Part shown: positions 1-64,000 of the stretch, one piece after another | Layout of the letters: the number at the start of each line of letters is the position of its first letter | Position numbering within the stretch: position 1 is the stretch's first letter | Source of the DNA: an uncultured Acidimicrobiia bacterium | GTDB lineage: Bacteria; Acidobacteriota; Terriglobia; Versatilivoradales; Versatilivoraceae | Direction: 5' to 3' | Assembly (NCBI GenBank): GCA_963786955.1 | Contig: CAWBAT010000004.1 | Coordinates: 32,001-96,000, forward strand | DNA length: 64,000 nucleotides | Made by a program: the position numbers and the translations under genes | Notes under the pieces: generated by a model | What the model was told of the DNA's origin: nothing | The model's database searches: none | What the model saw: the letters and a program-made list of their open reading frames with translations, nothing else

Positions 1-1016
1 CCCCAGCCCGCACCGGATTGACTGGTGGTCAAGTCACCCGTATGGACACGGGTCATCACCTCAACAGACTGCGGTGAAAGGATGCGAACACCTTTGACCT
101 GGCCCTTGTTAAGCATCATTTGATAGAGGATGTAAAGATCGCTCGCGGTCGAATAGATCCCCCCTTCCGGGAGCGGGTACTTTGCCCCTTCACGAAACTT
201 CATCACCCCTTCGCCCAAGGGATCCGTCGTGTATTTGACGGGTTTGCCATCCTTCATAATATAGGCCGTGGGCATCCGGTCGTGCTTTTCCTTCGGAGGA
301 AAGGTGTAAGTATCCTTCATGCCCAGCGGCTGGAAGATGCGCCGATCGAGGAACTTCTCGAAAGGCATTCCGGAAACCACTTCGATCACTCGGGCCAGCG
401 CAGCAATTCCGGTATTGGAGTACTGCCACTTCGTGCCAGGATCGAAATCAAGCGGTTGTTGGGACTCTACCAACACCACGTCCGCGAGTGGCATGTGCAG
501 GGCCTTGTGCAACTCCTTGATGGATTCTGGCGGGTTGGTACTCATCCCGGAAGTATGGGTCATGAGGTCGCGCAACGTGACTGGCCGGGAAGGCCGACGC
601 AAAGACATTGCTTCGGCGCTCTTTGACTCGGCAACCCACTGGCCGCGGAACTCTGGCAGGATTTTCTCAACAGGATCGCCAATTTCGAGCTTCCCTTCCT
701 CGACGAGCATCATCACTGCGATCGCAACGATGGGCTTTGTCATGGAATGAATCTGGAAGATATTGTCGACTCGCATCGGCTGTTTGGTTTCCAGATCGGT
801 AAAGCCTACCGCATTGATCGCGGCCACATGCCCATGGCGCGCCACAAGCGTGACCACTCCGGCCACCGTTCCCTTGTCCACGAACTGTTGCATCCGGATT
901 GGAATTTGGGCAAGGCGATTCGGGTCAAGACCTGTCTCGTCCGAGTGTTGGGCAATGAGAGGCGAGGCAGCAAATAAAGACGCTGCGAGGAAGAGCACAG
1001 AAAATAGAGCGTACAT
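1..1016 (-). CDS. Serine hydrolase, beta-lactamase class C-like family, exported; 3' end runs off the window
   Basis: Hand translation from ATG 1016 (absent from the ORF track because it is truncated): signal peptide MYALFSVLFLAASLFAASPLIAQ, SxxK motif (IHSMTK), THTSG, YSN motif (YSNTGIAAL), IFQPLGMKDT. Confidence 0.88.
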   Translation of the reverse strand, partial: MYALFSVLFLAASLFAASPLIAQHSDETGLDPNRLAQIPIRMQQFVDKGTVAGVVTLVARHGHVAAINAVGFTDLETKQPMRVDNIFQIHSMTKPIVAIAVMMLVEEGKLEIGDPVEKILPEFRGQWVAESKSAEAMSLRRPSRPVTLRDLMTHTSGMSTNPPESIKELHKALHMPLADVVLVESQQPLDFDPGTKWQYSNTGIAALARVIEVVSGMPFEKFLDRRIFQPLGMKDTYTFPPKEKHDRMPTAYIMKDGKPVKYTTDPLGEGVMKFREGAKYPLPEGGIYSTASDLYILYQMMLNKGQVKGVRILSPQSVEVMTRVHTGDLTTSQSGAGW

Positions 1017-1062
1017 TAAGATTCCTTTTGCCGCGGGCGATAGCGGCATACCCAGAAATAAA

Positions 1063-1490
1063 TCAACCCTTCCCCCTTTGCAGTGTTTTCTTTTGGGACA
1101 TGCAAGGGGCGTAGGGGGGTGTCCCGTCGGGAGAGAGGATACCCCCCTTGTATTCCCCCCTTGTATTCCCCCCTTGTTCAAGGGGGGAAAGAAATCTCTG
1201 CCTTCCCTTTCGAAGGGGAAGGCGTGAAAAAATACCGCCGGGTCGGGTGACCCGGCCTACAACACGAGGGACACACCCCGGCGCCTGCGGCGTTTCCCCC
1301 CCTCGACAGAGGGGATTCACGGGAGCCGCACATCCCGCTGATCGTCACTCCTCACAGAGGATTACCGGGCGATTCCCCCTTTGAAGGGGGCGTAGGGGGA
1401 TGTCCTAATACCACGCTGTTTGGTTTCTTCCAAAAAGGGACACCCCTCGGCGCCTGCGGCGATTCCCCCCCTTGATAGGGGGGAATCTCG
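1063..1490. repeat. Cluster of C/G-rich palindromic intergenic repeats plus one GTAG-type REP
   Basis: Several CCCCC..GGGGG hairpins; GGGACAC..CGGCGCCTGCGGCG repeated at 1268 and 1437; tandem CCCCCCTTGTATT; GCCGGGTCGGGTGACCCGGCCTAC near 1237-1260. Confidence 0.75.
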
Positions 1491-1498
1491 AAAGATTT

Positions 1499-2938
1499 TC
1501 AAGCGAGAATCCCATTGATGTTGTGGCCATGGACATCCGTGAGGCTGACATTGCGGCCACCAAAACGGTAAGTGAGTTTTTTGTGATCCAATCCTAAAAG
1601 CTGGAGAATCGTGGCATGGAGATCAAACACTTCGGTGACGTTTTCCACTGAGTGCATGCCGACTTCGTCAGTCGCACCGTAAACGAAGCCGCTTTTCAAG
1701 CCTCCTCCCGCCATCCAGACCGTGAAGGCCGTTTCATGATGGTCGCGGCCATCGGGCTTGGGCGCATGAGGGGTTCGGCCAAATTCCGTCGCCCAAACCA
1801 CCAGAGTTTCGTTGAGCAGTCCCCTGGATTTTAAATCTTTGAGTAACCCGGCAATACCCTGGTCCGTAATGAACGCATTGCCCTCATGTCCCTTCTTAAG
1901 TTCGCTATGCTGGTCCCAGGTTCCATTATTTGAGCCATAAACCTCAGGGCAGGTGATCTCGACAAAGCGGACACCGGATTCAATCAACTTTCGCGCACGC
2001 AAACACTGTGTGCTATACAACCGTTTATTCTGATCGGTGGCATCCAATCCGTAGAGGCGCTTAGTCGCCTCACTCTCTTTGTCCAGATTCAAAACGTCAG
2101 GCACGGAAGATTGCATCTTGTAAGCCAACTCGTAATTTTGAATGGCGGAATCCACTGCATCATCGTTCCGAATCGACTTCAAGAATTGCTGGTCCTCCTG
2201 AAGCAGCGCGTCCAGTTTTGCACGCTGAATTTTGGGATTCTTATCCGCGGGTTCGATATTCACAACCGGTTTCCCTTCCGCCTGCATCGGAGTGGCTTGA
2301 TAAGTTGCCGGCAAGAAACCATTGGAGAAATTCTCGAGACCTCCGGGCGGCACGGCTCCGGCATGAAGAAGGACATATCCCGGCAAGTTCTTATTTTCGC
2401 TGCCGAGTGCGTAGTTCACCCAGGATCCCAGACTCGGATATCCGCCGCCGTTACGGCCCGTATGCATCAGCAGATTAGCGCGCGGGTGCAGGGGAAATCC
2501 AGAAACCATCGAGCGGATGACCGTGATCTCATCCACACAACCGGATAAGTACGGAAATAATTCGCTGACCCAAATTCCAGACTGTCCATATTGCTTAAAC
2601 TGCCAGGGACTTTTAACCCACTTGCGATCGGTTTCTTTCTTGGCTCCTACCTGATAAATGCCCTCGTAAGGTTTGCCATCCAGTTCAGCCAGCTTGGGCT
2701 TTGGATCAAAGGTATCAATATGTGAAACGGCTCCGGGCATGAAGCAAAAAATCACATTCTTGACTTTGGGAAGGAAGTGCGGCAATTGAGTCGACAGTTC
2801 CGCATAGGCTTTATCGGCCATCAGCGCCGAAAGTGCCATCAGTCCGAACCCACTGGAAGCGTATTTGAGAACGTCACGCCGGGAAAGCGGTGTGGCCACA
2901 TAACCTGGACATCCTGTTTTTCGCATGCCTTGACTCAT
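1499..2938 (-). CDS. DUF1501 domain protein with twin-arginine-like N-terminus
   Basis: SRRDVLK; SHIDTFDPKP; WDQH; EFGRTP; GRDH; DLHATILQLLGLDHKKLTYRFGGR. Confidence 0.92.
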   Translation of the reverse strand: MSQGMRKTGCPGYVATPLSRRDVLKYASSGFGLMALSALMADKAYAELSTQLPHFLPKVKNVIFCFMPGAVSHIDTFDPKPKLAELDGKPYEGIYQVGAKKETDRKWVKSPWQFKQYGQSGIWVSELFPYLSGCVDEITVIRSMVSGFPLHPRANLLMHTGRNGGGYPSLGSWVNYALGSENKNLPGYVLLHAGAVPPGGLENFSNGFLPATYQATPMQAEGKPVVNIEPADKNPKIQRAKLDALLQEDQQFLKSIRNDDAVDSAIQNYELAYKMQSSVPDVLNLDKESEATKRLYGLDATDQNKRLYSTQCLRARKLIESGVRFVEITCPEVYGSNNGTWDQHSELKKGHEGNAFITDQGIAGLLKDLKSRGLLNETLVVWATEFGRTPHAPKPDGRDHHETAFTVWMAGGGLKSGFVYGATDEVGMHSVENVTEVFDLHATILQLLGLDHKKLTYRFGGRNVSLTDVHGHNINGILA

Positions 2939-2956
2939 CCGCTCAGCTCCCCCGTT

Positions 2957-5900
2957 TTATCTCAAATAGATAAATTCTTTTAGATTGAAAATAGCATGGG
3001 CCATGTCCTTCCAGACATCACGGCTCGTGAGGATCTGGCCTGGTGCCGTTTCGTGAAGACTCGCCAATTCGTTGACGAGGCCTTTGAATCGAGTCTGCTC
3101 GGCATCGTCCGGGGGTCTGCCGAGCGCAGTGAGAAACATCCCATTCAGCCTTCCTTCCAACGTTGGGGCCTGGGCCTCGAGTAAACGGTCCGCCCAGAAG
3201 CCCGCCTGGTCAAGGACGAAAGGATCATTCAACAGAGCCAGTGCCTGAGACGGCACGTTCGTTGTATCCCGATTTCCTCGAGTGACCGCCGGATTCGGAA
3301 AATCGAAAGTCTCGAGAAAACGCGAGCCTTCATGCCGAGTCACCTTGATATAGATACTTCTTCGACCGTTTCCATCAAGCGGGCCCTGGTGCAGTTTACG
3401 ATAGTCCTTGGGCTCTTCCCGGTAGGGCTGAATGCTCGGGCCGTACATGGTTCGATCCAGGCGTCCGGATACAGCGAGGATCGCGTCGCGAATCGATTCG
3501 CCTTCGAGGCGGTGAATCGGGTAATACGATAATAGCCGGTCTTGGGGGTCGAGCGTCAAAGACTCCGGTGAAGGCTCACTCGACTGCTGGAAAGTTTGTG
3601 ACATCACGAGAAAGCGAATCTGCTTCTTGATCGACCAACCCTCACGCATGAACCGCAGAGCCAAATAGTCGAGTAGTTCTTGATTCGACGGCCGCTCGCC
3701 ATAAACTCCGAAATTGTCTGCGGTGGGCACGATGCCGCGTCCAAAGAGGTGAAGCCACATTCGATTCACCATCACGCGCGCGGTCAACGGATTCGTCGGA
3801 CTCGCAATCAATTCAGCAATCTCCCGCCTCCCGCTGCCGGTCACCTTGAGTCCATCCGCTGTTCCCGTAATAATCTGCAAGAAACCACGCGGCACCGGAT
3901 TGCCGGGATGGGTCGCATCCCCCGCCGGCAACACCGGAAAATTGTAGCCAGGGTCAAGATCCGCCATCCCATCAAAATCTCTTGGGGCCGAGATCCGCGC
4001 TTCGGTGAGACGGTACTCTTCAATGAGTGCACGCAGCCGAGGAGTCTCGGCGTTTGCATTGGCAAGCAACCGGTTTTCCAGAAGCCAGCTGATCCAGCGG
4101 CAATCCTCGTCATTTGACTTTCCGTCGGTCCAACGGGTGAGAGCCTTTTTGACTATGGCGACATATCGGTCGGCGAGCTCCTCCAGACGGCTCGGCGCAT
4201 TGCCCTCGAATAGTCGAGCCATATGGGAGAGTTCATCCCGCGGAGACTCGTCGATGTCATGTAATACGGCCCGGGTCATCCCAAAATAGGAATAGGGCGA
4301 ACTCATCTGTTCTGGCGTGACTTTGAGTCGCTTGGGACGGTCTGGGATTCTCGGATTCTCCGATTTGGTGACGAGTTCCACATAGAACGGCAAGGCTGGC
4401 TGGTCGTCGCGGTTTGGAATCTTCAGCCACCGTGGGGTCCCCCAATCGAGTAACTTGTAATCCTCTCCGAGCATACAATTATCAAGCACAGTCCGCCACG
4501 CTCCCATTTTGCCGCCCATCACTTGAAGACTCACAAACTTCTTTTCCTTGGGAACGAGAGGCGAGCGCATCGCCCCATCGAGCCGTTCGGACAGCACATG
4601 GGTATAGACCCCTGCCGGAAACACGCCCGTGATGGCGTCGGGACCACTAATAGCCACTGCAAATTCTCCACTGGAGGAAGGCCCATCGCCGGAAGCATTT
4701 CCATCCGCGTGCCAGCCATCAAAACGGTCTCGGGTCAAGTCTCCAAATGGAATGAAGTTCTCGCGATTAAAAGCAATGCGTTTTTGTGCCTCTTCCTCGT
4801 AGCGAGGCTTCAGTTTGCTCCATGCCGGCAGAACCTCCGAATCGGCCACTTGCAACCATGGATACAGAGGTTCTTCCATCCCGGGGTTTTGTTTCTGGAG
4901 CAGAGTGAGCCAGGCCTGAATCCGGTCGAGCGAAAGGTCGGTGAGATCCTCCGGCTTGGGAGAAAGTCCTTTCGAAGCCCGCTGTGCGGCCATCAAGTAG
5001 CGTGGAATCAGGCTCGCTTCTTGAAACCATTGTTTCGCGACTTCTGTCCGAATCTGCGGCTTTAAATCACGCAAGCGCTGTTTGGCCGCCGCATTGACTT
5101 CTGAAGTATCCGCACTGCGCATAACCATCCGTGAACTCGTCAGGGCTCCGTAGAGTGCATAATAGTCTGCGGTGGGAATAGGGTCGAGTTTGTGATCGTG
5201 ACAGCGGGCGCAAGCCACCGTGAGGCCTTGAAAGGCCTTTCCCAGTGTGTCGATCTGGTTATCGACCACGTCGGTTCGGATTTGCCGAAAACGAATGCAA
5301 TCGTCATGCCCCAGTTCTCCGAAACGCAAAAAAGAGGTTCCGATCAGCGATTCGTTAATTCCCTCTTGGTTGTTGATGCGGGGCTTTTCGAGCAAGTCAC
5401 CGGCGAGATGCTCGCGGATGAGCTGGTCGTAGGGGACATCCTGATTGAACGCCCGGATGAGGTAATCACGGTAGAGCCACGCCCCCTTGATTTCATAATT
5501 CCAATCGTTGCCAAAAGTCTCGGCAAAGCGCATGACGTCCATCCAGTGACGCGCCCACTGTTCTCCAAAATGGGGTGAGGCCAACAGTCGATCGACAAGC
5601 CTGGCGTAGGCCCCCGGCGATTCGTCATGGACGAACAAACTGACTTCGAGCGGCGTTGGCGGAAATCCAGTGAGCACAAAACTCAACCTGCGGATTAGAG
5701 CTTTCCGGTCGGCAGGTTCGGCGGGCTTCAGGCCCTCTTTGCGAAGGGCCGCGAGGATAAATCGATCAACCGGGTGGCTGGTGTTTGCCATTTCCTCAGG
5801 CTGTGATTCGCGCAGTCGCTGATAGGCCCAATGCTCTTTTTTAATTTGGTCATAGCTAGCCCGAGCCCCCTTAACTGGAGATGACACGGCACCCACCGTT

Positions 5901-6301
5901 GGCCAGGGCGCTCCTAAGTTGATCCATTTTTCGATGGCGGCGATTTCTTCGATTGCCAGCTTCCCCCCGAGCGGCATATTGAGGCCGTCGTGGTGGATCG
6001 CTTTCACAAGCAGGCTAACCTTTGCATCGCCTGGCGCGATGGCAGGACCGCGAGTACCCCCTTTCAAGAGGGCCTCACGGGAATCAACGCGCAGTGACGA
6101 GAGTTGCTGCGCTGGCCCGTGACAGGACACACAATACTTCACAAGCAAAGGTCTGACATCTTTCTCAAAGAATTCGATAGAGCTTGGGTCTGGCTTCGGG
6201 TCTTCCAAAGCTAAAAGAGGGGAAGTCGCGATCACTAAAAGTAAAACTGAGAGCCAGTGGAATTTGCTGCGGCGGCTTGATATCGAAGCATTCCTAATCA
6301 T
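2957..6301 (-). CDS. Planctomycete-type cytochrome c + DUF1549 + DUF1553 (PSD1) protein, exported
   Basis: Signal peptide; FFEKDVRPLL..CVSCH heme motif; HWMDVMRFAET; CARCHDHK; NPLTARVMVNRMW; QALALLNDPF; EFIYLR terminus. Confidence 0.93.
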   Translation of the reverse strand: MIRNASISSRRSKFHWLSVLLLVIATSPLLALEDPKPDPSSIEFFEKDVRPLLVKYCVSCHGPAQQLSSLRVDSREALLKGGTRGPAIAPGDAKVSLLVKAIHHDGLNMPLGGKLAIEEIAAIEKWINLGAPWPTVGAVSSPVKGARASYDQIKKEHWAYQRLRESQPEEMANTSHPVDRFILAALRKEGLKPAEPADRKALIRRLSFVLTGFPPTPLEVSLFVHDESPGAYARLVDRLLASPHFGEQWARHWMDVMRFAETFGNDWNYEIKGAWLYRDYLIRAFNQDVPYDQLIREHLAGDLLEKPRINNQEGINESLIGTSFLRFGELGHDDCIRFRQIRTDVVDNQIDTLGKAFQGLTVACARCHDHKLDPIPTADYYALYGALTSSRMVMRSADTSEVNAAAKQRLRDLKPQIRTEVAKQWFQEASLIPRYLMAAQRASKGLSPKPEDLTDLSLDRIQAWLTLLQKQNPGMEEPLYPWLQVADSEVLPAWSKLKPRYEEEAQKRIAFNRENFIPFGDLTRDRFDGWHADGNASGDGPSSSGEFAVAISGPDAITGVFPAGVYTHVLSERLDGAMRSPLVPKEKKFVSLQVMGGKMGAWRTVLDNCMLGEDYKLLDWGTPRWLKIPNRDDQPALPFYVELVTKSENPRIPDRPKRLKVTPEQMSSPYSYFGMTRAVLHDIDESPRDELSHMARLFEGNAPSRLEELADRYVAIVKKALTRWTDGKSNDEDCRWISWLLENRLLANANAETPRLRALIEEYRLTEARISAPRDFDGMADLDPGYNFPVLPAGDATHPGNPVPRGFLQIITGTADGLKVTGSGRREIAELIASPTNPLTARVMVNRMWLHLFGRGIVPTADNFGVYGERPSNQELLDYLALRFMREGWSIKKQIRFLVMSQTFQQSSEPSPESLTLDPQDRLLSYYPIHRLEGESIRDAILAVSGRLDRTMYGPSIQPYREEPKDYRKLHQGPLDGNGRRSIYIKVTRHEGSRFLETFDFPNPAVTRGNRDTTNVPSQALALLNDPFVLDQAGFWADRLLEAQAPTLEGRLNGMFLTALGRPPDDAEQTRFKGLVNELASLHETAPGQILTSRDVWKDMAHAIFNLKEFIYLR

Positions 6302-6612
6302 GAATAGGCCATTGGGCTTTGGCGAATCGACAGCAGCGCAAACGACATTTCTGCTCCAAAGCCGAGGGGAAGTGTGAAAGAATTCCGCCCGGTTAGGGAC
6401 GAACCATTCGGTCGCTTTCTTTTCTAGAATAACATATTCAGTGAGGATACGTATTGCCGTTTGCTCGATCTGCCGCAGATTCCTGGGAGTAATGGTTCTC
6501 CCGGTTCCTGAGTGCTCTGTTTCAAAAATACGATCACGTATTTTCAGCGCTCTGACCGGCTAGTGGTGGCGCGCATGAAACTTCGGAATTCGGGCTTACG
6601 GCAAAAACTTTG

Positions 6613-7479
6613 TCAAGGCCGCGATCTCGAGGAGCCCGCCAAAAGATTCTCTCGGAGAAAAGCCAGGCCTTGCCGGGCTAAAGTATCCGGAGAGTCAGAC
6701 AAAGGTCGCCATAAACGAGCCAGGGGAGCCAATCGGCCTTCAGGGTTGAAGGACTCGATCACCACGTAACCCTTGTATCGGATCTTCTGGAGCGCGCTGG
6801 CCACTTGGCCCCAGGGGACATGCCCCTCTCCGGGAATCCCCCGGTGGCTGTCTGAGCCATGCAGGTGAAAGAGCTTGTCCCCTGCCAAATTGATGGCACC
6901 GGCAATATCTTCTTCTTCAATGTTCATATGAAAACTGTCCAGATGGATGCCAACGAATGGGGATTGAACCAGCTCGATTAGCTCGCGAGCCTGCTTTGCT
7001 GTGTTGATCAAATTGTTTTCGTAACGGTTGAGCACTTCCACCCCCAAACGGACTCCGACTTTAGCGGCATATTGGCCCAATTGATCCAGCCCTTCAGCAG
7101 CTCTTTGAATGCTCGCCTGCCACTGGCTGGCAGATAGTCCTTTCTCTCCGCCTACTCCCGCCACGGATCCGGAAAAAATTGAAGCCCCTGCTTCTGCGCA
7201 GATGTCCAAGCCTCGCTTGGCATATTCCAAAGCACGGCTCCGACTCTTGGCATCCTCACTGGAGAGGTCACGCTCAGAACTAAACAAGCCGATGATGGAA
7301 CAGCCCAGTTCATAATTTGCGAGCTCTCTACGAAGCGCATGAGTGTCAATAGTGGCGTCATCTTCGAATCCAAATTCGATGACCGATCCTCCCAGCGACT
7401 TCACCTTCGCAAGCAAAGGCAAATCTCGCGCCGTGCTGAAGGGAGATGTCCAGACCCAAAGATTGATGCCAATTTTCAT
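6613..7479 (-). CDS. Sugar phosphate isomerase/epimerase (D-tagatose/psicose 3-epimerase-like TIM barrel)
   Basis: EVLNRYE, HLDSFHMNIEE, H..DSHRGIPGEG, IESF motifs. Confidence 0.88.
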   Translation of the reverse strand: MKIGINLWVWTSPFSTARDLPLLAKVKSLGGSVIEFGFEDDATIDTHALRRELANYELGCSIIGLFSSERDLSSEDAKSRSRALEYAKRGLDICAEAGASIFSGSVAGVGGEKGLSASQWQASIQRAAEGLDQLGQYAAKVGVRLGVEVLNRYENNLINTAKQARELIELVQSPFVGIHLDSFHMNIEEEDIAGAINLAGDKLFHLHGSDSHRGIPGEGHVPWGQVASALQKIRYKGYVVIESFNPEGRLAPLARLWRPLSDSPDTLARQGLAFLRENLLAGSSRSRP

Positions 7480-7596
7480 ATTGCTCTACCCACCTCACGA
7501 CAAATGAGAGAACCGGAATAATTAAAATGCAGGGGAGCGGGGGATATCAAACCTTGTCCTAATTTGCAAAAGTCCGTGTTGTAGCTATTCCCGCTG

Positions 7597-7629
7597 TTTA
7601 GGCCCGGGGTCAACGACCCCGGCTACAAC
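7597..7629. repeat. GTAG-type REP-like palindrome
   Basis: CCGGGGTC-AAC-GACCCCGG-CTACAAC; related sequences near 1237, 8740 and 12331. Confidence 0.65.
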
Positions 7630-7679
7630 ACTTACCGCGAATTTGTGCAACTTAACCCTAGTTTGGGCTGTTAGAGGAT

Positions 7680-8642
7680 CTATTCAAACCAGAGTTTGGT
7701 GGAAGGTTTTTCGAGCATCACCTTTCGGAGCAGACCGACTGCTAATTCAAATCCTTCCTCGGAACCAATCAATGGGTCTTCATGTTCAATGGAGAGTACG
7801 TCATCGTAACCGATGAGCCTAAGCGTGCTCACAAACGATCGCCAAAACTCTTCGGCATGACCAAAACCAGCCGTCCGGAAGACCCAACTCCGGTTCTGTT
7901 TGTCTTGAAAGGATTTTGAGTCGAGAATTCCATTGATGCGGACCACATGTTCATCTAACCGGCTGTCCTTGGCATGAACGTGATAGATCGCGTCGCCCAG
8001 GAACCGAATCACTTCAATGATGTCGATGCCTTGCCAAAATAAATGAGAGGGATCCAAGTTGCATCCCACCACAGGACCCACGGCATTCCTGAGTCGCAGC
8101 AAGGCTTCCGGTTTGTAAACCATATCGACAGGATGCATCTCGAAACACAAACGGATGCCATGATCTTGGGCGATCTGTCCGTGCTCCTTCCAATAAGGAA
8201 TAAGCCGTTTCTCCCATTGCCATTCAAACATTTCCAGATTCCGCGGAGGATAGGGATACAAGATCCAGTTGGGCACTTGGTCTCCTGGGGCTGCTTCCGG
8301 AAGGCCAGAAAGTAATGTGAGACGCCTCACCCCAAGCTTCTCAGCCAAACGGCAAGTATCTCGGAATTCCTGATCATATCCCTTGGCGATCAGAGGATCT
8401 GGATGAAGCGGTTCACCGTGCATGGCCAAGGCACTGATCGTGAGTCCAAACTCCGCCAGAGTCTCTTGGAATTTCTTGAACTTTGATGGATCTGAAAGTA
8501 ACTCGGCCGGGTCGCAATGGTTCTTTGGAAAGAAGCCCCCCGTACCGATCTCGATCGCCTTTAGCCCCAATTTGTGCATCCGCTCGGCTGCTTCACGAAG
8601 GGATAAGTGCACAAATACGGTAGTGATGGCTCCTAAATGCAT
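7680..8642 (-). CDS. Sugar phosphate isomerase/epimerase (AP_endonuc_2/IolI-like)
   Basis: FEMHP, NLDPSHLFWQG, HVHAKD, LSIEHED motifs. Confidence 0.88.
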   Translation of the reverse strand: MHLGAITTVFVHLSLREAAERMHKLGLKAIEIGTGGFFPKNHCDPAELLSDPSKFKKFQETLAEFGLTISALAMHGEPLHPDPLIAKGYDQEFRDTCRLAEKLGVRRLTLLSGLPEAAPGDQVPNWILYPYPPRNLEMFEWQWEKRLIPYWKEHGQIAQDHGIRLCFEMHPVDMVYKPEALLRLRNAVGPVVGCNLDPSHLFWQGIDIIEVIRFLGDAIYHVHAKDSRLDEHVVRINGILDSKSFQDKQNRSWVFRTAGFGHAEEFWRSFVSTLRLIGYDDVLSIEHEDPLIGSEEGFELAVGLLRKVMLEKPSTKLWFE

Positions 8643-8795
8643 TCATCTCCCTCCGATTGGAATTACAGTGACCTAGTTGGGATTGGCGCCGTGTGGGGTT
8701 GAGGCTTTAGAAAGCCTCAATGGCCTACAAAATTGTTGGCTGGGTCACCGACCCGGCGTTAACTTCACCGTATTTATGAAAAGCAGTACTAAATC

Positions 8796-9873
8796 TCACG
8801 AATGGCTTGGGATCTTGGAACCGCCAACCCACTTTACTCCGACAGATTCTGCATTGAGGCAAATTTGTTCCCAGGTTTTTGGATCGATCGGAATTCCATG
8901 GGCGCTCCGCTCTTTCAACAGGCGAAAGTCTAATTCTCCAGGCAGCACGACTTCTTTATGGTTAGGTGCCACAGGAGAAGATTTAAGGTGATCTCTCAGC
9001 TCTTTGGTGAGCCCATCAAATTCTTGACGAGAAAGGAATGCCGAAACATTGACCACAATGAAACAGATCCCGTTCCCCGGCTGGGGGACAGTCGTCCTGG
9101 TACCAGCCAAAAGCCCTGCCAGGACCTCCATCAAGATCCCAAGCGCAAACCCTCGGTACCCCAAGTCCCCTCCAAAGGGCAAAATACCGCCTCTGGGGGG
9201 GCCATAAAAATCAGCCGGATCGTTGCTGGGGTTGCCTTTTGCGTCAACAATCCAGCCGTTAGGCAATAGTTTCTTTTGGTTTAGATACAGCCTGATCTTC
9301 CCTTCCGGAGCCTGGGAAGTCGAAAAATCGGCCAAGATAGGAGCGTCCGATCCACAAGGAATAGCAAAAGAAATCGGGTTTGTAGAGAGACGTCCTTCGC
9401 GTCCTCCCCAGGGGAGAACAAAATGCCCGTCTCCGGGCGGGGAGTTACATGCCGCAATGGCAATAAAGCCCTGCTCTGCTGCCGCTTGAGTGTAAGCGCC
9501 CAGTCGACCCACGTGACTACAGCGCCGGGTCACGACAGTTGCCGTGTTGTGGTTGCGTGCTTTATCGACCGCACATTGTACTGCTCTCAAGGCCCCCACT
9601 TGGCCATAATTCCAGCCGCAGTCCAGGATTGCGGTTGTCTCCGTTTCGTTGCTCAAGCGAATGGGTGCGCCCGGGATCGATTCTTCCATCCCGGACTTCT
9701 GGCACATACTGACAAATTCGAATGATTCCATGCGAATCGTAACCCATCAGGTTTGCCTTAACCAGATGGTCCGCGATCATCACGGCTTCATCCTGCGGCG
9801 CTCCGCATCCGACGAAGACTCTTGCTGCAAATTCTTTCAGGTCTTGAGCTACAAAGTTCAGGGTTTCAGGCAT
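8796..9873 (-). pseudogene. Ldh_2 family (malate/L-sulfolactate/2,3-diketogulonate-type) oxidoreductase with a single frameshift at about 9670-9675 (real or sequencing error)
   Basis: The N-terminal frame (GYDSHG..DGRIDPG) and C-terminal frame (PGAPI..SHVGRLG..LSTNP..LPGE) join into one protein if one base is removed from GATCCCGGGCGCA. Confidence 0.85.
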
Positions 9874-10027
9874 AAAACTCCAAAAGGGGATAATTAATCT
9901 TGAAAACTCCCGCCAAATTTATTCAGTCCACTTGACAAAAAATTAACCTTCGCCTGCGAAGATCTCAGCCTTTCTTTTCCCTGTCAAGCGTATCCGCTCA
10001 AGGCCAATCTCAGAAAAATCTACTCCC

Positions 10028-10441
10028 TCAAAACACGTCCACTTTTGCAAGGATGCTGAAGAGGACAAGAATGCCGATGAAAAAGACCAGGAGTGAGACC
10101 ACGATCGTCACTTTCCAAGATTGTTACCGGTTGTGGAAGCCAAGTGCCTTCACATATTTCCAATAAGCAATCGTGGCGGCCAGCAACGAAAATGTTCCCG
10201 TTGCGATCAAGGTGAGGCCGAGGTTCCGCGGCCCATTGGGAAGGATAAGGGCCACCATCCCTGACTTGTGTAGAGATTCCATGACGCGGTAGATTGTGAA
10301 ACCAAAGGCAATCAAGGCCACTGCGGTTCGAATCCAAGCCAGCAAGGTGCGGTCGGCTGCGAGCAGGTTTCGGGCAGCCGCCAAATCTGTCCGTTCACTG
10401 GCAAGCATTAGGCCTTCATCACGTTTCTTTCCTTCGTCCAT
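10028..10441 (-). pseudogene. YidH/DUF202 membrane protein with an in-frame TAA at 10124-10126
   Basis: LAADRTLLAWIRTAVALIAFGF signature; after the TAA the same frame continues QSWKVTIVVSLLVFFIGILVLFSILAKVDVF-TGA (third TM helix). Confidence 0.75.
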
Positions 10442-10534
10442 GTACTCCTTCCCAAGTCGAGAGTGGTCCCAGGCTGGAGTAGCTCGTGGCTTCCTTCATT
10501 TGTGCGGAACGGGCTCTCTGTCGCGCGTTCTTTT

Positions 10535-10835
10535 ATTTACCCCTCGATTTATCGAGGGGTTTGCGTGTCAGAGTAAGGCCCGTTAACCGTTTTAACGGTT
10601 TCTTCTTTCATGTAGATGCCTTTGGATTCTGCATAGTTCGACAAAAACCCTGACACTCTGCCTGCCACTTCCCCAAATAGCATCCGTTCTCGATTCAAGG
10701 TTGTCCAAATCAAGTGAAGCCAGCAGCGTGAGTATGAGTGAATAGACACTGGAAATCCCTCCTCCCGAGGAAACCGTTAAAACGGTTGGCCGCCAATGTA
10801 GGTTGGGATACCCCTCGATGAATCGAGGGGTAAAT
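10535..10835 (-). mobile_element. Internally deleted IS200/RAYT-type (Y1 HUH) transposase remnant enclosed by two pairs of inverted palindromic repeats
   Basis: ORF from GTG 10749, MSIHSYSRCWLHLIWTTLNRERML.., resembles a TnpA N-terminus; outer IR 10535-10560/10810-10835 (1 mismatch); inner IR 10585-10602/10770-10787 (perfect 18 bp). Confidence 0.75.
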
Positions 10836-10860
10836 GAAACCCTCAAGGCAGGGTTTCTAG

Positions 10861-11640
10861 CTATTGGACCTTCAAGCTGGCTTGTAGAGTGAATTCCAGG
10901 CGCGTCTCTGAGGGAATTTTCAGGTGTTGCTGCCCGCTGGCTGACAAGATAGCTCCGCCGGTCCCGCCTGCGGCTGCACCAATGGCGGCGCCTTTGCCTC
11001 CCCCGGCAATCCCACCAATGATGGCACCCAGCCCTGCACCACCTAACGTTTTCTTGGCTGTGCTCTTCCCTTCAGACCCGCCTTTAGATTCAGCTACGCT
11101 GCTAACCACAGGATAGGAAGTCCCATGCACTTTGATGCTAATCACTTTGAGCTGGATTAAGTCGTTTCCCTTCATGCGTCCGGACTGCTGCACTTTCACA
11201 GCCTGCAAGACCACATCGGCTCCCCTGGGAATCTCCACAGCACCGCCCACCATCACCGGATCATCCAAACTCGCCTGATACTTGGCCCCAGCCTTCGAGA
11301 CGTCCACATCGATGGGATCGATGGTTCTCACCCGCAACAGGGTTCCGCTCGAGACAATGACGGGGGGCCTGGAAGCTGTCGTGGGAGCGGGTTTCGCCGC
11401 AGCGGCTCCGCCGGATGAAGGTGACAGCGTGGATGCTGAAAAGCTGAGGCTGACTACCGACTGAATGGGATAGCTTTCCATCTTCCCCGCTTGGGACATA
11501 AAATCAATCTGGCGCGTGTTGCCTCCCAGGAAAGTTCCTTGAATGGCACGCCCGTCCCGGAGCTTGATCGTGTCTGCTCGTAAGGACGGTATGTTGAACA
11601 GGAACGATAAACTCAAGATAATCGCAATGAACCATTTCAT
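10861..11640 (-). CDS. Exported hypothetical protein with C-terminal glycine zipper
   Basis: Signal peptide MKWFIAIIL..LRA; DTIKLRDG; GAGLGAIIGGIAGGGKGAAIGAAAGG. Confidence 0.8.
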   Translation of the reverse strand: MKWFIAIILSLSFLFNIPSLRADTIKLRDGRAIQGTFLGGNTRQIDFMSQAGKMESYPIQSVVSLSFSASTLSPSSGGAAAAKPAPTTASRPPVIVSSGTLLRVRTIDPIDVDVSKAGAKYQASLDDPVMVGGAVEIPRGADVVLQAVKVQQSGRMKGNDLIQLKVISIKVHGTSYPVVSSVAESKGGSEGKSTAKKTLGGAGLGAIIGGIAGGGKGAAIGAAAGGTGGAILSASGQQHLKIPSETRLEFTLQASLKVQ

Positions 11641-11656
11641 CGATAAGTCCTCCAAA

Positions 11657-12193
11657 TTATTTGACCACCGGTAGTGAGGCCTCGACCTGGAGATCGAGCA
11701 GCATGAGCAATTGGCTTTCTACTTGTAGAAAGCGCACCGCCGTGATCGCGTCAAGCGATTGCTTGATCCGTTCGTAATATTTTAGCTTCAGGTCGTGCCT
11801 TTCCTGCTCCAGCCTGAGGGCGCCACGGGCCAATTCGTCGGCAATCGCATCCGTCATGTTCTGGTAGTGATCGGCATACTTCTTGATCAGGGCCAGCTTT
11901 TCGTCACCGCTACGGATGAGCTCAACCTCATATTCCTTGTAAATGGGCCAGAACTTGGCCGCCTCCGCAGGCTCGAGTTTCATGACTTCATCAAGCACCC
12001 TGGCATTCTCCTTTCGGACATCCGAGCGTAACAGTTCGATGTAGGCCCGCAGATTCAGATCCATGTCAGATGGAACAGTCTCCGATTGAGGAGCCGCGGT
12101 TGGATGATCCGTCTTGGCTTTCTCCGAGGTTTGCCCAAACGTGATGACCGTGGCCAGGAAAACTCCTGCCACGACTCCTGCGATTTTCTTCAT
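11657..12193 (-). CDS. Exported helical hypothetical protein
   Basis: Signal peptide, GGAGG RBS, EAAKFWPIYKEY motif; 16 bp from the downstream gene. Confidence 0.8.
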   Translation of the reverse strand: MKKIAGVVAGVFLATVITFGQTSEKAKTDHPTAAPQSETVPSDMDLNLRAYIELLRSDVRKENARVLDEVMKLEPAEAAKFWPIYKEYEVELIRSGDEKLALIKKYADHYQNMTDAIADELARGALRLEQERHDLKLKYYERIKQSLDAITAVRFLQVESQLLMLLDLQVEASLPVVK

Positions 12194-12225
12194 AGGCTAA
12201 GACCTCCTTGTTTCATTAGATTGCG

Positions 12226-12598
12226 TTGCCCTTACAGGACAACGGACCTATTGGATTCGTCATCGAGGGCGTTGCCCTCGGCTACGGTGTTACAAGGCCT
12301 TTCAGGCCGTTGGCATACCGCGGACGTTCGTTGTAGCCAGGGTCGTTGACCCGGCCTCACCGAGGCCGGCTACAATAACACGCGGTAGGGCGGTCTCGCC
12401 GAGACCGCCGCGGAGATTCGGCGCGCTCGGCGAGTGCGCCCTACCAACACCGTCTACGAATAACATTTAAGGACGTGCCACACAGATCGTGTCGAACTAC
12501 AGTCCTCGGCATGTCTTCAGCCTGAATAGGCTGACACACCATAGCCGAGGGCAACGCCCGGTTCGAGGCCCAACGTATCTCCTGTCCTGTAAGGGCAA
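12226..12598. repeat. Nested REP cluster: outer inverted-repeat element with GTAG-type REP pairs inside
   Basis: TTGCCCTTACAGGACA (12226-12241) and its reverse complement (12583-12598); GGGCGTTGCCCTCGGCTACGGTGT (12267-12290) and its near reverse complement (12536-12559); inner TTGTAGCC..GGCTACAA (12331-12375) and GGTAGGGCG..CGCCCTACC (12384-12446). Confidence 0.8.
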
Positions 12599-12624
12599 TA
12601 CAACATGCGGTTCAATGGTCCTGT

Positions 12625-13128
12625 TTATTGTTTCTCTAGGGGAAGCTTGAAAACTATACGGTTCCAATGGCCTTGTTCCCCTCTAATTTGAAGCAGGAAA
12701 TAGGCCGCATTGCTTGCAGAGGATTTGTATACTCGAAGCGTTGCCTTCCAGTCCCGGTTTTCTTCTTCATATTGGGTTGCGCCGGTCTTGCTAAAACGAC
12801 GCTCTTCTCCGGTCAACACAGGTTCTGCTGAGGAACGCATATAATGAGTTCCAACCAGCGGGATACGCGCAGAGGCAAGCTCAGAATTAGGATCTGGTAG
12901 GGGCTTGACGATGGCTATGACTTTTCCCGCCGATGAAAAGGTCAATACATAATCATCCTTCTCCGGTTTAGCTTCTAACTCGTACTCCCCAATTTCCAGC
13001 GTGGCTCCTTGCGGCGTAGACAGCTGGACAGGAATCCGCATCAGGCCTTTGTAAGAAGGCAAATCTGCAGCAAAGGAGCGAGTGGATATTAAACTAAGAA
13101 GGAAAAAGACAAGTACCCGAAACTGCAT
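12625..13128 (-). CDS. Exported hypothetical protein
   Basis: 167-aa ORF with signal peptide ending SFA. Confidence 0.7.
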   Translation of the reverse strand: MQFRVLVFFLLSLISTRSFAADLPSYKGLMRIPVQLSTPQGATLEIGEYELEAKPEKDDYVLTFSSAGKVIAIVKPLPDPNSELASARIPLVGTHYMRSSAEPVLTGEERRFSKTGATQYEEENRDWKATLRVYKSSASNAAYFLLQIRGEQGHWNRIVFKLPLEKQ

Positions 13129-13203
13129 TCCTGGGGCTCCTGGGTCGAATTAACGAGCTGTTGCTACGATCGGAATTTCGAGATGGACAAGAATTCTTCA
13201 AGC

Positions 13204-13260
13204 TAGGGCGCGCTCGCTGAGCGCGCCGCCAGTCGGCGGTTTCAGCGAAACCGCCCTACC
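13204..13260. repeat. GTAG-type REP pair
   Basis: TAGGGCGCGCTCGCTGAGCGCGCC..GGCGGTTTCAGCGAAACCGCCCTACC; resembles the reverse complement of 12384-12446. Confidence 0.75.
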
Positions 13261-13572
13261 CTTAACCCTGCCAAAATTCTGCGCTTGCACATTTGGCTTT
13301 TAGAGCTGCTTGTGTAAACTCCTGGCGCCGAAAAATCGAAACGCCAAGAGCACCAAGAAAAAGACTCGATACCCGTTGAGGGAATTGTCAACATTCTCCT
13401 CAGTCACCGCGTCTGCAGTCATGAAAGCTCCTATCCTGGCGATCTTTGTGTTTTTGGCGTTTCCATCTTCCGGCCATAACGGGAATGACAAGCAACGGTT
13501 GAGGGCAGTTAGGAGGCTTCGCAGTGCTCAGCCCTTCAACACAATCTGGGAGCCCGAAATAAGAAAAGTTAT

Positions 13573-15035
13573 TCAGCTAACTTTGAATGAGTTCTTGGCA
13601 ACCTCGACTCCATACTCGCCGTCGCCTCCGACTCCCGTGAGCCGCTTTTCAAGCCCAGAGACCTGGACATTCAATTTTTTGTGATCCAGACCCAATAGGG
13701 TGAGCATGGCGGCGTGAAGATCATTCGCGTGGACCTTATCTTCTACAGCACGAAATCCTAACTCATCTGTTGAGCCGATGACCTTGCCACCTTTTATTCC
13801 CCCCCCGCCATCCAGGCCGTAAAGCCGTAAGGGTTGTGGTCGCGACCCTCTCTTCCCTGCATCATCGGGGTTCGACCAAACTCCCCTACGCAGACGACCA
13901 AGGTACTCTCCAGTAATCCCCTCTGTTTCAGATCCCCCAGCAGTCCTGCAATCGGGAGATCGGTTTTGGCAGCATTGAGTCGGTGAAGGCGATCATTCTC
14001 GGAATGACCGTCCCAATCGCTGTTATATAGATGAACAAAACGGACCCCTCGTTCGACCATGCGTCGAGCCAACAGACAAATGCGCCCAAACTTGGCGGTA
14101 GGTTCGGTATCCATGCCGTACATCTTCCGCACATGATCCGGCTCCTGGCCAATATCGATTAACTCAGGACCTTCGGTCTGCATCCGGAAGGCCAGCTCAA
14201 AATTACTGATTCGGGCGGATAGAGCCGTATCGTCGGATCTCTCCTCAAGATGTCGCAGATTCCAACTCTTCAATTGCTCCAAAATCGCCATCTGACTTGG
14301 AGCATCAATTTGTGGCGGGGGAGCGAGATTTTCTAAAGGGACGCCCTCGGTTGCTAGGACTGTAGCCTGGTAGAGTGCCGGCAAAAATCCTGACCCAATA
14401 GCGGCTTTCCCGTTTCGCATAAAGCTGTCCGCCATGACGATATAAGAAGGCAAATTTTGGGTTTCACTGCCAAGCCCATAGAGGACCCAGGCCCCCATAC
14501 TGGGATAGCCGAGACGAATCGTCCCTGTATGAATGATCCCAAGAGCCGGCCCATGAACAAAGGATTCGTGGTAGCAGGACCGGATAATCGCTAGATCGTC
14601 CGCATGCTTGGCCAAATTCTGGAAAAGATCTGAGATCTCCAGGCCTGAACTGCCGTAGCGCCCGAAAACTCTTCGCGAGCCCATGAGTTTAGCCTCTTCG
14701 GCCTTGATCTGAGCCAGACCCAGCATCCCTTCCCGGAAGCTGGCCGGAAGCAGTTGCCCGTCAAGCTTTGCCAGTTCTGGCTTCGGGTCAAATGTATCGA
14801 CCTGGCTAGGCCCGCCTTGCAGGAAAATGAAAATGACACTCCTGGCTTTGGCCGGAAATTGCGGCGACTTTGCAGCAAGCGGGTTACTCCTTTCCGGCAA
14901 GCTTGTCGAACCATGGACTGATCTTGAATTGAGCAGATAACTGAGCGCGAGTGAACCGAAACCAAAACTCGATTTTTCTAGGAAGTCACGGCGGGAATTC
15001 ACTGGAACGGATCGATTGCAAGAATATATATTCAA
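13573..15035 (-). pseudogene. DUF1501 domain protein with a frameshift in a G8 run at 13799-13806 (real or sequencing error)
   Basis: SRRDFLE, GGPSQVDTFDPKP, WDGH, GEFGRTP, GRDH; adding one G restores AGGGIKGGKVIGSTDELG..DLHAAMLTLLGLDHKKL through to TGA at 13573. Confidence 0.88.
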
Positions 15036-15052
15036 TAGTTTCGCTCCCCAAA

Positions 15053-17962
15053 TTAATCGATAAAAACAAATTCGTTAAGATTCAATACGGTGAGGCACAA
15101 CTCTGTGAGGGCATGCATTTGAGCTGGGTCGCGGTCCTCAAACTCCTTGGGATGCTCGTCATCAGTGCCTTTGGCGGCTTTTTCATTCGCAAGCCCCTGC
15201 ATGAAGTTGAGGGCCTCCTCAGCCTCCTGGGCGGAAGGTGGCCGGGCCAGAGCGATGCGCCAGGCAGCGTTGATCCAGGACGAGGGATTGGGCCCATAGT
15301 CCCGGACCAATCGAGCCGCAAACTGTTGGGCCTGCCGATAGGACATGTAGTTATTCAAGCCCCAAAGCGCTTGTGGAGCCACCGTCGTCATATCCCGTCG
15401 GGGGCAACTTGCCGAAGAGTCAGGACGGTCAAATTTATCAAACAGAGGAAACATGAAATTCCGGCGCGAAAGAATGTAGACACCGCGACGAAGGCCCTCA
15501 TTGGGATCAGAGGGTGTGACCCAGACGTCCTTGATTCTCAGTGCTGTCAGTTCCGACTTAGAAAGCGGAGGCATGATGGGGCGTCCGCCCATTTTCAAAT
15601 TTAAATTACCGGCAACAGCATGGACCGAATCCCAGACAGCTTCAGCTTCCAACCGCTGCCGGTTCATGCGCCATAAATAAGCGTTTCCCGGATCAATTTT
15701 GGAATTGTCAGAGGAAGTAAAACGGCTGTCGCGTTGGTAGGCATCTGACAACATGATCAGTCGATGCAGGGATTTCAGACTCCAATCTTGCTCCACAAAC
15801 TCAGAAGCAAGCCAATCCAGCAGCTCTGGATGTGACGGGCGTTGCCCTTGCCGGCCAAAGTCATTTGCCGTGCTCACGATTCCCTGACCGAAGTGACCTT
15901 GCCAGACCCGATTTACCAAGACCCTTGCAGTCAACGGGTGATCCGGACGAGTCAACCAGAGAGCGAATTGTTTGCGATAACGCGGGGCAGCCGAGTCAAT
16001 GCTTAGTTTTTCGGGATCTTCGTCGTTGAGGAGGATGGCGGGCAGGGCCGGTCCGACTTTGCTCTTGTATTTTCCAAGGTCCCCTCTCTCCAAAACATAG
16101 ACATCTGGCAACAGTTCGGGCTCGATGTGTCCCAACACCGTGGCAGAAGGAAGGTCAAAGAAACCATCAAAGCGAACTGAATGGGACACATCTTTCTGGG
16201 GCACCCGGATGACCGATTTGACTAAATCTTCGCCCAACTTTTCATGAAGAGCCTTCTCTTGCGGCGTGAAGTTCTCTTCGACTTTAATAGATTCGGCGAA
16301 TTTGGCGAGAGGAGTTGCTAACTCGGTGAGCTGCATTGTCCGCTTTTCTGGCGGAGTCTCATAGGCGATCACTATTTCCGGCGAAAATTCTCTCTTTTTG
16401 GCCTCAATGACTCGTTCCCTGACGCTCTTGTCTAAGGCCAGATAGGCCTTCCGAGCCTCATCTAAGGCAATCATTCTAAAGTAGTCTTCATTACGATGGG
16501 ACGCCGTCGCGCCCGTCGCCACCGGGATTATTACAGGAGTGCTCGGGGCAAAAACGGCCTGCAGTTGAAAGTAATCTTTTTGCGAGATGGGATCGAATTT
16601 GTGATCGTGGCAACGAGCACAATTGAACGTCAATCCGAGGAAGGCAGAGGCTGTCGTGTCAACAGCATCGGTAAGCCGTTCATATCTGAGCTTGGTGCCA
16701 TCCAGCTGGGACTCCTGGATTTCTTGACCAAACGTATAGAGGGATGTGCCAATCCGCGCCTCCATATGTTCTAATTTTTCATAGGGCACATCAAAGAAAC
16801 CCTTGAGATCCAAATTGTCTGGCCAAAGTTCATCACCCGCGATTTGTTCCTGGACAAAGCGGTCGTAGGGCTTGTCGTCGTTGAAGGACTTAATCACATA
16901 ATCCCGGTAACGCCAGGCGTTGGGGTAGTAAACATCGCCTTCGAATCCAGCACTATCTGCGTATCGGACAACATCCAACCAGTGTCTTCCCCAACGCTCT
17001 CCATACTGGGGCAAGCTCAAGAGCGTATCGATGACCTTCTCGAAGGCATCTGGTGAAGTGTCCTGAAGAAATTGGTCGACCTGATCGGGGGTCGGCGGCA
17101 GACCGATAAGATCAAAGTAGGCCCGGCGGATGAGCGTCCGCTTATCGGCTTTTGGAGCTGGCTTCAGCCCTTTCTCTTGTAATTTCGTAAAAACAAAGGC
17201 ATCGATGGGATTCGGAATTGGATGTGCAGGATCCGATCGAGGAACGGGGGTACTGTGCAGCTTCTTAAATGACCACCACGAGGGTTCCGGTCTACGCCCT
17301 GGCCCGGTTGCCAGACTCCAAGGAGCTCCTTCCAAGATCCAGTTTCTCAATACTTCCAGCTCGTTGGCAGGGAGTGCGGCTCTGCCCATTGGCATCTTAA
17401 GCTCTCCCTGCCGTAAAATAGATTGGTAAAGAAGGCTCTGCTCTGGCTTTCCCGGAATCAGCACTGGCCCCCGATTCCCCCCTTTCATGGCTGTTTCCTT
17501 GCTTCGCAGGTCCAAGCCCGACGTTTGATTCGCGCCATGGCACTCGATGCAATGACTGGTCAGAATCATTAAGGCCGCTTGTTCGGCAGAAGATTCTAAA
17601 GAAGCCCAGGGGGCTCCTTCATCAATCCATTTCCGTAAGATTTCCTGTTCCTCTCGAGAAATAGGATCTTTGCCTGGAGGCATCTTCAATTCGGCCTGAT
17701 GAGAAAGGGACTGATAGAGGAGGCTGCCCGCGGCCTTCCCCGGAACGATGGCGGGGCCCCTCTTCCCTCCCTTGAGCATGGTCTCTCGCTGCCTTAAGTC
17801 TAAACCGGACATCTGGCTGGCCCCATGACAGGTCATGCAATTTCTGTCCAATACCGCCTTGGCATCTTGTCCGTTAGAGTCTCCCGAATAGATGAATACG
17901 GAAGCCTCCAGCAAACAAGCGAGGACCATTGCTGCACGAATTTTCAGCCTAAAAGATGTCAT
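15053..17962 (-). CDS. PSD1 protein with two planctomycete-type cytochrome c domains + DUF1549 + DUF1553
   Basis: CMTCH and CIECH in duplicated SGLDLR..GG.RGP modules; HWLDVVRYADS; CARCHDHK; HPLTARVLVNRVW; NEFVFID terminus. Confidence 0.93.
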   Translation of the reverse strand: MTSFRLKIRAAMVLACLLEASVFIYSGDSNGQDAKAVLDRNCMTCHGASQMSGLDLRQRETMLKGGKRGPAIVPGKAAGSLLYQSLSHQAELKMPPGKDPISREEQEILRKWIDEGAPWASLESSAEQAALMILTSHCIECHGANQTSGLDLRSKETAMKGGNRGPVLIPGKPEQSLLYQSILRQGELKMPMGRAALPANELEVLRNWILEGAPWSLATGPGRRPEPSWWSFKKLHSTPVPRSDPAHPIPNPIDAFVFTKLQEKGLKPAPKADKRTLIRRAYFDLIGLPPTPDQVDQFLQDTSPDAFEKVIDTLLSLPQYGERWGRHWLDVVRYADSAGFEGDVYYPNAWRYRDYVIKSFNDDKPYDRFVQEQIAGDELWPDNLDLKGFFDVPYEKLEHMEARIGTSLYTFGQEIQESQLDGTKLRYERLTDAVDTTASAFLGLTFNCARCHDHKFDPISQKDYFQLQAVFAPSTPVIIPVATGATASHRNEDYFRMIALDEARKAYLALDKSVRERVIEAKKREFSPEIVIAYETPPEKRTMQLTELATPLAKFAESIKVEENFTPQEKALHEKLGEDLVKSVIRVPQKDVSHSVRFDGFFDLPSATVLGHIEPELLPDVYVLERGDLGKYKSKVGPALPAILLNDEDPEKLSIDSAAPRYRKQFALWLTRPDHPLTARVLVNRVWQGHFGQGIVSTANDFGRQGQRPSHPELLDWLASEFVEQDWSLKSLHRLIMLSDAYQRDSRFTSSDNSKIDPGNAYLWRMNRQRLEAEAVWDSVHAVAGNLNLKMGGRPIMPPLSKSELTALRIKDVWVTPSDPNEGLRRGVYILSRRNFMFPLFDKFDRPDSSASCPRRDMTTVAPQALWGLNNYMSYRQAQQFAARLVRDYGPNPSSWINAAWRIALARPPSAQEAEEALNFMQGLANEKAAKGTDDEHPKEFEDRDPAQMHALTELCLTVLNLNEFVFID

Positions 17963-18201
17963 CGTTTCACGCGCTATAAGCTATCATAATACACGACTTC
18001 CCAAGATCTTTCCACTCCAGGAGTATCGCTTGTATCCAGGCCGGATAGCGGGTGAAGCATTGAGAATGCTTCACCCGTACAGCAGTTGCAGGCTGCACGC
18101 CGGGGGGATGATCCTTTATACAATGGATCACTGTTTACATGGCTATCAAGAGCTTGATCGACACTGGGCGGGAGACAGGTCTCTATCTTCAAGAAATTTC
18201 A

Positions 18202-19062
18202 TTACCACGTCTTTTTGAATGGATCACCGTCATCGGCCCGCCTCTCCAATGTATTTAGAGTCCATTGGGAATTCCGCTCCAGCTCAAAAGTAGAAACCGT
18301 CAAACCACTGGCATGAAGGGCAAGAGCTTCAAAAATTCGATTAGCGATCAAAAGGTTCCCCACTTTGTGCGCATGCACTCCGTCATAATGGATTAACCAA
18401 TCGGCCCCTTTTTCAGCTTCCCATACATCCGCCAGTATGCAATCGAACTCTTCAGCTAGACTGCGAATACAATCGTTATATGTGAGCGTTAGTTCAATGC
18501 CCCCTTTGTCAATGGGGGACCAGCTTCTATATCCGGTCATATAGTAAACGTTCGTGAGCACACATACCGGTGAACAGGCCTCCTTCACATCGCGAAGGAT
18601 CGTCGCCATGTCTTCTCGAAATTCTTGAATTGGCATGCCCGCCCGCATGTCATTCAGGCCATAGGCCAGAATGAACAAGTCCGGCTTGAAATCGATGACG
18701 TCCTTCTTATACCTTTCCAAAGCACTTGGCTTGGCTGATTGTGAATATCCAGGACTGCGTGGTGAGATGGAGTTATTGCTGATTCCCTTGTTGATGTACT
18801 CGATTGATTTTTTCTGGCAGGAATTAATCAACCGCACCAGCACATCCGGGTAGCGATCTTTCTGGTTATCAAGCCAGGGACCACCTTGAACTGTACTCTC
18901 TCCAAGAATGACCAGACGCTTAAATGGTTCTTTCTTATAATCCTTGGGTTTTTGAATCCCTTCAGCGGGCCCAGCCCAAAGCTTGCCGCTTAGGAGTAAG
19001 GGGCTACTACTCGCTGCAAGCCCGATGGATGAGTTTTTCAGAAATTCACGACGTCGCATCAT
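18202..19062 (-). CDS. SGNH/GDSL esterase, Tat-exported
   Basis: MMRRREFLK Tat motif; LGES, NKG, GLND and DGVH blocks. Confidence 0.85.
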   Translation of the reverse strand: MMRRREFLKNSSIGLAASSSPLLLSGKLWAGPAEGIQKPKDYKKEPFKRLVILGESTVQGGPWLDNQKDRYPDVLVRLINSCQKKSIEYINKGISNNSISPRSPGYSQSAKPSALERYKKDVIDFKPDLFILAYGLNDMRAGMPIQEFREDMATILRDVKEACSPVCVLTNVYYMTGYRSWSPIDKGGIELTLTYNDCIRSLAEEFDCILADVWEAEKGADWLIHYDGVHAHKVGNLLIANRIFEALALHASGLTVSTFELERNSQWTLNTLERRADDGDPFKKTW

Positions 19063-19216
19063 TAGTTTTACCCTCGCCAAAAATCTGGCAGCAATGTAAC
19101 TCTGAGGAATGAAAGAGTCAAGGTTGCTTGACAAGATCTCAAAGTCGAGGTGTTATTGAGCAGTATTTAACAAGGATTTTTGATTACTCCGCCAAAACGT
19201 GATCAGGAGAGTGACA

Positions 19217-19990
19217 GTGAAGACCAACCAGGTTCGTGAGAAATTGAGGGCTGGACAATCATCCCTCGGGTGTTTTGTAGGATTGGGGAGTCCAAATGCA
19301 GCTGAGCTTTTGGCGCACGCCGGTTTCGAATGGCTCATCATCGAGACTGAACATAGTGCGCTCGACTCAGCCGAAATTGAACACATGCTGATGGCAGTCA
19401 ACGGGACAGAAGCCGTTCCTATTGTGAGAGTCCCATCCGATGATCCCGTTTACATCCAACGCGCGCTGGATTTTGGAGCCTTGGGAATCATGGTTCCCAT
19501 GGTAAGAACGGTCGAAGAGGCTCAGGCAGTGGTTCGGGCTACACGCTACCCACCGGCAGGCACACGCGGCTACAATCCACTTAGGGCTGCGCATTACTCG
19601 TTTGACAGCAAAGACTATTTTTATCGCGCCAATGACAACCTTCTTATTGCATTGATTTTGGAGACTAAAGAAGCTGTTCAGAATATGGAAGCCATTGCTT
19701 CTGTACCTGGCGTAGACGTTTTGTTTCTAGGTCCTTTTGATTTGTGCCTTTCCCTGGGACTGGATCCCATGAAACAACCGCACCCCCAGGTGGAAGCCGT
19801 CATTGAACAGATGCTTTCAATCGCGAAAAAGACCGGGGTCGGCACCGGGATTCATGCCTTCAGTACAGATCAATTGCACAAGAGGCAGGCTCAGGGATTT
19901 ACGATGATCAGCTACAGTACGGACTATGTACTCCTGGCGGAGGCTGCCCGAACCGGGTTGGAGGCATATCGCAAACGGCCACAACAGTGA
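19217..19990 (+). CDS. HpcH/HpaI family aldolase
   Basis: ETEHS, RYPPAGTRG, ILETKEAV, FLGPFDL; AGGAGA RBS before GTG 19217 (the frame opens at 19199). Confidence 0.9.
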   Translation: MKTNQVREKLRAGQSSLGCFVGLGSPNAAELLAHAGFEWLIIETEHSALDSAEIEHMLMAVNGTEAVPIVRVPSDDPVYIQRALDFGALGIMVPMVRTVEEAQAVVRATRYPPAGTRGYNPLRAAHYSFDSKDYFYRANDNLLIALILETKEAVQNMEAIASVPGVDVLFLGPFDLCLSLGLDPMKQPHPQVEAVIEQMLSIAKKTGVGTGIHAFSTDQLHKRQAQGFTMISYSTDYVLLAEAARTGLEAYRKRPQQ

Positions 19991-20105
19991 TGGCTTTTCT
20001 TTTTATTACAAGAGTGGCTTCTTCGAACCCGGCCCTCTCATTCTCTTCATTTGCAGGAGGACCCAGATCTACGAGGTCTCCTGAATTCCTAAGGAGGTTG
20101 TCTTG

Positions 20106-21080
20106 ATGAAAGTCTTGTTTCTCGGCATTCCGAACCAGTTGCATCCTTGGTATGACGACGTCTTGAAAGCGGTTGGCAACCGCTGGCCCATCGAATTATT
20201 CGACCCAGCCAAATCCAAACACGAGCAGTTCAAAGGTGTTAACGTCGTGGTGGATCAAGGAGGTCAATCTGGTAAACGTGAGATGATCGACCTCGGTCTC
20301 GCGGTCGGCGTGAAGCTCTGGCAAGTCTTGGGAGTTGGTGTCGATCATGTGGATGTTCGCTACTTGTTAGAAAAGAAGCTTCCCCTGGCTAATACTCCCG
20401 GCCCATCGAGTGCTGTGGCACTTGCTGAACATGCTCTCTTCTTGATGTTGTTATTTGCGAAGAATTTTTACCAAAGCCAGGAAAATATTTCAGCGAAAAT
20501 CCTCTGTTACCCCATCAATGAAGAATTGGAAGGGAAAACACTGGGCCTCTTGGGGCTGGGAGCCAGTGGCCGGGCTTTGGCCAAACGTGCCGCAGCCATG
20601 GGGATGCGTATTCTGGCCACCGATCTGGTTGAGATTCCGCCAGCAGTGATCGAAGAATGTCATCTTGGCTTTTTTGGAACCCCTGACCAGATGGGCCGCG
20701 TGCTGAGTGAGGCTGATTACTTCTCCATTCACGTTCCACTGACATCTAAAACCCGCCACATGGTCGGGCGAGAGCAACTCAAACAAATGAAAAAGACAGC
20801 GGTGCTGATTAATATCGCACGAGGTGGAGTCGTCGATGAGGCCGCCCTGCTCGAGACACTTCGAGAAGGTGGGATCAAAGGCGCAGGATTAGATGTCTTC
20901 TCGAAAGAACCGATTGACCCTCAGCACTCACTTCTTCAGTTTAAAAATGTCATCGCCACACCCCATATTGCAGGGGTGACCTACGGCACCTCGCGTCGGC
21001 GCGGCGAAGCAGTAGCTGAGAACATTGACCGAATTTCACGGGGGTTAGCACCGCTCTTTCAGATCAATTCGGTGGATTAA
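20106..21080 (+). CDS. D-isomer specific 2-hydroxyacid dehydrogenase
   Basis: GLGASG, LINIARGGVVDE, LDVFSKEP, TPHIAG; AGGAGG RBS. Confidence 0.92.
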   Translation: MKVLFLGIPNQLHPWYDDVLKAVGNRWPIELFDPAKSKHEQFKGVNVVVDQGGQSGKREMIDLGLAVGVKLWQVLGVGVDHVDVRYLLEKKLPLANTPGPSSAVALAEHALFLMLLFAKNFYQSQENISAKILCYPINEELEGKTLGLLGLGASGRALAKRAAAMGMRILATDLVEIPPAVIEECHLGFFGTPDQMGRVLSEADYFSIHVPLTSKTRHMVGREQLKQMKKTAVLINIARGGVVDEAALLETLREGGIKGAGLDVFSKEPIDPQHSLLQFKNVIATPHIAGVTYGTSRRRGEAVAENIDRISRGLAPLFQINSVD

Positions 21081-21147
21081 GATTGGGAATCCGCCAGCGG
21101 GAATTTTGCTTTCGCTGCATGGCGAGGGGGAACCTGGAGATTTATGG

Positions 21148-21220
21148 GGAACGGCTCAGGCTTTCGACTTCCTAGGGACTCTTTACAATTAAGAAAGTCT
21201 TTGAGACCGGGAGCCGTTCC
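21148..21220. terminator. Long hairpin between convergent genes (possible terminator or repeat)
   Basis: GGAACGGCTC..GAGCCGTTCC arms. Confidence 0.4.
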
Positions 21221-21265
21221 TAAGAGAGTGTTTTGTTCGAACTCACGGCGCTTGTGAGCTAAACA

Positions 21266-21589
21266 TTACCTCTTGCCCGGGGAGCGATATTTCACCACTT
21301 TCTTGGACGCCTGATCTACTTCCTGTGGAGTGAGAAGCACTGTCGTTTTGAGGGTAACGGCTCCGCTGGCGTTGACCGCCATCGAGATGGCCGCAACGGT
21401 TGCCTGATTCGGTGCATCGACAATTATATAGACATCCGAATCCCCAAAAGCAAAATAAAACGCCTCAATTTTTCCGCCAGCGGCCTTGGTCATTTCCTCG
21501 ACCATCGCCTTGCGTTTTGACCCACCGTCTTTCAAAAGCCCTTTTGTTCCATCGGCAGTGTAAGATGCCTGCAAGAGATATTTAGGCAT
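21266..21589 (-). CDS. GYD domain protein
   Basis: MPKYLLQASYT..GGKIEAFYFAFGDSD; GGAGG RBS. Confidence 0.85.
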   Translation of the reverse strand: MPKYLLQASYTADGTKGLLKDGGSKRKAMVEEMTKAAGGKIEAFYFAFGDSDVYIIVDAPNQATVAAISMAVNASGAVTLKTTVLLTPQEVDQASKKVVKYRSPGKR

Positions 21590-21723
21590 ATACCACCTCC
21601 ATGATTTTTTTATTGTCGTCAAGGGGAACGTTACCACATTTTCTTTAGAATATCACTTTGACTCCTTGAGTATTGATCATTCGTGTCAGTTGCGTGTTCA
21701 TGCATCACAAAACAAAATAACAA

Positions 21724-22191
21724 TCATCCCTTTGGAATGACTTTGCGCCGGACCAGCCATCGAATCCAGAATTCCGAAAAACCATAGACCAAAATCGCCA
21801 GTGCAGAATAAACCAACTGCTTCGGGTTGTGGAGAAATTCCGCTAGAGTCTTTTGAAAACGCAGCTTTGCCGCTTGTTGGGTTGAGAGGGGTCTCCCCAT
21901 CTCGTCTTCCTCGCGGTCAGCCTTCGCGTCGCCATTATCATCAAAGCTAACGATCTGAGGAGGACCTGCCCGTTCATCGATCCATTTATCCCACTTCCCA
22001 TTCCGATCCAAGTCGCAAAATGTACGCCAAGGCCGGCCATTTCGAGTGTAGCGAACCATAGTTCCCGTTTCTGGCGAATCTTGACACCAGTCTTTATGCA
22101 AGGTGCCATAGCCAAAATAGTAGGCCATAGCTATCAAGATTAAAAGTGCGGCCGCTCTCAAAGGAAGGGAAATGAGATCCACCGAATTCAT
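21724..22191 (-). CDS. Two-TM hypothetical protein with DxDxNG-like loops
   Basis: Hydrophobic helices at both ends; DLDRNGKWD and DDNGDAKAD. Confidence 0.65.
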   Translation of the reverse strand: MNSVDLISLPLRAAALLILIAMAYYFGYGTLHKDWCQDSPETGTMVRYTRNGRPWRTFCDLDRNGKWDKWIDERAGPPQIVSFDDNGDAKADREEDEMGRPLSTQQAAKLRFQKTLAEFLHNPKQLVYSALAILVYGFSEFWIRWLVRRKVIPKG

Positions 22192-22360
22192 AGAATTCCC
22201 CTTAAATTTCATTTCTTTTGAATTTATCACGCCTAAGATATATTTCAGGTCTTGGATTTTAAGATAGATTTGATTGGAAATCCTCAAGCAAGAAACCACG
22301 TCGCAACTTGTCAGGGTTTCACAAATCATTGACCTCATACAAAAGCCAGGAGGAAGGCTG

Positions 22361-23575
22361 ATGACGCATTATGAGCAGATGATGCGAACGATCCGAGGAG
22401 AACCAACAGACCAGATTCCGTGGGCTCCCCGGATGGATCTGTGGTGTATTTCACTGCGTGCGCGGCAAGAATTACCGGCAAAGTTCACTGGACGAAATAC
22501 GGCTGAGATTGCGGATGTGCTCGACGTCGCCTGCCATGCCGTCCGTGCGGATTACACCCAGACACGGGATCCGCGCGATTTAATGCTGCGAGGGTTTGCT
22601 TTGGACAATCACCAGGATTACCCCTACCGAGTTGAAATGCATGACTTCCCTGTCGAATTCCATCATGACGACGAGAACTTGAGGACCACCATCCGAACTC
22701 CGAAGGGCGAAATCACGACACACTTACAATTTAATGCCGAGATGAAACGAACAGGGATCTCTATCCCCTTTGTGAAGCAATACCCCATTAGTTCCGTCAA
22801 AGACTTTGAGGCTGTGGGTCTCATATTCGACCACCTGGAGGTAATTCCAACTCCTGAAGCATACGCTCGTTTTCACGAACGGGTTGGCGAACGCGGCTTG
22901 GCTGTTGCCAACGGGCTGTCCCTGGCCTCTCCAATGCATCTGATCTTGCATGACCTGATGCACATGGAACAGTTCTTCTATGCGCAAGCCGATGAACCTG
23001 AAGCATTGAACGAACTGGCAGAACGAATGGTTCCCTTTTTTGAGAAGGCCTTGAGCGCGGCGTTGTTGTCCAATGCGGAAGTACTCTTCTGTGGCGGAAA
23101 TTATGATGATGCGCTTACTCCTCCCCCTTTCTTCAAGAAAGAGATTGCCCCCTGGTTGCGAAAACTGAGTGAGCGGATCCGGGCGGCTGGAAAGCTTTTG
23201 CTGACCCATTGCGACGGGGAGAACCGCCGCTTGATGACACAATATCCGGCATGCGGATTTGATGTGGCTGAGTCGGTCTGTCCAACCCCGATGACTTACT
23301 GTACTCTCGCTGAACTGCGTGCCGGTATGGGACCCAATATTACCATTTGGGGAGGGATTCCGGCTGTTGCTCTGCTCGATAACTCAATGGATGAAGCCAC
23401 CTTTGAGGCCTACCTGGATGAGTTGTTTGCTCATCTGGGTAGCGGAGAGCGGTTGATTCTTGGGGTATCGGATAATGTTCCTCCCGATGCCAATCTCGCG
23501 CGAATAGAAAGGATCAAGGAGCGAGTCGAGGCGTTCGGACCCGTCCGACCTTTGAAAAAAAACCCCGTCTCATGA
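22361..23575 (+). CDS. Uroporphyrinogen decarboxylase-family protein (MtaA/CmuA-like barrel)
   Basis: HCDG, IWGGIP, LILGVSDNVP; AGGAGG RBS. Confidence 0.82.
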   Translation: MTHYEQMMRTIRGEPTDQIPWAPRMDLWCISLRARQELPAKFTGRNTAEIADVLDVACHAVRADYTQTRDPRDLMLRGFALDNHQDYPYRVEMHDFPVEFHHDDENLRTTIRTPKGEITTHLQFNAEMKRTGISIPFVKQYPISSVKDFEAVGLIFDHLEVIPTPEAYARFHERVGERGLAVANGLSLASPMHLILHDLMHMEQFFYAQADEPEALNELAERMVPFFEKALSAALLSNAEVLFCGGNYDDALTPPPFFKKEIAPWLRKLSERIRAAGKLLLTHCDGENRRLMTQYPACGFDVAESVCPTPMTYCTLAELRAGMGPNITIWGGIPAVALLDNSMDEATFEAYLDELFAHLGSGERLILGVSDNVPPDANLARIERIKERVEAFGPVRPLKKNPVS

Positions 23576-23597
23576 TGTGCGAGCGGGGGATTTTTTG
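23553..23597. terminator. Probable intrinsic terminator
   Basis: A-run CCCCGTCTC..GAGCGGGG followed by a T-run at the gene end. Confidence 0.5.
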
Positions 23598-23857
23598 GGC
23601 ACGTTTTACGATTCCCATTTAGCCTGGCGTCGCGTGAGGCTGGGGCTTTGAGAAAATCCAAAGCCGACGACAGTTCTCATATTGTTGCAGGCTGAGTTAC
23701 CGACCGGGCGCAAACTTTTCCAAGCGTCGAGCGTGCTGAAGGATTTCTCTTAAGGTCTGTAGCGTTTCATTTCGAAAACAAATCATCGAATTTTAGAGGT
23801 CGCAGACCTCCACACCTGGGAGGTATGGACTTTAATACTTTAAAGGAGACTGGTGAC

Positions 23858-25081
23858 ATGAGAAGAGTGCAGCTTCAACAGTTCATCGATTTAACCCAAT
23901 CTAAGGGAATGGATTCCGCCACAGCCCCATCCCTCCCCCTGTCCCACTCCCAACGGGATAGGACGATCCACCGGCCGGAAGGACCTACTCAGACGGATCG
24001 AAGCTCGGGAGTTAAGCTGGATCGCCGCTCGTTCTTTTCAGTGGCGGCCAGCCTAGCGGCACTGACGAGCATGGCTCCAACAGCCTTTGCGCGAAATTTT
24101 GGGCAGGATGCAGAACCGCAGCGATATCCGGACCCGGATATCGTTGTCCTCGACAAACGATTCAAATACAAGATCGGAAATACCCCAATCCAGCGGCTGT
24201 ATCGTGGGACACTCTGGGCGGAAGGGCCGGCTTGGAGTGGCGTCGGACGCTATCTGCTCTGGAGCGACATTCCGAATAACGAACAACTTCGTTGGCTCGA
24301 GGAAGACGGATATGTAGCCCGCCGATTTCGCTTTCCCACCGGGAATAGTAATGGAAATACGTTCGATTTTCAGGGCCGCCAGATCGCCTGTGAGCACGGA
24401 ACTCACCGGGTCGTTCGTTATGAACTGGATGGCAGCGTGACCGTCCTTGCCGAGAACTTCAATGGCAAGCCGCTCAACGCCCCCAATGATGTTGTCGTCT
24501 ATCCCAACGATGGATCTATCTGGTTTACCGATCCCGGTTACGGTAGTTTGATGAATTATGAAGGGCACCGGGCCAATACGAGTTCCGTCCAGCCTTTCCA
24601 GAAGGAAGCGGTGTACCGCATTGACGCTCAGACCGGCAAGATCGAGCTTGTTGCCGATCAGCCCTACAAACCAAACGGAATCTGTTTTTCCAATGATTAC
24701 AAGCGACTCTATATCGCGGACACCGGCGGGTCTCATTATCCCGAAGCCAAGAATATTATCTGGGTTTATGACTTCGATGGCCGAACCCTCAAGAATCCGA
24801 GAACATTCATTAATATGGAATTAAATGGAAAATCTGGATTCTCGGACGGGATTCGTTGTGATGAAGATGGCAACGTCTGGTCGAGTGCCGGTTGGGTGGG
24901 CGATGGCTACGACGGAGTTCACGTATTCGCTCCGAATGGAGACCGGATTGGGCAAATCCGCCTGCCTGAAATCTGTTCCAATGTGTGTTTCGGTGGAACG
25001 AAACGCAACCGGCTATTCATGACTGGCAGCCAATCTCTCTATGCCGTGTTCGTCGAGACGAGAGGCGCGCACATCACGTAG
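23858..25081 (+). CDS. SMP-30/gluconolactonase family protein, Tat-like signal
   Basis: DRRSFF; WAEGP, SNGNTFD, NAPND, PNGICFS, DGIRCD, SNVCFGG; start uncertain (23825, 23858 or later). Confidence 0.9.
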   Translation: MRRVQLQQFIDLTQSKGMDSATAPSLPLSHSQRDRTIHRPEGPTQTDRSSGVKLDRRSFFSVAASLAALTSMAPTAFARNFGQDAEPQRYPDPDIVVLDKRFKYKIGNTPIQRLYRGTLWAEGPAWSGVGRYLLWSDIPNNEQLRWLEEDGYVARRFRFPTGNSNGNTFDFQGRQIACEHGTHRVVRYELDGSVTVLAENFNGKPLNAPNDVVVYPNDGSIWFTDPGYGSLMNYEGHRANTSSVQPFQKEAVYRIDAQTGKIELVADQPYKPNGICFSNDYKRLYIADTGGSHYPEAKNIIWVYDFDGRTLKNPRTFINMELNGKSGFSDGIRCDEDGNVWSSAGWVGDGYDGVHVFAPNGDRIGQIRLPEICSNVCFGGTKRNRLFMTGSQSLYAVFVETRGAHIT

Positions 25082-25110
25082 TCTTGGAATCACAGGCTAC
25101 TCCCTGGCGT

Positions 25111-25307
25111 CTTCATTTGCCATTGTTCATCGTTCATTTCTCATTTGCCATTTTCAAGTGGTGTTACGTGTGCGGGGTTCTCACACGGCAAATCACAATG
25201 GCGAATGCTCGTTTCGTTCATTTATTCATTGGTGGGTACCGTCGTTGTGATTTCATCAAATCCTCCAATAGGAAATGGGAAATGAACGATGAACAATGGC
25301 AAATAAG
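25111..25307. repeat. Inverted repeat built from heptamer-like units
   Basis: ATTTGCCATTGTTCATCGTTCATTTC (25115-25140) and its perfect reverse complement (25279-25304). Confidence 0.75.
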
Positions 25308-25353
25308 AAACTATTGACACGGCTGAATGCACTGGGGGGGGGCGGACGGGAAT

Positions 25354-26691
25354 ATGATGAATGATCCTATGCAGAACTTGCCACATTGGTTCCACCCAAC
25401 CCAGCGCCCCTATCGTTTCACGGTTCTGCTTTTTGCCAGCCTCATCACTTCCGGGAGTTACTTTGCATATGACAGCGTGGGGGCTATCCCCGATCAGCTC
25501 ATGCGGAAATGGGGAGTGGATCAGGCTTCAATCGGCAGCTTGTATTCGGTGTACAGCTTGTCTGCCATATTGACTCTGCTATTTGGCGGAATCTTGATCG
25601 ACAAAATTGGGACTAGAAAATCGAGTTTGCTCTTTTCCGGGGTGGTGACGATGGGAGCCGCGCTGGTAGCCTTTGCCCCCAATATTCAGGTCGCTTACGC
25701 CGGGCGCTTCCTTTTTGGAGCTGGTTCTGAGTCCCTCATCACCGCCCAGAATGCTATCCTGGCACGCTGGTTCAAAGGCAAGGAACTCGCTCTGGCTTTT
25801 GGTGCCACACTGACAATCTGTCGGCTGGGAACCCTGTTTAGTTTCAACTCCGAAGCCTTGATTGCGGAGCGTTTCAGCCCCGAGATGGCGCTTTGGGCAG
25901 CCGTTCTATTCTGTGCGCTTAGTTTACTCACTAACCTGATTTTCGTTTTTCTGGACAAACGAGGAGAACGGGCATTAGGACTGGTTAACGGGGCATCGAG
26001 TGACAGAATTGTATTCAAAGAGATCCGCGATTTCTCGAAATCATATTGGTATGTCACTCTCCTTTGCCTGACGTTTTATTCTGCCATCTTCCCTTTTACT
26101 GCCCTTTCCACCAACTTTTTCGCCGAAAAATGGGGTCTGCCTAGCGCTTCGGGCGAGGGGTTAGGTTTTTTCCAGGCGGTCTTCTCCAACTTCATGCATT
26201 TGTTTTCAACTGCCCCCGGGACTTCATCAATCATCATCTTCGCGTCGATGGTGTTTGCTCCATTCGCCGGGGGACTGGTAGATCGGATCGGGAAAAGGGC
26301 TACCATGATGTTGTTCGGATCCTTGCTCATGATTCCCTCATACCTGCTGCTGGCATTCACAACCTTACCTCCCAAATTTGCGATGTGCCTCCTGGGAGCC
26401 TCATTCGTTCTGGTCCCAGCAGCCATGTGGCCGTCGATTCCACTGGTTGTCAAACCGCAGTTAATCGGAACCGCCTTTGGTCTGACGAATATGATCCAGA
26501 ATATCGGCCTGATGACTTTCCCGTGGCTTAATGGTCATTTGCGAGTGCTGACACAGAACTACACCGCCAGCATGATCATGTTCGCCAGTCTGGGCTTGCT
26601 CGGTTTTGTTCTTTCGATTGCTTTAAGATCTGCAGATGCCAAGAGTGGGGGCATTCTGGAGAACCCCGGGAGCCAAGGGGAAAAAGACTGA
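25354..26691 (+). CDS. MFS transporter, MFSD1-like
   Basis: About 12 hydrophobic segments; GILIDKIGTRK and GLVDRIGKR loop motifs; YFAYD, WFKGKELALAFG, GTAFG..IQNIGL. Confidence 0.9.
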   Translation: MMNDPMQNLPHWFHPTQRPYRFTVLLFASLITSGSYFAYDSVGAIPDQLMRKWGVDQASIGSLYSVYSLSAILTLLFGGILIDKIGTRKSSLLFSGVVTMGAALVAFAPNIQVAYAGRFLFGAGSESLITAQNAILARWFKGKELALAFGATLTICRLGTLFSFNSEALIAERFSPEMALWAAVLFCALSLLTNLIFVFLDKRGERALGLVNGASSDRIVFKEIRDFSKSYWYVTLLCLTFYSAIFPFTALSTNFFAEKWGLPSASGEGLGFFQAVFSNFMHLFSTAPGTSSIIIFASMVFAPFAGGLVDRIGKRATMMLFGSLLMIPSYLLLAFTTLPPKFAMCLLGASFVLVPAAMWPSIPLVVKPQLIGTAFGLTNMIQNIGLMTFPWLNGHLRVLTQNYTASMIMFASLGLLGFVLSIALRSADAKSGGILENPGSQGEKD

Positions 26692-26779
26692 GCTAAGGAC
26701 CTGCTGATCCAGTCCTATGTCGTTGGGGTAGGAATCTATTCCGATAACGATTTGAGGTAGGCTCCCAAGATAATAAGGT

Positions 26780-27241
26780 CTACCAGAAGATCACGAGCAG
26801 CAACGCGAAAGTCATAAGACAAAAAGGAGCCAATGCAGGTAGCCCTTCATTATAAGAGGAAGCCGCTAAAGCAGAGCCGTAGAAGCATAACAAGAGCGCC
26901 GCAAGCTTTACGGGGACCTTATACAAACCTTTCCTTCGGGTTATTACTACGCCAAGCCCCATAGCTCCGCAAGCAATGAGGAGGGACCCGAACGGGCTGC
27001 TAGGAAGCACCGAACATAGATCCGCGGCCCTTGCAGCTGCGGTGGGTGATGACATCAGTGTTACGGCAAATAATACCGATGATAGGCACACTGCCAGTTT
27101 GAGAATTTTCACGCAGAGTTCTTTCGAGAGTCCTTCGGGAGTCTTCGTCCAAACTTGACTCATTCTTGCAAGTGGGCAGCCAAACGATGACGCCAGCAAA
27201 CTCGCGCTGTGAAAGGATTCTGTGGGTTTCAACTTTGTCAT
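26780..27241 (-). CDS. Hypothetical membrane protein (start uncertain)
   Basis: ORF with about 4 hydrophobic segments; no recognised family. Confidence 0.45.
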   Translation of the reverse strand: MTKLKPTESFHSASLLASSFGCPLARMSQVWTKTPEGLSKELCVKILKLAVCLSSVLFAVTLMSSPTAAARAADLCSVLPSSPFGSLLIACGAMGLGVVITRRKGLYKVPVKLAALLLCFYGSALAASSYNEGLPALAPFCLMTFALLLVIFW

Positions 27242-27413
27242 TGGAAAAAAATTCTATTTAAGTGGAATGATTGTGATGCAGGTGAGCCCCGAGGGTTAAC
27301 CGTTCGAAGAAGAGTGGTGTACGGTGCGTCTGAGCCGGCGAGGAAAAACAGTCAGCAGCCCTATTGAGGAGAGGTGCAGAGCACGCGTGAAGGTGTGAAA
27401 GAATTGAGAGCTC

Positions 27414-27575
27414 CGTAGGGAACGGACGCTGTTCCGTTCCTTGTAGAGTTGCGAAACCATTTGAATTCACTGCTCCTCGGCAACGGGGAACGCTACGGCG
27501 AGCGTTCCCTACAACCAGTTCGACAATTCTTTCACACCTTCCCTCCGGCGGAGGGGAATCATTCGGACTCCTCTT
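27414..27575. repeat. GTAG-type REP pair followed by a CCCCTCC..GGAGGGG hairpin repeat
   Basis: GTAGGGAACGGAC..TTCCGTTCC and GGAACGCT..AGCGTTCCCTAC; TTCACACCTTCCCCTCCGGCGGAGGGGAAT is nearly the reverse complement of about 47624-47652. Confidence 0.7.
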
Positions 27576-27640
27576 GGGAGGAGAATAATTCGGTGCCATT
27601 AGCCCTCAGGAGTGGGTCTTTGACGGTTGCAACAACCCAA

Positions 27641-27727
27641 TTTTTCATTGGTCAATTTCCATTTGCCATCATTCATTTAAGCCTCTCAATGGAAAATGAG
27701 AAATGAACAGTGAACAATAACAAATGA
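27641..27727. repeat. Second heptamer-like inverted repeat element
   Basis: TTTTTCATTGGTCAATTTCCATTTGCCAT..CAATGGAAAATGAGAAATGAACAGTGAACAAT; similar to 25111-25307. Confidence 0.65.
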
Positions 27728-27774
27728 GCCCCTTTGAAAATCCCATTCTTTAAAGGATGGAGCGGACAAACAGA

Positions 27775-28821
27775 TCACCCATTGAGGGTATTTGCAACGC
27801 CAAGGAGCAGTATGGCAACAATGAGTAAGGCGACGCCTACAGCCATAAGCTGCAACGCAGTGCGGCCGGCATGTTTCCATTCCCCATTCACAAAACCCAA
27901 GACGTTCCCGGTCAGGATGGAAGCGATCAACATCATCGGAAAACCAATGTAAGCCCCCAAATGTCCCAATCGAACAGCCCCGGCACCATAAACAATAATG
28001 CCACCTGCCCATACGATCCCCATAATTGCAGCCGCTATCCAGTACCATCCCGTACCGTTTTCTCTGAAGAGAGGTCCCGTTCCATTCCGGCGGATTAGAA
28101 AGGCACAATAAGCCACATTCACAAGAAAGTTTGCGGTGAAGACTAATGCCCATACGGCGTTGCTGGCATTGGCCGTATGGGCACCATGTTTAATTGCTTG
28201 TTCAGAGATCTCGGTTCCGAAGATGAGCCCAAAGTTCACGAGTGCGGAAAAAAGGCCTGCAGCGACGCAAAAGAATAAACCCTTAGAGAAATTAGACTGA
28301 TGCGGCGAAACATCCAGGGTCAGGGAATTGTGCTGGTTTTGATGTTCCCCTTTCCTTTTGCCAGCCAAAGCACAGACAATCAGACCTGAGATCATGACAG
28401 CGATACCACACAGAACGACCAGTCCCGAGGGCTTAGCCAACTGTTCAGGATGTTCCATCAAGAGAGGAATCAAAGATCCGTTAATCGCAATAAGGCCAAA
28501 AATCAAAGATAATCCCAGAGACAGCCCCACCGTACTGATGCCCAGTCCAAAAAAAACTCCTCCAGCCCCCCATCCTGCGCCAAAGAGCAGAGCCATCAGG
28601 ATTGATTGCAGCGAAGAGCTTCGATAGACCTCCACCAACTCGGGAATTGTCAACACCGCAACGGGCCATGGAATCAAGAGTAAGGCCATCAAGGAACCGG
28701 CGCCCCAAATATTTTCCCACTTCCATTTCGGCGTCAGTTTCAGAGGCAGGGCAAAAGCGCCCTCCATGACCCCACCGAGCAGGATCAACAAAATTCCGGT
28801 GATGTACGAGTTTGTTTCCAT
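27775..28821 (-). CDS. RhaT-family (L-rhamnose/proton symporter-like) transporter
   Basis: FALPLK..WKWENIW, LFGAGWG, GSLIPL, GEWK motifs; about 10 TM segments. Confidence 0.85.
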   Translation of the reverse strand: METNSYITGILLILLGGVMEGAFALPLKLTPKWKWENIWGAGSLMALLLIPWPVAVLTIPELVEVYRSSSLQSILMALLFGAGWGAGGVFFGLGISTVGLSLGLSLIFGLIAINGSLIPLLMEHPEQLAKPSGLVVLCGIAVMISGLIVCALAGKRKGEHQNQHNSLTLDVSPHQSNFSKGLFFCVAAGLFSALVNFGLIFGTEISEQAIKHGAHTANASNAVWALVFTANFLVNVAYCAFLIRRNGTGPLFRENGTGWYWIAAAIMGIVWAGGIIVYGAGAVRLGHLGAYIGFPMMLIASILTGNVLGFVNGEWKHAGRTALQLMAVGVALLIVAILLLGVANTLNG

Positions 28822-28833
28822 TGGGTTCTTCGC

Positions 28834-29652
28834 CTATTGTGATCCGGCAAATGTACTTGCCTTGCCCAAACCTTCGCTTCCCAGCCCCTGGTATCCTCCG
28901 TCAATAGCCAAATCGGCTGCCGTGATGAAAGAAGCATCATCGCTCAGCAAAAAGAGGATAGGGCCGGCGCATTCAACCGGTTCCCCGCAGCGTTCGAGCA
29001 TATGAAACTGCCCCCAGATTGGCTCCCACTTGGCTCGGTCACCCATGGCCGCTTTGTCGACTTCGCGAGTCCAGATCCACCCGGGACTCACACTGTTCAC
29101 CCGGATACCGTAAGGGGCCAAATCCAGGGCCATACACTTCGTCATGGTATGAACGGCTCCCTTAGCGGCGTTATAGGTCCAGCGATTGGGCTGGGCAATA
29201 AAAGCGGAAATGCTGGACATATTCACGATAGCCCCTCCTCCCAGTTCCTTCATGGATGGGACGACTTCCTGCGCCATCACAGCATAGGCAATCGGGCCGG
29301 CCTGGAAGACGCGATCCCAATCTTCCTTCGTGCTATCCAAACCTTTCGCCGTGAAAGAAAAGGCGTTGTTCACCAAGTAATTAACCTTTCCCCATTTGGC
29401 AATTGTTTGTTCGACAACATCTTTGCAGAATAGCTCTATGGCCATGTCACCGCGACAGAAGAGGACGTCATGGCCAGTGTCTGTCAACTGCTTCGCGGTG
29501 GTTAGCCCGATTTCGCTAATCCCGGTGAAGGCAACCCGTGCGCCTTCCTTGCAAAGTTCTTCAACCGTGGCTCTTCCAATTCCTGATGATCCGCCGGTAA
29601 CAATAGCCACTTTATCTTTGAAACGGTCTTTAATCGGTTCTCGGTTTTTCAT
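28834..29652 (-). CDS. SDR family oxidoreductase
   Basis: TGGSSGIG, VNNA, YNAAK, IRVNSVSPG, IDGG. Confidence 0.93.
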   Translation of the reverse strand: MKNREPIKDRFKDKVAIVTGGSSGIGRATVEELCKEGARVAFTGISEIGLTTAKQLTDTGHDVLFCRGDMAIELFCKDVVEQTIAKWGKVNYLVNNAFSFTAKGLDSTKEDWDRVFQAGPIAYAVMAQEVVPSMKELGGGAIVNMSSISAFIAQPNRWTYNAAKGAVHTMTKCMALDLAPYGIRVNSVSPGWIWTREVDKAAMGDRAKWEPIWGQFHMLERCGEPVECAGPILFLLSDDASFITAADLAIDGGYQGLGSEGLGKASTFAGSQ

Positions 29653-29759
29653 CTGTATCACCCTCGTATCATCGATTGTCTATGGGACCGCGAAGGGATA
29701 TCCCTTGCACAAACCTGTCCAGTCCGGGGAAGAAGTGAGATGAGTTCCCGGTTTCACCT

Positions 29760-32700
29760 TTAATACGCCGCCGTAAACTCGTAAGTTCCGGAACCAACAC
29801 GATATTTTAATGCCCCTTCTTCCCTGCCCAATACGATTACGCCTTTGGCTGCGTGAACGGGATTTCCGCTCTCTTCCACCGATTTTTCATCTCGGGTTGG
29901 AATGTAGACCGTTGCTGAAGTATTCACTGGAATAACGATTTTTAGCTTGAAGAGCTGGTTGTCTATCTTCCAATCGCTCACGATCGGGCCTCGGATCGAG
30001 TCATAGGAACCTCTCGCCCAGCTGAGACCGCCTCCAGGTCGGGGATGAATGATGAAATGCTGATATCCAGGAGTTGATGCTTCCGGATTAATTCCGATGA
30101 CGTTCCGCCACAACCATTCTCCCACAGCTCCAAAGGCCCAGTGATTAAAGGAGTTCATCGATGGGTCCTGAAAACCACGGCCTTTCACGTATCCATCCCA
30201 ACGCTCCCAAATCGTGGTGGCTCCATTATCTATCATAAATCCCCACGATGGAAAGCTGCGCGAGTTCAGCAGACGATAGGCCTCTTCATTCAATCCATTT
30301 CGGGTCAATTCCAACAAGAAGCGGTGAGTTGACTGAATGCCGGTCGAAAGCTGGCCCTGGTAAGGCTTCAAGGCCTCAACCAAATGCTCTGTGGTTTTGG
30401 AGCGAAGTGCTTCAGGCAGTAAGTCAAAATAGAGCGCCAGAGCATATCCTGCCTGGGTGTTTCCTTCGATTCGCCCATCCGAAGAAACGTAGGCTTGATT
30501 AAAGGCGGTTTTGACTTGCTCAAATAATTGACCGTAGTGTTTGGCCTCTTCCGAACGTCCCAATACCGCTGCCATTTTCGCAACAAGATCGACCGAACGG
30601 GCATAGAAGGCCGTCGCAAAGACGTGTTTGGGTACAGCTCCCCCTTTTACGGGCCAACCCTCTAAAATTAACGTGTCCGCGTTGAGCCAGTCATTGTAAT
30701 CTCCGCCGCGAGCGTTTTCCCAGAGATGATTCGGGTTCTTGCTTCGGACAAAATCCACCCAATGTTTTGCGGATTCGAAATGTTCTTCGAGCAGACGCGT
30801 ATCAGCATAATTCAGATAAACTCGCCACGGGATAATCGTTCCGGCATCAGCCCAGGCTGGTGCACCAAACCCATTTTCCTGCCCAATCGTGATGAAGGGG
30901 TTGGGCGCGAAATCAGGGAAACGGCCATCTGCCAGCTGATCATCGCGGACATCTCTCAGCCACTTGGTAAAGAAGGCCGCCATGTCCATGTTAAAGATGG
31001 CCGTCTGACTAAATGCTTGGATATCCCCCATCCAGCCTAAACGCTCGTCTCGCTGCGGACAATCTGTCGGGATGCTCTCCAAATTGGCGCGCTGCGTCCA
31101 GAGGATGTTATGCATCAACTGATTCAAGAGAAGACTGGAAGTTTCAAAGACACCGGTTTCAGGCGCAGACGAATAGAAAACCATTCCCAAGGCATCTTCC
31201 AATGAGGGTCTGTATGAGATCCCCGCAACTTCGACATAACGAAATCCATGATAAGTAAAATGGGGTTCAAGAATCTCTTCCCTTCCTCCGCGGAGGATAA
31301 AGCGGTCCGTAGCCGGTGCGCCACGGAGATTTGCCGTATAAATGGCACCGTCATCATTGAGCATCTCGGCATAGCGGGCGGTGACAATATCACCTGCTCT
31401 GCCATGCACCTTCAAGCGGCACCAACCAACCATGTTTTGTCCTAGGTCATATATGTAGGTGCCCGGCTTGGGTTCGGTGAGACTGAGCGGAACCATTTTT
31501 TTGAGAACTCGAATGGGTTCATTCGGTTGCCAAACCAGTTTGGCTGTCCCGAGATCAGTATCTGCCTCAACATTCTGCCAATCCTTCCCCTGAAAATCCG
31601 GAGAGTCCCAACCTTTCATTTCTTTTCGGGCGTCATAAATCTCTCCATCCAGGATGTCGGAGGATTCTAAAGGAACCTGAAGCGCCTTCTGCCAGGACTC
31701 ATCGCTTACCACGGACAGAGACTTTCCATTCTTTAGCTCCACATCAAGGTGCAAGAGAAGTTGTGGATACGATCCGTAAACCCGTCTCCGGGGAACCAAA
31801 CCGATTCGCCCTGAATACCAACCTGCCCCAATGATTGCTCCTACCGCATTCTGGCCTTGATGCAACTGCGCGGTGACATCATAAGTCTGGTACTGAATCC
31901 GGTGGCGGTAACTGGTCCATTCCGGGGCCAGCAAGTGGTCTCCGACACGTTGCCCATTCAACCGAAGCTCATAGACCCCCCGGGCGGTGGCATAAACCGT
32001 CGCGCGTCTGATTTCACCAGGGATTTCAAAGCCTCTTCGCAAGTAACTCGATGGTTGAATCAAGGGCGGAGGAAACACTGTCTTAGTAATCCCATCAATC
32101 AGTTTATCCTTGGACCAGCCCAGTCCTTCTTCGGAGTCCGAAGCGGTAATCTTCGCTTCCCGAGCCAGGTTTCTTCCATTGGATAGGACTTCGATTTCGG
32201 ACAAAGCAAAGACAGCGGAATCGCGCCGGTCTAATCTAACCCCTGTTACAGTCAAGCGGAGATAGCGGGCCGTCAATGGCCCCACTTTATTGAGCTGGGC
32301 TTCTGCGTGTGGTTCGGGAACATCCATGCTGGTGTGGTCAACCACAGTTCGTGCGTCAGCGAAATCAGCCTGATCGGCTACTTCTACCTTGAACCGTCGA
32401 GGGAAAAAGTGCGCATTAGCCTGGGGAGAGTAGTCAAGCATGAGAACAGGGAAAAGCTTTACCGAATCAACCGCTTGTTCGCTGCCGAGATCAAGCACAA
32501 TCCATTTTTCGGTCTCTGCTGACTTGACAGACTTGCAATGATAGCCGTAATTTAACATCCGGGCTGCATTAGCCTCAGCTTCGGGACTCACGGCGACTGC
32601 AGGATCCCCGATCCATTTGGCACTCCAATCTTTTCGATCGAGCAAACCCATGGACCAAAAAGAAGGCTCACTCCAGGGAGAAGCGTTGTGATCCTGATCC

Positions 32701-33065
32701 CAGACACGGACCTTCCAAAAACAACGGACTTGACTCGATAACACTTTGCCCGCGTATTCAACGTGGATCGTCTGATCTGAGAGTTGCTGGCCGGTATCCC
32801 AGAAGTCTCCTCGATCGATTTCGAGATTCTCCAAATTGCTGGCAACGAGAACCTGGTAAGCCGATTGCTTTTGTCCCCGCTCGATGGGGTTTGAAGCTTT
32901 CAATAGCCAGCTGAGCCGTGGCTTCACGGCGTCTATCCCGAGCGGGTTCTCCAGGTACTCACAGCGCAGATGAATGGGGACTATTCCACTACTCGCAGCC
33001 AATAAGGAAAATTGGCAGAAGATCCAAACGATGGTGAACCGCCAGAGGATGAGGAAGGGCTTCAT
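29760..33065 (-). CDS. GH78 alpha-L-rhamnosidase with inserted F5/8-type (discoidin-like) domain, exported
   Basis: Signal peptide; YDLGQNMVGW, FTYHGFRY, PTDCPQRDERLGWMGD, TTIWERW, MNSFNHWAFG; insert WIVLDLGSEQAVD..ARYLRL..LSEIEV. Confidence 0.93.
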   Translation of the reverse strand: MKPFLILWRFTIVWIFCQFSLLAASSGIVPIHLRCEYLENPLGIDAVKPRLSWLLKASNPIERGQKQSAYQVLVASNLENLEIDRGDFWDTGQQLSDQTIHVEYAGKVLSSQVRCFWKVRVWDQDHNASPWSEPSFWSMGLLDRKDWSAKWIGDPAVAVSPEAEANAARMLNYGYHCKSVKSAETEKWIVLDLGSEQAVDSVKLFPVLMLDYSPQANAHFFPRRFKVEVADQADFADARTVVDHTSMDVPEPHAEAQLNKVGPLTARYLRLTVTGVRLDRRDSAVFALSEIEVLSNGRNLAREAKITASDSEEGLGWSKDKLIDGITKTVFPPPLIQPSSYLRRGFEIPGEIRRATVYATARGVYELRLNGQRVGDHLLAPEWTSYRHRIQYQTYDVTAQLHQGQNAVGAIIGAGWYSGRIGLVPRRRVYGSYPQLLLHLDVELKNGKSLSVVSDESWQKALQVPLESSDILDGEIYDARKEMKGWDSPDFQGKDWQNVEADTDLGTAKLVWQPNEPIRVLKKMVPLSLTEPKPGTYIYDLGQNMVGWCRLKVHGRAGDIVTARYAEMLNDDGAIYTANLRGAPATDRFILRGGREEILEPHFTYHGFRYVEVAGISYRPSLEDALGMVFYSSAPETGVFETSSLLLNQLMHNILWTQRANLESIPTDCPQRDERLGWMGDIQAFSQTAIFNMDMAAFFTKWLRDVRDDQLADGRFPDFAPNPFITIGQENGFGAPAWADAGTIIPWRVYLNYADTRLLEEHFESAKHWVDFVRSKNPNHLWENARGGDYNDWLNADTLILEGWPVKGGAVPKHVFATAFYARSVDLVAKMAAVLGRSEEAKHYGQLFEQVKTAFNQAYVSSDGRIEGNTQAGYALALYFDLLPEALRSKTTEHLVEALKPYQGQLSTGIQSTHRFLLELTRNGLNEEAYRLLNSRSFPSWGFMIDNGATTIWERWDGYVKGRGFQDPSMNSFNHWAFGAVGEWLWRNVIGINPEASTPGYQHFIIHPRPGGGLSWARGSYDSIRGPIVSDWKIDNQLFKLKIVIPVNTSATVYIPTRDEKSVEESGNPVHAAKGVIVLGREEGALKYRVGSGTYEFTAAY

Positions 33066-33319
33066 GGTTGTTTAGGGAAATTTACCTTTCGAATGTCCCC
33101 TGCGATAGGAGCGTTGCTTAATTTAGTTGAATCGGCATCTCAGTCAAGCAGAATCCAGACTTCGAGAGAAACGGCACATTGATGAAATTCCACTCGCAGG
33201 AATACAGCAATGAAAATCAATAGAACTTAAGCTAACATTACAATTCAAGGTAGGGCCAGATTATTTCTTTCATGTCTCAGCCCTGAACCGGCCTCTTTTC
33301 ACTTCTATAAAGGAATCCT

Positions 33320-36300
33320 ATGACTCTACTGCATCTCTCTCAAAATCGGCGGCAAGAAGCAGCCGGATGGAATTTCCAATTAGGAGTACCTGGATTTCGT
33401 TTTGCGGATCTCAACCGAGTCCGCCGGATAGCTTCTCTGGACGAGATTTTCCGTGAAGAGCTTAAGTTGCATGATCCGGACTTATCTTTGCGCTATGAGG
33501 CCTATCGTGAAGCGGAGGGAGAAAGTTATGACGCTCAAACAGCCTCGGATATCACTCTGCGCGTGGCGCCCTATCTCAATCGTTTTATCGTGAAGCTCTT
33601 CCAGATTGAGGCCGAGTACGCTCAACTCCAGGAACATATATTGTCGGACGGACGAATCTTCGAGTGGAAGAAAAAATACCTGGATAAATATGTTCTCAAG
33701 CAGCGTCCCTCGGGCGACGAACTGGCGCGATGGGATCTTTCGGAACTTGAATTTGACTACCGGTCACTGGTCGATCGGCATTTTTCTCAGGCCTCTTTGG
33801 CCGAGGATCCGGAAGCCGAGTTAGCCGAAGTAGGGTTGATGGTATTGGAAGCCTTGGAAAACGCCAAGGCCCGCCATTCGCCGGAAGAATTGACGGTCGC
33901 CCAAGAAGACCTTCAGTCGATCCAGAAATGGTGCCTGGCCCTGGCCTTCCACCCTTCCCTGAAAAGTCGATCGGAGAAGCACCCTTCGTTGAAGACTCCC
34001 CTTCCCGTGGACTACCAAAATCTCGTTCAAATTGACCGCTGCGATCCACACCTTCCCGAGAAATTTCAAGGGCCGCAGGAGACACGACGCTTTCGCGACG
34101 GATTTAAATTAACGGACCCTCGAATGTCTCCCCGAGAGACGTTGCAGGAAATCTATTATTGCATTTACTGCCATGAACGCGACAAAGACTTTTGCTCAAA
34201 AGGGTATCTGAAGCAAGGCAAGATTCAAACAAATCCACTCGGGATCCGGCTTGATGGTTGCCCATTAGACGAAAAAATCTCAGAGGCCCACCTACTCAAG
34301 CGGCAAGGAGAGGTCATTGGCGCACTGGCCATGATTATGATCGATAATCCCATGTGTGCCGGAACGGGTCATCGGATCTGCAATGATTGTATGAAGTCGT
34401 GCATTTTTCAAAAGCAGACTCCGGTGAACATTCCGCAAATCGAAACCGGGATTCTAACGGATGTATTGAAGCTTCCTTATGGATTTGAAATTTACTCGTT
34501 GCTGACGCGCTGGAACCCGCTGAACGCCAAGCGTCCGGTTCCGCAACGCTACAACGGGAAAAATGTGCTCGTGGTCGGCATGGGTCCCGCCGGCTATACC
34601 CTGGCCCACTACCTTCTCAATGAGGGGTTCGGCGTCGTGGGCATCGATGGATTGCGTATCGAGCCTCTCGCCGGCGATGTCCGTGGATCACGCAAGCGGG
34701 TCCCCAGACCGATTGAGAACATTCAAGACATCATGGCCGAACTGGACGAGCGAACTATCCTCGGTTTTGGAGGTGTTTCCGAATACGGGATTACGGTCCG
34801 ATGGGACAAGAATTTTCTTGATATCAACTACCTGGTCTTGATGCGACGAAAAAAGTTCCGGCTCTTTGATGGGGTGCGTTTTGGAGGCACACTGACCATC
34901 GAGGACGCTTGGCAACTGGGGTTTGATCACATCGCAATTGCAACCGGCGCCGGCAGGCCAACTTTAGTGCCGGTGAAAAATAATGTCTTGAGAGGCATGC
35001 GCCAAGCATCGGATTTTCTGATGGGTCTTCAGGCCTCGGGAGCCTACAAGAAAGACAGTCTCACAAATCTTCAGGTGGACCTGCCTGCGGTTGTGATTGG
35101 CGGCGGATTGACGGCCATCGATACCGCCACAGAGTTGATGGCCTATTACGTCGTCCAGGTCGAAAAGGCATTGGACCGCTACGAGCGGCTGGTCCCCCGG
35201 ATCGGGAAAGACCAAATTTGGGGAAAGCTAGACGAAGAGGAAAAGGAGGTCTTCAAACGATGGCTCGAGCACGGCCGGGCTATTCGGGCGGAACGGGCCG
35301 CCGCAAAAGCCGCAGGGCGTCCTCCTGATTTCGCGCGGCTCGTGCGCTCCTGGGGGGGAGTGACGATTGTCTATCGCAAAAAACTGCAAGATGCTCCCGC
35401 CTACCGGCTGAATCACGAAGAGATTATCAAAGCACTCGAGGAAGGAATCTATTTCACGGAGTTGCTGAGCCCAGTGGAGTGTGTTCCGGATCGCTGGGGT
35501 AAAGTTCAGTCTCTTAAGTTTGAGCGCCAGCGGATTGTGGATGGGAAATATCGCAATACCGGCGAATTGGTAGAATTTCCAGCCCGAACCGTGATGGTCG
35601 CAGCAGGCACTCATCCTAACGTGATCTACGAACGGGAGCATCCGGGAACTTTTACACTCGATCCGGAGGGCGAGTTTTTTCAGGGCTATCGGCTGGACAA
35701 GTCGAATGGTCAGCAGAGACTGGTTCCCTCAAAAGGAGATGAAATCGGATTTTTCACTTCCTACGAGAAGGAAGGCCGCGCCATCACCTTCTATGGAGAT
35801 AACCATCCGGTTTTTGCAGGGAATGTGGTCAAGGCGATGGCCTCGGCAAAGAAAGGCTACCCGGAGATCATGAATTTGTTCCAGGCAGAGGTCGATGCTC
35901 AGACTCTGGAAGAACAGGCAGAACGCGAACAGGCCTGGGTACGCTTCTCTGAGCTGATGGACGATCAATTTCAGGCAAGGGTCGTGGATGCGTTCCGGCT
36001 GACATCCAATATTGTCGAAGTCATTGTGCGCGCACCGATGGCCGCGCGACACTTCGAACCAGGGCAGTTTTTCCGACTTCAGAATTATGACAGTTTTGCG
36101 GAAAAGCCTTCTGGGTTTCATTTGACCATGGAAGGAATTGCTTTGACTGGTGCCTGGGTCGACCGCGAGCGCGGGCTGGTCTCCTTAATTGTTCTCGAAA
36201 TGGGAGGATCGAGCCGTTTGTGTGCCTTGTTGAATCCTGGAGAACCCGTTGTCTTAATGGGACCAAGCGGCACTCCCACGGAAATTCCTGCTGAAGAAAC

Positions 36301-36943
36301 CGTGCTTCTAGCTGGCGGGGGACTCGGGAACGCGGTCCTATTCTCAATTGCATTGGCACTCAGGAAGAAAAACAATCGGGTGATCTATTTTGCAGGATAT
36401 AAGAAAGGGTCCGATCTTTTCAAACGAAAGGAAATCGAAAAAGGGTGTGATCTGGTGATCTGGTCTGTGGATGAAGGAGATCTCATCGAACCACATCGGC
36501 CACAGGACCGTACTTTCAGAGGGAATATTGTCCAAGCCATGCAAGCATACGCTAGAGGCGAGTTAGGCGAGGTGACGATTCCTCTTTGTCATGTGGATCG
36601 CATTTTATCCATTGGCTCCGACCGCATGATGGCCGCGGTAAAGGTGGCTCGAAAAACCGTTCTACAGTCGTATCTACCCGAAAAACACAAGGCAATCGGC
36701 TCGATCAATTCCCCCATGCAATGCATGCTCAAGGAGATTTGTGCTCAATGCCTGCAACGCCACATTGATCCGGAAACGGGGAAGGAGCAGATTATTTTCA
36801 GCTGCTTTAACCAAGATCAACCCCTCGACCTTGTTGACTTCGACCACCTCCACGCCCGTCTTCGCCAGAATTCGGTGGCTGAGAAACTGACATCCTTATG
36901 GATCGATCATCTCTTCGAGCAACGCGAAGTGCAGGAGGTGTAA
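33320..36943 (+). CDS. Fused flavin/Fe-S oxidoreductase: GltD/NfnB-like module followed by a PyrK/NfnA-like module
   Basis: CIYCH..C..GCP and C..HRICNDCMKSC clusters; GMGPAG; GGGLTAID; PGQFFRLQ; AGGGLG; PMQCMLKEICAQC..SC. Confidence 0.88.
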   Translation: MTLLHLSQNRRQEAAGWNFQLGVPGFRFADLNRVRRIASLDEIFREELKLHDPDLSLRYEAYREAEGESYDAQTASDITLRVAPYLNRFIVKLFQIEAEYAQLQEHILSDGRIFEWKKKYLDKYVLKQRPSGDELARWDLSELEFDYRSLVDRHFSQASLAEDPEAELAEVGLMVLEALENAKARHSPEELTVAQEDLQSIQKWCLALAFHPSLKSRSEKHPSLKTPLPVDYQNLVQIDRCDPHLPEKFQGPQETRRFRDGFKLTDPRMSPRETLQEIYYCIYCHERDKDFCSKGYLKQGKIQTNPLGIRLDGCPLDEKISEAHLLKRQGEVIGALAMIMIDNPMCAGTGHRICNDCMKSCIFQKQTPVNIPQIETGILTDVLKLPYGFEIYSLLTRWNPLNAKRPVPQRYNGKNVLVVGMGPAGYTLAHYLLNEGFGVVGIDGLRIEPLAGDVRGSRKRVPRPIENIQDIMAELDERTILGFGGVSEYGITVRWDKNFLDINYLVLMRRKKFRLFDGVRFGGTLTIEDAWQLGFDHIAIATGAGRPTLVPVKNNVLRGMRQASDFLMGLQASGAYKKDSLTNLQVDLPAVVIGGGLTAIDTATELMAYYVVQVEKALDRYERLVPRIGKDQIWGKLDEEEKEVFKRWLEHGRAIRAERAAAKAAGRPPDFARLVRSWGGVTIVYRKKLQDAPAYRLNHEEIIKALEEGIYFTELLSPVECVPDRWGKVQSLKFERQRIVDGKYRNTGELVEFPARTVMVAAGTHPNVIYEREHPGTFTLDPEGEFFQGYRLDKSNGQQRLVPSKGDEIGFFTSYEKEGRAITFYGDNHPVFAGNVVKAMASAKKGYPEIMNLFQAEVDAQTLEEQAEREQAWVRFSELMDDQFQARVVDAFRLTSNIVEVIVRAPMAARHFEPGQFFRLQNYDSFAEKPSGFHLTMEGIALTGAWVDRERGLVSLIVLEMGGSSRLCALLNPGEPVVLMGPSGTPTEIPAEETVLLAGGGLGNAVLFSIALALRKKNNRVIYFAGYKKGSDLFKRKEIEKGCDLVIWSVDEGDLIEPHRPQDRTFRGNIVQAMQAYARGELGEVTIPLCHVDRILSIGSDRMMAAVKVARKTVLQSYLPEKHKAIGSINSPMQCMLKEICAQCLQRHIDPETGKEQIIFSCFNQDQPLDLVDFDHLHARLRQNSVAEKLTSLWIDHLFEQREVQEV

Positions 36944-37133
36944 CGGAGGTCGGGTTTCGGCCTCACAGACCGCGGGGCCTCGGAGCGGGAGCTCCGCATG
37001 GGCGACAGGCGTCAGATGAAGAAACGAGGCCTGGAATTTTGGGTTGAGCTCCGCGAAGCCTCAACGGACCCAATTATAAAGGCGGACTCGTGGAGCTCGA
37101 CCCTTATAGTTGCCTCATGTTTGGAAGAAAGAG

Positions 37134-37169
37134 TCGCTCATCTGATGGAGGAATCCATCAGATGAGCGA
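37134..37169. other. Perfect 16-bp hairpin with GGAA loop upstream of the aldo/keto reductase
   Basis: TCGCTCATCTGATGGA-GGAA-TCCATCAGATGAGCGA. Confidence 0.75.
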
Positions 37170-37211
37170 GAACAGATTGATGGCATTGGGCGGGGAAAAT
37201 CGGTAACCGTA

Positions 37212-38105
37212 ATGGATCTAACATCGACTCTTACGCTCAATAATGGGATTCAGATTCCAATCCTTGGACTAGGCGTTCACGGTGTAATTCCTGGACTGGA
37301 GACGGAACGAACTGTCTCTGTCGCGCTTCAAACCGGGTACCGGCTCATCGATACAGCTCGTTCTTACAAAAACGAGAAAGAGGTTGGGAACGCTGTGCGG
37401 GCCAGCAGGATTCCGCGGAAAGAGCTTTTCATCACGACCAAGCTTCTTTATGATGATCACGGCTTTGGCTACGATGCAACTTTGCGGGCCTTTGACAAAA
37501 GTCTCCATGAACTAGGGCTCGACTATCTGGATCTTTACCTGATCCATTGGCCGAGGAAAGGCCGTCCGTGGGCTGATTACTCATTCATTAGAAAAACGTC
37601 GAAGTTATTGGGTAGACCGATTCCAGGTTCTCGTTTGGAGACCTGGAAAGCATTTGAGAGAATTCTTGCCACCGGGCGATGCAAGGCCATAGGAGTCAGC
37701 AACTACACGATTCGTCATCTGGAAGAACTGCTGTCTGTATCAACGGTTGTGCCTGCAGTTAACCAAGTTGAATTCACTCCATTTTGTTATCAACAGGAGC
37801 TTCTCGAATTCTGCCGAAAGCATGGGATTCAGCTTCAAGCATACAGTCCACTCACGCGTGGGCAGCGTTTGAACGATCCAAAGATCGTGAAACTCGCCGC
37901 CCAATATCGATGTTCATCAGCCCAGTTGTTGATCCGCTGGGTCATCCAGCATGACGCCGTCGCCATCCCTAAAGCCACCAACCCAATGCACATCAGAGAA
38001 AACGCTAAAGTGTTTGACTTCTCTCTCACGGATGCGGACATGAACACGCTCAACAGTTTGAACGAGAACCTCCATCTTTCCTGGGATCCGACGAACGTGG
38101 CGTAG
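37212..38105 (+). CDS. Aldo/keto reductase (DkgA-like)
   Basis: IDTARSY, FITTK, LYLIHWP, IGVSNY, NQVE, AYSPL, IPK. Confidence 0.93.
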   Translation: MDLTSTLTLNNGIQIPILGLGVHGVIPGLETERTVSVALQTGYRLIDTARSYKNEKEVGNAVRASRIPRKELFITTKLLYDDHGFGYDATLRAFDKSLHELGLDYLDLYLIHWPRKGRPWADYSFIRKTSKLLGRPIPGSRLETWKAFERILATGRCKAIGVSNYTIRHLEELLSVSTVVPAVNQVEFTPFCYQQELLEFCRKHGIQLQAYSPLTRGQRLNDPKIVKLAAQYRCSSAQLLIRWVIQHDAVAIPKATNPMHIRENAKVFDFSLTDADMNTLNSLNENLHLSWDPTNVA

Positions 38106-38254
38106 CCTTTCGCTCATCGCTTAGGAAGAAGCCAAGTAGCAAGGAAAAGCAATCATTGGTGGGATGCGTTCTGGCCAGCATACGACGACACCTCTGTTCC
38201 TGGTATCCTAATGGCTGATGCCCGCAATGATCGGGAAAAAGGTTGTAAAGTGGG

Positions 38255-38284
38255 TTGCCAAGACCTGTTTTGAGTCGTTATACT
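38255..38284 (+). promoter_or_regulatory. Sigma70-like promoter candidate
   Basis: TTGCCA-N18-TATACT upstream of the large gene. Confidence 0.4.
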
Positions 38285-38568
38285 AAGCACATTTGACACA
38301 TATTTCTATTTTGCTCGGTTTGGAGTAAGTTAGGGAATAAGCTTCGAGTCTCTCCGTGAGTGTCGGCCTAAACACGGGGGCATGAGGGGGCTGGGGTGTC
38401 TGTAACCGCAGTAGGGTTAATGGGGCTACAGATATCCTTTAAGGGAATCTGCTACTTTTAGCTAATCATTCGCTTAGAGTTTTTCCCATGTCGAGAATAA
38501 AAGAATTAGCAGCGGAGTACGAAGCCTTGCAAAAGGCCGGGTTGGTCATCCAACTCAAGAGGAAGAAG

Positions 38569-41500
38569 ATGTCGGTGCGACTCTTCAATCTCTTCTTGTT
38601 CTCTTCTTTTCTTATTTTTGTCATGGGCCAAGGAGTCCAAGCGAATCCGACGCCAGAGAAGGATTCGACCGACCTTTCGCATGCTTCGAGTACGGCTTCA
38701 GCCGATGCGGTGATGATTCAGATCGCTACATTGGTTAAGCGCGGCCTTTTGAACGAAGCTGAAGCTCAGCTTGAACAGCTTTATGCGGAAAACCTCGATT
38801 CACCTTCTATCCATCTACTGAGAGCAGACGTGTTAACCAAACTTGGCCGGCCAGCCGAGGCCAGAAAAGCTCTCGAAATCGCTTACAAGTTTACTCCCGA
38901 CAATGTGGAGGTCTTAAAAAGAGTAGCGGCTAGTCGCGACGCTTATGCGTATCAAGCGGCGGTAGTTTATGAGGAGCTAGCAAAGAAACTCGAAAATGAG
39001 CATGCCTCCCCATCCGACGTCCATGAAGCATTGGATCGCGGTATGGTGGTCGCTATCAGGGATGGAGAGTCGGCGATGGCATTGCGTCTTTCTGAAAAAC
39101 TGCGTGCACATGGTCGCCCTGTCATCTTGCAATCGCCTCCAAATCAGGATTCCAGTTCCGCTGACATGCTTGAGATTCCGGGAGGGATTAAGGCTTTGGC
39201 ACGGATGACAGGAATGCAAGATCCCAAGAAAGCCGACACTTTTCTTACTCAATACGCGGAACGACTGGTCCGGTTGCATGACAAGGCCGATTATTCCGAG
39301 TCGTTACAGACATTTCGAAGTTTGCATGAATATTTCAAGATCGTCATCGAACTGCAGTCTCTGACGGCCAGCAGCAATAAAGGTCTGGAAGTCTTCCTCG
39401 ATTCCCATGATAAACCCGCTCAGGAGCGTAGCGAAAGGATACTCTTCTTATTGGGATGGCAGATTAAGAGACAGGGCACACGTCGGGTGGTGGAACAAGA
39501 TGATCGGCAGCTCCTAGCGTACCGCAAGAAAGTTGCCGAGGCGCTGGGCGTCAACGGAGATGAGTTGAAAGCCGCTCTGGAATCAGGAAAGCCATTCACT
39601 GTGAACGTGCATTCCGAACAAGTGCCTGTCCAAATTAGTAACAACTATTGGATAAACGGACTCTTGAATGGAACTCGCATACGAGGAGGTTTGGCGGAAG
39701 CTTTTCTGGATACATTACCGGTAGCGTATCTTTATGTCGCTCTCAGCAAACTCAGCAAAGAAACGCAGATTCAAATTACACAAGCGCTTAACCCGAAGAC
39801 ATTGCTCAAAGAGCATTGGAGAACCCTCTATCTTTATGGAGGGGCTTTGAATATTGACAACACTCAAGTAGAAACCCCTGGGGGGGGGCAGGCTGCGGAA
39901 GCATGGGAACATTTGGTCGGTGCTGACCGCCGTAAAATAAGCTCCTTCCTGAATGCGCTCCTTTCGAAGGATGCCGGCAGACTCATGGCCTTCTATTATG
40001 TTATGGCTGGACTTCCCTCGGTGAACCAGCAGTTTTTCACTCGAAGCCCGCGACAGCTGGAAACTTTCTATAGGGCCTTTGCCTCACCGGGAAAGGGTTT
40101 ACATGGTGCCGATACTTTTTTGCGCAGAAACACGGTCTTTTATGACGTGGCACGCGAAATGCCGTTGAATGACGGTGGGGCTGTCCAGTTTCCAGGTGGC
40201 AGCAGCGTCTGGAAAATGCGCCGGTCGGATGCGAAGAAATCTGAAACGGTTCCAATCCCGAGCGAGATGAGAAGCCCTGAGGAGAAAAATGCCGATTCGC
40301 CCGTAAATGTTGCCACACTCAAGAAGACAGAGGAAAGTAAGGCCAGCCCTTTCCCTTCCGCTGATTCATTGAAGAGAGTCGATGTCCAGGAAAGTAGTCC
40401 AATCCCATCGGTTGATACGCTCGAGAAAGAGGATAAGAAGGAAAACAGCTCTTCAGCATCGGTGGATTCGCTGGAGAAAGAGGATGAGAAGGGAAGCACT
40501 CCTTCCCCATCCGTTGATTCGCTGAAAGAAGTCAGCACCCCGGGAAGTAATTCTTCCCCCTCAGTGAATCGGCTGAAGAAATTCGATGAAAATGAAAGGG
40601 ATCCGTTCCCCTCCATCAATAAACTAAAGAAAGTCGAAATACAGGAAAGCATTTCTGTTAAGCCCATTAATTCGTTGAAGAAAACATTCGTAAAAGAAAG
40701 CACGCCCTCCCCCGTTGTCGATTCGATGAAGAAAGTCGATGTACCAGTAAGTAATCTTTTTCCGGCCGTTGATTCGTTAAAAAAAGTCGATGAGAGGGAG
40801 AGCCCTCCTCTGCCTGTCACTCGTATACGGAAGGACGGGGAAGGACAACAGGAATCAGAGACAAAAATACTTACCGAAATGTTTTCTACCCGGGATGAAA
40901 CCGGTATACAGACTCCCACTCGCCTCGAAGCATTCCTGAGCGTTGTTCGCCTGGAAAAGCACTGGGGCCATAAACTGGATGAGTCATCGGTTTCTTTATT
41001 GTTAGAGAACTATATCGATCATAGGGAAATTTTTCCTTATCTGGCCTCTTTGCCACCGCTTGGGACCCATCAACTACAGGAATTCTTTCAGGCGGTCAGG
41101 AATCTGGATTCCTTAAAGAGTTCAGAGCTTGCCCTCATTGTGGGTGACTTCCAATGCTTCCTGAAACTTCTCTCTCTGCTTTATGAAAATGGAGCTGTTC
41201 AAGAAAGCCAGGCTTCCTTGCTCCTGGAGAATCTTTGTCAGCGGTTTGCCACAGCCACAACCAATACCGAATTCGCCCGGTCGAGCTTCCTGGTCCTGGA
41301 AGGTCTAAAGAGGATTCTCCAATCTGCTCCCGCAGCGATAGAGAATGAAAAATCACCCATCCCTCCGTCGGCAGATGGCACTCGCCCGGGCCTGAGTACT
41401 CCGGCTGAAACGACGAATCATACCTTCGATGAGTTACTCTTTGAAGCCTTGGCTGGCGTATCGAATATCACTCGGGTCCAACTCGATGGATCAGAAATTG

Positions 41501-42828
41501 AGATTGATCTGCCAGGGTGGAAGAAGGGGCGGATGCAGGAAGTGATGGCCCTGCAAGCGATCCCTCTAACCGATCCACTTTTGAAAATTTTCCAGTGCCT
41601 GGAGGCCTTGGCCAATGAAAACCAGGATCCCACAACCCTTTTGCAATCCGTGGATAACCTGGTAAGTAATTTGCGCGACGTGGATCCGACCATTTGGGAA
41701 TCAGTCCCCAAGAATTTTCAACAAAATATGATCCAGACGCATCGGGAGAAAGTCCTCCTCTCCCTCAGCGCCCTCAAAGTCTCGATCGGAAGAGGAGTAT
41801 CCCCCAACGAATGGGCAAATCTGGCAGGCAAAGTAATGCAAGAGTTACATCCCGATCTCCATATTTCTCTCTTAGGCTGGATCTACGCCTATCACTTCTC
41901 TCCCAACGATCTACTGATCAAAGAAGACCCTCTTTTTATTCGCCGGCATCGATTTCTGGCAAGTGCTTCGACTGGAAAATCAATCTGGCATGATACCGAT
42001 ATCGATTCCCTTGACCCTGATGCTGGAAGTTACCTTCGCGGAGGAGTGGCTCAAATCGCTGCTCCGGCGGGGGAGATCGGGCTCGTGTCGGATCAGACCG
42101 GGGAGGGCGTGGGCAGAGACCAAAGAGGCGCTAAACTGGCGGCCGCCCAGCTCGCGGCATTACGTGCAATTCCCTGGAGGAAATGGAATGGCCGGCAGTT
42201 ACATGATTTCTGTTCAAAAGTCCGCCTGGGAAAAGAACTCTTGGCCGAGGCCTCTTTAGATCCTGAGATTCTTACTAGGATATCCGATGACTTGCGGGTT
42301 CTGGTTGGCCCAATACGTTGTCGAATTCTCCTCCAAGGGTTGCCCGGATCGACATCTTTTGACTTAGCAGGTCTATTGAGTTCCGAGGAACTCTTTGAGT
42401 TGGCGGACGGTTACTGGAGGAAGAAGGGCCCGGCCGGATGGAGGAAAAGCCCTCTTGCCGACCAGTTAGCGCGGGAGAGAATCCTTCAGACCTCAGAATC
42501 CATTACCTGGATAGGGGGATATTACCCGCAGTCTTACGGATGTGGCCACGCGCACTTGTTCCCCCTCGGCCCTTACGAAGAATATGAGAACGTGAAAAAT
42601 CCCGAGCTCATATCTGAGCGACTCAGCCATGTCCTTTTAGACCTCGCTGAGAAAATTGATCGCCTGGGCTTGCCTTTGGAATTATTGCCGCTGCTGGCTG
42701 AGCCTGCCGTGAGACAGTTGGCCATAACGAAGGGGATGAGTGATTGGAGTGATTGGCAATCGGCTCTCGAAGGGCTTCGGGAATTGCGACTTGAACCGCT
42801 GATCTCTCACCTGCAAGAAAATCCATGA
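38569..42828 (+). CDS. Large exported hypothetical protein with N-terminal TPR-like helices and an internal 17-aa repeat array
   Basis: Signal peptide MSVRLFNLFL..VQA after AGAGGA (the frame opens at 38488); TPR-like LLRADVLTKLGRPAEARKALE; stop overlaps the VWA start. Confidence 0.8.
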   Translation: MSVRLFNLFLFSSFLIFVMGQGVQANPTPEKDSTDLSHASSTASADAVMIQIATLVKRGLLNEAEAQLEQLYAENLDSPSIHLLRADVLTKLGRPAEARKALEIAYKFTPDNVEVLKRVAASRDAYAYQAAVVYEELAKKLENEHASPSDVHEALDRGMVVAIRDGESAMALRLSEKLRAHGRPVILQSPPNQDSSSADMLEIPGGIKALARMTGMQDPKKADTFLTQYAERLVRLHDKADYSESLQTFRSLHEYFKIVIELQSLTASSNKGLEVFLDSHDKPAQERSERILFLLGWQIKRQGTRRVVEQDDRQLLAYRKKVAEALGVNGDELKAALESGKPFTVNVHSEQVPVQISNNYWINGLLNGTRIRGGLAEAFLDTLPVAYLYVALSKLSKETQIQITQALNPKTLLKEHWRTLYLYGGALNIDNTQVETPGGGQAAEAWEHLVGADRRKISSFLNALLSKDAGRLMAFYYVMAGLPSVNQQFFTRSPRQLETFYRAFASPGKGLHGADTFLRRNTVFYDVAREMPLNDGGAVQFPGGSSVWKMRRSDAKKSETVPIPSEMRSPEEKNADSPVNVATLKKTEESKASPFPSADSLKRVDVQESSPIPSVDTLEKEDKKENSSSASVDSLEKEDEKGSTPSPSVDSLKEVSTPGSNSSPSVNRLKKFDENERDPFPSINKLKKVEIQESISVKPINSLKKTFVKESTPSPVVDSMKKVDVPVSNLFPAVDSLKKVDERESPPLPVTRIRKDGEGQQESETKILTEMFSTRDETGIQTPTRLEAFLSVVRLEKHWGHKLDESSVSLLLENYIDHREIFPYLASLPPLGTHQLQEFFQAVRNLDSLKSSELALIVGDFQCFLKLLSLLYENGAVQESQASLLLENLCQRFATATTNTEFARSSFLVLEGLKRILQSAPAAIENEKSPIPPSADGTRPGLSTPAETTNHTFDELLFEALAGVSNITRVQLDGSEIEIDLPGWKKGRMQEVMALQAIPLTDPLLKIFQCLEALANENQDPTTLLQSVDNLVSNLRDVDPTIWESVPKNFQQNMIQTHREKVLLSLSALKVSIGRGVSPNEWANLAGKVMQELHPDLHISLLGWIYAYHFSPNDLLIKEDPLFIRRHRFLASASTGKSIWHDTDIDSLDPDAGSYLRGGVAQIAAPAGEIGLVSDQTGEGVGRDQRGAKLAAAQLAALRAIPWRKWNGRQLHDFCSKVRLGKELLAEASLDPEILTRISDDLRVLVGPIRCRILLQGLPGSTSFDLAGLLSSEELFELADGYWRKKGPAGWRKSPLADQLARERILQTSESITWIGGYYPQSYGCGHAHLFPLGPYEEYENVKNPELISERLSHVLLDLAEKIDRLGLPLELLPLLAEPAVRQLAITKGMSDWSDWQSALEGLRELRLEPLISHLQENP
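40303..40830 (+). repeat. About 10 degenerate 51-bp (17-aa) tandem coding repeats
   Basis: PSADSLKRVDVQESSPI / PSVDTLEKEDKKENSSS / ASVDSLEKEDEKGSTPS..; unit starts at 40354 and 40405 are 51 bp apart. Confidence 0.85.
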
Positions 42829-43700
42829 GATTGTTATTAACCGGAATTACGATATTGGTTGTTCTGATCACGGCTGTTCCCGCCCGATCTCAGGTGCAAG
42901 AGGCTCCCCTTTCCGTTAGCGTAAAACTAGTTGAGGTGTACGCCTCGGTCCTTGGCCCGAAAGGGAAGCCCGTGTCAGGACTCAAAGAGGATAACTTTCA
43001 GGTTCTTGAAGATGGTCAGAAACAGTCGATTCAATTCTTTGAATCGGAGGCGTCTGCCTTGACCGTCGCTCTATTGGTTGACAGTACCGGCAGCATTGCA
43101 CACGACCTGACGAAAATGAAGAAAGCCGGGGCAACATTCTTATCCGGAATCCGGCCGGAAGACACCTTTGGACTTTTTACTTTTACAAATCGCGTCAAAA
43201 CTCTTTATCCCTTTGGACACAATACCAATGAGGCCCTGAACGCATTCATGAAAATCGAGGCAGGCGGAAGAACCGCCTTTTATGATTCTCTGGCTCAGCT
43301 GGTCTTACAGATGAAGCCAATCCGGGGTAGGAAGGCCATCATGCTGTTGACCGATGGTGACGACAATGCCAGCTTGCTCCCGAAAAACGCCGCCATGGCG
43401 TCTGCCAAGAAAGCAAGCATTCCGATTTATCCGATCGCGATTGGTCGGGCTTGCGAAAGTAAAGTCCTTGCGAAGAGGTTGGAGGAACTCGCGTTGGCCA
43501 CTGGCGGCTTATCTTTGCAAGCACGAAAAACGGATGACTTGGTAAAGGTCTTTGACAGAATTGCTGTCGACCTCCGCAGTCTCTATTTAATGGGTTACTA
43601 CATGACAGGAGAGGTGAATACGCGTTACCGTTCCATTAGCGTCATACTCCCCCAACAACCCCACCTGAAAGTCCGAGCCAAAAAGGGCTATTGGCCTTAA
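42825..43700 (+). CDS. Acidobacterial-type VWA domain protein, exported
   Basis: Signal peptide; VSVKLVEVYASV, F..LEDG..Q, MIDAS DSTGS, TAFYD, LTDGDD, ATGG. Confidence 0.9.
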   Translation: MRLLLTGITILVVLITAVPARSQVQEAPLSVSVKLVEVYASVLGPKGKPVSGLKEDNFQVLEDGQKQSIQFFESEASALTVALLVDSTGSIAHDLTKMKKAGATFLSGIRPEDTFGLFTFTNRVKTLYPFGHNTNEALNAFMKIEAGGRTAFYDSLAQLVLQMKPIRGRKAIMLLTDGDDNASLLPKNAAMASAKKASIPIYPIAIGRACESKVLAKRLEELALATGGLSLQARKTDDLVKVFDRIAVDLRSLYLMGYYMTGEVNTRYRSISVILPQQPHLKVRAKKGYWP

Positions 43701-43810
43701 AAAGCTCATTCGAACGCCCGTGGCCCTAATAATCTGGATTGACTAGTATTCCTCTATTCTTTAGGATTAAAAGTTCTGCCGGATCGTCGCGTTTAACTGT
43801 GTCTCTGCTC

Positions 43811-45280
43811 ATGAAACTTCATCCATTTTTTTGCCTGATTGTCATCCTCGGCTGGCTGGTTGTCGCTCCGTTTGCTTTCGCCCAGAATCCATCGGTGGTA
43901 ATCCAGCCGGACATCCGGGTCTTTGCAGTGATGTCCGGTCTCCATGTAGCCGGGTGGAATCCTGGCAATCTTAAGCCTAACCCGGCACGGACATCGATTC
44001 TGCAGGACTTGCAAAATGTTCCTCCCGATCTCAAAGCACGCCTCACCAAGTTTTATGACGACCATCTCGACGGCAAGAAAGCGGAATCTCAACTCTCCAA
44101 GTACATTTCTTTGGCTCTGTTTTCAGAAGGACCTCCAGATTTCAAACTGTCCTTGGACGCCAGCAAACTGCCTCCCGATGTCATGCCGATCGCAGAGTTC
44201 ATGGCGTTAACGAAAGAACTCTATGGTGCAGCCAAGTTGGAAGCTGTTTGGAGTTCTAACCGGGAATTTTATGATCTGGCCGTCGCGACCTATCGACCTT
44301 TAATTAGCGAGATCATTTTGAAAACAGATGGTTACCTGCGCATCGTTTCAGGATCCTTTCTGGATCGAAGACTCTTGATCATTCCGGAGTATTTGATTCC
44401 TCAAAATAACTTTGACGCTCGCACCTATCGGGAGATTTACTACCTCGTATTCGGTCCTTCCGAAAGACCTGCAATGGACGAATTGCGTCATCAGTATCTC
44501 CATTTTATATTGGACCCTTTTCCCATGCGTTTCCCTCTCCCGAAAGAAACCCGCAGTGCCTTGTTAGTGCTGGCGGGAAAGGTTCCCGATATTGAGGATC
44601 AATACCGAGATGACCAACAATTTCTGGTTACGGAGAGCCTGATTCGTGCCATTGAGCTACGGATCAATAAAGTCCCCGAGCCTAAACTCACCGCGGAACT
44701 CGATGCCTCAATTCGTTCCGGTGCCTTGCTGACTCGTCACTTTTATACTTCCCTTCAGTTATTTGAGACGAGTCCCGAAGGGATTCGCATTTTCTATCCC
44801 GGGATGATTAAAGGCATCCGGATGGAAAAAATTGAGGCAGAGTTCGCCCAAGCACCGAAGACTCCTGTTGAAAAGAAACCGGAGCCCAGTGCGCTCGAAC
44901 TCCAATTGAAATCCGCCAATGAGCAGTTGGCAAATGGTGTAATCGAGAACGCGGCGGAACAGTTTCAAAAGATCCTCGATACAGCGGATGCAAATAATGG
45001 GGAAGCGCTCTATGGACTGGGAGTGGTTGCTGCAATGCAGAGCAAGCGGGACCAGGCCAAGGATTACTTTTTTAAGGCCCTACAATCTCCATCGAGTGAC
45101 AGTGCGACTAAGGTATGGTCTCATATATTCCTGGGCCGGATGGAAGATCTGGAACTCAACCGGAGCGGGGCGATCGAACATTACCAGGCTGCGATTCAGT
45201 TGGGAGACAACAGCAGAAACGCTCAAGTTGTCGCCCAGAAAGGCCTGAAGGAACCTTTCAGCCCGAAGAGTGACCACTGA
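43811..45280 (+). CDS. Exported protein with C-terminal TPR repeats
   Basis: Signal peptide ending AFA; EALYGLGVVA, WSHIFLGRMEDL..AIEHYQAA. Confidence 0.82.
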   Translation: MKLHPFFCLIVILGWLVVAPFAFAQNPSVVIQPDIRVFAVMSGLHVAGWNPGNLKPNPARTSILQDLQNVPPDLKARLTKFYDDHLDGKKAESQLSKYISLALFSEGPPDFKLSLDASKLPPDVMPIAEFMALTKELYGAAKLEAVWSSNREFYDLAVATYRPLISEIILKTDGYLRIVSGSFLDRRLLIIPEYLIPQNNFDARTYREIYYLVFGPSERPAMDELRHQYLHFILDPFPMRFPLPKETRSALLVLAGKVPDIEDQYRDDQQFLVTESLIRAIELRINKVPEPKLTAELDASIRSGALLTRHFYTSLQLFETSPEGIRIFYPGMIKGIRMEKIEAEFAQAPKTPVEKKPEPSALELQLKSANEQLANGVIENAAEQFQKILDTADANNGEALYGLGVVAAMQSKRDQAKDYFFKALQSPSSDSATKVWSHIFLGRMEDLELNRSGAIEHYQAAIQLGDNSRNAQVVAQKGLKEPFSPKSDH

Positions 45281-45309
45281 ATCTTTGATCCCTGACGCGA
45301 TCTTATTTG

Positions 45310-46044
45310 ATGAAAAGAGACGACGAATTCAATAGCGAGATCAGAACGCTCGAGCAACTCCTCGGCCATACTTTTAAGCATCGCAATCTCCTGGAACTGG
45401 CGCTTACCCACAGTTCAGCGGCACACGAACGCAAAGACTCACCGTCGAAGGATAACGAGCAATTCGAGTTCTTGGGTGATTCGGTGCTTGGACTCATTAT
45501 CAGCGATTATCTTTTCCGTCACTTTCACCATTTGAATGAAGGGGAACTATCCAAGCTTCGCGCCCACCTGGTCAGCTCTGCCAACCTTTTCAAGCTGACG
45601 CGCCAATTGAACTTAGGCGACTTTCTGATCTTGGGAAAAGGCGAAGAAAAAACCGGCGGGAGAAAGAAGCAGGCCGTTTTGGCCGATGCATTTGAGGCTG
45701 TGGTGGCGGCTGTTTTCTTAGATGGAGGCTTGCTCGCGGCTCGTCGCTTTGTTTACCGGGTCTTCAAAGCGGATTTCCAGGCTGCCGAAAGCGGACAACT
45801 CCATTCTCCGGATTTCAAATCACAACTGCAGGAAAAGTTACAGGCTCTGCGAATCGCCAACGCGGAATATTCTGTCATTAAAGAGATGGGACCGGACCAT
45901 CGAAAATCTTTCTGGGTCGAATTGCGGGTCAATGGCAAAAGATTGAGCGAAGGGCTCGGAGACACCAAGAAACTGGCTGAACAAGAAGCTGCGCGACTGG
46001 CATTGGGGAGATTAAAACAACCTTTCGCCGACAGTGGATTGTAA
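45310..46044 (+). CDS. rnc: Ribonuclease III
   Basis: ALTHSS, NEQFEFLGDSVL, LADAFEA, dsRBD (DFKSQLQE, GPDH, KKLAEQEAA). Confidence 0.97.
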   Translation: MKRDDEFNSEIRTLEQLLGHTFKHRNLLELALTHSSAAHERKDSPSKDNEQFEFLGDSVLGLIISDYLFRHFHHLNEGELSKLRAHLVSSANLFKLTRQLNLGDFLILGKGEEKTGGRKKQAVLADAFEAVVAAVFLDGGLLAARRFVYRVFKADFQAAESGQLHSPDFKSQLQEKLQALRIANAEYSVIKEMGPDHRKSFWVELRVNGKRLSEGLGDTKKLAEQEAARLALGRLKQPFADSGL

Positions 46045-46146
46045 CCCAAACGAAGCTTCTGCCATCCCGGCCATGTGGCACCCATCATTTGGGCTGCTCC
46101 CTCAAGATCCAGGAGGGTAGCGGTCTTAAAGGATCGTAACCATCTC

Positions 46147-46905
46147 ATGCAATCCACGCTCCGTGAATATTTTGAAAGTTTAGTCGTGACCATTATCTTG
46201 GCCCTTTTTGGAACGACTTTCGTTGTCCAGGCTTACAAGATCCCCACCCCATCGATGGCAGACAACTTGCTCGTTGGCGACCATTTGCTCGTCAATAAAT
46301 TTGTGTACGCTAAGCCTGACCCCGGGATTGGCAAGATGCTTCCCTATCGAGAGATCAAACGCGGCGATGTCATTGTGTTTAAATACCCCGAAGACCTCTC
46401 GAAAAATTACGTGAAGCGGGCCATCGGTGTGCCTGGAGATCGTATCCGGGTAGAAAATCAAACGGTATTTCTCAACGACGTTCCTCTTGACGAAAAGTAT
46501 GTGTTTCACAAGTCTCCTGGATCTTTAAGCCAGCCAGTAAGAGATAATTTCCCGATTCAAAAAGAACAGATGACTCGTTTTGCTGATTACCAGCAGAACA
46601 AAGATATTTTTGATAGCTATTTGTTCTACCGGCCTTTTATTGAAGGGAAAGATGTGGTTGTTCCTCCAGGATCTTACTTTGCGATGGGGGACAATCGGGA
46701 CAATAGCGCGGATAGCCGGTACTGGGGGTTCGTCCCGCGGAAGAATATTGTCGGCCGCGCTCTCCTCATTTACTGGTCCTATGAAACCGATGAATACGAG
46801 CATTTACGAGAATCCTTCCTGGACCGCGTGGGCCAATATGCCGACGTCGTGATTAATTTTTTTAAGAAAACGCGCTGGAATAGGACCTTTAAGGTAGTCC
46901 GATGA
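46147..46905 (+). CDS. lepB: Signal peptidase I
   Basis: IPTPSM (Ser), YVKR (Lys), GDNRDNSADSRYWG; start uncertain. Confidence 0.95.
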   Translation: MQSTLREYFESLVVTIILALFGTTFVVQAYKIPTPSMADNLLVGDHLLVNKFVYAKPDPGIGKMLPYREIKRGDVIVFKYPEDLSKNYVKRAIGVPGDRIRVENQTVFLNDVPLDEKYVFHKSPGSLSQPVRDNFPIQKEQMTRFADYQQNKDIFDSYLFYRPFIEGKDVVVPPGSYFAMGDNRDNSADSRYWGFVPRKNIVGRALLIYWSYETDEYEHLRESFLDRVGQYADVVINFFKKTRWNRTFKVVR

Positions 46906-47519
46906 AAAAAACATTATTCATTCTGTCCTTTTGTTTGCTCCTCGGTCTGGGGATATGGGTTGCCTTGTTTCTGCACTCGGGAGCCTCCGGAACCTCAGCG
47001 ATTCCGAGTCAGGCGGCCGCCAATTCGTTTTCCAAGAAGCTCTCCTTATTGACTAGCGAGAAGACAAAGCCTGTCTCACGCACTCTCGAATTTAGCCAGA
47101 CTGAACTGGATGGCTATCTTTTTCACCAGGTCACTCCTCTCTTTCCCAAGGGACTCCAAGACGTGAGAATCCAGCTCTTAGACGGATCTCTCGTGGCAAA
47201 CTCAAAAATCAATTTTGATGAATATGAGAAATCAACCGCGGGAGCGAAAAACTCTCTATTGAGTGCCTTATTGAGCGGAGAGCACACTCTCGATGTTTTC
47301 GCAGAATTTAAGTCCGAAAACCGGAATGGATCCTATGAAATTTCCAAGGTCTTGCTGGACCAGAAAGAGATCCCCAAACCTCTCGTTGACATTCTCATCC
47401 AGAAGTATGTTGTCCCCAAATACCCCGCGGCCAAGCCGAACAGTCCTTTCCCGCTCCCCTACCGAATTGAAAAAATGGACATTTTGCGCGGGAAACTCGT
47501 TGTCCACCAAACGCCCTAA
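46902..47519 (+). CDS. Membrane-anchored hypothetical protein
   Basis: N-terminal TM segment; ATGA overlap with the lepB stop. Confidence 0.78.
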   Translation: MKKTLFILSFCLLLGLGIWVALFLHSGASGTSAIPSQAAANSFSKKLSLLTSEKTKPVSRTLEFSQTELDGYLFHQVTPLFPKGLQDVRIQLLDGSLVANSKINFDEYEKSTAGAKNSLLSALLSGEHTLDVFAEFKSENRNGSYEISKVLLDQKEIPKPLVDILIQKYVVPKYPAAKPNSPFPLPYRIEKMDILRGKLVVHQTP

Positions 47520-47623
47520 CACTTGCACTCAAGTTAGGTCGCAGAAGAATAGACTATTTGAGATCTTGTCTTAAAGCATGAATCACTTTTATACCAAGTC
47601 GCATTCAAACGGTGACAGTCTGA

Positions 47624-47775
47624 ATTCCCCTCCGCTGAAGGGAAGGTGTGAAGGGGGGGTCGTCAGTGACGAAAAGCGGGCAAAATGCCCCTGCTCCCAG
47701 TGTTAATCATACCCACCCCTGAGAGCTAATGACGAGTGAAGGCTTCTCAATCCTTCACTCCCCTCCCGAGGGGAC
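47624..47775. repeat. CCCCTCC..AGGG hairpin repeat region
   Basis: ATTCCCCTCCGCTGAAGGGAAGGTGTGAA matches the reverse complement of the copy near 27531; CCCCTCCCGAGGGG near 47760. Confidence 0.6.
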
Positions 47776-47840
47776 TTGTTTCGATCTTCAAGGAAATCTT
47801 CCTGTGCCGAAAAAATTCCCAGGGAAAAGCCGGAAACATC

Positions 47841-49067
47841 ATGAGCGATAAGACCATTGTCGTCTTGGCAACGTTGGACACCAAAGGGACTGAAGCCCGT
47901 TATGTCTGCGAACAAATTGAGCAGACGGGAAACAAAGCCTTGCTTATAGACACCAGCGTGGTCGGAATTCCAGCGACCCGGCCCGACATCACTCGCGAAG
48001 AAGTGGCTGCGGCTGGTGGATTGGAACTACACAAGATTCTAGAAAATCCGACCCGGGAATTAGCCTCGCCCATTATGGCTCAGGGAGCAACTCGGATTGT
48101 CGTGGATCTGGTCACCAAGGGGCAGGTGCATGGAGTGATATCGCTCGGTGGCACTCAAGGCACCACTCTGAGCACGAAGGTCATGCGGGCATTACCGTAT
48201 GGTTTCCCTAAGGTGATGGTCTCGACGATCGCCTCTGGAAACGTTGCTCCCTGGGTCGATATCAAAGACATTACCATGATGTTCTCCGTCACAGACATTC
48301 TCGGCCTCAATGTGGTCACCCGGAAGATTCTGGCCAATGCCGCCGCAGCAGTCAGTGGAATGGCAAACACCGATGTCGAAATTAAGCATGGCGCCAAACC
48401 CTTAGTCGCCGTCACTACGGTGGGGATTACAACACGGGGCGCGATGAAAGCAGTCGAAACGTTGGAACACGCGGGATACGACACAATCGTGTTTCATGCG
48501 ATCGGCCCTGGCGGGCGAGCCATGGAACAGATGATGCGGGAAGGACTGATCAGTGCGGTGCTGGACTACTCGACGATCGAGGTCTCGAACGAAATGTTTC
48601 ATGCCCTGCTCGCGGGTGGGCCGGACCGCCTGACGACCGCCGGCAAGCTGGGGCTGCCGCAAGTCATCTGCCCCGGCGCAATTGAGGTCCTGGTCTTTAA
48701 TGAACCCGAGACGGTTCCCTCCAAATACAAGAGTCGCACACTCATTCGCCACAGCCCACAGATTACCGATGTTCGGTTAGAAAAAGAAGAGATGGTGGAA
48801 GTAGGCAAAGAGATCGTCCGACGTCTCCAACATACCAAAGGTAAGGCCGTTTTCTTGATCCCCTCATTAGGTTTTGATAGTTACTCGGTGAAAGGTCAGA
48901 GCTTCTATGATCCCGAAGCAGACGCCGCATTCGTGGCCGAACTAAAGAAAGGCTTGTCCCCTAATATTAAGATCGTCGAGCTTAATGCCGCAATCGATGA
49001 CCCCGTCTTCGCAACCGAAGCAGCCCGCATGCTGATTGCGTTGATGGAATCACGAACTCACTCATAG
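47841..49067 (+). CDS. UPF0261 / Tm-1-like ATP-binding domain protein
   Basis: ATLDTKGTE, LGGTQGT, PKVMVST, FHAIGPGG motifs. Confidence 0.9.
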   Translation: MSDKTIVVLATLDTKGTEARYVCEQIEQTGNKALLIDTSVVGIPATRPDITREEVAAAGGLELHKILENPTRELASPIMAQGATRIVVDLVTKGQVHGVISLGGTQGTTLSTKVMRALPYGFPKVMVSTIASGNVAPWVDIKDITMMFSVTDILGLNVVTRKILANAAAAVSGMANTDVEIKHGAKPLVAVTTVGITTRGAMKAVETLEHAGYDTIVFHAIGPGGRAMEQMMREGLISAVLDYSTIEVSNEMFHALLAGGPDRLTTAGKLGLPQVICPGAIEVLVFNEPETVPSKYKSRTLIRHSPQITDVRLEKEEMVEVGKEIVRRLQHTKGKAVFLIPSLGFDSYSVKGQSFYDPEADAAFVAELKKGLSPNIKIVELNAAIDDPVFATEAARMLIALMESRTHS

Positions 49068-49076
49068 GAGAGAAGC

Positions 49077-49940
49077 ATGGCACAACGCTACACACGCCAG
49101 GAATTCCTCGATCGCCTTTGGCTAGAAATCAGGAGTGGCAGGCCGTTGGTGATGACTGGCGCCGGAAACGGGATTGCCGCGAAATTCATTGAACGAGGAG
49201 GAGTTGATATCTTGGGGGTCTACAACACAGGGTACTTCCGGATGCAAGGCTACGGTTCACTGGCGGGTATGCTCCCCATGGCGGACGCCAACGAACTGGT
49301 TTTTCAGATGGGCAGGAGAGAAATTCTTCCCCAGGTCAAAGAAGTTCCCGTCATCGCAGGAGTCAACGGCGTCGACGTTTTGCGCGATATGCGACTCTTC
49401 CTGGAAGATTGCAAACGGATCGGGTTTTCGGGAGTGCATAATTTCCCGACCGTCGCCTGGTTTGACGGAGAATTCCGCAAGACTCTGGAAGGGACCGGCT
49501 TGGGTTATCAACTGGAGATTGACATGCTGAATATCGCGCACAAACTCGACTTGCTCACGATCGGTTACGCCTTTTGTGAGGAGGATAGCGAAAAACTGAT
49601 GCGCGAGGCCGCTCCGGATATTTTTATCTATCATGCCGGAATCACACGGGGAGGGGCAACCGGATACGGAGAGGGACAGTCCCTGGCAGACACGGCGACC
49701 CGCAGCCAGATTCATTATGATATCGCCAAGAAAATCAAATCGAATGTGATCCTGTTGGCGCATGGTGCCGCTCTGACGAATCCGGAAGATGCTCAATTCA
49801 TGTTGGATCACACAGATTGTCACGGAGTACAGCTGGGATCGAGCATTGAGCGATTGGCGATCGAGCAGCCACTCGAAGAACGCGCCAGATCTTTTAAGGG
49901 GGCTCATTTTAGGCAAAGCGGCAAACCGCGATCACGCTGA
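49077..49940 (+). CDS. Phosphoenolpyruvate hydrolase-like TIM-barrel protein (Tm-1 C-terminal domain homolog)
   Basis: YNTGYFRMQGYGSLAGMLP, AGVNGVD, HNFPTV, SSIERL. Confidence 0.9.
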   Translation: MAQRYTRQEFLDRLWLEIRSGRPLVMTGAGNGIAAKFIERGGVDILGVYNTGYFRMQGYGSLAGMLPMADANELVFQMGRREILPQVKEVPVIAGVNGVDVLRDMRLFLEDCKRIGFSGVHNFPTVAWFDGEFRKTLEGTGLGYQLEIDMLNIAHKLDLLTIGYAFCEEDSEKLMREAAPDIFIYHAGITRGGATGYGEGQSLADTATRSQIHYDIAKKIKSNVILLAHGAALTNPEDAQFMLDHTDCHGVQLGSSIERLAIEQPLEERARSFKGAHFRQSGKPRSR

Positions 49941-50050
49941 GGTCGCTATCCCGCTGTTCAGCGCGTTTTTTATAGGTTTCAAGGCTTCAGCTTATCAGGA
50001 AGGCTGTATGCCCCGTTGAGAGCCTTGTGCTGGAGAACTAAGGAAGAACT

Positions 50051-50950
50051 ATGCCACTGGTTTCATTTCAGGACTTAATGAGAGAGGCTGAGTCCGGCAA
50101 CTATGCTGTGGGTTATTTTGAGAGCTGGAATCTGGAATCTCTCCTGGCTGTTGCCGACGCAGCTACCCGGATGCGCTCCCCGGTCATCCTGGGATTCAGT
50201 GGAATTCACCTCCCCGATATTGAGCGAGGAGATGACGATCGGCTCCGTATGTATGCCGCGCTGGGGAGCGAGTTATGCCGGCAACTTCCGGTTGCGGCCT
50301 GCCTGCTCTTCAATGAATCTCCACATTACGAATGGGTCATGAAAGCCATTGAGGTTGGATTCGGCCTCGTGATGTTCACCGATGAAAATCTCGCGGCGGC
50401 GGACCTACGGGATAAGGTACGCCAGGTGGTAGAAAAGGCTCACACCACTGGCGTCGCGGTTGAAGGTGAGATGATGTCTCTGGCTGGCGTTAATGGCCAA
50501 CTGGCTGTCCTCCCGGAAGACCTCCGCTTGACCGACCCCAGCCTCGCTCAATCATTTATAGAAGACACCGGTATTGATGCCCTCGCTGTCAATATTGGAC
50601 AGGCTCATGTCCACGGGCGACGCGAGTTACCCCTGAATTTATCGAGACTCACCGAGATCCGGCAAACCGTTTCTGTCCCGTTAGTCCTGCACGGAGCAAC
50701 TTCCATTGACCGAGGGTATCTTCAACAAGCCATCCAATTGGGCATTCGGAAGATTAATGTCGGAAGTATCCTCAAGAGAACATTCTTTGACACGGTTCGC
50801 AACCGCTCGTCGAAGGTTGGCATGGACTATAATCCCTACGATGTTGTGGGGTCAGGGCTCGATACCGATGTTCTGGCCGCAGGACGAGACGCAGTCCGGA
50901 AAGCAGTGGAAAATCTGATGGGTTTGTTTGGCAGCGCGGGAAAAGGCTGA
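50051..50950 (+). CDS. Class II fructose/tagatose-bisphosphate aldolase-like protein (atypical)
   Basis: YAVGYF, VEGE, TGIDALAVNIGQAH, PLVLHGA, KINVG. Confidence 0.85.
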   Translation: MPLVSFQDLMREAESGNYAVGYFESWNLESLLAVADAATRMRSPVILGFSGIHLPDIERGDDDRLRMYAALGSELCRQLPVAACLLFNESPHYEWVMKAIEVGFGLVMFTDENLAAADLRDKVRQVVEKAHTTGVAVEGEMMSLAGVNGQLAVLPEDLRLTDPSLAQSFIEDTGIDALAVNIGQAHVHGRRELPLNLSRLTEIRQTVSVPLVLHGATSIDRGYLQQAIQLGIRKINVGSILKRTFFDTVRNRSSKVGMDYNPYDVVGSGLDTDVLAAGRDAVRKAVENLMGLFGSAGKG

Positions 50951-50970
50951 TTCGGTGGAACACGTCCGTG

Positions 50971-51025
50971 GGGTGGCGAAGACATGCGCACTGTGCATGT
51001 CTTCACATTGAATGCAGGCTTTGAG
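50971..51025. repeat. 55-bp hairpin-containing direct repeat, copy 1
   Basis: GAAGACATGC..GCATGTCTTC stem; 48/55 identical to 51843-51897 by hand alignment. Confidence 0.8.
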
Positions 51026-51321
51026 GAAGTTCTTTCGATTCGACGAGGGATCTGACTTTTTCCGGGCTGGCGCAGACATACGTTGTTAGCATGTCTGCGA
51101 AGAAATAGAGGAATACACGCACACGCATCTGGTCAAGTGACTGTTGATCGAAGACCTCAAAACGTGGAGATGGCCAGCCTTGACACAGGGGTCATACGCA
51201 GACCTGGCAACGTCGCAAATCTGTGCCACTTGAGGCCTAGATACCCGATCCTTAATTTTAGTTTTCACTACAATTGTCTATTTAATTTACCTACCCCGGG
51301 CTTCGCTTTAGGAGATCCGTT

Positions 51322-51804
51322 GTGAACCCCCACTTGAAACGCATTCTCTACTTTCTGCTGGGCAAGGAGAACGCGGGTGTTCCCCAAGACATGCTTCGGG
51401 ACTCCATCTGGCTGCTATTTGTAGCGTTCGCGCTGTCATTATTCCGCTCCTCAATGGAACACGTGCTTGGAAGAAACAGCAGCTTCCTTTCCGCCGTGGA
51501 CGAAAGCCTTTTCTACACGGCCATGATCGCAATGGTGTGCCGCAGCCTAAAGAGGATTTACGACTGGCTCCGCGGGGGAGGAGTGCAATGGACAGAAGTA
51601 TTCCCCTCTATTCTCACGACATCATGGGGATATGCCGGTTGCGTGCTGACGCTCGGCACTCTGTCGTGGGGATTGCTCCGAATGCTTCTTCGACTCTCGT
51701 TCGAGGACGCTTTCGTGACACAGACTGTCGTAATCCTAATCTTCGCTTGGGCAGTAACCCCACCAGCAAAGCCAACTAGGCCCGCAAAAAGCACGAGCCG
51801 CTGA
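51322..51804 (+). CDS. Hypothetical 4-TM membrane protein
   Basis: AGGAGA RBS; four hydrophobic segments. Confidence 0.65.
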   Translation: MNPHLKRILYFLLGKENAGVPQDMLRDSIWLLFVAFALSLFRSSMEHVLGRNSSFLSAVDESLFYTAMIAMVCRSLKRIYDWLRGGGVQWTEVFPSILTTSWGYAGCVLTLGTLSWGLLRMLLRLSFEDAFVTQTVVILIFAWAVTPPAKPTRPAKSTSR

Positions 51805-51842
51805 GGACTGGTTCCTGGTTTTAATTCTTACTCAAATTCGTC

Positions 51843-51897
51843 GGGTGGCGAAGGCATGCGTAGTGTACATGTCTTCGAATTGAATGCAGGCTCTGAG
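51843..51897. repeat. 55-bp hairpin-containing direct repeat, copy 2
   Basis: See 50971-51025. Confidence 0.8.
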
Positions 51898-52043
51898 AAA
51901 TCAGGGACAAACGACGCACTTCGGGTTTTCAGCTGTAAAGGATCCCAACAGGGGAAGGGTGTTGAGGACTTGAATCATGATAAGACACCGGAGGAAAAAT
52001 AATTGGTTCATCCTGGCCATCCGATAAGACATGGCAGACCTGA

Positions 52044-52412
52044 ATGTTGAGATCTTTCGCCCTTGAGGATTTGTCGAGACAATACATGAAACCCAGACGA
52101 AACGACACCGCAAGCATTCCCCCATTCGTTGAACGCCGTGGATTCTGCTACGATATCATGGTCTACGGGGATACAGTCGGCCAATCTCTCGATCCTGAGC
52201 AATCTCGGAGATTCCTGGAATCCTATGAAAGACTAAACACTACTTCCGGTTACGTCTCTTACACGGATGTATCCAGAGAGTTGAAGGTAACGCCGCTGCA
52301 AGTCATGCAACATGTCAAGTTTCTTCATGTCCAATCCAAAGAGTGGTTAGTCCGCTTCTCTTGTGATCGCAACAATGAGAATGTTCTCTTCAAATTGTTC
52401 CACCGGACTTGA
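52044..52412 (+). CDS. Small hypothetical protein, possible winged HTH
   Basis: VSYTDVSRELKVTPLQVMQHVKFL has an HTH-like pattern; start uncertain (52044 or 52086). Confidence 0.45.
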   Translation: MLRSFALEDLSRQYMKPRRNDTASIPPFVERRGFCYDIMVYGDTVGQSLDPEQSRRFLESYERLNTTSGYVSYTDVSRELKVTPLQVMQHVKFLHVQSKEWLVRFSCDRNNENVLFKLFHRT

Positions 52413-52751
52413 CCAATCTATTCTGAGCTGCAATCTTTGATTCTCAATGGTCAGCAGTCAAGGCTGGTACAACGAGGGGGGGGTACTCCCGATCTGGCAT
52501 ACGACCCGACCACGAGGCCAAATCGGTTGCGTTGAATATGCTCTGACTTATCCCCGGGTGCTACGCCTGAGCCGGAGCCCTCTTATGCACATCTGCCACG
52601 AACTTAGATGGTTACGATAGAGCCAGGAATGATTATCCGCCTGGTTCGGCTGGATTCAGGCCCCTTCGAATATACGCGCAAATGGCCTAGAGCAACCGGA
52701 GTAGACATCATAGGAAGGTGGAAAGACAGCGGAGATTACCTGCAGAGACAG

Positions 52752-53927
52752 TTAATCACTCAACTCCTCAGACCCTGGCTGGCGCGCATGTTCTTTCAAC
52801 AGTTTTTCGATCGCCCAGTACTCCCTCCAGTGCCGGACAGCTATAGAAGCAATACCGACGAACGGTATCGCCACCAGAACACCCAAAGTCCCCCCCGCTT
52901 CCGCACCCGCTAGAATGGCAACGATGATGGCTACCGGGTGCATGTGCATACGGCGTCCGACGAGCCGCGGATAGATAAGGTAGTCTTGGACAAGGCGCAT
53001 GGCTACGAGGAATCCGATCAACACGAGCAGCCGGTCTCCGCTGACGATGCCACACGCAGCATAGGCAACACTCAGAGGACCTGCAATCGGGAAAAATTCG
53101 AGGGCCCCCGAGGCGGTTCCAAGCAGCAAGGCATGCGGCAGTCCGATTAGCCAGAAACCCGCCATAGACGTAATTCCGACGGAAACGCATGCCAGCATCT
53201 GCGCCCGAGTATAGCCAGCCAGGACACTGTTCACCTGATGGAAGAATTCCTCTCCCCTCCATCGGAGATGTCCTTCCGGCAGGTGTGCCACCGCTGACTG
53301 ACGGAACCAGCCAACACGGCTGACCAGAAGCAAGGCGAGGGTCGGTACCAGCCAGATCCAAGGAAGAACGGGCCGCCAAGCGACAACCTCCGCGCTCACA
53401 CGGATAGCGTTGGTTTTGATCGACAGCGATACCGTGTGCCAGAGACCCGCGAGGTGGTCGGCAAAGGGGATGGGTGGAGAAAAGCGGTTGGTGATTCGTT
53501 CGATCGTCTCCAGCCGCTGCCGCGCCCGGTCGGCATAAGTTGGTAACTTGTCAGCGAGGTCAGTCATCTGCTGCTGGAACTTTCCGGCGAGCAGGAGCCC
53601 CGCTGTGGTTCCAAAGAGGAGCATCACAAAATAAATAACAAGAACAGCCATTGCCGGTGTGAGCGGCTTGCGATAAGCCCCATGGGGGCGTTGCACACGT
53701 TTTGCCAGAGGAGCTAACACGTAAGCAAGGACCACGGAAAACAAAGTGATGAGCAGCGCGTTCCTGGCGATGGGTCGATTGAGAGCCAGAGTGACCACCG
53801 CCACAAGAACGGCAACACCCGCGGCCGCTCGCCGCGCGATCGGCCAGAGTTGTCTCCGATCTTTTCGGACGTGCACAGGTGTGGACGATCCTACAGTGTC
53901 GCATGAAGCTAAGCTGGGGTCTTCCAT
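52752..53927 (-). CDS. AI-2E family transporter
   Basis: LAYVLAP, LAGYTRAQ, EFFPIAGP, QDYLIYPRLVG..MHP. Confidence 0.9.
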   Translation of the reverse strand: MEDPSLASCDTVGSSTPVHVRKDRRQLWPIARRAAAGVAVLVAVVTLALNRPIARNALLITLFSVVLAYVLAPLAKRVQRPHGAYRKPLTPAMAVLVIYFVMLLFGTTAGLLLAGKFQQQMTDLADKLPTYADRARQRLETIERITNRFSPPIPFADHLAGLWHTVSLSIKTNAIRVSAEVVAWRPVLPWIWLVPTLALLLVSRVGWFRQSAVAHLPEGHLRWRGEEFFHQVNSVLAGYTRAQMLACVSVGITSMAGFWLIGLPHALLLGTASGALEFFPIAGPLSVAYAACGIVSGDRLLVLIGFLVAMRLVQDYLIYPRLVGRRMHMHPVAIIVAILAGAEAGGTLGVLVAIPFVGIASIAVRHWREYWAIEKLLKEHARQPGSEELSD

Positions 53928-54137
53928 GGGGTCATAATAATCGATATTGCGGTTCTGCGGAAGTCTGGTGTAGACCTATTTACAGAACAGGCAGCAGCAC
54001 AAGAAACTCGAGCACTTGATAGCGGCAGTTCTCTAACAATTCAAGACCCCGTAGGATGTTCGCAGTCATGAGCCGCCAGATTGAAGTCACAAGGCCCCGC
54101 GGACTGCCAGAGAAGTCATAGGGACGACCTGATAAGG

Positions 54138-55283
54138 TTACGCCGGGGAATAGCGCACCGCAACAATCGAGATGTCGTCGGACTGATGGGCTCCGGCTGC
54201 ATGGCTGCGAACCGCCTGGAGGATGCTGGACACTGTCCCGGCGGCGTTCTGCCCCGGATCGTTCCCGAGTTGCGCCAACAGTCGCGCGTCGCCGAAGAGC
54301 TCTTCCCCTTTATTGAAAGCTTCGGTGACCCCGTCTGAATAGAGCACCAATGTGTCCCCCGGCACGAGCTTCATGGATTCGTCGCACACCGAGTTGCCGG
54401 GAAACAATCCTGCTACCATCCCGGTGGAAGGGAACACGAAACGAGGCGGTCTGCCAGGCCCGAATAGTACCAAAGGATTATGTCCGGCGTTGGCGCAGGT
54501 AACCTGACCCGATCGCAAGTCATAAACGAGGCATGCCATTGTGACGAACATCATGCGCGGATTCTGTTTAACCAGTTCATCGCTGACGCGCCGGACGATC
54601 TCCTCCGGGCGCTCGAATTGACGGGCCATGCTTCGGGCTAGGGTCACTGTCACCGCCATGAAGAGCGCGGCCGGGATTCCCTTGCCCGAGACGTCGCCGA
54701 GAACAACCATGACACGATTTTCGTCAACCCGTAGAACTTCATAGAGATCACCGCCGACATGCTGGGCTGGTTCCAGCACAGCATGGATGTCAAGCCCAGT
54801 TCCCTTTGTACAGGAGGAAAGATCCGAAGGCAGGATCCCGATCTGGATCTCCCGCGCAATGCTCAGCTCCATTTCCCGGGCCTCCCGGATCGCATCGGCG
54901 TATGCCTTGGCTCTCACCAGCGACCGGACCCTGGCTTTTACCTCAAGGATTTCAAAGGGCTTGGTAAGGTAATCATTTCCGCCGATCTCGAAGCCCCGCG
55001 CTTTGTCCTGCACATCTTCCAGCGAAGTGAGAAACATGACGGGGATGTCGCGAGTCTGCTCATTGGCGCGCAGCCGGCGGCAGACCTCGTAGCCATCGAT
55101 GCCGGGCATCATAATGTCGAGGAGCACGAGGTCGGCAGAATTCTTTTCGATGCTGCGCAATGCGCTTTCTCCGTCCAGAGCTACGCTCAGTTTGTATAGG
55201 CCGCGCAAGGCTTGGACGAGCACGTCGACGTTGGCCTTGACGTCATCGACGATCAGGATGCGGCATTCGGATAGGTCCTTCAT
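54138..55283 (-). CDS. Response regulator receiver fused to a PP2C/SpoIIE phosphatase (RsbU-like)
   Basis: IVDD, LLDIMMP, TKPF; VGGDLY, GDVSGKG, NAGH, YSDGVTE, SDDI. Confidence 0.93.
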
Positions 55284-58200
55284 GACGGTATTCCTCCTCT
55301 TACCCTCTCGAGCAGCCGCGCCACGATCGCGGCCGCATCATCATATTCATAATTTTCCACAAACTCCTCGATGTGCGCGATCTCGCGGCCCATTTCATCG
55401 GGGACGTTCATTTTCTTGAGTTCCCGAAGGACCTCGGACGAACTGCTGAGGTCGAAGTCTGCCAGCGCCAGGCGAAGCCGCTCTAGGTTGTCCCGAAGTC
55501 TCGACGGATCGGCCGGCTGAGCCGGGACGCCCTCGACGGATTCCTTCACGGCTTGTCCCTTCCCTTTTAGTAACTCGATGGATCGAAAAACCACGACGGC
55601 GCATCCGTCCACTACCCTGAAGAGGTCCTCGAGATTGGCCTGTCCCTGGCGCGCAGCCTTCTCCAGCGCTTTGGCCGCGGCATGCAGAGAGTCCATCCCC
55701 AGGTTCCCTGCCGAGCCCGCCAGTGCATGCGCAAACCCTGCTGCTCCGGCGTTGTCGTTTGCCCGAATTGCTGCACGTAAATCCTCGAGGGTTTTCCCCT
55801 GACCGTCGGCAAACCGAATCAGCATCTTACGCAAGCTCTCGAAGGGCAGGCCAAGCCTTCGGAGGGCGCTATCGACCTCAATCCCTTCGATGACATATAG
55901 GCCGGGAGCCGCTTCCCCGGCAGCCGGCCCCGCGTGGGATCTCGTAGCCGCCTTCTCTACGCTCCTGGTTGTCGAACTTAAGGACACCGACACCCGGCGC
56001 GGCAACCAGCGCCGGAGCGTTCCCACCATCAACGCGCGATCAATCGGCTTGATGATATGGTCGCTCATTCCGGCCGCCAGGCAGGCGTCCAGGTCCTGTT
56101 TCATGGCATTCGCCGTCATGGCGATGATCGGTAAATCGCGGAACTCCGGATCTGCCCGCAGCGTGCGGGTCGCCTCCAGTCCGTCCATTTCAGGCATCTG
56201 CATGTCCATCAGGATCGCCGCATAGCGACCCTTGTTCTCACGGGCCATTTCGACCGCCTCGCGGCCGTTGTTGGCGATGTCCAGCTCGATGCCCAATCGG
56301 GAAAGAAGCTCGGTTGCGACCATCTGGTTGGCCTCGTTATCCTCCGCAAGCAACGCAACCGTTCCTTCGAACTCGATTTCGAGGGTTTTATCGGACACGT
56401 GACGGGGGATTTGCGCTTCCAGCCCCTGAGCTTCGACGATGGCATTAAACAGCGAAGATGCCGTAATCGGCTTCTGCAGGAATACATTAACTCCGACCTC
56501 AGCGCTGCGGGCCTCCTCCTCCTTACCGGCGTATGCGCTGATCAGGACGATGGGTAGAGATCGCGTTTCCTCCTTCTCCCGGATGCGGCTGGCTGCCTCC
56601 AGGCCGTTCATCCCCGGCAGCATCCAGTCCAGGAGTACCAGCCCGAAGGGGTCCCGTCCACCGCTCCAGTTGTGCTCCTTGAGAAGGGCAACGCCCTCCT
56701 CTGCAGTGGCTACGGAAGTGCACGGGATCGACCAACTGCCTAGAAACGTTTCAAGGAGTTCGCGGCTGGTCTCTGTGTCTTCGACTATCAGCACCGGAAG
56801 CCGACGGATATCTCCGGGAGGTGAAGGGATCGGCGCCTCTTGCGTGTCCTGCAGGCCGAAATGAACCGTGAAAAAGAACGTGGTCCCTTCCCCCGGTTTG
56901 CTTTCCAGGGCCAGGTCCCCTCCCATCATTTTCGAGAGGCGCCGGCTGATGGCGAGACCGAGCCCTGTGCCTCCGTATTTTCGGGAGGTCGAAGTGTCCG
57001 CCTGCGAAAATGCCTGGAATAGCCGGCCTTGTTGCTCCTCGGTGATCCCGATCCCCGTGTCGCGCACACTGACAACAAGATTAACCTCCCCCTTAGAACT
57101 ACCCTCGCGATTTTCCACGGTGTTCCGGAAAGACACTTTGACTGAGATTTCTCCCTTGTCCGTGAACTTGAATGCGTTACCCACCAGGTTGGTGATCACC
57201 TGCCGGAATCGAAGGGCATCGCCGATCATCCCGTCAGGAATGTCCATGGGAACATAAGTGATCAACTCCACATGCTTCTCGACGACCTTGGCACGGAATG
57301 TTTCGGTCACTTCATCCAGCGCCTTGCGCAGGCTGAATGGGGCCTGCTCTAGTTCGAGTTTTTCCGCCTCGATTTTCGAGAAGTCCAGGATGTCATTGAT
57401 GATCCCCAGCAGGTTCTTGGAGGAAGAATGGACCACGCTCAGGTAATGCTGCTGGCGCGGCGTCAGGTCAGTCTCAAGTGCGAGGCTGGTCATGTTGATG
57501 ATGGCGTTCATCGGTGTCCGGATCTCATGGCTCATCACCGCCAGGAAGGAGCTTTTGGCCCGGTTTGCCGCCTCTGCTGACTCGCGCGCAGCCACTATTT
57601 CGCGGCTGGCTGTTTCCAGGCTGGCGATGCCTTTATCGAGAGCCTGGGCCAGTTCCCGTAATTCGCCTGCTCCCAGCGGGAGGCCGGTGCGGGCCGCGAG
57701 GTCTCCTGCCTGGAGGCAGCGAGCAGTTTTCAGGATGGCGCGTGTGTCGTATAGAAAAAGCTTCTCCGAAATGAAAGAGGCGATCCCGACGGAGATGAGG
57801 CCGCCGATGAATAGGATCAGGAGATTCCGCAACAGCGACCGCCCCGCCTCTGCTTCAGCGACTGACGTGGGAATCCCGACGGCAAGGTAAGCATTGGTTT
57901 CTACTGTGCCGGATCGAATGGGAGCATACGCATACAGCCGCTCAACTCCCTCTAAGCCCTTGAGAACAGCCATGCCGGCGCGGCCCTCTTTGAGAATCGT
58001 ACGCACCAGCGTTGATTTGCCTATATTTCTCCCGACCCATTTGTCCGATTCCAGCGTACGGTGAAGGACGACCCCGTCGGAATCGAAAATGATGATTGTA
58101 GCTCCTTCCGGAAGGTCCGCCTGGGCAACGAAATCGGCGATCCATGCAAATCCCAGGGAAGCAATGAGGACTCCAACCAGTCGGCCATCTGATTCCAAGA

Positions 58201-58669
58201 GCGGATAACCGAGATTGAACCCGGGCTTGCCACTGATTGGGTTAAAATTGAATTTGCCGAGGCAAAAAGACTTGGTGGCGACGGTTCTCTTAAAGGAATC
58301 GAAGTGATCGAACCGGACTTCGCCCGCGAATGGGACGGCACTGCTTACGATCTTCCCCGAAGGGTCGGCGATGGCAAGGTTCGTGTAAATCGGCTCGTCG
58401 CCGAGAATCTCAGCCAGTCGAGCGCTGGCCGAGGTGTTCATGGCGCGAATCTCGGGCATGCGCACGAGGGACCGGAACTGGGCGTGGGTTTCCTCGATCA
58501 GCGACTCTGTCCGCTCCTCCATCAGCGACCCAACCCGAACCGCCTCCCTGTGAATCTGCTGAAAAATTCGCCGGCGAAGTTGGAGTTCATCGTAAACGAT
58601 GATGGCCAGAGCCGGTAGCAAGGCAAGAAGCACCAGCCAAACCAGTCGAGCTCGGATTGTTGAGAACAC
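55280..58669 (-). CDS. Hybrid sensor histidine kinase (Cache-like sensor, HAMP, HisKA, HATPase, 2 REC, HPt)
   Basis: Two TM segments; SHEIRTPM; NAFKFT, DTGIG, GTGLGL; LLDWMLP and LMDMQMP; AHALAGSAG. Confidence 0.94.
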
Positions 58670-58928
58670 GAAATTGACTCCTTGCAGAACGTGTCCGCCT
58701 GATCAGAAAACTCTTGTCGAGCAAGTCAAATCTTCCCCGTGCCCTTTGGTCCCTTCGGGACAAGTGGGGATAATACTCACTCGCGAAAATTCGAAGTTAT
58801 TTTTGTAGCTGGGCGGATTATTGCATTTTGCTCCGCAAAGGCATAACCATCTACCTAGGTCTGAAGTATACTGTCAGTCTATGGGAACCCGAAATGGAAA
58901 TCCCCGTTTATTTTTCTACAACATTACA

Positions 58929-59735
58929 ATGGGAGTCCGCATAAATTGTTTCCGCTGTGTAACCACGCTGATCATCTGGGCCTTTTTATGGGGGATGCTC
59001 GTACCGCCGGCCGCGGGGCAGAATATCGACCGTTCGAAGCTCGTCGATCTGACCTATAGTTTCAATGATAAGACCGTCTACTGGCCGAACGCGAAGGGCT
59101 TTCGTCATCAGAAAGACGTATGGAAGATCACGCCGGGTGGCTTTTGGTACGCGGCTGGCGAATTTGCTTCGGCCGAACATGGCGGAACGCACCTTGACAG
59201 TCCGATTCATTTCGCACAGGGCATGGCCACCCTCGACGAGATTCCTGTAGAAAAACTGGTCGCCCCCGCGGTGGTGATCGACGTGACCTCAGCCACTGCC
59301 AAGAATCGCGACTACCTGGCCAGCGCGCAAGACTTGCGGGCTTGGGAGATGGAAAACGACACGATTCCAGCGGGCTCCATCGTTGTCTTCCGCACCGGCT
59401 GGGGTAAGTATTGGCCGGACCGCAAACAATATCTGGGCAGCGACGTCGCCGGCGATATCGATCATCTGCATTTCCCCGGCATCGCCAGAGATGCTGCGGA
59501 GTTGCTCGTACAGCGAAAAATTGATGGAGTCGCTATCGACACGGCCAGCATGGACTATGGTCCGTCAAAAGACTTCATCGTCCATCAGGTGCTGAATAAG
59601 GCAGGCATCTACGGCCTTGAAAACATTGCCAACGCGGAGAAACTGCCGGTCAAGGGTGCGACTCTGATCGCTCTGCCGATCAAGATTGAAGCCGGATCAG
59701 GGGGTCCCGCCCGGATCATCGCGCTATTGCCATAA
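58929..59735 (+). CDS. Cyclase family (kynurenine formamidase-like) metal-dependent hydrolase, probably exported
   Basis: EHGGTHLDSPIHF, RTGW, IDTASMD, LENIAN, GSGGPAR; hydrophobic N-terminus. Confidence 0.9.
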   Translation: MGVRINCFRCVTTLIIWAFLWGMLVPPAAGQNIDRSKLVDLTYSFNDKTVYWPNAKGFRHQKDVWKITPGGFWYAAGEFASAEHGGTHLDSPIHFAQGMATLDEIPVEKLVAPAVVIDVTSATAKNRDYLASAQDLRAWEMENDTIPAGSIVVFRTGWGKYWPDRKQYLGSDVAGDIDHLHFPGIARDAAELLVQRKIDGVAIDTASMDYGPSKDFIVHQVLNKAGIYGLENIANAEKLPVKGATLIALPIKIEAGSGGPARIIALLP

Positions 59736-60003
59736 ATGCCAAAGATGTCTCTCCTCCTCGGAAACGACATGCCAGAGATCGAACGGCCGGCCCAAGAGGT
59801 CAACGGCTCGGACGCGGGATCTGCTACCACACTGCGCCACTGTAGGATGACAGTGAGAACCGCAGATTAGGCAACAGAAGTTATGCAGAAACCTCAAGAT
59901 AATCTGGGGGTTCCACAGTGGGGCATGGGCGGTATAAACTTATGAGGATTAGTTGTGAATAAAAGGAAAAACGGAGAAGATTTCAATTTTAATAGGAGGA
60001 GTG

Positions 60004-60285
60004 ATGATCATCGTACGTAATTGCTTTGTTGCGAAACCCGGCCAGGCGAGCAAACTTGCCGCCCAGCTAAAAGAAGCAGCCGCTGCTGCCATACCCAAAC
60101 ACCGCGTTTTGACGGATCTCACCGGCGACTTTAACCGCGTCGTATTGGAATATGAGGCGGAAAATATCGCCGAATTTGAGGCCCGAATGAAACAGGTCAT
60201 GACGGACAAAGTGTTCCGTGAGAAGATGAAAGGCTACACGGATCTGTATGTCACCGGCAGCCGTGAGATCCTGCAGATGGTCTGA
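60004..60285 (+). CDS. Small NIPSNAP/dimeric alpha-beta barrel-like hypothetical protein
   Basis: AGGAGG RBS; RNCFVAKPGQA..TGDFNRVVLE..GSREI. Confidence 0.7.
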   Translation: MIIVRNCFVAKPGQASKLAAQLKEAAAAAIPKHRVLTDLTGDFNRVVLEYEAENIAEFEARMKQVMTDKVFREKMKGYTDLYVTGSREILQMV

Positions 60286-60533
60286 GAGTAAGCCTTTTCG
60301 CAAAGCGTGATTCCTAGTACGTCCTTCTCGGCGTTCACTTCCAACTTCCGGAGCCGATTTGCCGCACTAACTCAGAATCGTTCAGTTCAATTTGCATCAG
60401 CACATGTATTATGTGTAACGAAGTGGCTACTCGTTACCCATCACAGTATCGAAGGCAGGGCCTTGTATCAGGGCGGTTAGCCCACAGACAAGAAGAAGGT
60501 AAATTAATCATTCATCAAGAAAAGGAGAATTCT

Positions 60534-61031
60534 ATGGGTGCCAAAGAAGCCAAGACGGTAGCAGATTTCTTAATCGCCGATTTCGAAAACGAAATGAAAA
60601 CGACCCTCCGTGTCATCGAGTCGGTTCCCAACAGCCATCTCGACTACCGGCCGGAGTTGAAGTCCAAGACCGCTCTAGGACTTGTCCGACACATCACTCT
60701 TGAAGATGAGTGGCTGCTGAACTCCATCGCAAACGGGGAATTCACGCCTCCCCCTGACGATTCTGACGCCTGCGGCATCATGAATCCGGCCGACGCCGTT
60801 TCCCGTTACAAGGAAAAAGTTCCAGCTGCCCTGGATCGCGTTCGCGCTATGTCCGGTGAGAAATTAGCCGACATCATCGATCTGTTCGGTATGATCAAAG
60901 CGCCCGGCATCAACTTTCTTGCCATGGCGATCAAGCATTCGGTCCATCACCGCGGCCAGCTCAGCACCTACCTGCGCCCGATGGGCGGTAAGGTCCCAGG
61001 GATCTACGGGCCTTCCGCCGACACTCAGTAG
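60534..61031 (+). CDS. DinB family protein
   Basis: LVRHI, HSVHHRGQLSTYLR, VPGIYGPSAD; AAGGAG RBS. Confidence 0.9.
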   Translation: MGAKEAKTVADFLIADFENEMKTTLRVIESVPNSHLDYRPELKSKTALGLVRHITLEDEWLLNSIANGEFTPPPDDSDACGIMNPADAVSRYKEKVPAALDRVRAMSGEKLADIIDLFGMIKAPGINFLAMAIKHSVHHRGQLSTYLRPMGGKVPGIYGPSADTQ

Positions 61032-61453
61032 CAATGGAATCGAAGCACGGATCGGCACGGAGTAAAGCCGAATTGCGAAGTGGGGCGGGCGGAATTTTTA
61101 TCTATGGGCTGATTTGTCTGTGACTTGCGAGATGCCGAGGAAAGGAGAAAAGTGTAACGATCACCTGCGAATTCAGGTGGAACGGACGCTCCGTCGCGCG
61201 TTCACTGAGCGTGCGCCAGGGGGACAGCGGTCCCACTCGCCCGCTCCACCTGGCGACGCTCACACAACTTCGGAATTCGGGATAAATTAGACAGGTCGGC
61301 GAAAATCGCCTTTTGTGTAATAGGGAGGCAGCACGTGACACATCTTGGTATCAGACGCGGGCCATTCCCATTCGGCATTCCACCCTACACAAGGAGAACA
61401 GAAATTGAGCGCAAATAAATAAAGAAACAAGCAACCGCAAGGATGGTAAATCT

Positions 61454-62254
61454 ATGGATTCCTACAAGGCTATGTCCGATATCGAGGTCATCACCTCGAA
61501 TTTCCCGATCCCGGGCTACGGACTGGTGCCGATCAACTCATTCGTCATAAAGGGCTCGGAGCCGATCCTAGTCGACACTGGATCCGTGGTGGAGAGTGAG
61601 GAGTTCATGACTACCCTGCGGTCGGTCATCGATCCAGCCGACCTGAAGTGGATCTGGGTCACCCATACGGACTTCGACCATATCGGCGGTTTGCCTCAGT
61701 TGCTCGCCGAGAACCCGAAGCTCCGGGTGATTACTACCTTTCTCGGCGTGGGCATCATGAGCCTGTCCGCCCCGCTGCCGATGGATAGGGTCTATCTTCT
61801 CAATCCGGGCGAGAAGCTTACAGTGGGCAACCGCACACTCACTGCTATCAGACCCCCGGCGTTCGACAACCCTTCCACCACTGGCTTCTACGATGATAAG
61901 TCGGGGGTGTTCTTCAGCTCCGACTGCTTTGGCGCGCTCCTCTCAAGGATTCCCCAGAACGCCGCTGAGCTCTCGGACAAGGATTTGCGGGATGGGCAGG
62001 TCTTTTGGGCGACCTTGGACGCGCCGTGGCTGCATAAAGTGGATCGCGGCGCTTTTGCGAGGGAACTGGACGGCATCCGTAAAATGCAGCCGAAGATGGT
62101 CCTCAGTAGCCATCTGCCAGCCGCCCCAGGAGACATGGTAGAACGTTTGCTGGGGTATCTTGCGGTCGCCCCGACAGCTCAGCCGTTCGTCGGACCGAAT
62201 CAGGCGGCGCTGGAGCAAATGTTAAAGAAAATGACCGAACCCTCTCAGGGTTAG
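61454..62254 (+). CDS. MBL-fold metallo-hydrolase (stand-alone FprA-like domain)
   Basis: LVDTG, THTDFDHIG, FSSDCFG, SSH. Confidence 0.88.
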   Translation: MDSYKAMSDIEVITSNFPIPGYGLVPINSFVIKGSEPILVDTGSVVESEEFMTTLRSVIDPADLKWIWVTHTDFDHIGGLPQLLAENPKLRVITTFLGVGIMSLSAPLPMDRVYLLNPGEKLTVGNRTLTAIRPPAFDNPSTTGFYDDKSGVFFSSDCFGALLSRIPQNAAELSDKDLRDGQVFWATLDAPWLHKVDRGAFARELDGIRKMQPKMVLSSHLPAAPGDMVERLLGYLAVAPTAQPFVGPNQAALEQMLKKMTEPSQG

Positions 62255-64000
62255 CCCAACTTCGTCACGTTAGAGTCGATTTTAGTTTTTTTTGATGGTT
62301 GGGGCGAGGGAAGTGGTTTGTTTACAGCACTGGGATTGTGGAAAGCCGATGTAGTGCAGACCTACCCCCTTGTGTGGGCTCGATCGGCATGTCACTATCG
62401 GGCCTTATGTTTCTGCGATCTCATCAGCGAAGCAAAGATGGTAAGGATCATCGTTACTGGTCTTTGGTCGAGACGGTTCGCACGCCTGACGGGCCAAGGC
62501 AGCGAACGCTCTGTTACCTGGGAGAACTGAATGGCAACGCGCAGGCCCGTTGGCTAAAGACCATTGAGGTGTTCAACGAACAAGGGGAAAGTCGTCAGTT
62601 AAAGTTGTTTCCGGCGGAGGTGGAGTTTTCCGACAACGATCCGAATGTGGCGCGAGTGTTGTTGAAGAAAGTTCGTTTGGAACGAACGCGCCAGTTTGGA
62701 AACTGTTTTTTGGGTCTGGAACTGTGGAAGCGACTGGGACTGGATCGGTTTTACGAAGGGCAGCTGGATCAAGAGAGGGCCCAGGTTGGCTGGTCACGGG
62801 TGGCGGCGGTTCTGGCGATCAACCGGCTGTGTGCTCCTGGCAGTGAGTTGTCGATTGAAGAGCGTTGGTATCCGTCCACAGCCTTGGATGATCTGCTGGG
62901 GATCGGGGAGGGCCAGCTCAACGACACCCGCCTGTATCGTTGTCTGGATCGGTTGTTGCCGCACAAGAAGAAGCTGGAACAACATCTCAAGCAGCGTTAT
63001 GGGGAACTATTTGGGGCGGAGTTTGATGTTCTGCTGTATGACCTGACGAGCAGTTATGTGGAAGGGGCCGCCGAGCAGAACCCGCTGCTGCAGCGCGGGT
63101 ATTCGCGGGATCACCGGCCCGACTGCAAGCAGTTGATCATCGCTTTGATTGTGAATGTCGAGGGATTTCCATTCAGTTACGAGACTATGGATGGAGACCG
63201 TGCGGATGTGACCACGCTGGAAACGATGTTGCAAATGGTGGAGCGAAAGTATGGAAAGGCACGGCGGGTGTGGGTATTTGACCGGGGGATCGTCAGTGAG
63301 GAGAACCTAGCTGCTTTGCGAAAACGCGGGGGGCAGTATTTGGTGGGAACGCCGCGGAAGAAGTTGAAGGAGTTTGAACAGGAGTTACTGGCAGGGGGCT
63401 GGGAGCGGGTGCGGCCGGAGGTGGAAGTGAAACTGGTCGCGACGCCTGCCGGGGGAAGAAACCTACGTGTTGTGCCGGACGGCCGCTCGCCAGCAGAAAG
63501 AGAAGGCGATTCGGAGTCGTTTCTCGGCCCGGATCGAGGAGGCGCTCGGTCGACTCGCCAAACGCGTGCGGGAGGGAAGGCTCAAAGACCGCAACAAGAT
63601 CGAGCGCCAGATCGGAAAGATCCAAGCCCGCCATCCCCAGGTGGCCGATTTGTACCAGATGGATGTGGAGGAAACCAGCCAGGGGCTTCGCTTCGTCTGG
63701 AAGCTGGTGAAGGACTGCCAAGCGTGGCAGCAACTGCGCGAGGGCGCTTACCTGCTGAGGACCAATCTGCAGGCTGGGAGCGCCGAACAGCTCTGGAACC
63801 AATACATCCAACTGACGGAAGCCGAGGCGGCGTTTCGTGTCTTAAAGAGCGAGCTGTTGATTCGTCCGCTCTTTCATCAGCTCGAACGCCGCGTGAAGTC
63901 CCATGTCTTGGTGGCTTTCCTGGGTTACGCGCTCTGGGTGACGCTCAAACATCTGCTTCATCGAAAAGGCTCAAAGCTGTCTCCGGCCAAAGCCTTGTCG
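62255..64000 (+). mobile_element. IS1634-family insertion sequence, left portion (left end approximate)
   Basis: Transposase from 62407; the end is inferred at CCCAACTT directly after the MBL stop codon. Confidence 0.7.
62407..64000 (+). pseudogene. IS1634-family DDE transposase, partial, with a frameshift in the G5 run at 63451-63455
   Basis: MFLRSHQRSKDGKDHRYWSLVETVR; LYDLTSSY, GYSRDHRPDCKQ, VFDRG; after the shift, EGAYLLRTN, LTEAEAAFRVLKSEL, RVKSHVLVAFL. Confidence 0.9.

Follow-up and report, generated by a model that had tools for sequence, protein, structure and literature searches.

What do a UPF0261 gene, a TIM-barrel gene and a gene for an aldolase-fold protein do together on one strand of a bacterial genome, and does the trio serve metabolism or defence? 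A first-pass annotation of the window, by which we mean the whole stretch of 64,000 nucleotides analysed, took the first two genes for a split homolog of tomato Tm-1 in an apparent operon with an atypical aldolase. It suggested an undescribed phosphosugar pathway, with an ancestral antiviral role as the less likely alternative. Our analysis favours metabolism: the most likely task of the cassette is the breakdown of a sugar-like compound, not defence against viruses.

All three genes lie on the + strand where they had been placed, and the UPF0261 start at ATG 47841 was confirmed. The locus is laid out as follows:

47520..47840, + strand: intergenic region 5' of the cassette and presumed promoter region, 321 nt, from the end of a 205-aa ORF (47519) to ATG 47841
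47841..49067, + strand: UPF0261 (Tm-1 N-terminal type) protein of 408 aa, a probable ATP-dependent small-molecule kinase (PF06792 and PF23189, NF002674)
49077..49940, + strand: PEP_hydrolase-like TIM barrel (Tm-1 C-terminal type, "TBST") of 287 aa, the UPF0261 partner (PF09370, 2P10)
49941..50050, + strand: 110-nt spacer with a short GC stem, then T6, then an AAGGAAG ribosome-binding site, read from the sequence
50051..50950, + strand: class-II-aldolase-fold protein of the "FNE" subfamily, 299 aa (PF01116; Asn88-Glu89, Glu24)

A longer UPF0261 reading frame starting at GTG 47736 was dropped because homology and all 35 aligned relatives begin at ATG 47841.

Pfam searches recovered the three families that the annotation had named. 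The UPF0261 protein matched PF06792 (199 bits, E 6e-59) and PF23189 (236 bits, E 3e-70) against a gathering cut-off of 27, and exceeded the cut-off of the NCBIfam subfamily NF002674 (472 bits vs 335). Its closest solved structure was MarK (PDB 9MPY, E 3e-58), and Tm-1 was also matched (3WRY, E 3e-50). The barrel matched PF09370 PEP_hydrolase (300 bits vs a cut-off of 33.8, E 1e-89) and PDB 2P10 (Mll9387; E 4e-74), an entry with six chains. Its AlphaFold model (pLDDT 88.7) reached a TM-score of 0.88-0.95 to 2P10, with 43% identity in the structural alignment. Beyond 2P10, Foldseek found weak and generic likeness, with TM-scores of about 0.5-0.6 and 10-16% identity; here members of the PEP mutase / isocitrate lyase superfamily stood alongside unrelated TIM barrels.

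The two window proteins do correspond to the two halves of Tm-1, UPF0261 to the N-terminal half and the TIM barrel to the C-terminal one. The UPF0261 stop codon (49065-49067) is overlapped by an AGGAG motif, and a new ATG opens the barrel at 49077 after a gap of 9 nt, giving two polypeptides and not a Tm-1-like fusion; the UPF0261 protein was likewise separate from the barrel in all 35 relatives aligned. The split that the annotation had put forward is thus real but not a finding, since separate UPF0261 and barrel genes are the normal bacterial arrangement and were already published as such (Yang 2016). UPF0261 and PF09370 co-occur in bacteria, archaea, fungi and, as Tm-1, in plants. Co-folding of the UPF0261 protein with the barrel scored 0.00, which gives no verdict and is uninformative either way.

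The 110-nt gap before the third gene, with its GC stem and T6 run, was counted against assuming that this gene is co-transcribed with the pair, and the consensus scan called no terminator in this spacer (49941..50050). The scans returned 3 promoter-like and 6 terminator-like sites, not above shuffled sequence, and no + strand promoter-like site in 47520..47840. Four metatranscriptome runs contain parts of the stretch. In run X1, contigs with 95-99% likeness extend over portions of each of the three genes, a weak signal for which DNA carry-over is a possible source; no RNA-library contig from the four runs spans a gene junction by at least 31 nt.

The aldolase-fold protein

The third protein matched PF01116 well above its cut-off (176 bits vs 25.5, E 1e-51), yet it fell under the curated cut-off of every one of the 18 NCBIfam models that it matched, the best score being 175.8 bits vs 423. 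Its structural model (pLDDT 83.7) has TM-scores of 0.8-0.9 to class II aldolases such as 8Q5A, 2FJK and 1GVF.

The label "atypical" was borne out by alignments to 1GVF, 2FJK and 3Q94, in all of which the window protein has other residues at the Asp-His site of class II aldolases. In AgaY this site is Asp82-His83, the catalytic Asp and the adjacent zinc-ligand His. The HMMER register at this site gave Asn88-Glu89 (2FJK, 3Q94) or Leu86-Phe87 (1GVF), and Asp-His in no register. Glu24 takes the place of the Asn that is conserved in the "Phe-Asn" of class II aldolases, while His186, His214, Asn236 and "LHGATS" align with the canonical remaining two metal histidines and the phosphate-site motifs.

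This pattern is shared by relatives. Residues F87, N88, E89, E24, E138, E140, H186, H214 and N236 were invariant in 14 orthologues. Across a set of 80 related loci from other species, Phe-Asn-Glu was present in all 80, a count partly built into the search pattern, and E138/E140/H186/H214/N236 in 75. Judged by these residues, the third protein belongs to a distinct subfamily with an invariant Phe-Asn-Glu at the Asp-His site, and this is the new part of the observation. The name "aldolase" is unproven for it because it is without the residues that define class II aldolases. The subfamily occurs in 272 species, where it now carries the name "class II fructose-bisphosphate aldolase", an annotation that is probably wrong. 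A protein atlas returned only generic clusters of that name, and none of 61 records from a plasmid collection was of the FNE type: their annotation was canonical FBA or KbaY throughout, and identity stayed under 60%, with 34.6% as the highest value. No cultured host of the FNE type was found; all 80 related loci carry MAG titles.

Gene order and neighbours in relatives

The annotation had made its reading depend on whether the aldolase is conserved beside the pair in other genomes. We assessed this in the 80 FNE-subfamily loci, a set retained from the 272 species found. Within 6 kb of the FNE gene the barrel was present in 51 loci, UPF0261 in 44 and either of them in 52. Upstream sequence of 3.3 kb or more was available for 64 loci; both genes were present in 38 of these, the barrel alone in 6, UPF0261 alone in 1 and neither gene in 19. 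The barrel lay directly upstream on the same strand in 46 of the 80. Of 301 genomes from the window's phylum, only 28 had the barrel family, which puts this adjacency far beyond chance. Record labels of the FNE loci comprise Acidobacteriota, Chloroflexota, Planctomycetota, Spirochaetota, Alphaproteobacteria, Hydrogenedentota, Gemmatimonadota and Actinomycetota. Closer to the window, an FNE orthologue was found in 4 of 40 relatives searched, with the pair directly upstream in all four.

Seen from the barrel, the link is narrow. The 301 genomes held 29 barrel loci; UPF0261 adjoins the barrel in 28 of them and the FNE gene in one, the window's own, the other 28 being without it. Conservation therefore held for the aldolase (52/80 loci under eight phylum labels) but not for the pair, and a general link between pair and aldolase was dropped. 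In a tree of barrels, 28 aldolase-linked members formed one group (support 94/94) in which phyla are intermixed and branches short. Outside a single clade of the pair, the aldolase link holds only at two Actinomycetota loci. The 19 of 64 well-flanked loci in which the FNE type stands without the pair were counted against its dependence on the pair. A genome-wide search found no PF09370 gene in three of the five pair-lacking genomes searched, one of those three being only 1.3 Mb.

In the window, the annotated neighbours of the trio are genes for RNase III, a signal peptidase, unknowns, membrane proteins and an AI-2E transporter. No isomerase, regulator, transporter or E1/E2 gene adjoins the trio there, which was counted against reading it as a sugar cassette. 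The related loci have SorC, DeoR, ROK and GntR regulators, xylose-isomerase-like barrels and sugar ABC transporters nearby. These neighbours are of sugar type, and there was no defence signal.

Immediately downstream in relatives lie genes for acetoin/pyruvate-dehydrogenase-type E2, E1 alpha and E1 beta. Their form after the aldolase-like gene is E1 alpha and E1 beta plus either E2 or a lipoyl-E1 alpha fusion and an alpha/beta hydrolase. E1 beta occurred in 43 of the 80 loci, and in 35 of the 58 with at least 3.6 kb downstream. Proteins of this set score below NCBIfam cut-offs, except for the E1 beta model, a subfamily-level match. In the window's own genome the E1/E2 set is not adjacent to the trio, and a related set occurs at a second locus.

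Other neighbours fall outside the scheme proposed below, namely formyltransferase-like, URO-D-like and MTHFR genes. The formyltransferase-like gene (PF00551 and PF02911) sits between the barrel and the aldolase position in 28 of the 80 loci. A RuBisCO-like protein is found in some relatives.

Kinase genes of the PfkB or FGGY type were found in none of the 52 loci that have the pair; of the 28 that lack it, 4 carry such a gene, so that the argument for displacement is one of four loci only. All four also have lyxose- or fucose-isomerase-like genes.

Proposed role of the cassette

We consider it reasonably probable that the trio forms the core of a catabolic cassette that is horizontally mobile and whose substrate is sugar-like, probably a keto-sugar; UPF0261 and the barrel would perform its kinase step. 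From the observed family memberships, residue patterns and synteny we infer every chemical step, and the class of substrate, as follows.

In the first step, UPF0261 with its TIM-barrel partner would phosphorylate a hydroxyl of the substrate with ATP as the donor, as suggested by one characterised relative and by the gene displacement; the two would take the role that PfkB or FGGY kinases have in sister clusters. The characterised relative is MarK (JBC 2025), an ATP-dependent phenol kinase whose activity is the sole one demonstrated for UPF0261; it phosphorylates acetovanillone, converting ATP to ADP (PMC12624787). Asp13-Thr14-Lys15 of the window protein align with MarK D14-T15-K16, Lys15 being the counterpart of the ATP-contacting MarK K16 and Tm-1 K20. 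A Lys that needed to be put into MarK by mutation is native in the window protein, which also retains His219; in MarK, His219 bonds the phenolic oxygen (PMC12624787). D13, K15, H219 and H304 were invariant among 36 aligned sequences. By analogy with MarK, the window UPF0261 is probably an ATP-dependent small-molecule kinase. The kinase-like role that the annotation had proposed fits both MarK and the presence of sugar kinases only where the pair is absent; the annotation's view that the bacterial function is unresolved is partly out of date, MarK having given UPF0261 a catalytic activity in 2025.

In the second step, the phosphorylated ketose would pass to the aldolase-fold metalloenzyme. The FNE protein retains the residues that bind phosphate and two of the metal histidines; in it the third His is a Glu, the catalytic Asp is an Asn, and Glu24 is both new and invariant. 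This suggests a metal-stabilised enediolate handled by a remodelled acid/base set. On these residues, C-C cleavage with a relocated base appears slightly more likely than dehydration or isomerisation. A third step, present only in relatives, would take the product through the acetoin/pyruvate-dehydrogenase-type E1 alpha/beta-E2 set to an acyl-CoA. The sugar side of the proposed phosphosugar pathway agrees with the neighbours in relatives; its aldolase side is unproven, given the missing defining residues.

Through the cassette, one clade of the pair is linked to an aldolase-fold protein whose active site is remodelled, a defined but unusual partner, and in most phyla also to a lipoyl E1/E2 set. 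Together these links would narrow the substrate to a ketose-phosphate-like compound.

Four other explanations were weighed. It is rather unlikely, on our estimate, that the Asn-Glu "aldolase" is not an aldolase but a ketose-phosphate dehydratase or enolising enzyme feeding a sugar to acyl-CoA route. Loss of the retro-aldol Asp would here divert the metal-bound enediolate to elimination, yielding a diketo-phosphate, which UPF0261 and the barrel (or the RuBisCO-like protein in some relatives) together with E1/E2 would turn into an acyl-CoA. A one-carbon unit might be released and handled by the formyltransferase-like, URO-D-like or MTHFR neighbours. MtnB offers a dehydratase-type precedent in the other class II aldolase fold. 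If true, the route from sugar to acyl-CoA would be an undescribed one, and the Tm-1-type pair would gain its first physiological role.

The likeness to MarK could also be taken literally. UPF0261 would then be an aromatic (phenol) kinase of the MarK type and the cassette part of aromatic or lignin-monomer catabolism, the aldolase-like protein acting on a ring-cleavage product. MarK is indeed the closest solved structure, and the ATP-site Lys, His219 and His304 are conserved. We indexed the acetovanillone pocket on the residues named in the MarK paper (PMC12624787): Gly195, His219 and His304 are kept in the window protein, but Thr196Ile, Phe283Val, Ile285Val and His348Tyr alter the pocket. Moreover, the AcvCDEF carboxylase/phosphatase genes that go with MarK are not among the annotated neighbours in the window or the 80 loci, the MarK operon as described is without a barrel partner, and the regulators and neighbours in relatives are of sugar type. 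We regard a phenol kinase as unlikely.

Could the third gene simply be the organism's glycolytic/gluconeogenic fructose-bisphosphate aldolase, its place beside the pair being functionally meaningless? The protein has the class II aldolase fold, and its genome has no canonical Asp-His PF01116 gene, both PF01116 copies being of the Asn-Glu type. However, every member has other residues in place of the catalytic Asp and of one zinc His, the score lies below all NCBIfam aldolase cut-offs, and synteny with the pair extends across eight phylum labels. Elsewhere in the genome there is a candidate DeoC/class I-type gene (G000 C2:133275-134075); a PF00274 class I aldolase search of the genome gave no match, but the control genomes gave none either. 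With an orthologue in only 5 of 41 genomes of the window and its relatives, the gene is too patchy for a housekeeping function, and we find this explanation very unlikely.

An anti-phage or antiviral module akin to the tomato Tm-1 role might be suggested by the Tm-1 homology. In addition, one paper on Cutibacterium acnes mutants resistant to phage lists a SNP in the intergenic region next to a gene for a "Tm-1-like protein", which is not evidence of function. We consider such a module extremely improbable: PADLOC matched 0 families for each of the three proteins and gave only weak matches to a response-regulator receiver domain among nine neighbours scanned, the surroundings are RNase III, signal peptidase and membrane proteins here and sugar enzymes in relatives, and across bacteria, archaea and fungi the two members of the pair co-evolve in what looks like a metabolic unit.

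Comparison with known systems

Literature searches, with subscription journals mostly outside their reach, found no paper on a function for the paired form or for the Asn-Glu aldolase type, and our comparisons are with the nearest described systems. The window UPF0261 and barrel correspond, respectively, to the N-terminal part and the C-terminal TIM barrel of tomato Tm-1 and plant Tm-1-like proteins. Tm-1 is, however, one polypeptide, and its known activity is not catalysis but the binding of a viral replicase. In the window the pair is encoded by two genes with 9 nt between them, as is usual outside plants (Yang 2016). Mll9387 of Mesorhizobium loti (2P10, "putative phosphonopyruvate hydrolase") belongs to the same family as the window barrel; it is a structural-genomics entry without demonstrated function and thus carries no information on the barrel's chemistry.

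MarK (Saro_1862 of Novosphingobium aromaticivorans, 9MPY) has the same two-domain UPF0261 fold, and the ATP-site Asp-Thr-Lys, Gly195, His219 and His304 are common to both proteins. MarK is a stand-alone homodimer from an acetovanillone carboxylase operon that acts on phenols, whereas the window UPF0261 is coupled to a TIM barrel, differs at four pocket residues and is placed in sugar-type contexts.

Class II ketose-bisphosphate aldolases (AgaY, 1GVF; Thermus FBA, 2FJK/1RV8; the sulfofructose-phosphate aldolase SqiA, 8Q5A) have their fold in common with the FNE protein (TM 0.8-0.9), as well as the two metal histidines, the Val-Glu-x-Glu strand and the His-Gly-x-Ser and Asn-Val-x-Ser/Thr phosphate-site motifs. 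They differ in having Asp-His and the conserved Asn where the FNE protein, below every curated cut-off, has Asn-Glu and Glu24.

The acetoin dehydrogenase system consists of AcoA, AcoB and AcoC. Its likeness is to the E1/E2 set in relatives, which does not adjoin the window trio. Finally, sister FNE clusters resemble isomerase-kinase-aldolase sugar operons of the fucose, rhamnose and 5-deoxyribose types in having a lyxose-/fucose-isomerase-like gene and a PfkB or FGGY kinase. Here, by contrast, the kinase slot would be filled by UPF0261 and the barrel, and the "aldolase" is non-canonical and often followed by E1/E2.

Gene layout of the trio

The first-pass annotation described three tightly spaced genes on one strand, and we recovered all three as plus-strand ORFs, each assigned by Pfam to the family that had been named:

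47841-49067, plus strand, UPF0261 protein (PF06792, E 6e-59; PF23189, E 3e-70)
49077-49940, plus strand, PEP_hydrolase-like TIM barrel (PF09370, E 1e-89)
50051-50950, plus strand, aldolase-fold protein (F_bP_aldolase, PF01116, E 1e-51)

The UPF0261 start proposed there is correct, since homology begins at ATG 47841 and 35 aligned relatives start at the same codon; GTG 47736, which opens the longest ORF, was rejected on these grounds. The UPF0261 and barrel genes are separated by 9 nt, with an AGGAG overlapping the stop codon, and the barrel and the third gene by 110 nt containing a short GC stem, a T6 run and an AAGGAAG site. Promoter and terminator consensus scans gave no signal beyond that of shuffled sequences. 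The trio is flanked by housekeeping genes (RNase III, signal peptidase, a 205-aa unknown) and small membrane ORFs, and no regulator, transporter, isomerase or E1/E2 gene lies beside it in the window or in the two closest relatives.

Right after the third stop codon, at 50961-51065, RNA-library contigs from two runs carry a different 24-31 nt in place of 103 nt, a strain-level variation of the downstream spacer. Elsewhere in the window, at 38488-42828, the translation of a 1446-aa ORF contains central degenerate repeats of the Ser-x-Asp-Ser-Leu-Lys/Glu-Lys type; a 291-aa ORF and a 513-aa TPR protein follow it.

Structural relatives and altered active site

The model of the third protein (pLDDT 83.7) has a class II aldolase fold, with TM scores of 0.8-0.9 to the aldolases 8Q5A, 2FJK and 1GVF, and the protein matches 18 NCBIfam aldolase models, each time below the cut-off. 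Its description as an atypical aldolase holds: HMMER alignments place Asn88-Glu89 (against 2FJK and 3Q94) or Leu-Phe (against 1GVF) at the Asp-His position, so that Asp-His is missing in every register, and Glu24 stands at the Asn position of the Phe-Asn motif conserved in class II aldolases. The positions of the other two metal histidines (His186 and His214) are kept, as are the Val-Glu-Gly-Glu strand, LHGATS and Asn236; for the canonical residues, including the metal histidines and the Asp-His pair, we assume the roles generally ascribed to them. The change of Asp to Asn on one strand together with that of Asn to Glu on another looks like a relocated carboxylate, and for this reason we give genuine C-C cleavage a slight preference over dehydration or isomerisation as the predicted activity.

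The barrel protein matched Mll9387 (2P10) with an E-value of 4e-74, and its model, built on 36 sequences (pLDDT 88.7), superposed on that structure with TM scores of 0.88-0.95. Beyond 2P10, members of the PEP mutase / isocitrate lyase superfamily appeared at TM 0.5-0.6, mixed with unrelated barrels, a likeness too weak to place the protein.

The solved structures nearest to the UPF0261 protein are the phenol kinase MarK (9MPY, E 3e-58) and tomato Tm-1 (3WRY, E 3e-50). According to PMC12624787, MarK provides the first catalytic activity for UPF0261, the ATP-to-ADP phosphorylation of acetovanillone and related phenols; its E16K change raises activity about 1600-fold, Lys16 is equivalent to the ATP-contacting Lys20 of Tm-1, and His219 is hydrogen-bonded to the phenolic oxygen. 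MarK Asp14-Thr15-Lys16 align with Asp13-Thr14-Lys15 of the window protein, which also retains Gly195, His219 and His304, and D13, K15, H219 and H304 are invariant among 36 UPF0261 sequences. A MarK-like role as an aromatic kinase would draw on these likenesses; it is a weaker reading, and Ile, Val, Val and Tyr take the places of MarK Thr196, Phe283, Ile285 and His348 in the window protein. MarK is further described in the same source as a stand-alone homodimer encoded in an operon with carboxylase and phosphatase genes, and "TIM barrel" is a term absent from that text.

Conservation of the neighbourhood

From an alignment of 14 orthologues, scanning one genome per species, we obtained relatives of the third gene (the FNE type, with Phe-Asn-Glu in place of the class II Asp-His) in 272 species, and neighbourhoods were counted for the best 80 of these loci, all MAGs by record title. 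F-N-E is kept in 80/80, a count that is partly circular because F-N-E was itself a requirement in one of the two patterns used for the search; E138/E140/H186/H214/N236 are kept in 75/80, the remainder being four truncated sequences and one divergent one. The proposed gene-neighbourhood check was positive, as either a barrel or a UPF0261 gene lay within 6 kb in 52/80 loci.

Genes near the FNE gene. Totals over 80 loci still include 16 with short upstream flanks.
Barrel within 6 kb: 51/80
UPF0261 within 6 kb: 44/80
Both within 6 kb: 43/80
Barrel immediately upstream, same strand: 46/80
Loci with at least 3.3 kb of upstream flank, both: 38/64
Same loci, barrel only: 6/64
Same loci, UPF0261 only: 1/64
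Same loci, neither: 19/64

By title, the pair-linked loci belong to Acidobacteriota, Chloroflexota, Planctomycetota, Spirochaetota, Alphaproteobacteria, Hydrogenedentota, Gemmatimonadota and Actinomycetota, although some of the titles used as phylum labels look unreliable. The name Acidimicrobiia, for instance, is borne by loci that share 88-93% identity with the window. L003, L005 and L006 are titled "uncultured Acidimicrobiia bacterium", yet their proteins share 62-93% identity with the Acidobacteriota-type cassette of the window, and the genomes they correspond to are listed in the window's own genus or family; these labels are probably wrong. The orthologue was found in 4/40 relatives of the window's genome (5/41 including the latter), which by contig coordinates are L002, L003, L005 and L006, and the pair is directly upstream in 4/4. 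Among five genomes with an FNE gene and no nearby pair, three had no PF09370 match and two a different type elsewhere.

In the reverse direction, we searched a sample of 301 genomes from the window's phylum. PF09370 was present in 28 (27 above cut-off), PF06792 in 32 (including G086, a genome flagged unpublished) and the FNE profile (E <= 1e-40) in two, the window's own and one with a weak 148-bit match and no barrel. UPF0261 lay within 3 kb on the same contig at 28 of 29 full-length barrel loci, the exception being on a short contig; an FNE gene was found at 1/29, that of the window. Pfam score and gene order divide the pairs into three types, all represented among the 36 UPF0261 sequences, and in the barrel tree (n=36) the 28 aldolase-linked barrels fall into a single group, with a support of 94/94 that the tool left unstarred. 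Two aldolase-linked Actinomycetota loci, L068 and L081, nest in another barrel type and have the order aldolase, barrel, UPF0261. Taken together, the 1/29 count and this grouping indicate that the aldolase link proposed by the first-pass annotation is a trait of one particular clade and not a property of the pair as such. Phyla are intermixed on short branches of the tree, which suggests horizontal spread.

The other two pair types, at L085-L098 in other Acidobacteriota, repeatedly adjoin large DUF7133 proteins that include cupredoxin, HEAT or cytochrome c segments, together with ThuA-like and 3-keto-disaccharide-hydrolase-like genes, neighbours hinting that oxidised (keto) sugars are what the pairs have in common. 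At L089:8340-10913 (genome G227) an insertion splits the UPF0261 gene into two parts; the 301-aa ORF that it carries faintly resembles an IS1 transposase domain.

The commonest extended form runs from a regulator (SorC, ROK, DeoR or GntR) through a xylose-isomerase-like barrel, UPF0261, the PEP_hydrolase-like barrel, an optional formyltransferase-like gene and the aldolase-like gene to E2, E1 alpha and E1 beta of the pyruvate/acetoin-dehydrogenase type; Bryobacterales loci instead carry E1 alpha as a fusion with a lipoyl part, together with E1 beta and an alpha/beta hydrolase. We counted E1 beta in 43/80 loci, and in 35 of the 58 loci that have 3.6 kb or more of downstream flank. Five loci have a RuBisCO-like protein ahead of the cassette, and in two of these it occupies the UPF0261 position. 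The formyltransferase-like gene (28/80 loci, between barrel and aldolase-like gene) occurs within the ranges L009-L016, L025-L033 and L062-L080, and the single copy translated, from L015, has an intact Asn-x-His-x-Ser-Leu-Leu-Pro motif.

Neighbours of the FNE gene at pair-less loci.
L034: lyxose isomerase, PfkB kinase, URO-D-like gene
L042, L049, L055: fucose-isomerase-like gene, FGGY kinase, URO-D-like gene
L073: GH38 mannosidase
L041, L046, L047, L060: sugar ABC transporters
L078: MTHFR (7166-8820)

URO-D-like genes recur in several pair-less loci (one-carbon/folate-type genes being noted at L034, L042, L049, L053, L055 and L073 and, as MTHFR, at L078). PfkB or FGGY kinases were found in 0/52 loci with a pair vs 4/28 others, a difference that, though small, consistently points to the pair as the provider of the kinase step.

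The window's genome encodes a second Asn-Glu-type PF01116 paralogue on contig C5:459001-478000 (40% identity, LNES, Glu24 kept). Clustered with it are a divergent RpiR regulator, lyxose-isomerase-like and RraA-like genes, GH38 alpha-mannosidase, Zn-ADH, a PfkB kinase and an E2 / E1 alpha / E1 beta set. On contig C3:256001-272000, a RuBisCO-like gene recovered as two tblastn pieces, possibly by a frameshift, adjoins an FGGY C-terminal fragment, xylose-isomerase-like and URO-D-like genes and an RpiR regulator; the group may be a decaying sister cluster.

A putative catabolic cassette

In our best reading, the trio would be a mobile cassette for the catabolism of a sugar-like compound. UPF0261 and its barrel partner would carry out an ATP-dependent phosphorylation, the aldolase-fold metalloenzyme would take the resulting ketose phosphate via an enediolate and, in most lineages, the E1/E2 set would turn the product into an acyl-CoA. 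The kinase-like step foreseen for UPF0261 fits the MarK precedent (PMC12624787) and the kinase counts; the chemistry of every step in the scheme is deduced. The scheme leaves unaccounted for the part of the barrel and the working of the trio here without adjacent E1/E2 genes, and the recurrent formyltransferase-like, URO-D-like and MTHFR neighbours fall outside it.

That the third gene is a housekeeping aldolase is a weaker explanation; the window's genome has no canonical Asp-His PF01116 gene, and a DeoC-family gene at C2:133275-134075 could be its glycolytic aldolase. An antiviral role of the pair, also weaker, was not borne out, as PADLOC matched none of the trio. Among phage-resistant mutants, PMC12733950 lists an intergenic SNP that adjoins a gene for a "Tm-1-like protein", which is no evidence of function.

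The split pair has been described before: PMC5028733 shows that separate, co-evolving UPF0261 and barrel genes are the usual arrangement in bacteria, archaea and fungi. COG5564 and COG5441 are mentioned in PMC8963296. The earlier view that the bacterial function awaited assignment no longer applies to UPF0261, given MarK (PMC12624787), and still applies to the paired form, for which, as for the Asn-Glu aldolase type, our literature search found no function. The kinase idea likewise has precedent. We found no description of the tight multi-phylum coupling of one pair clade to a non-canonical aldolase-fold subfamily, nor of the further tie of that subfamily to lipoyl E1/E2 sets. The cassette opens a practical way to test what Tm-1-type proteins do and, compared with known systems, it is an operon of the sugar kinase/aldolase type assembled from unassigned families.
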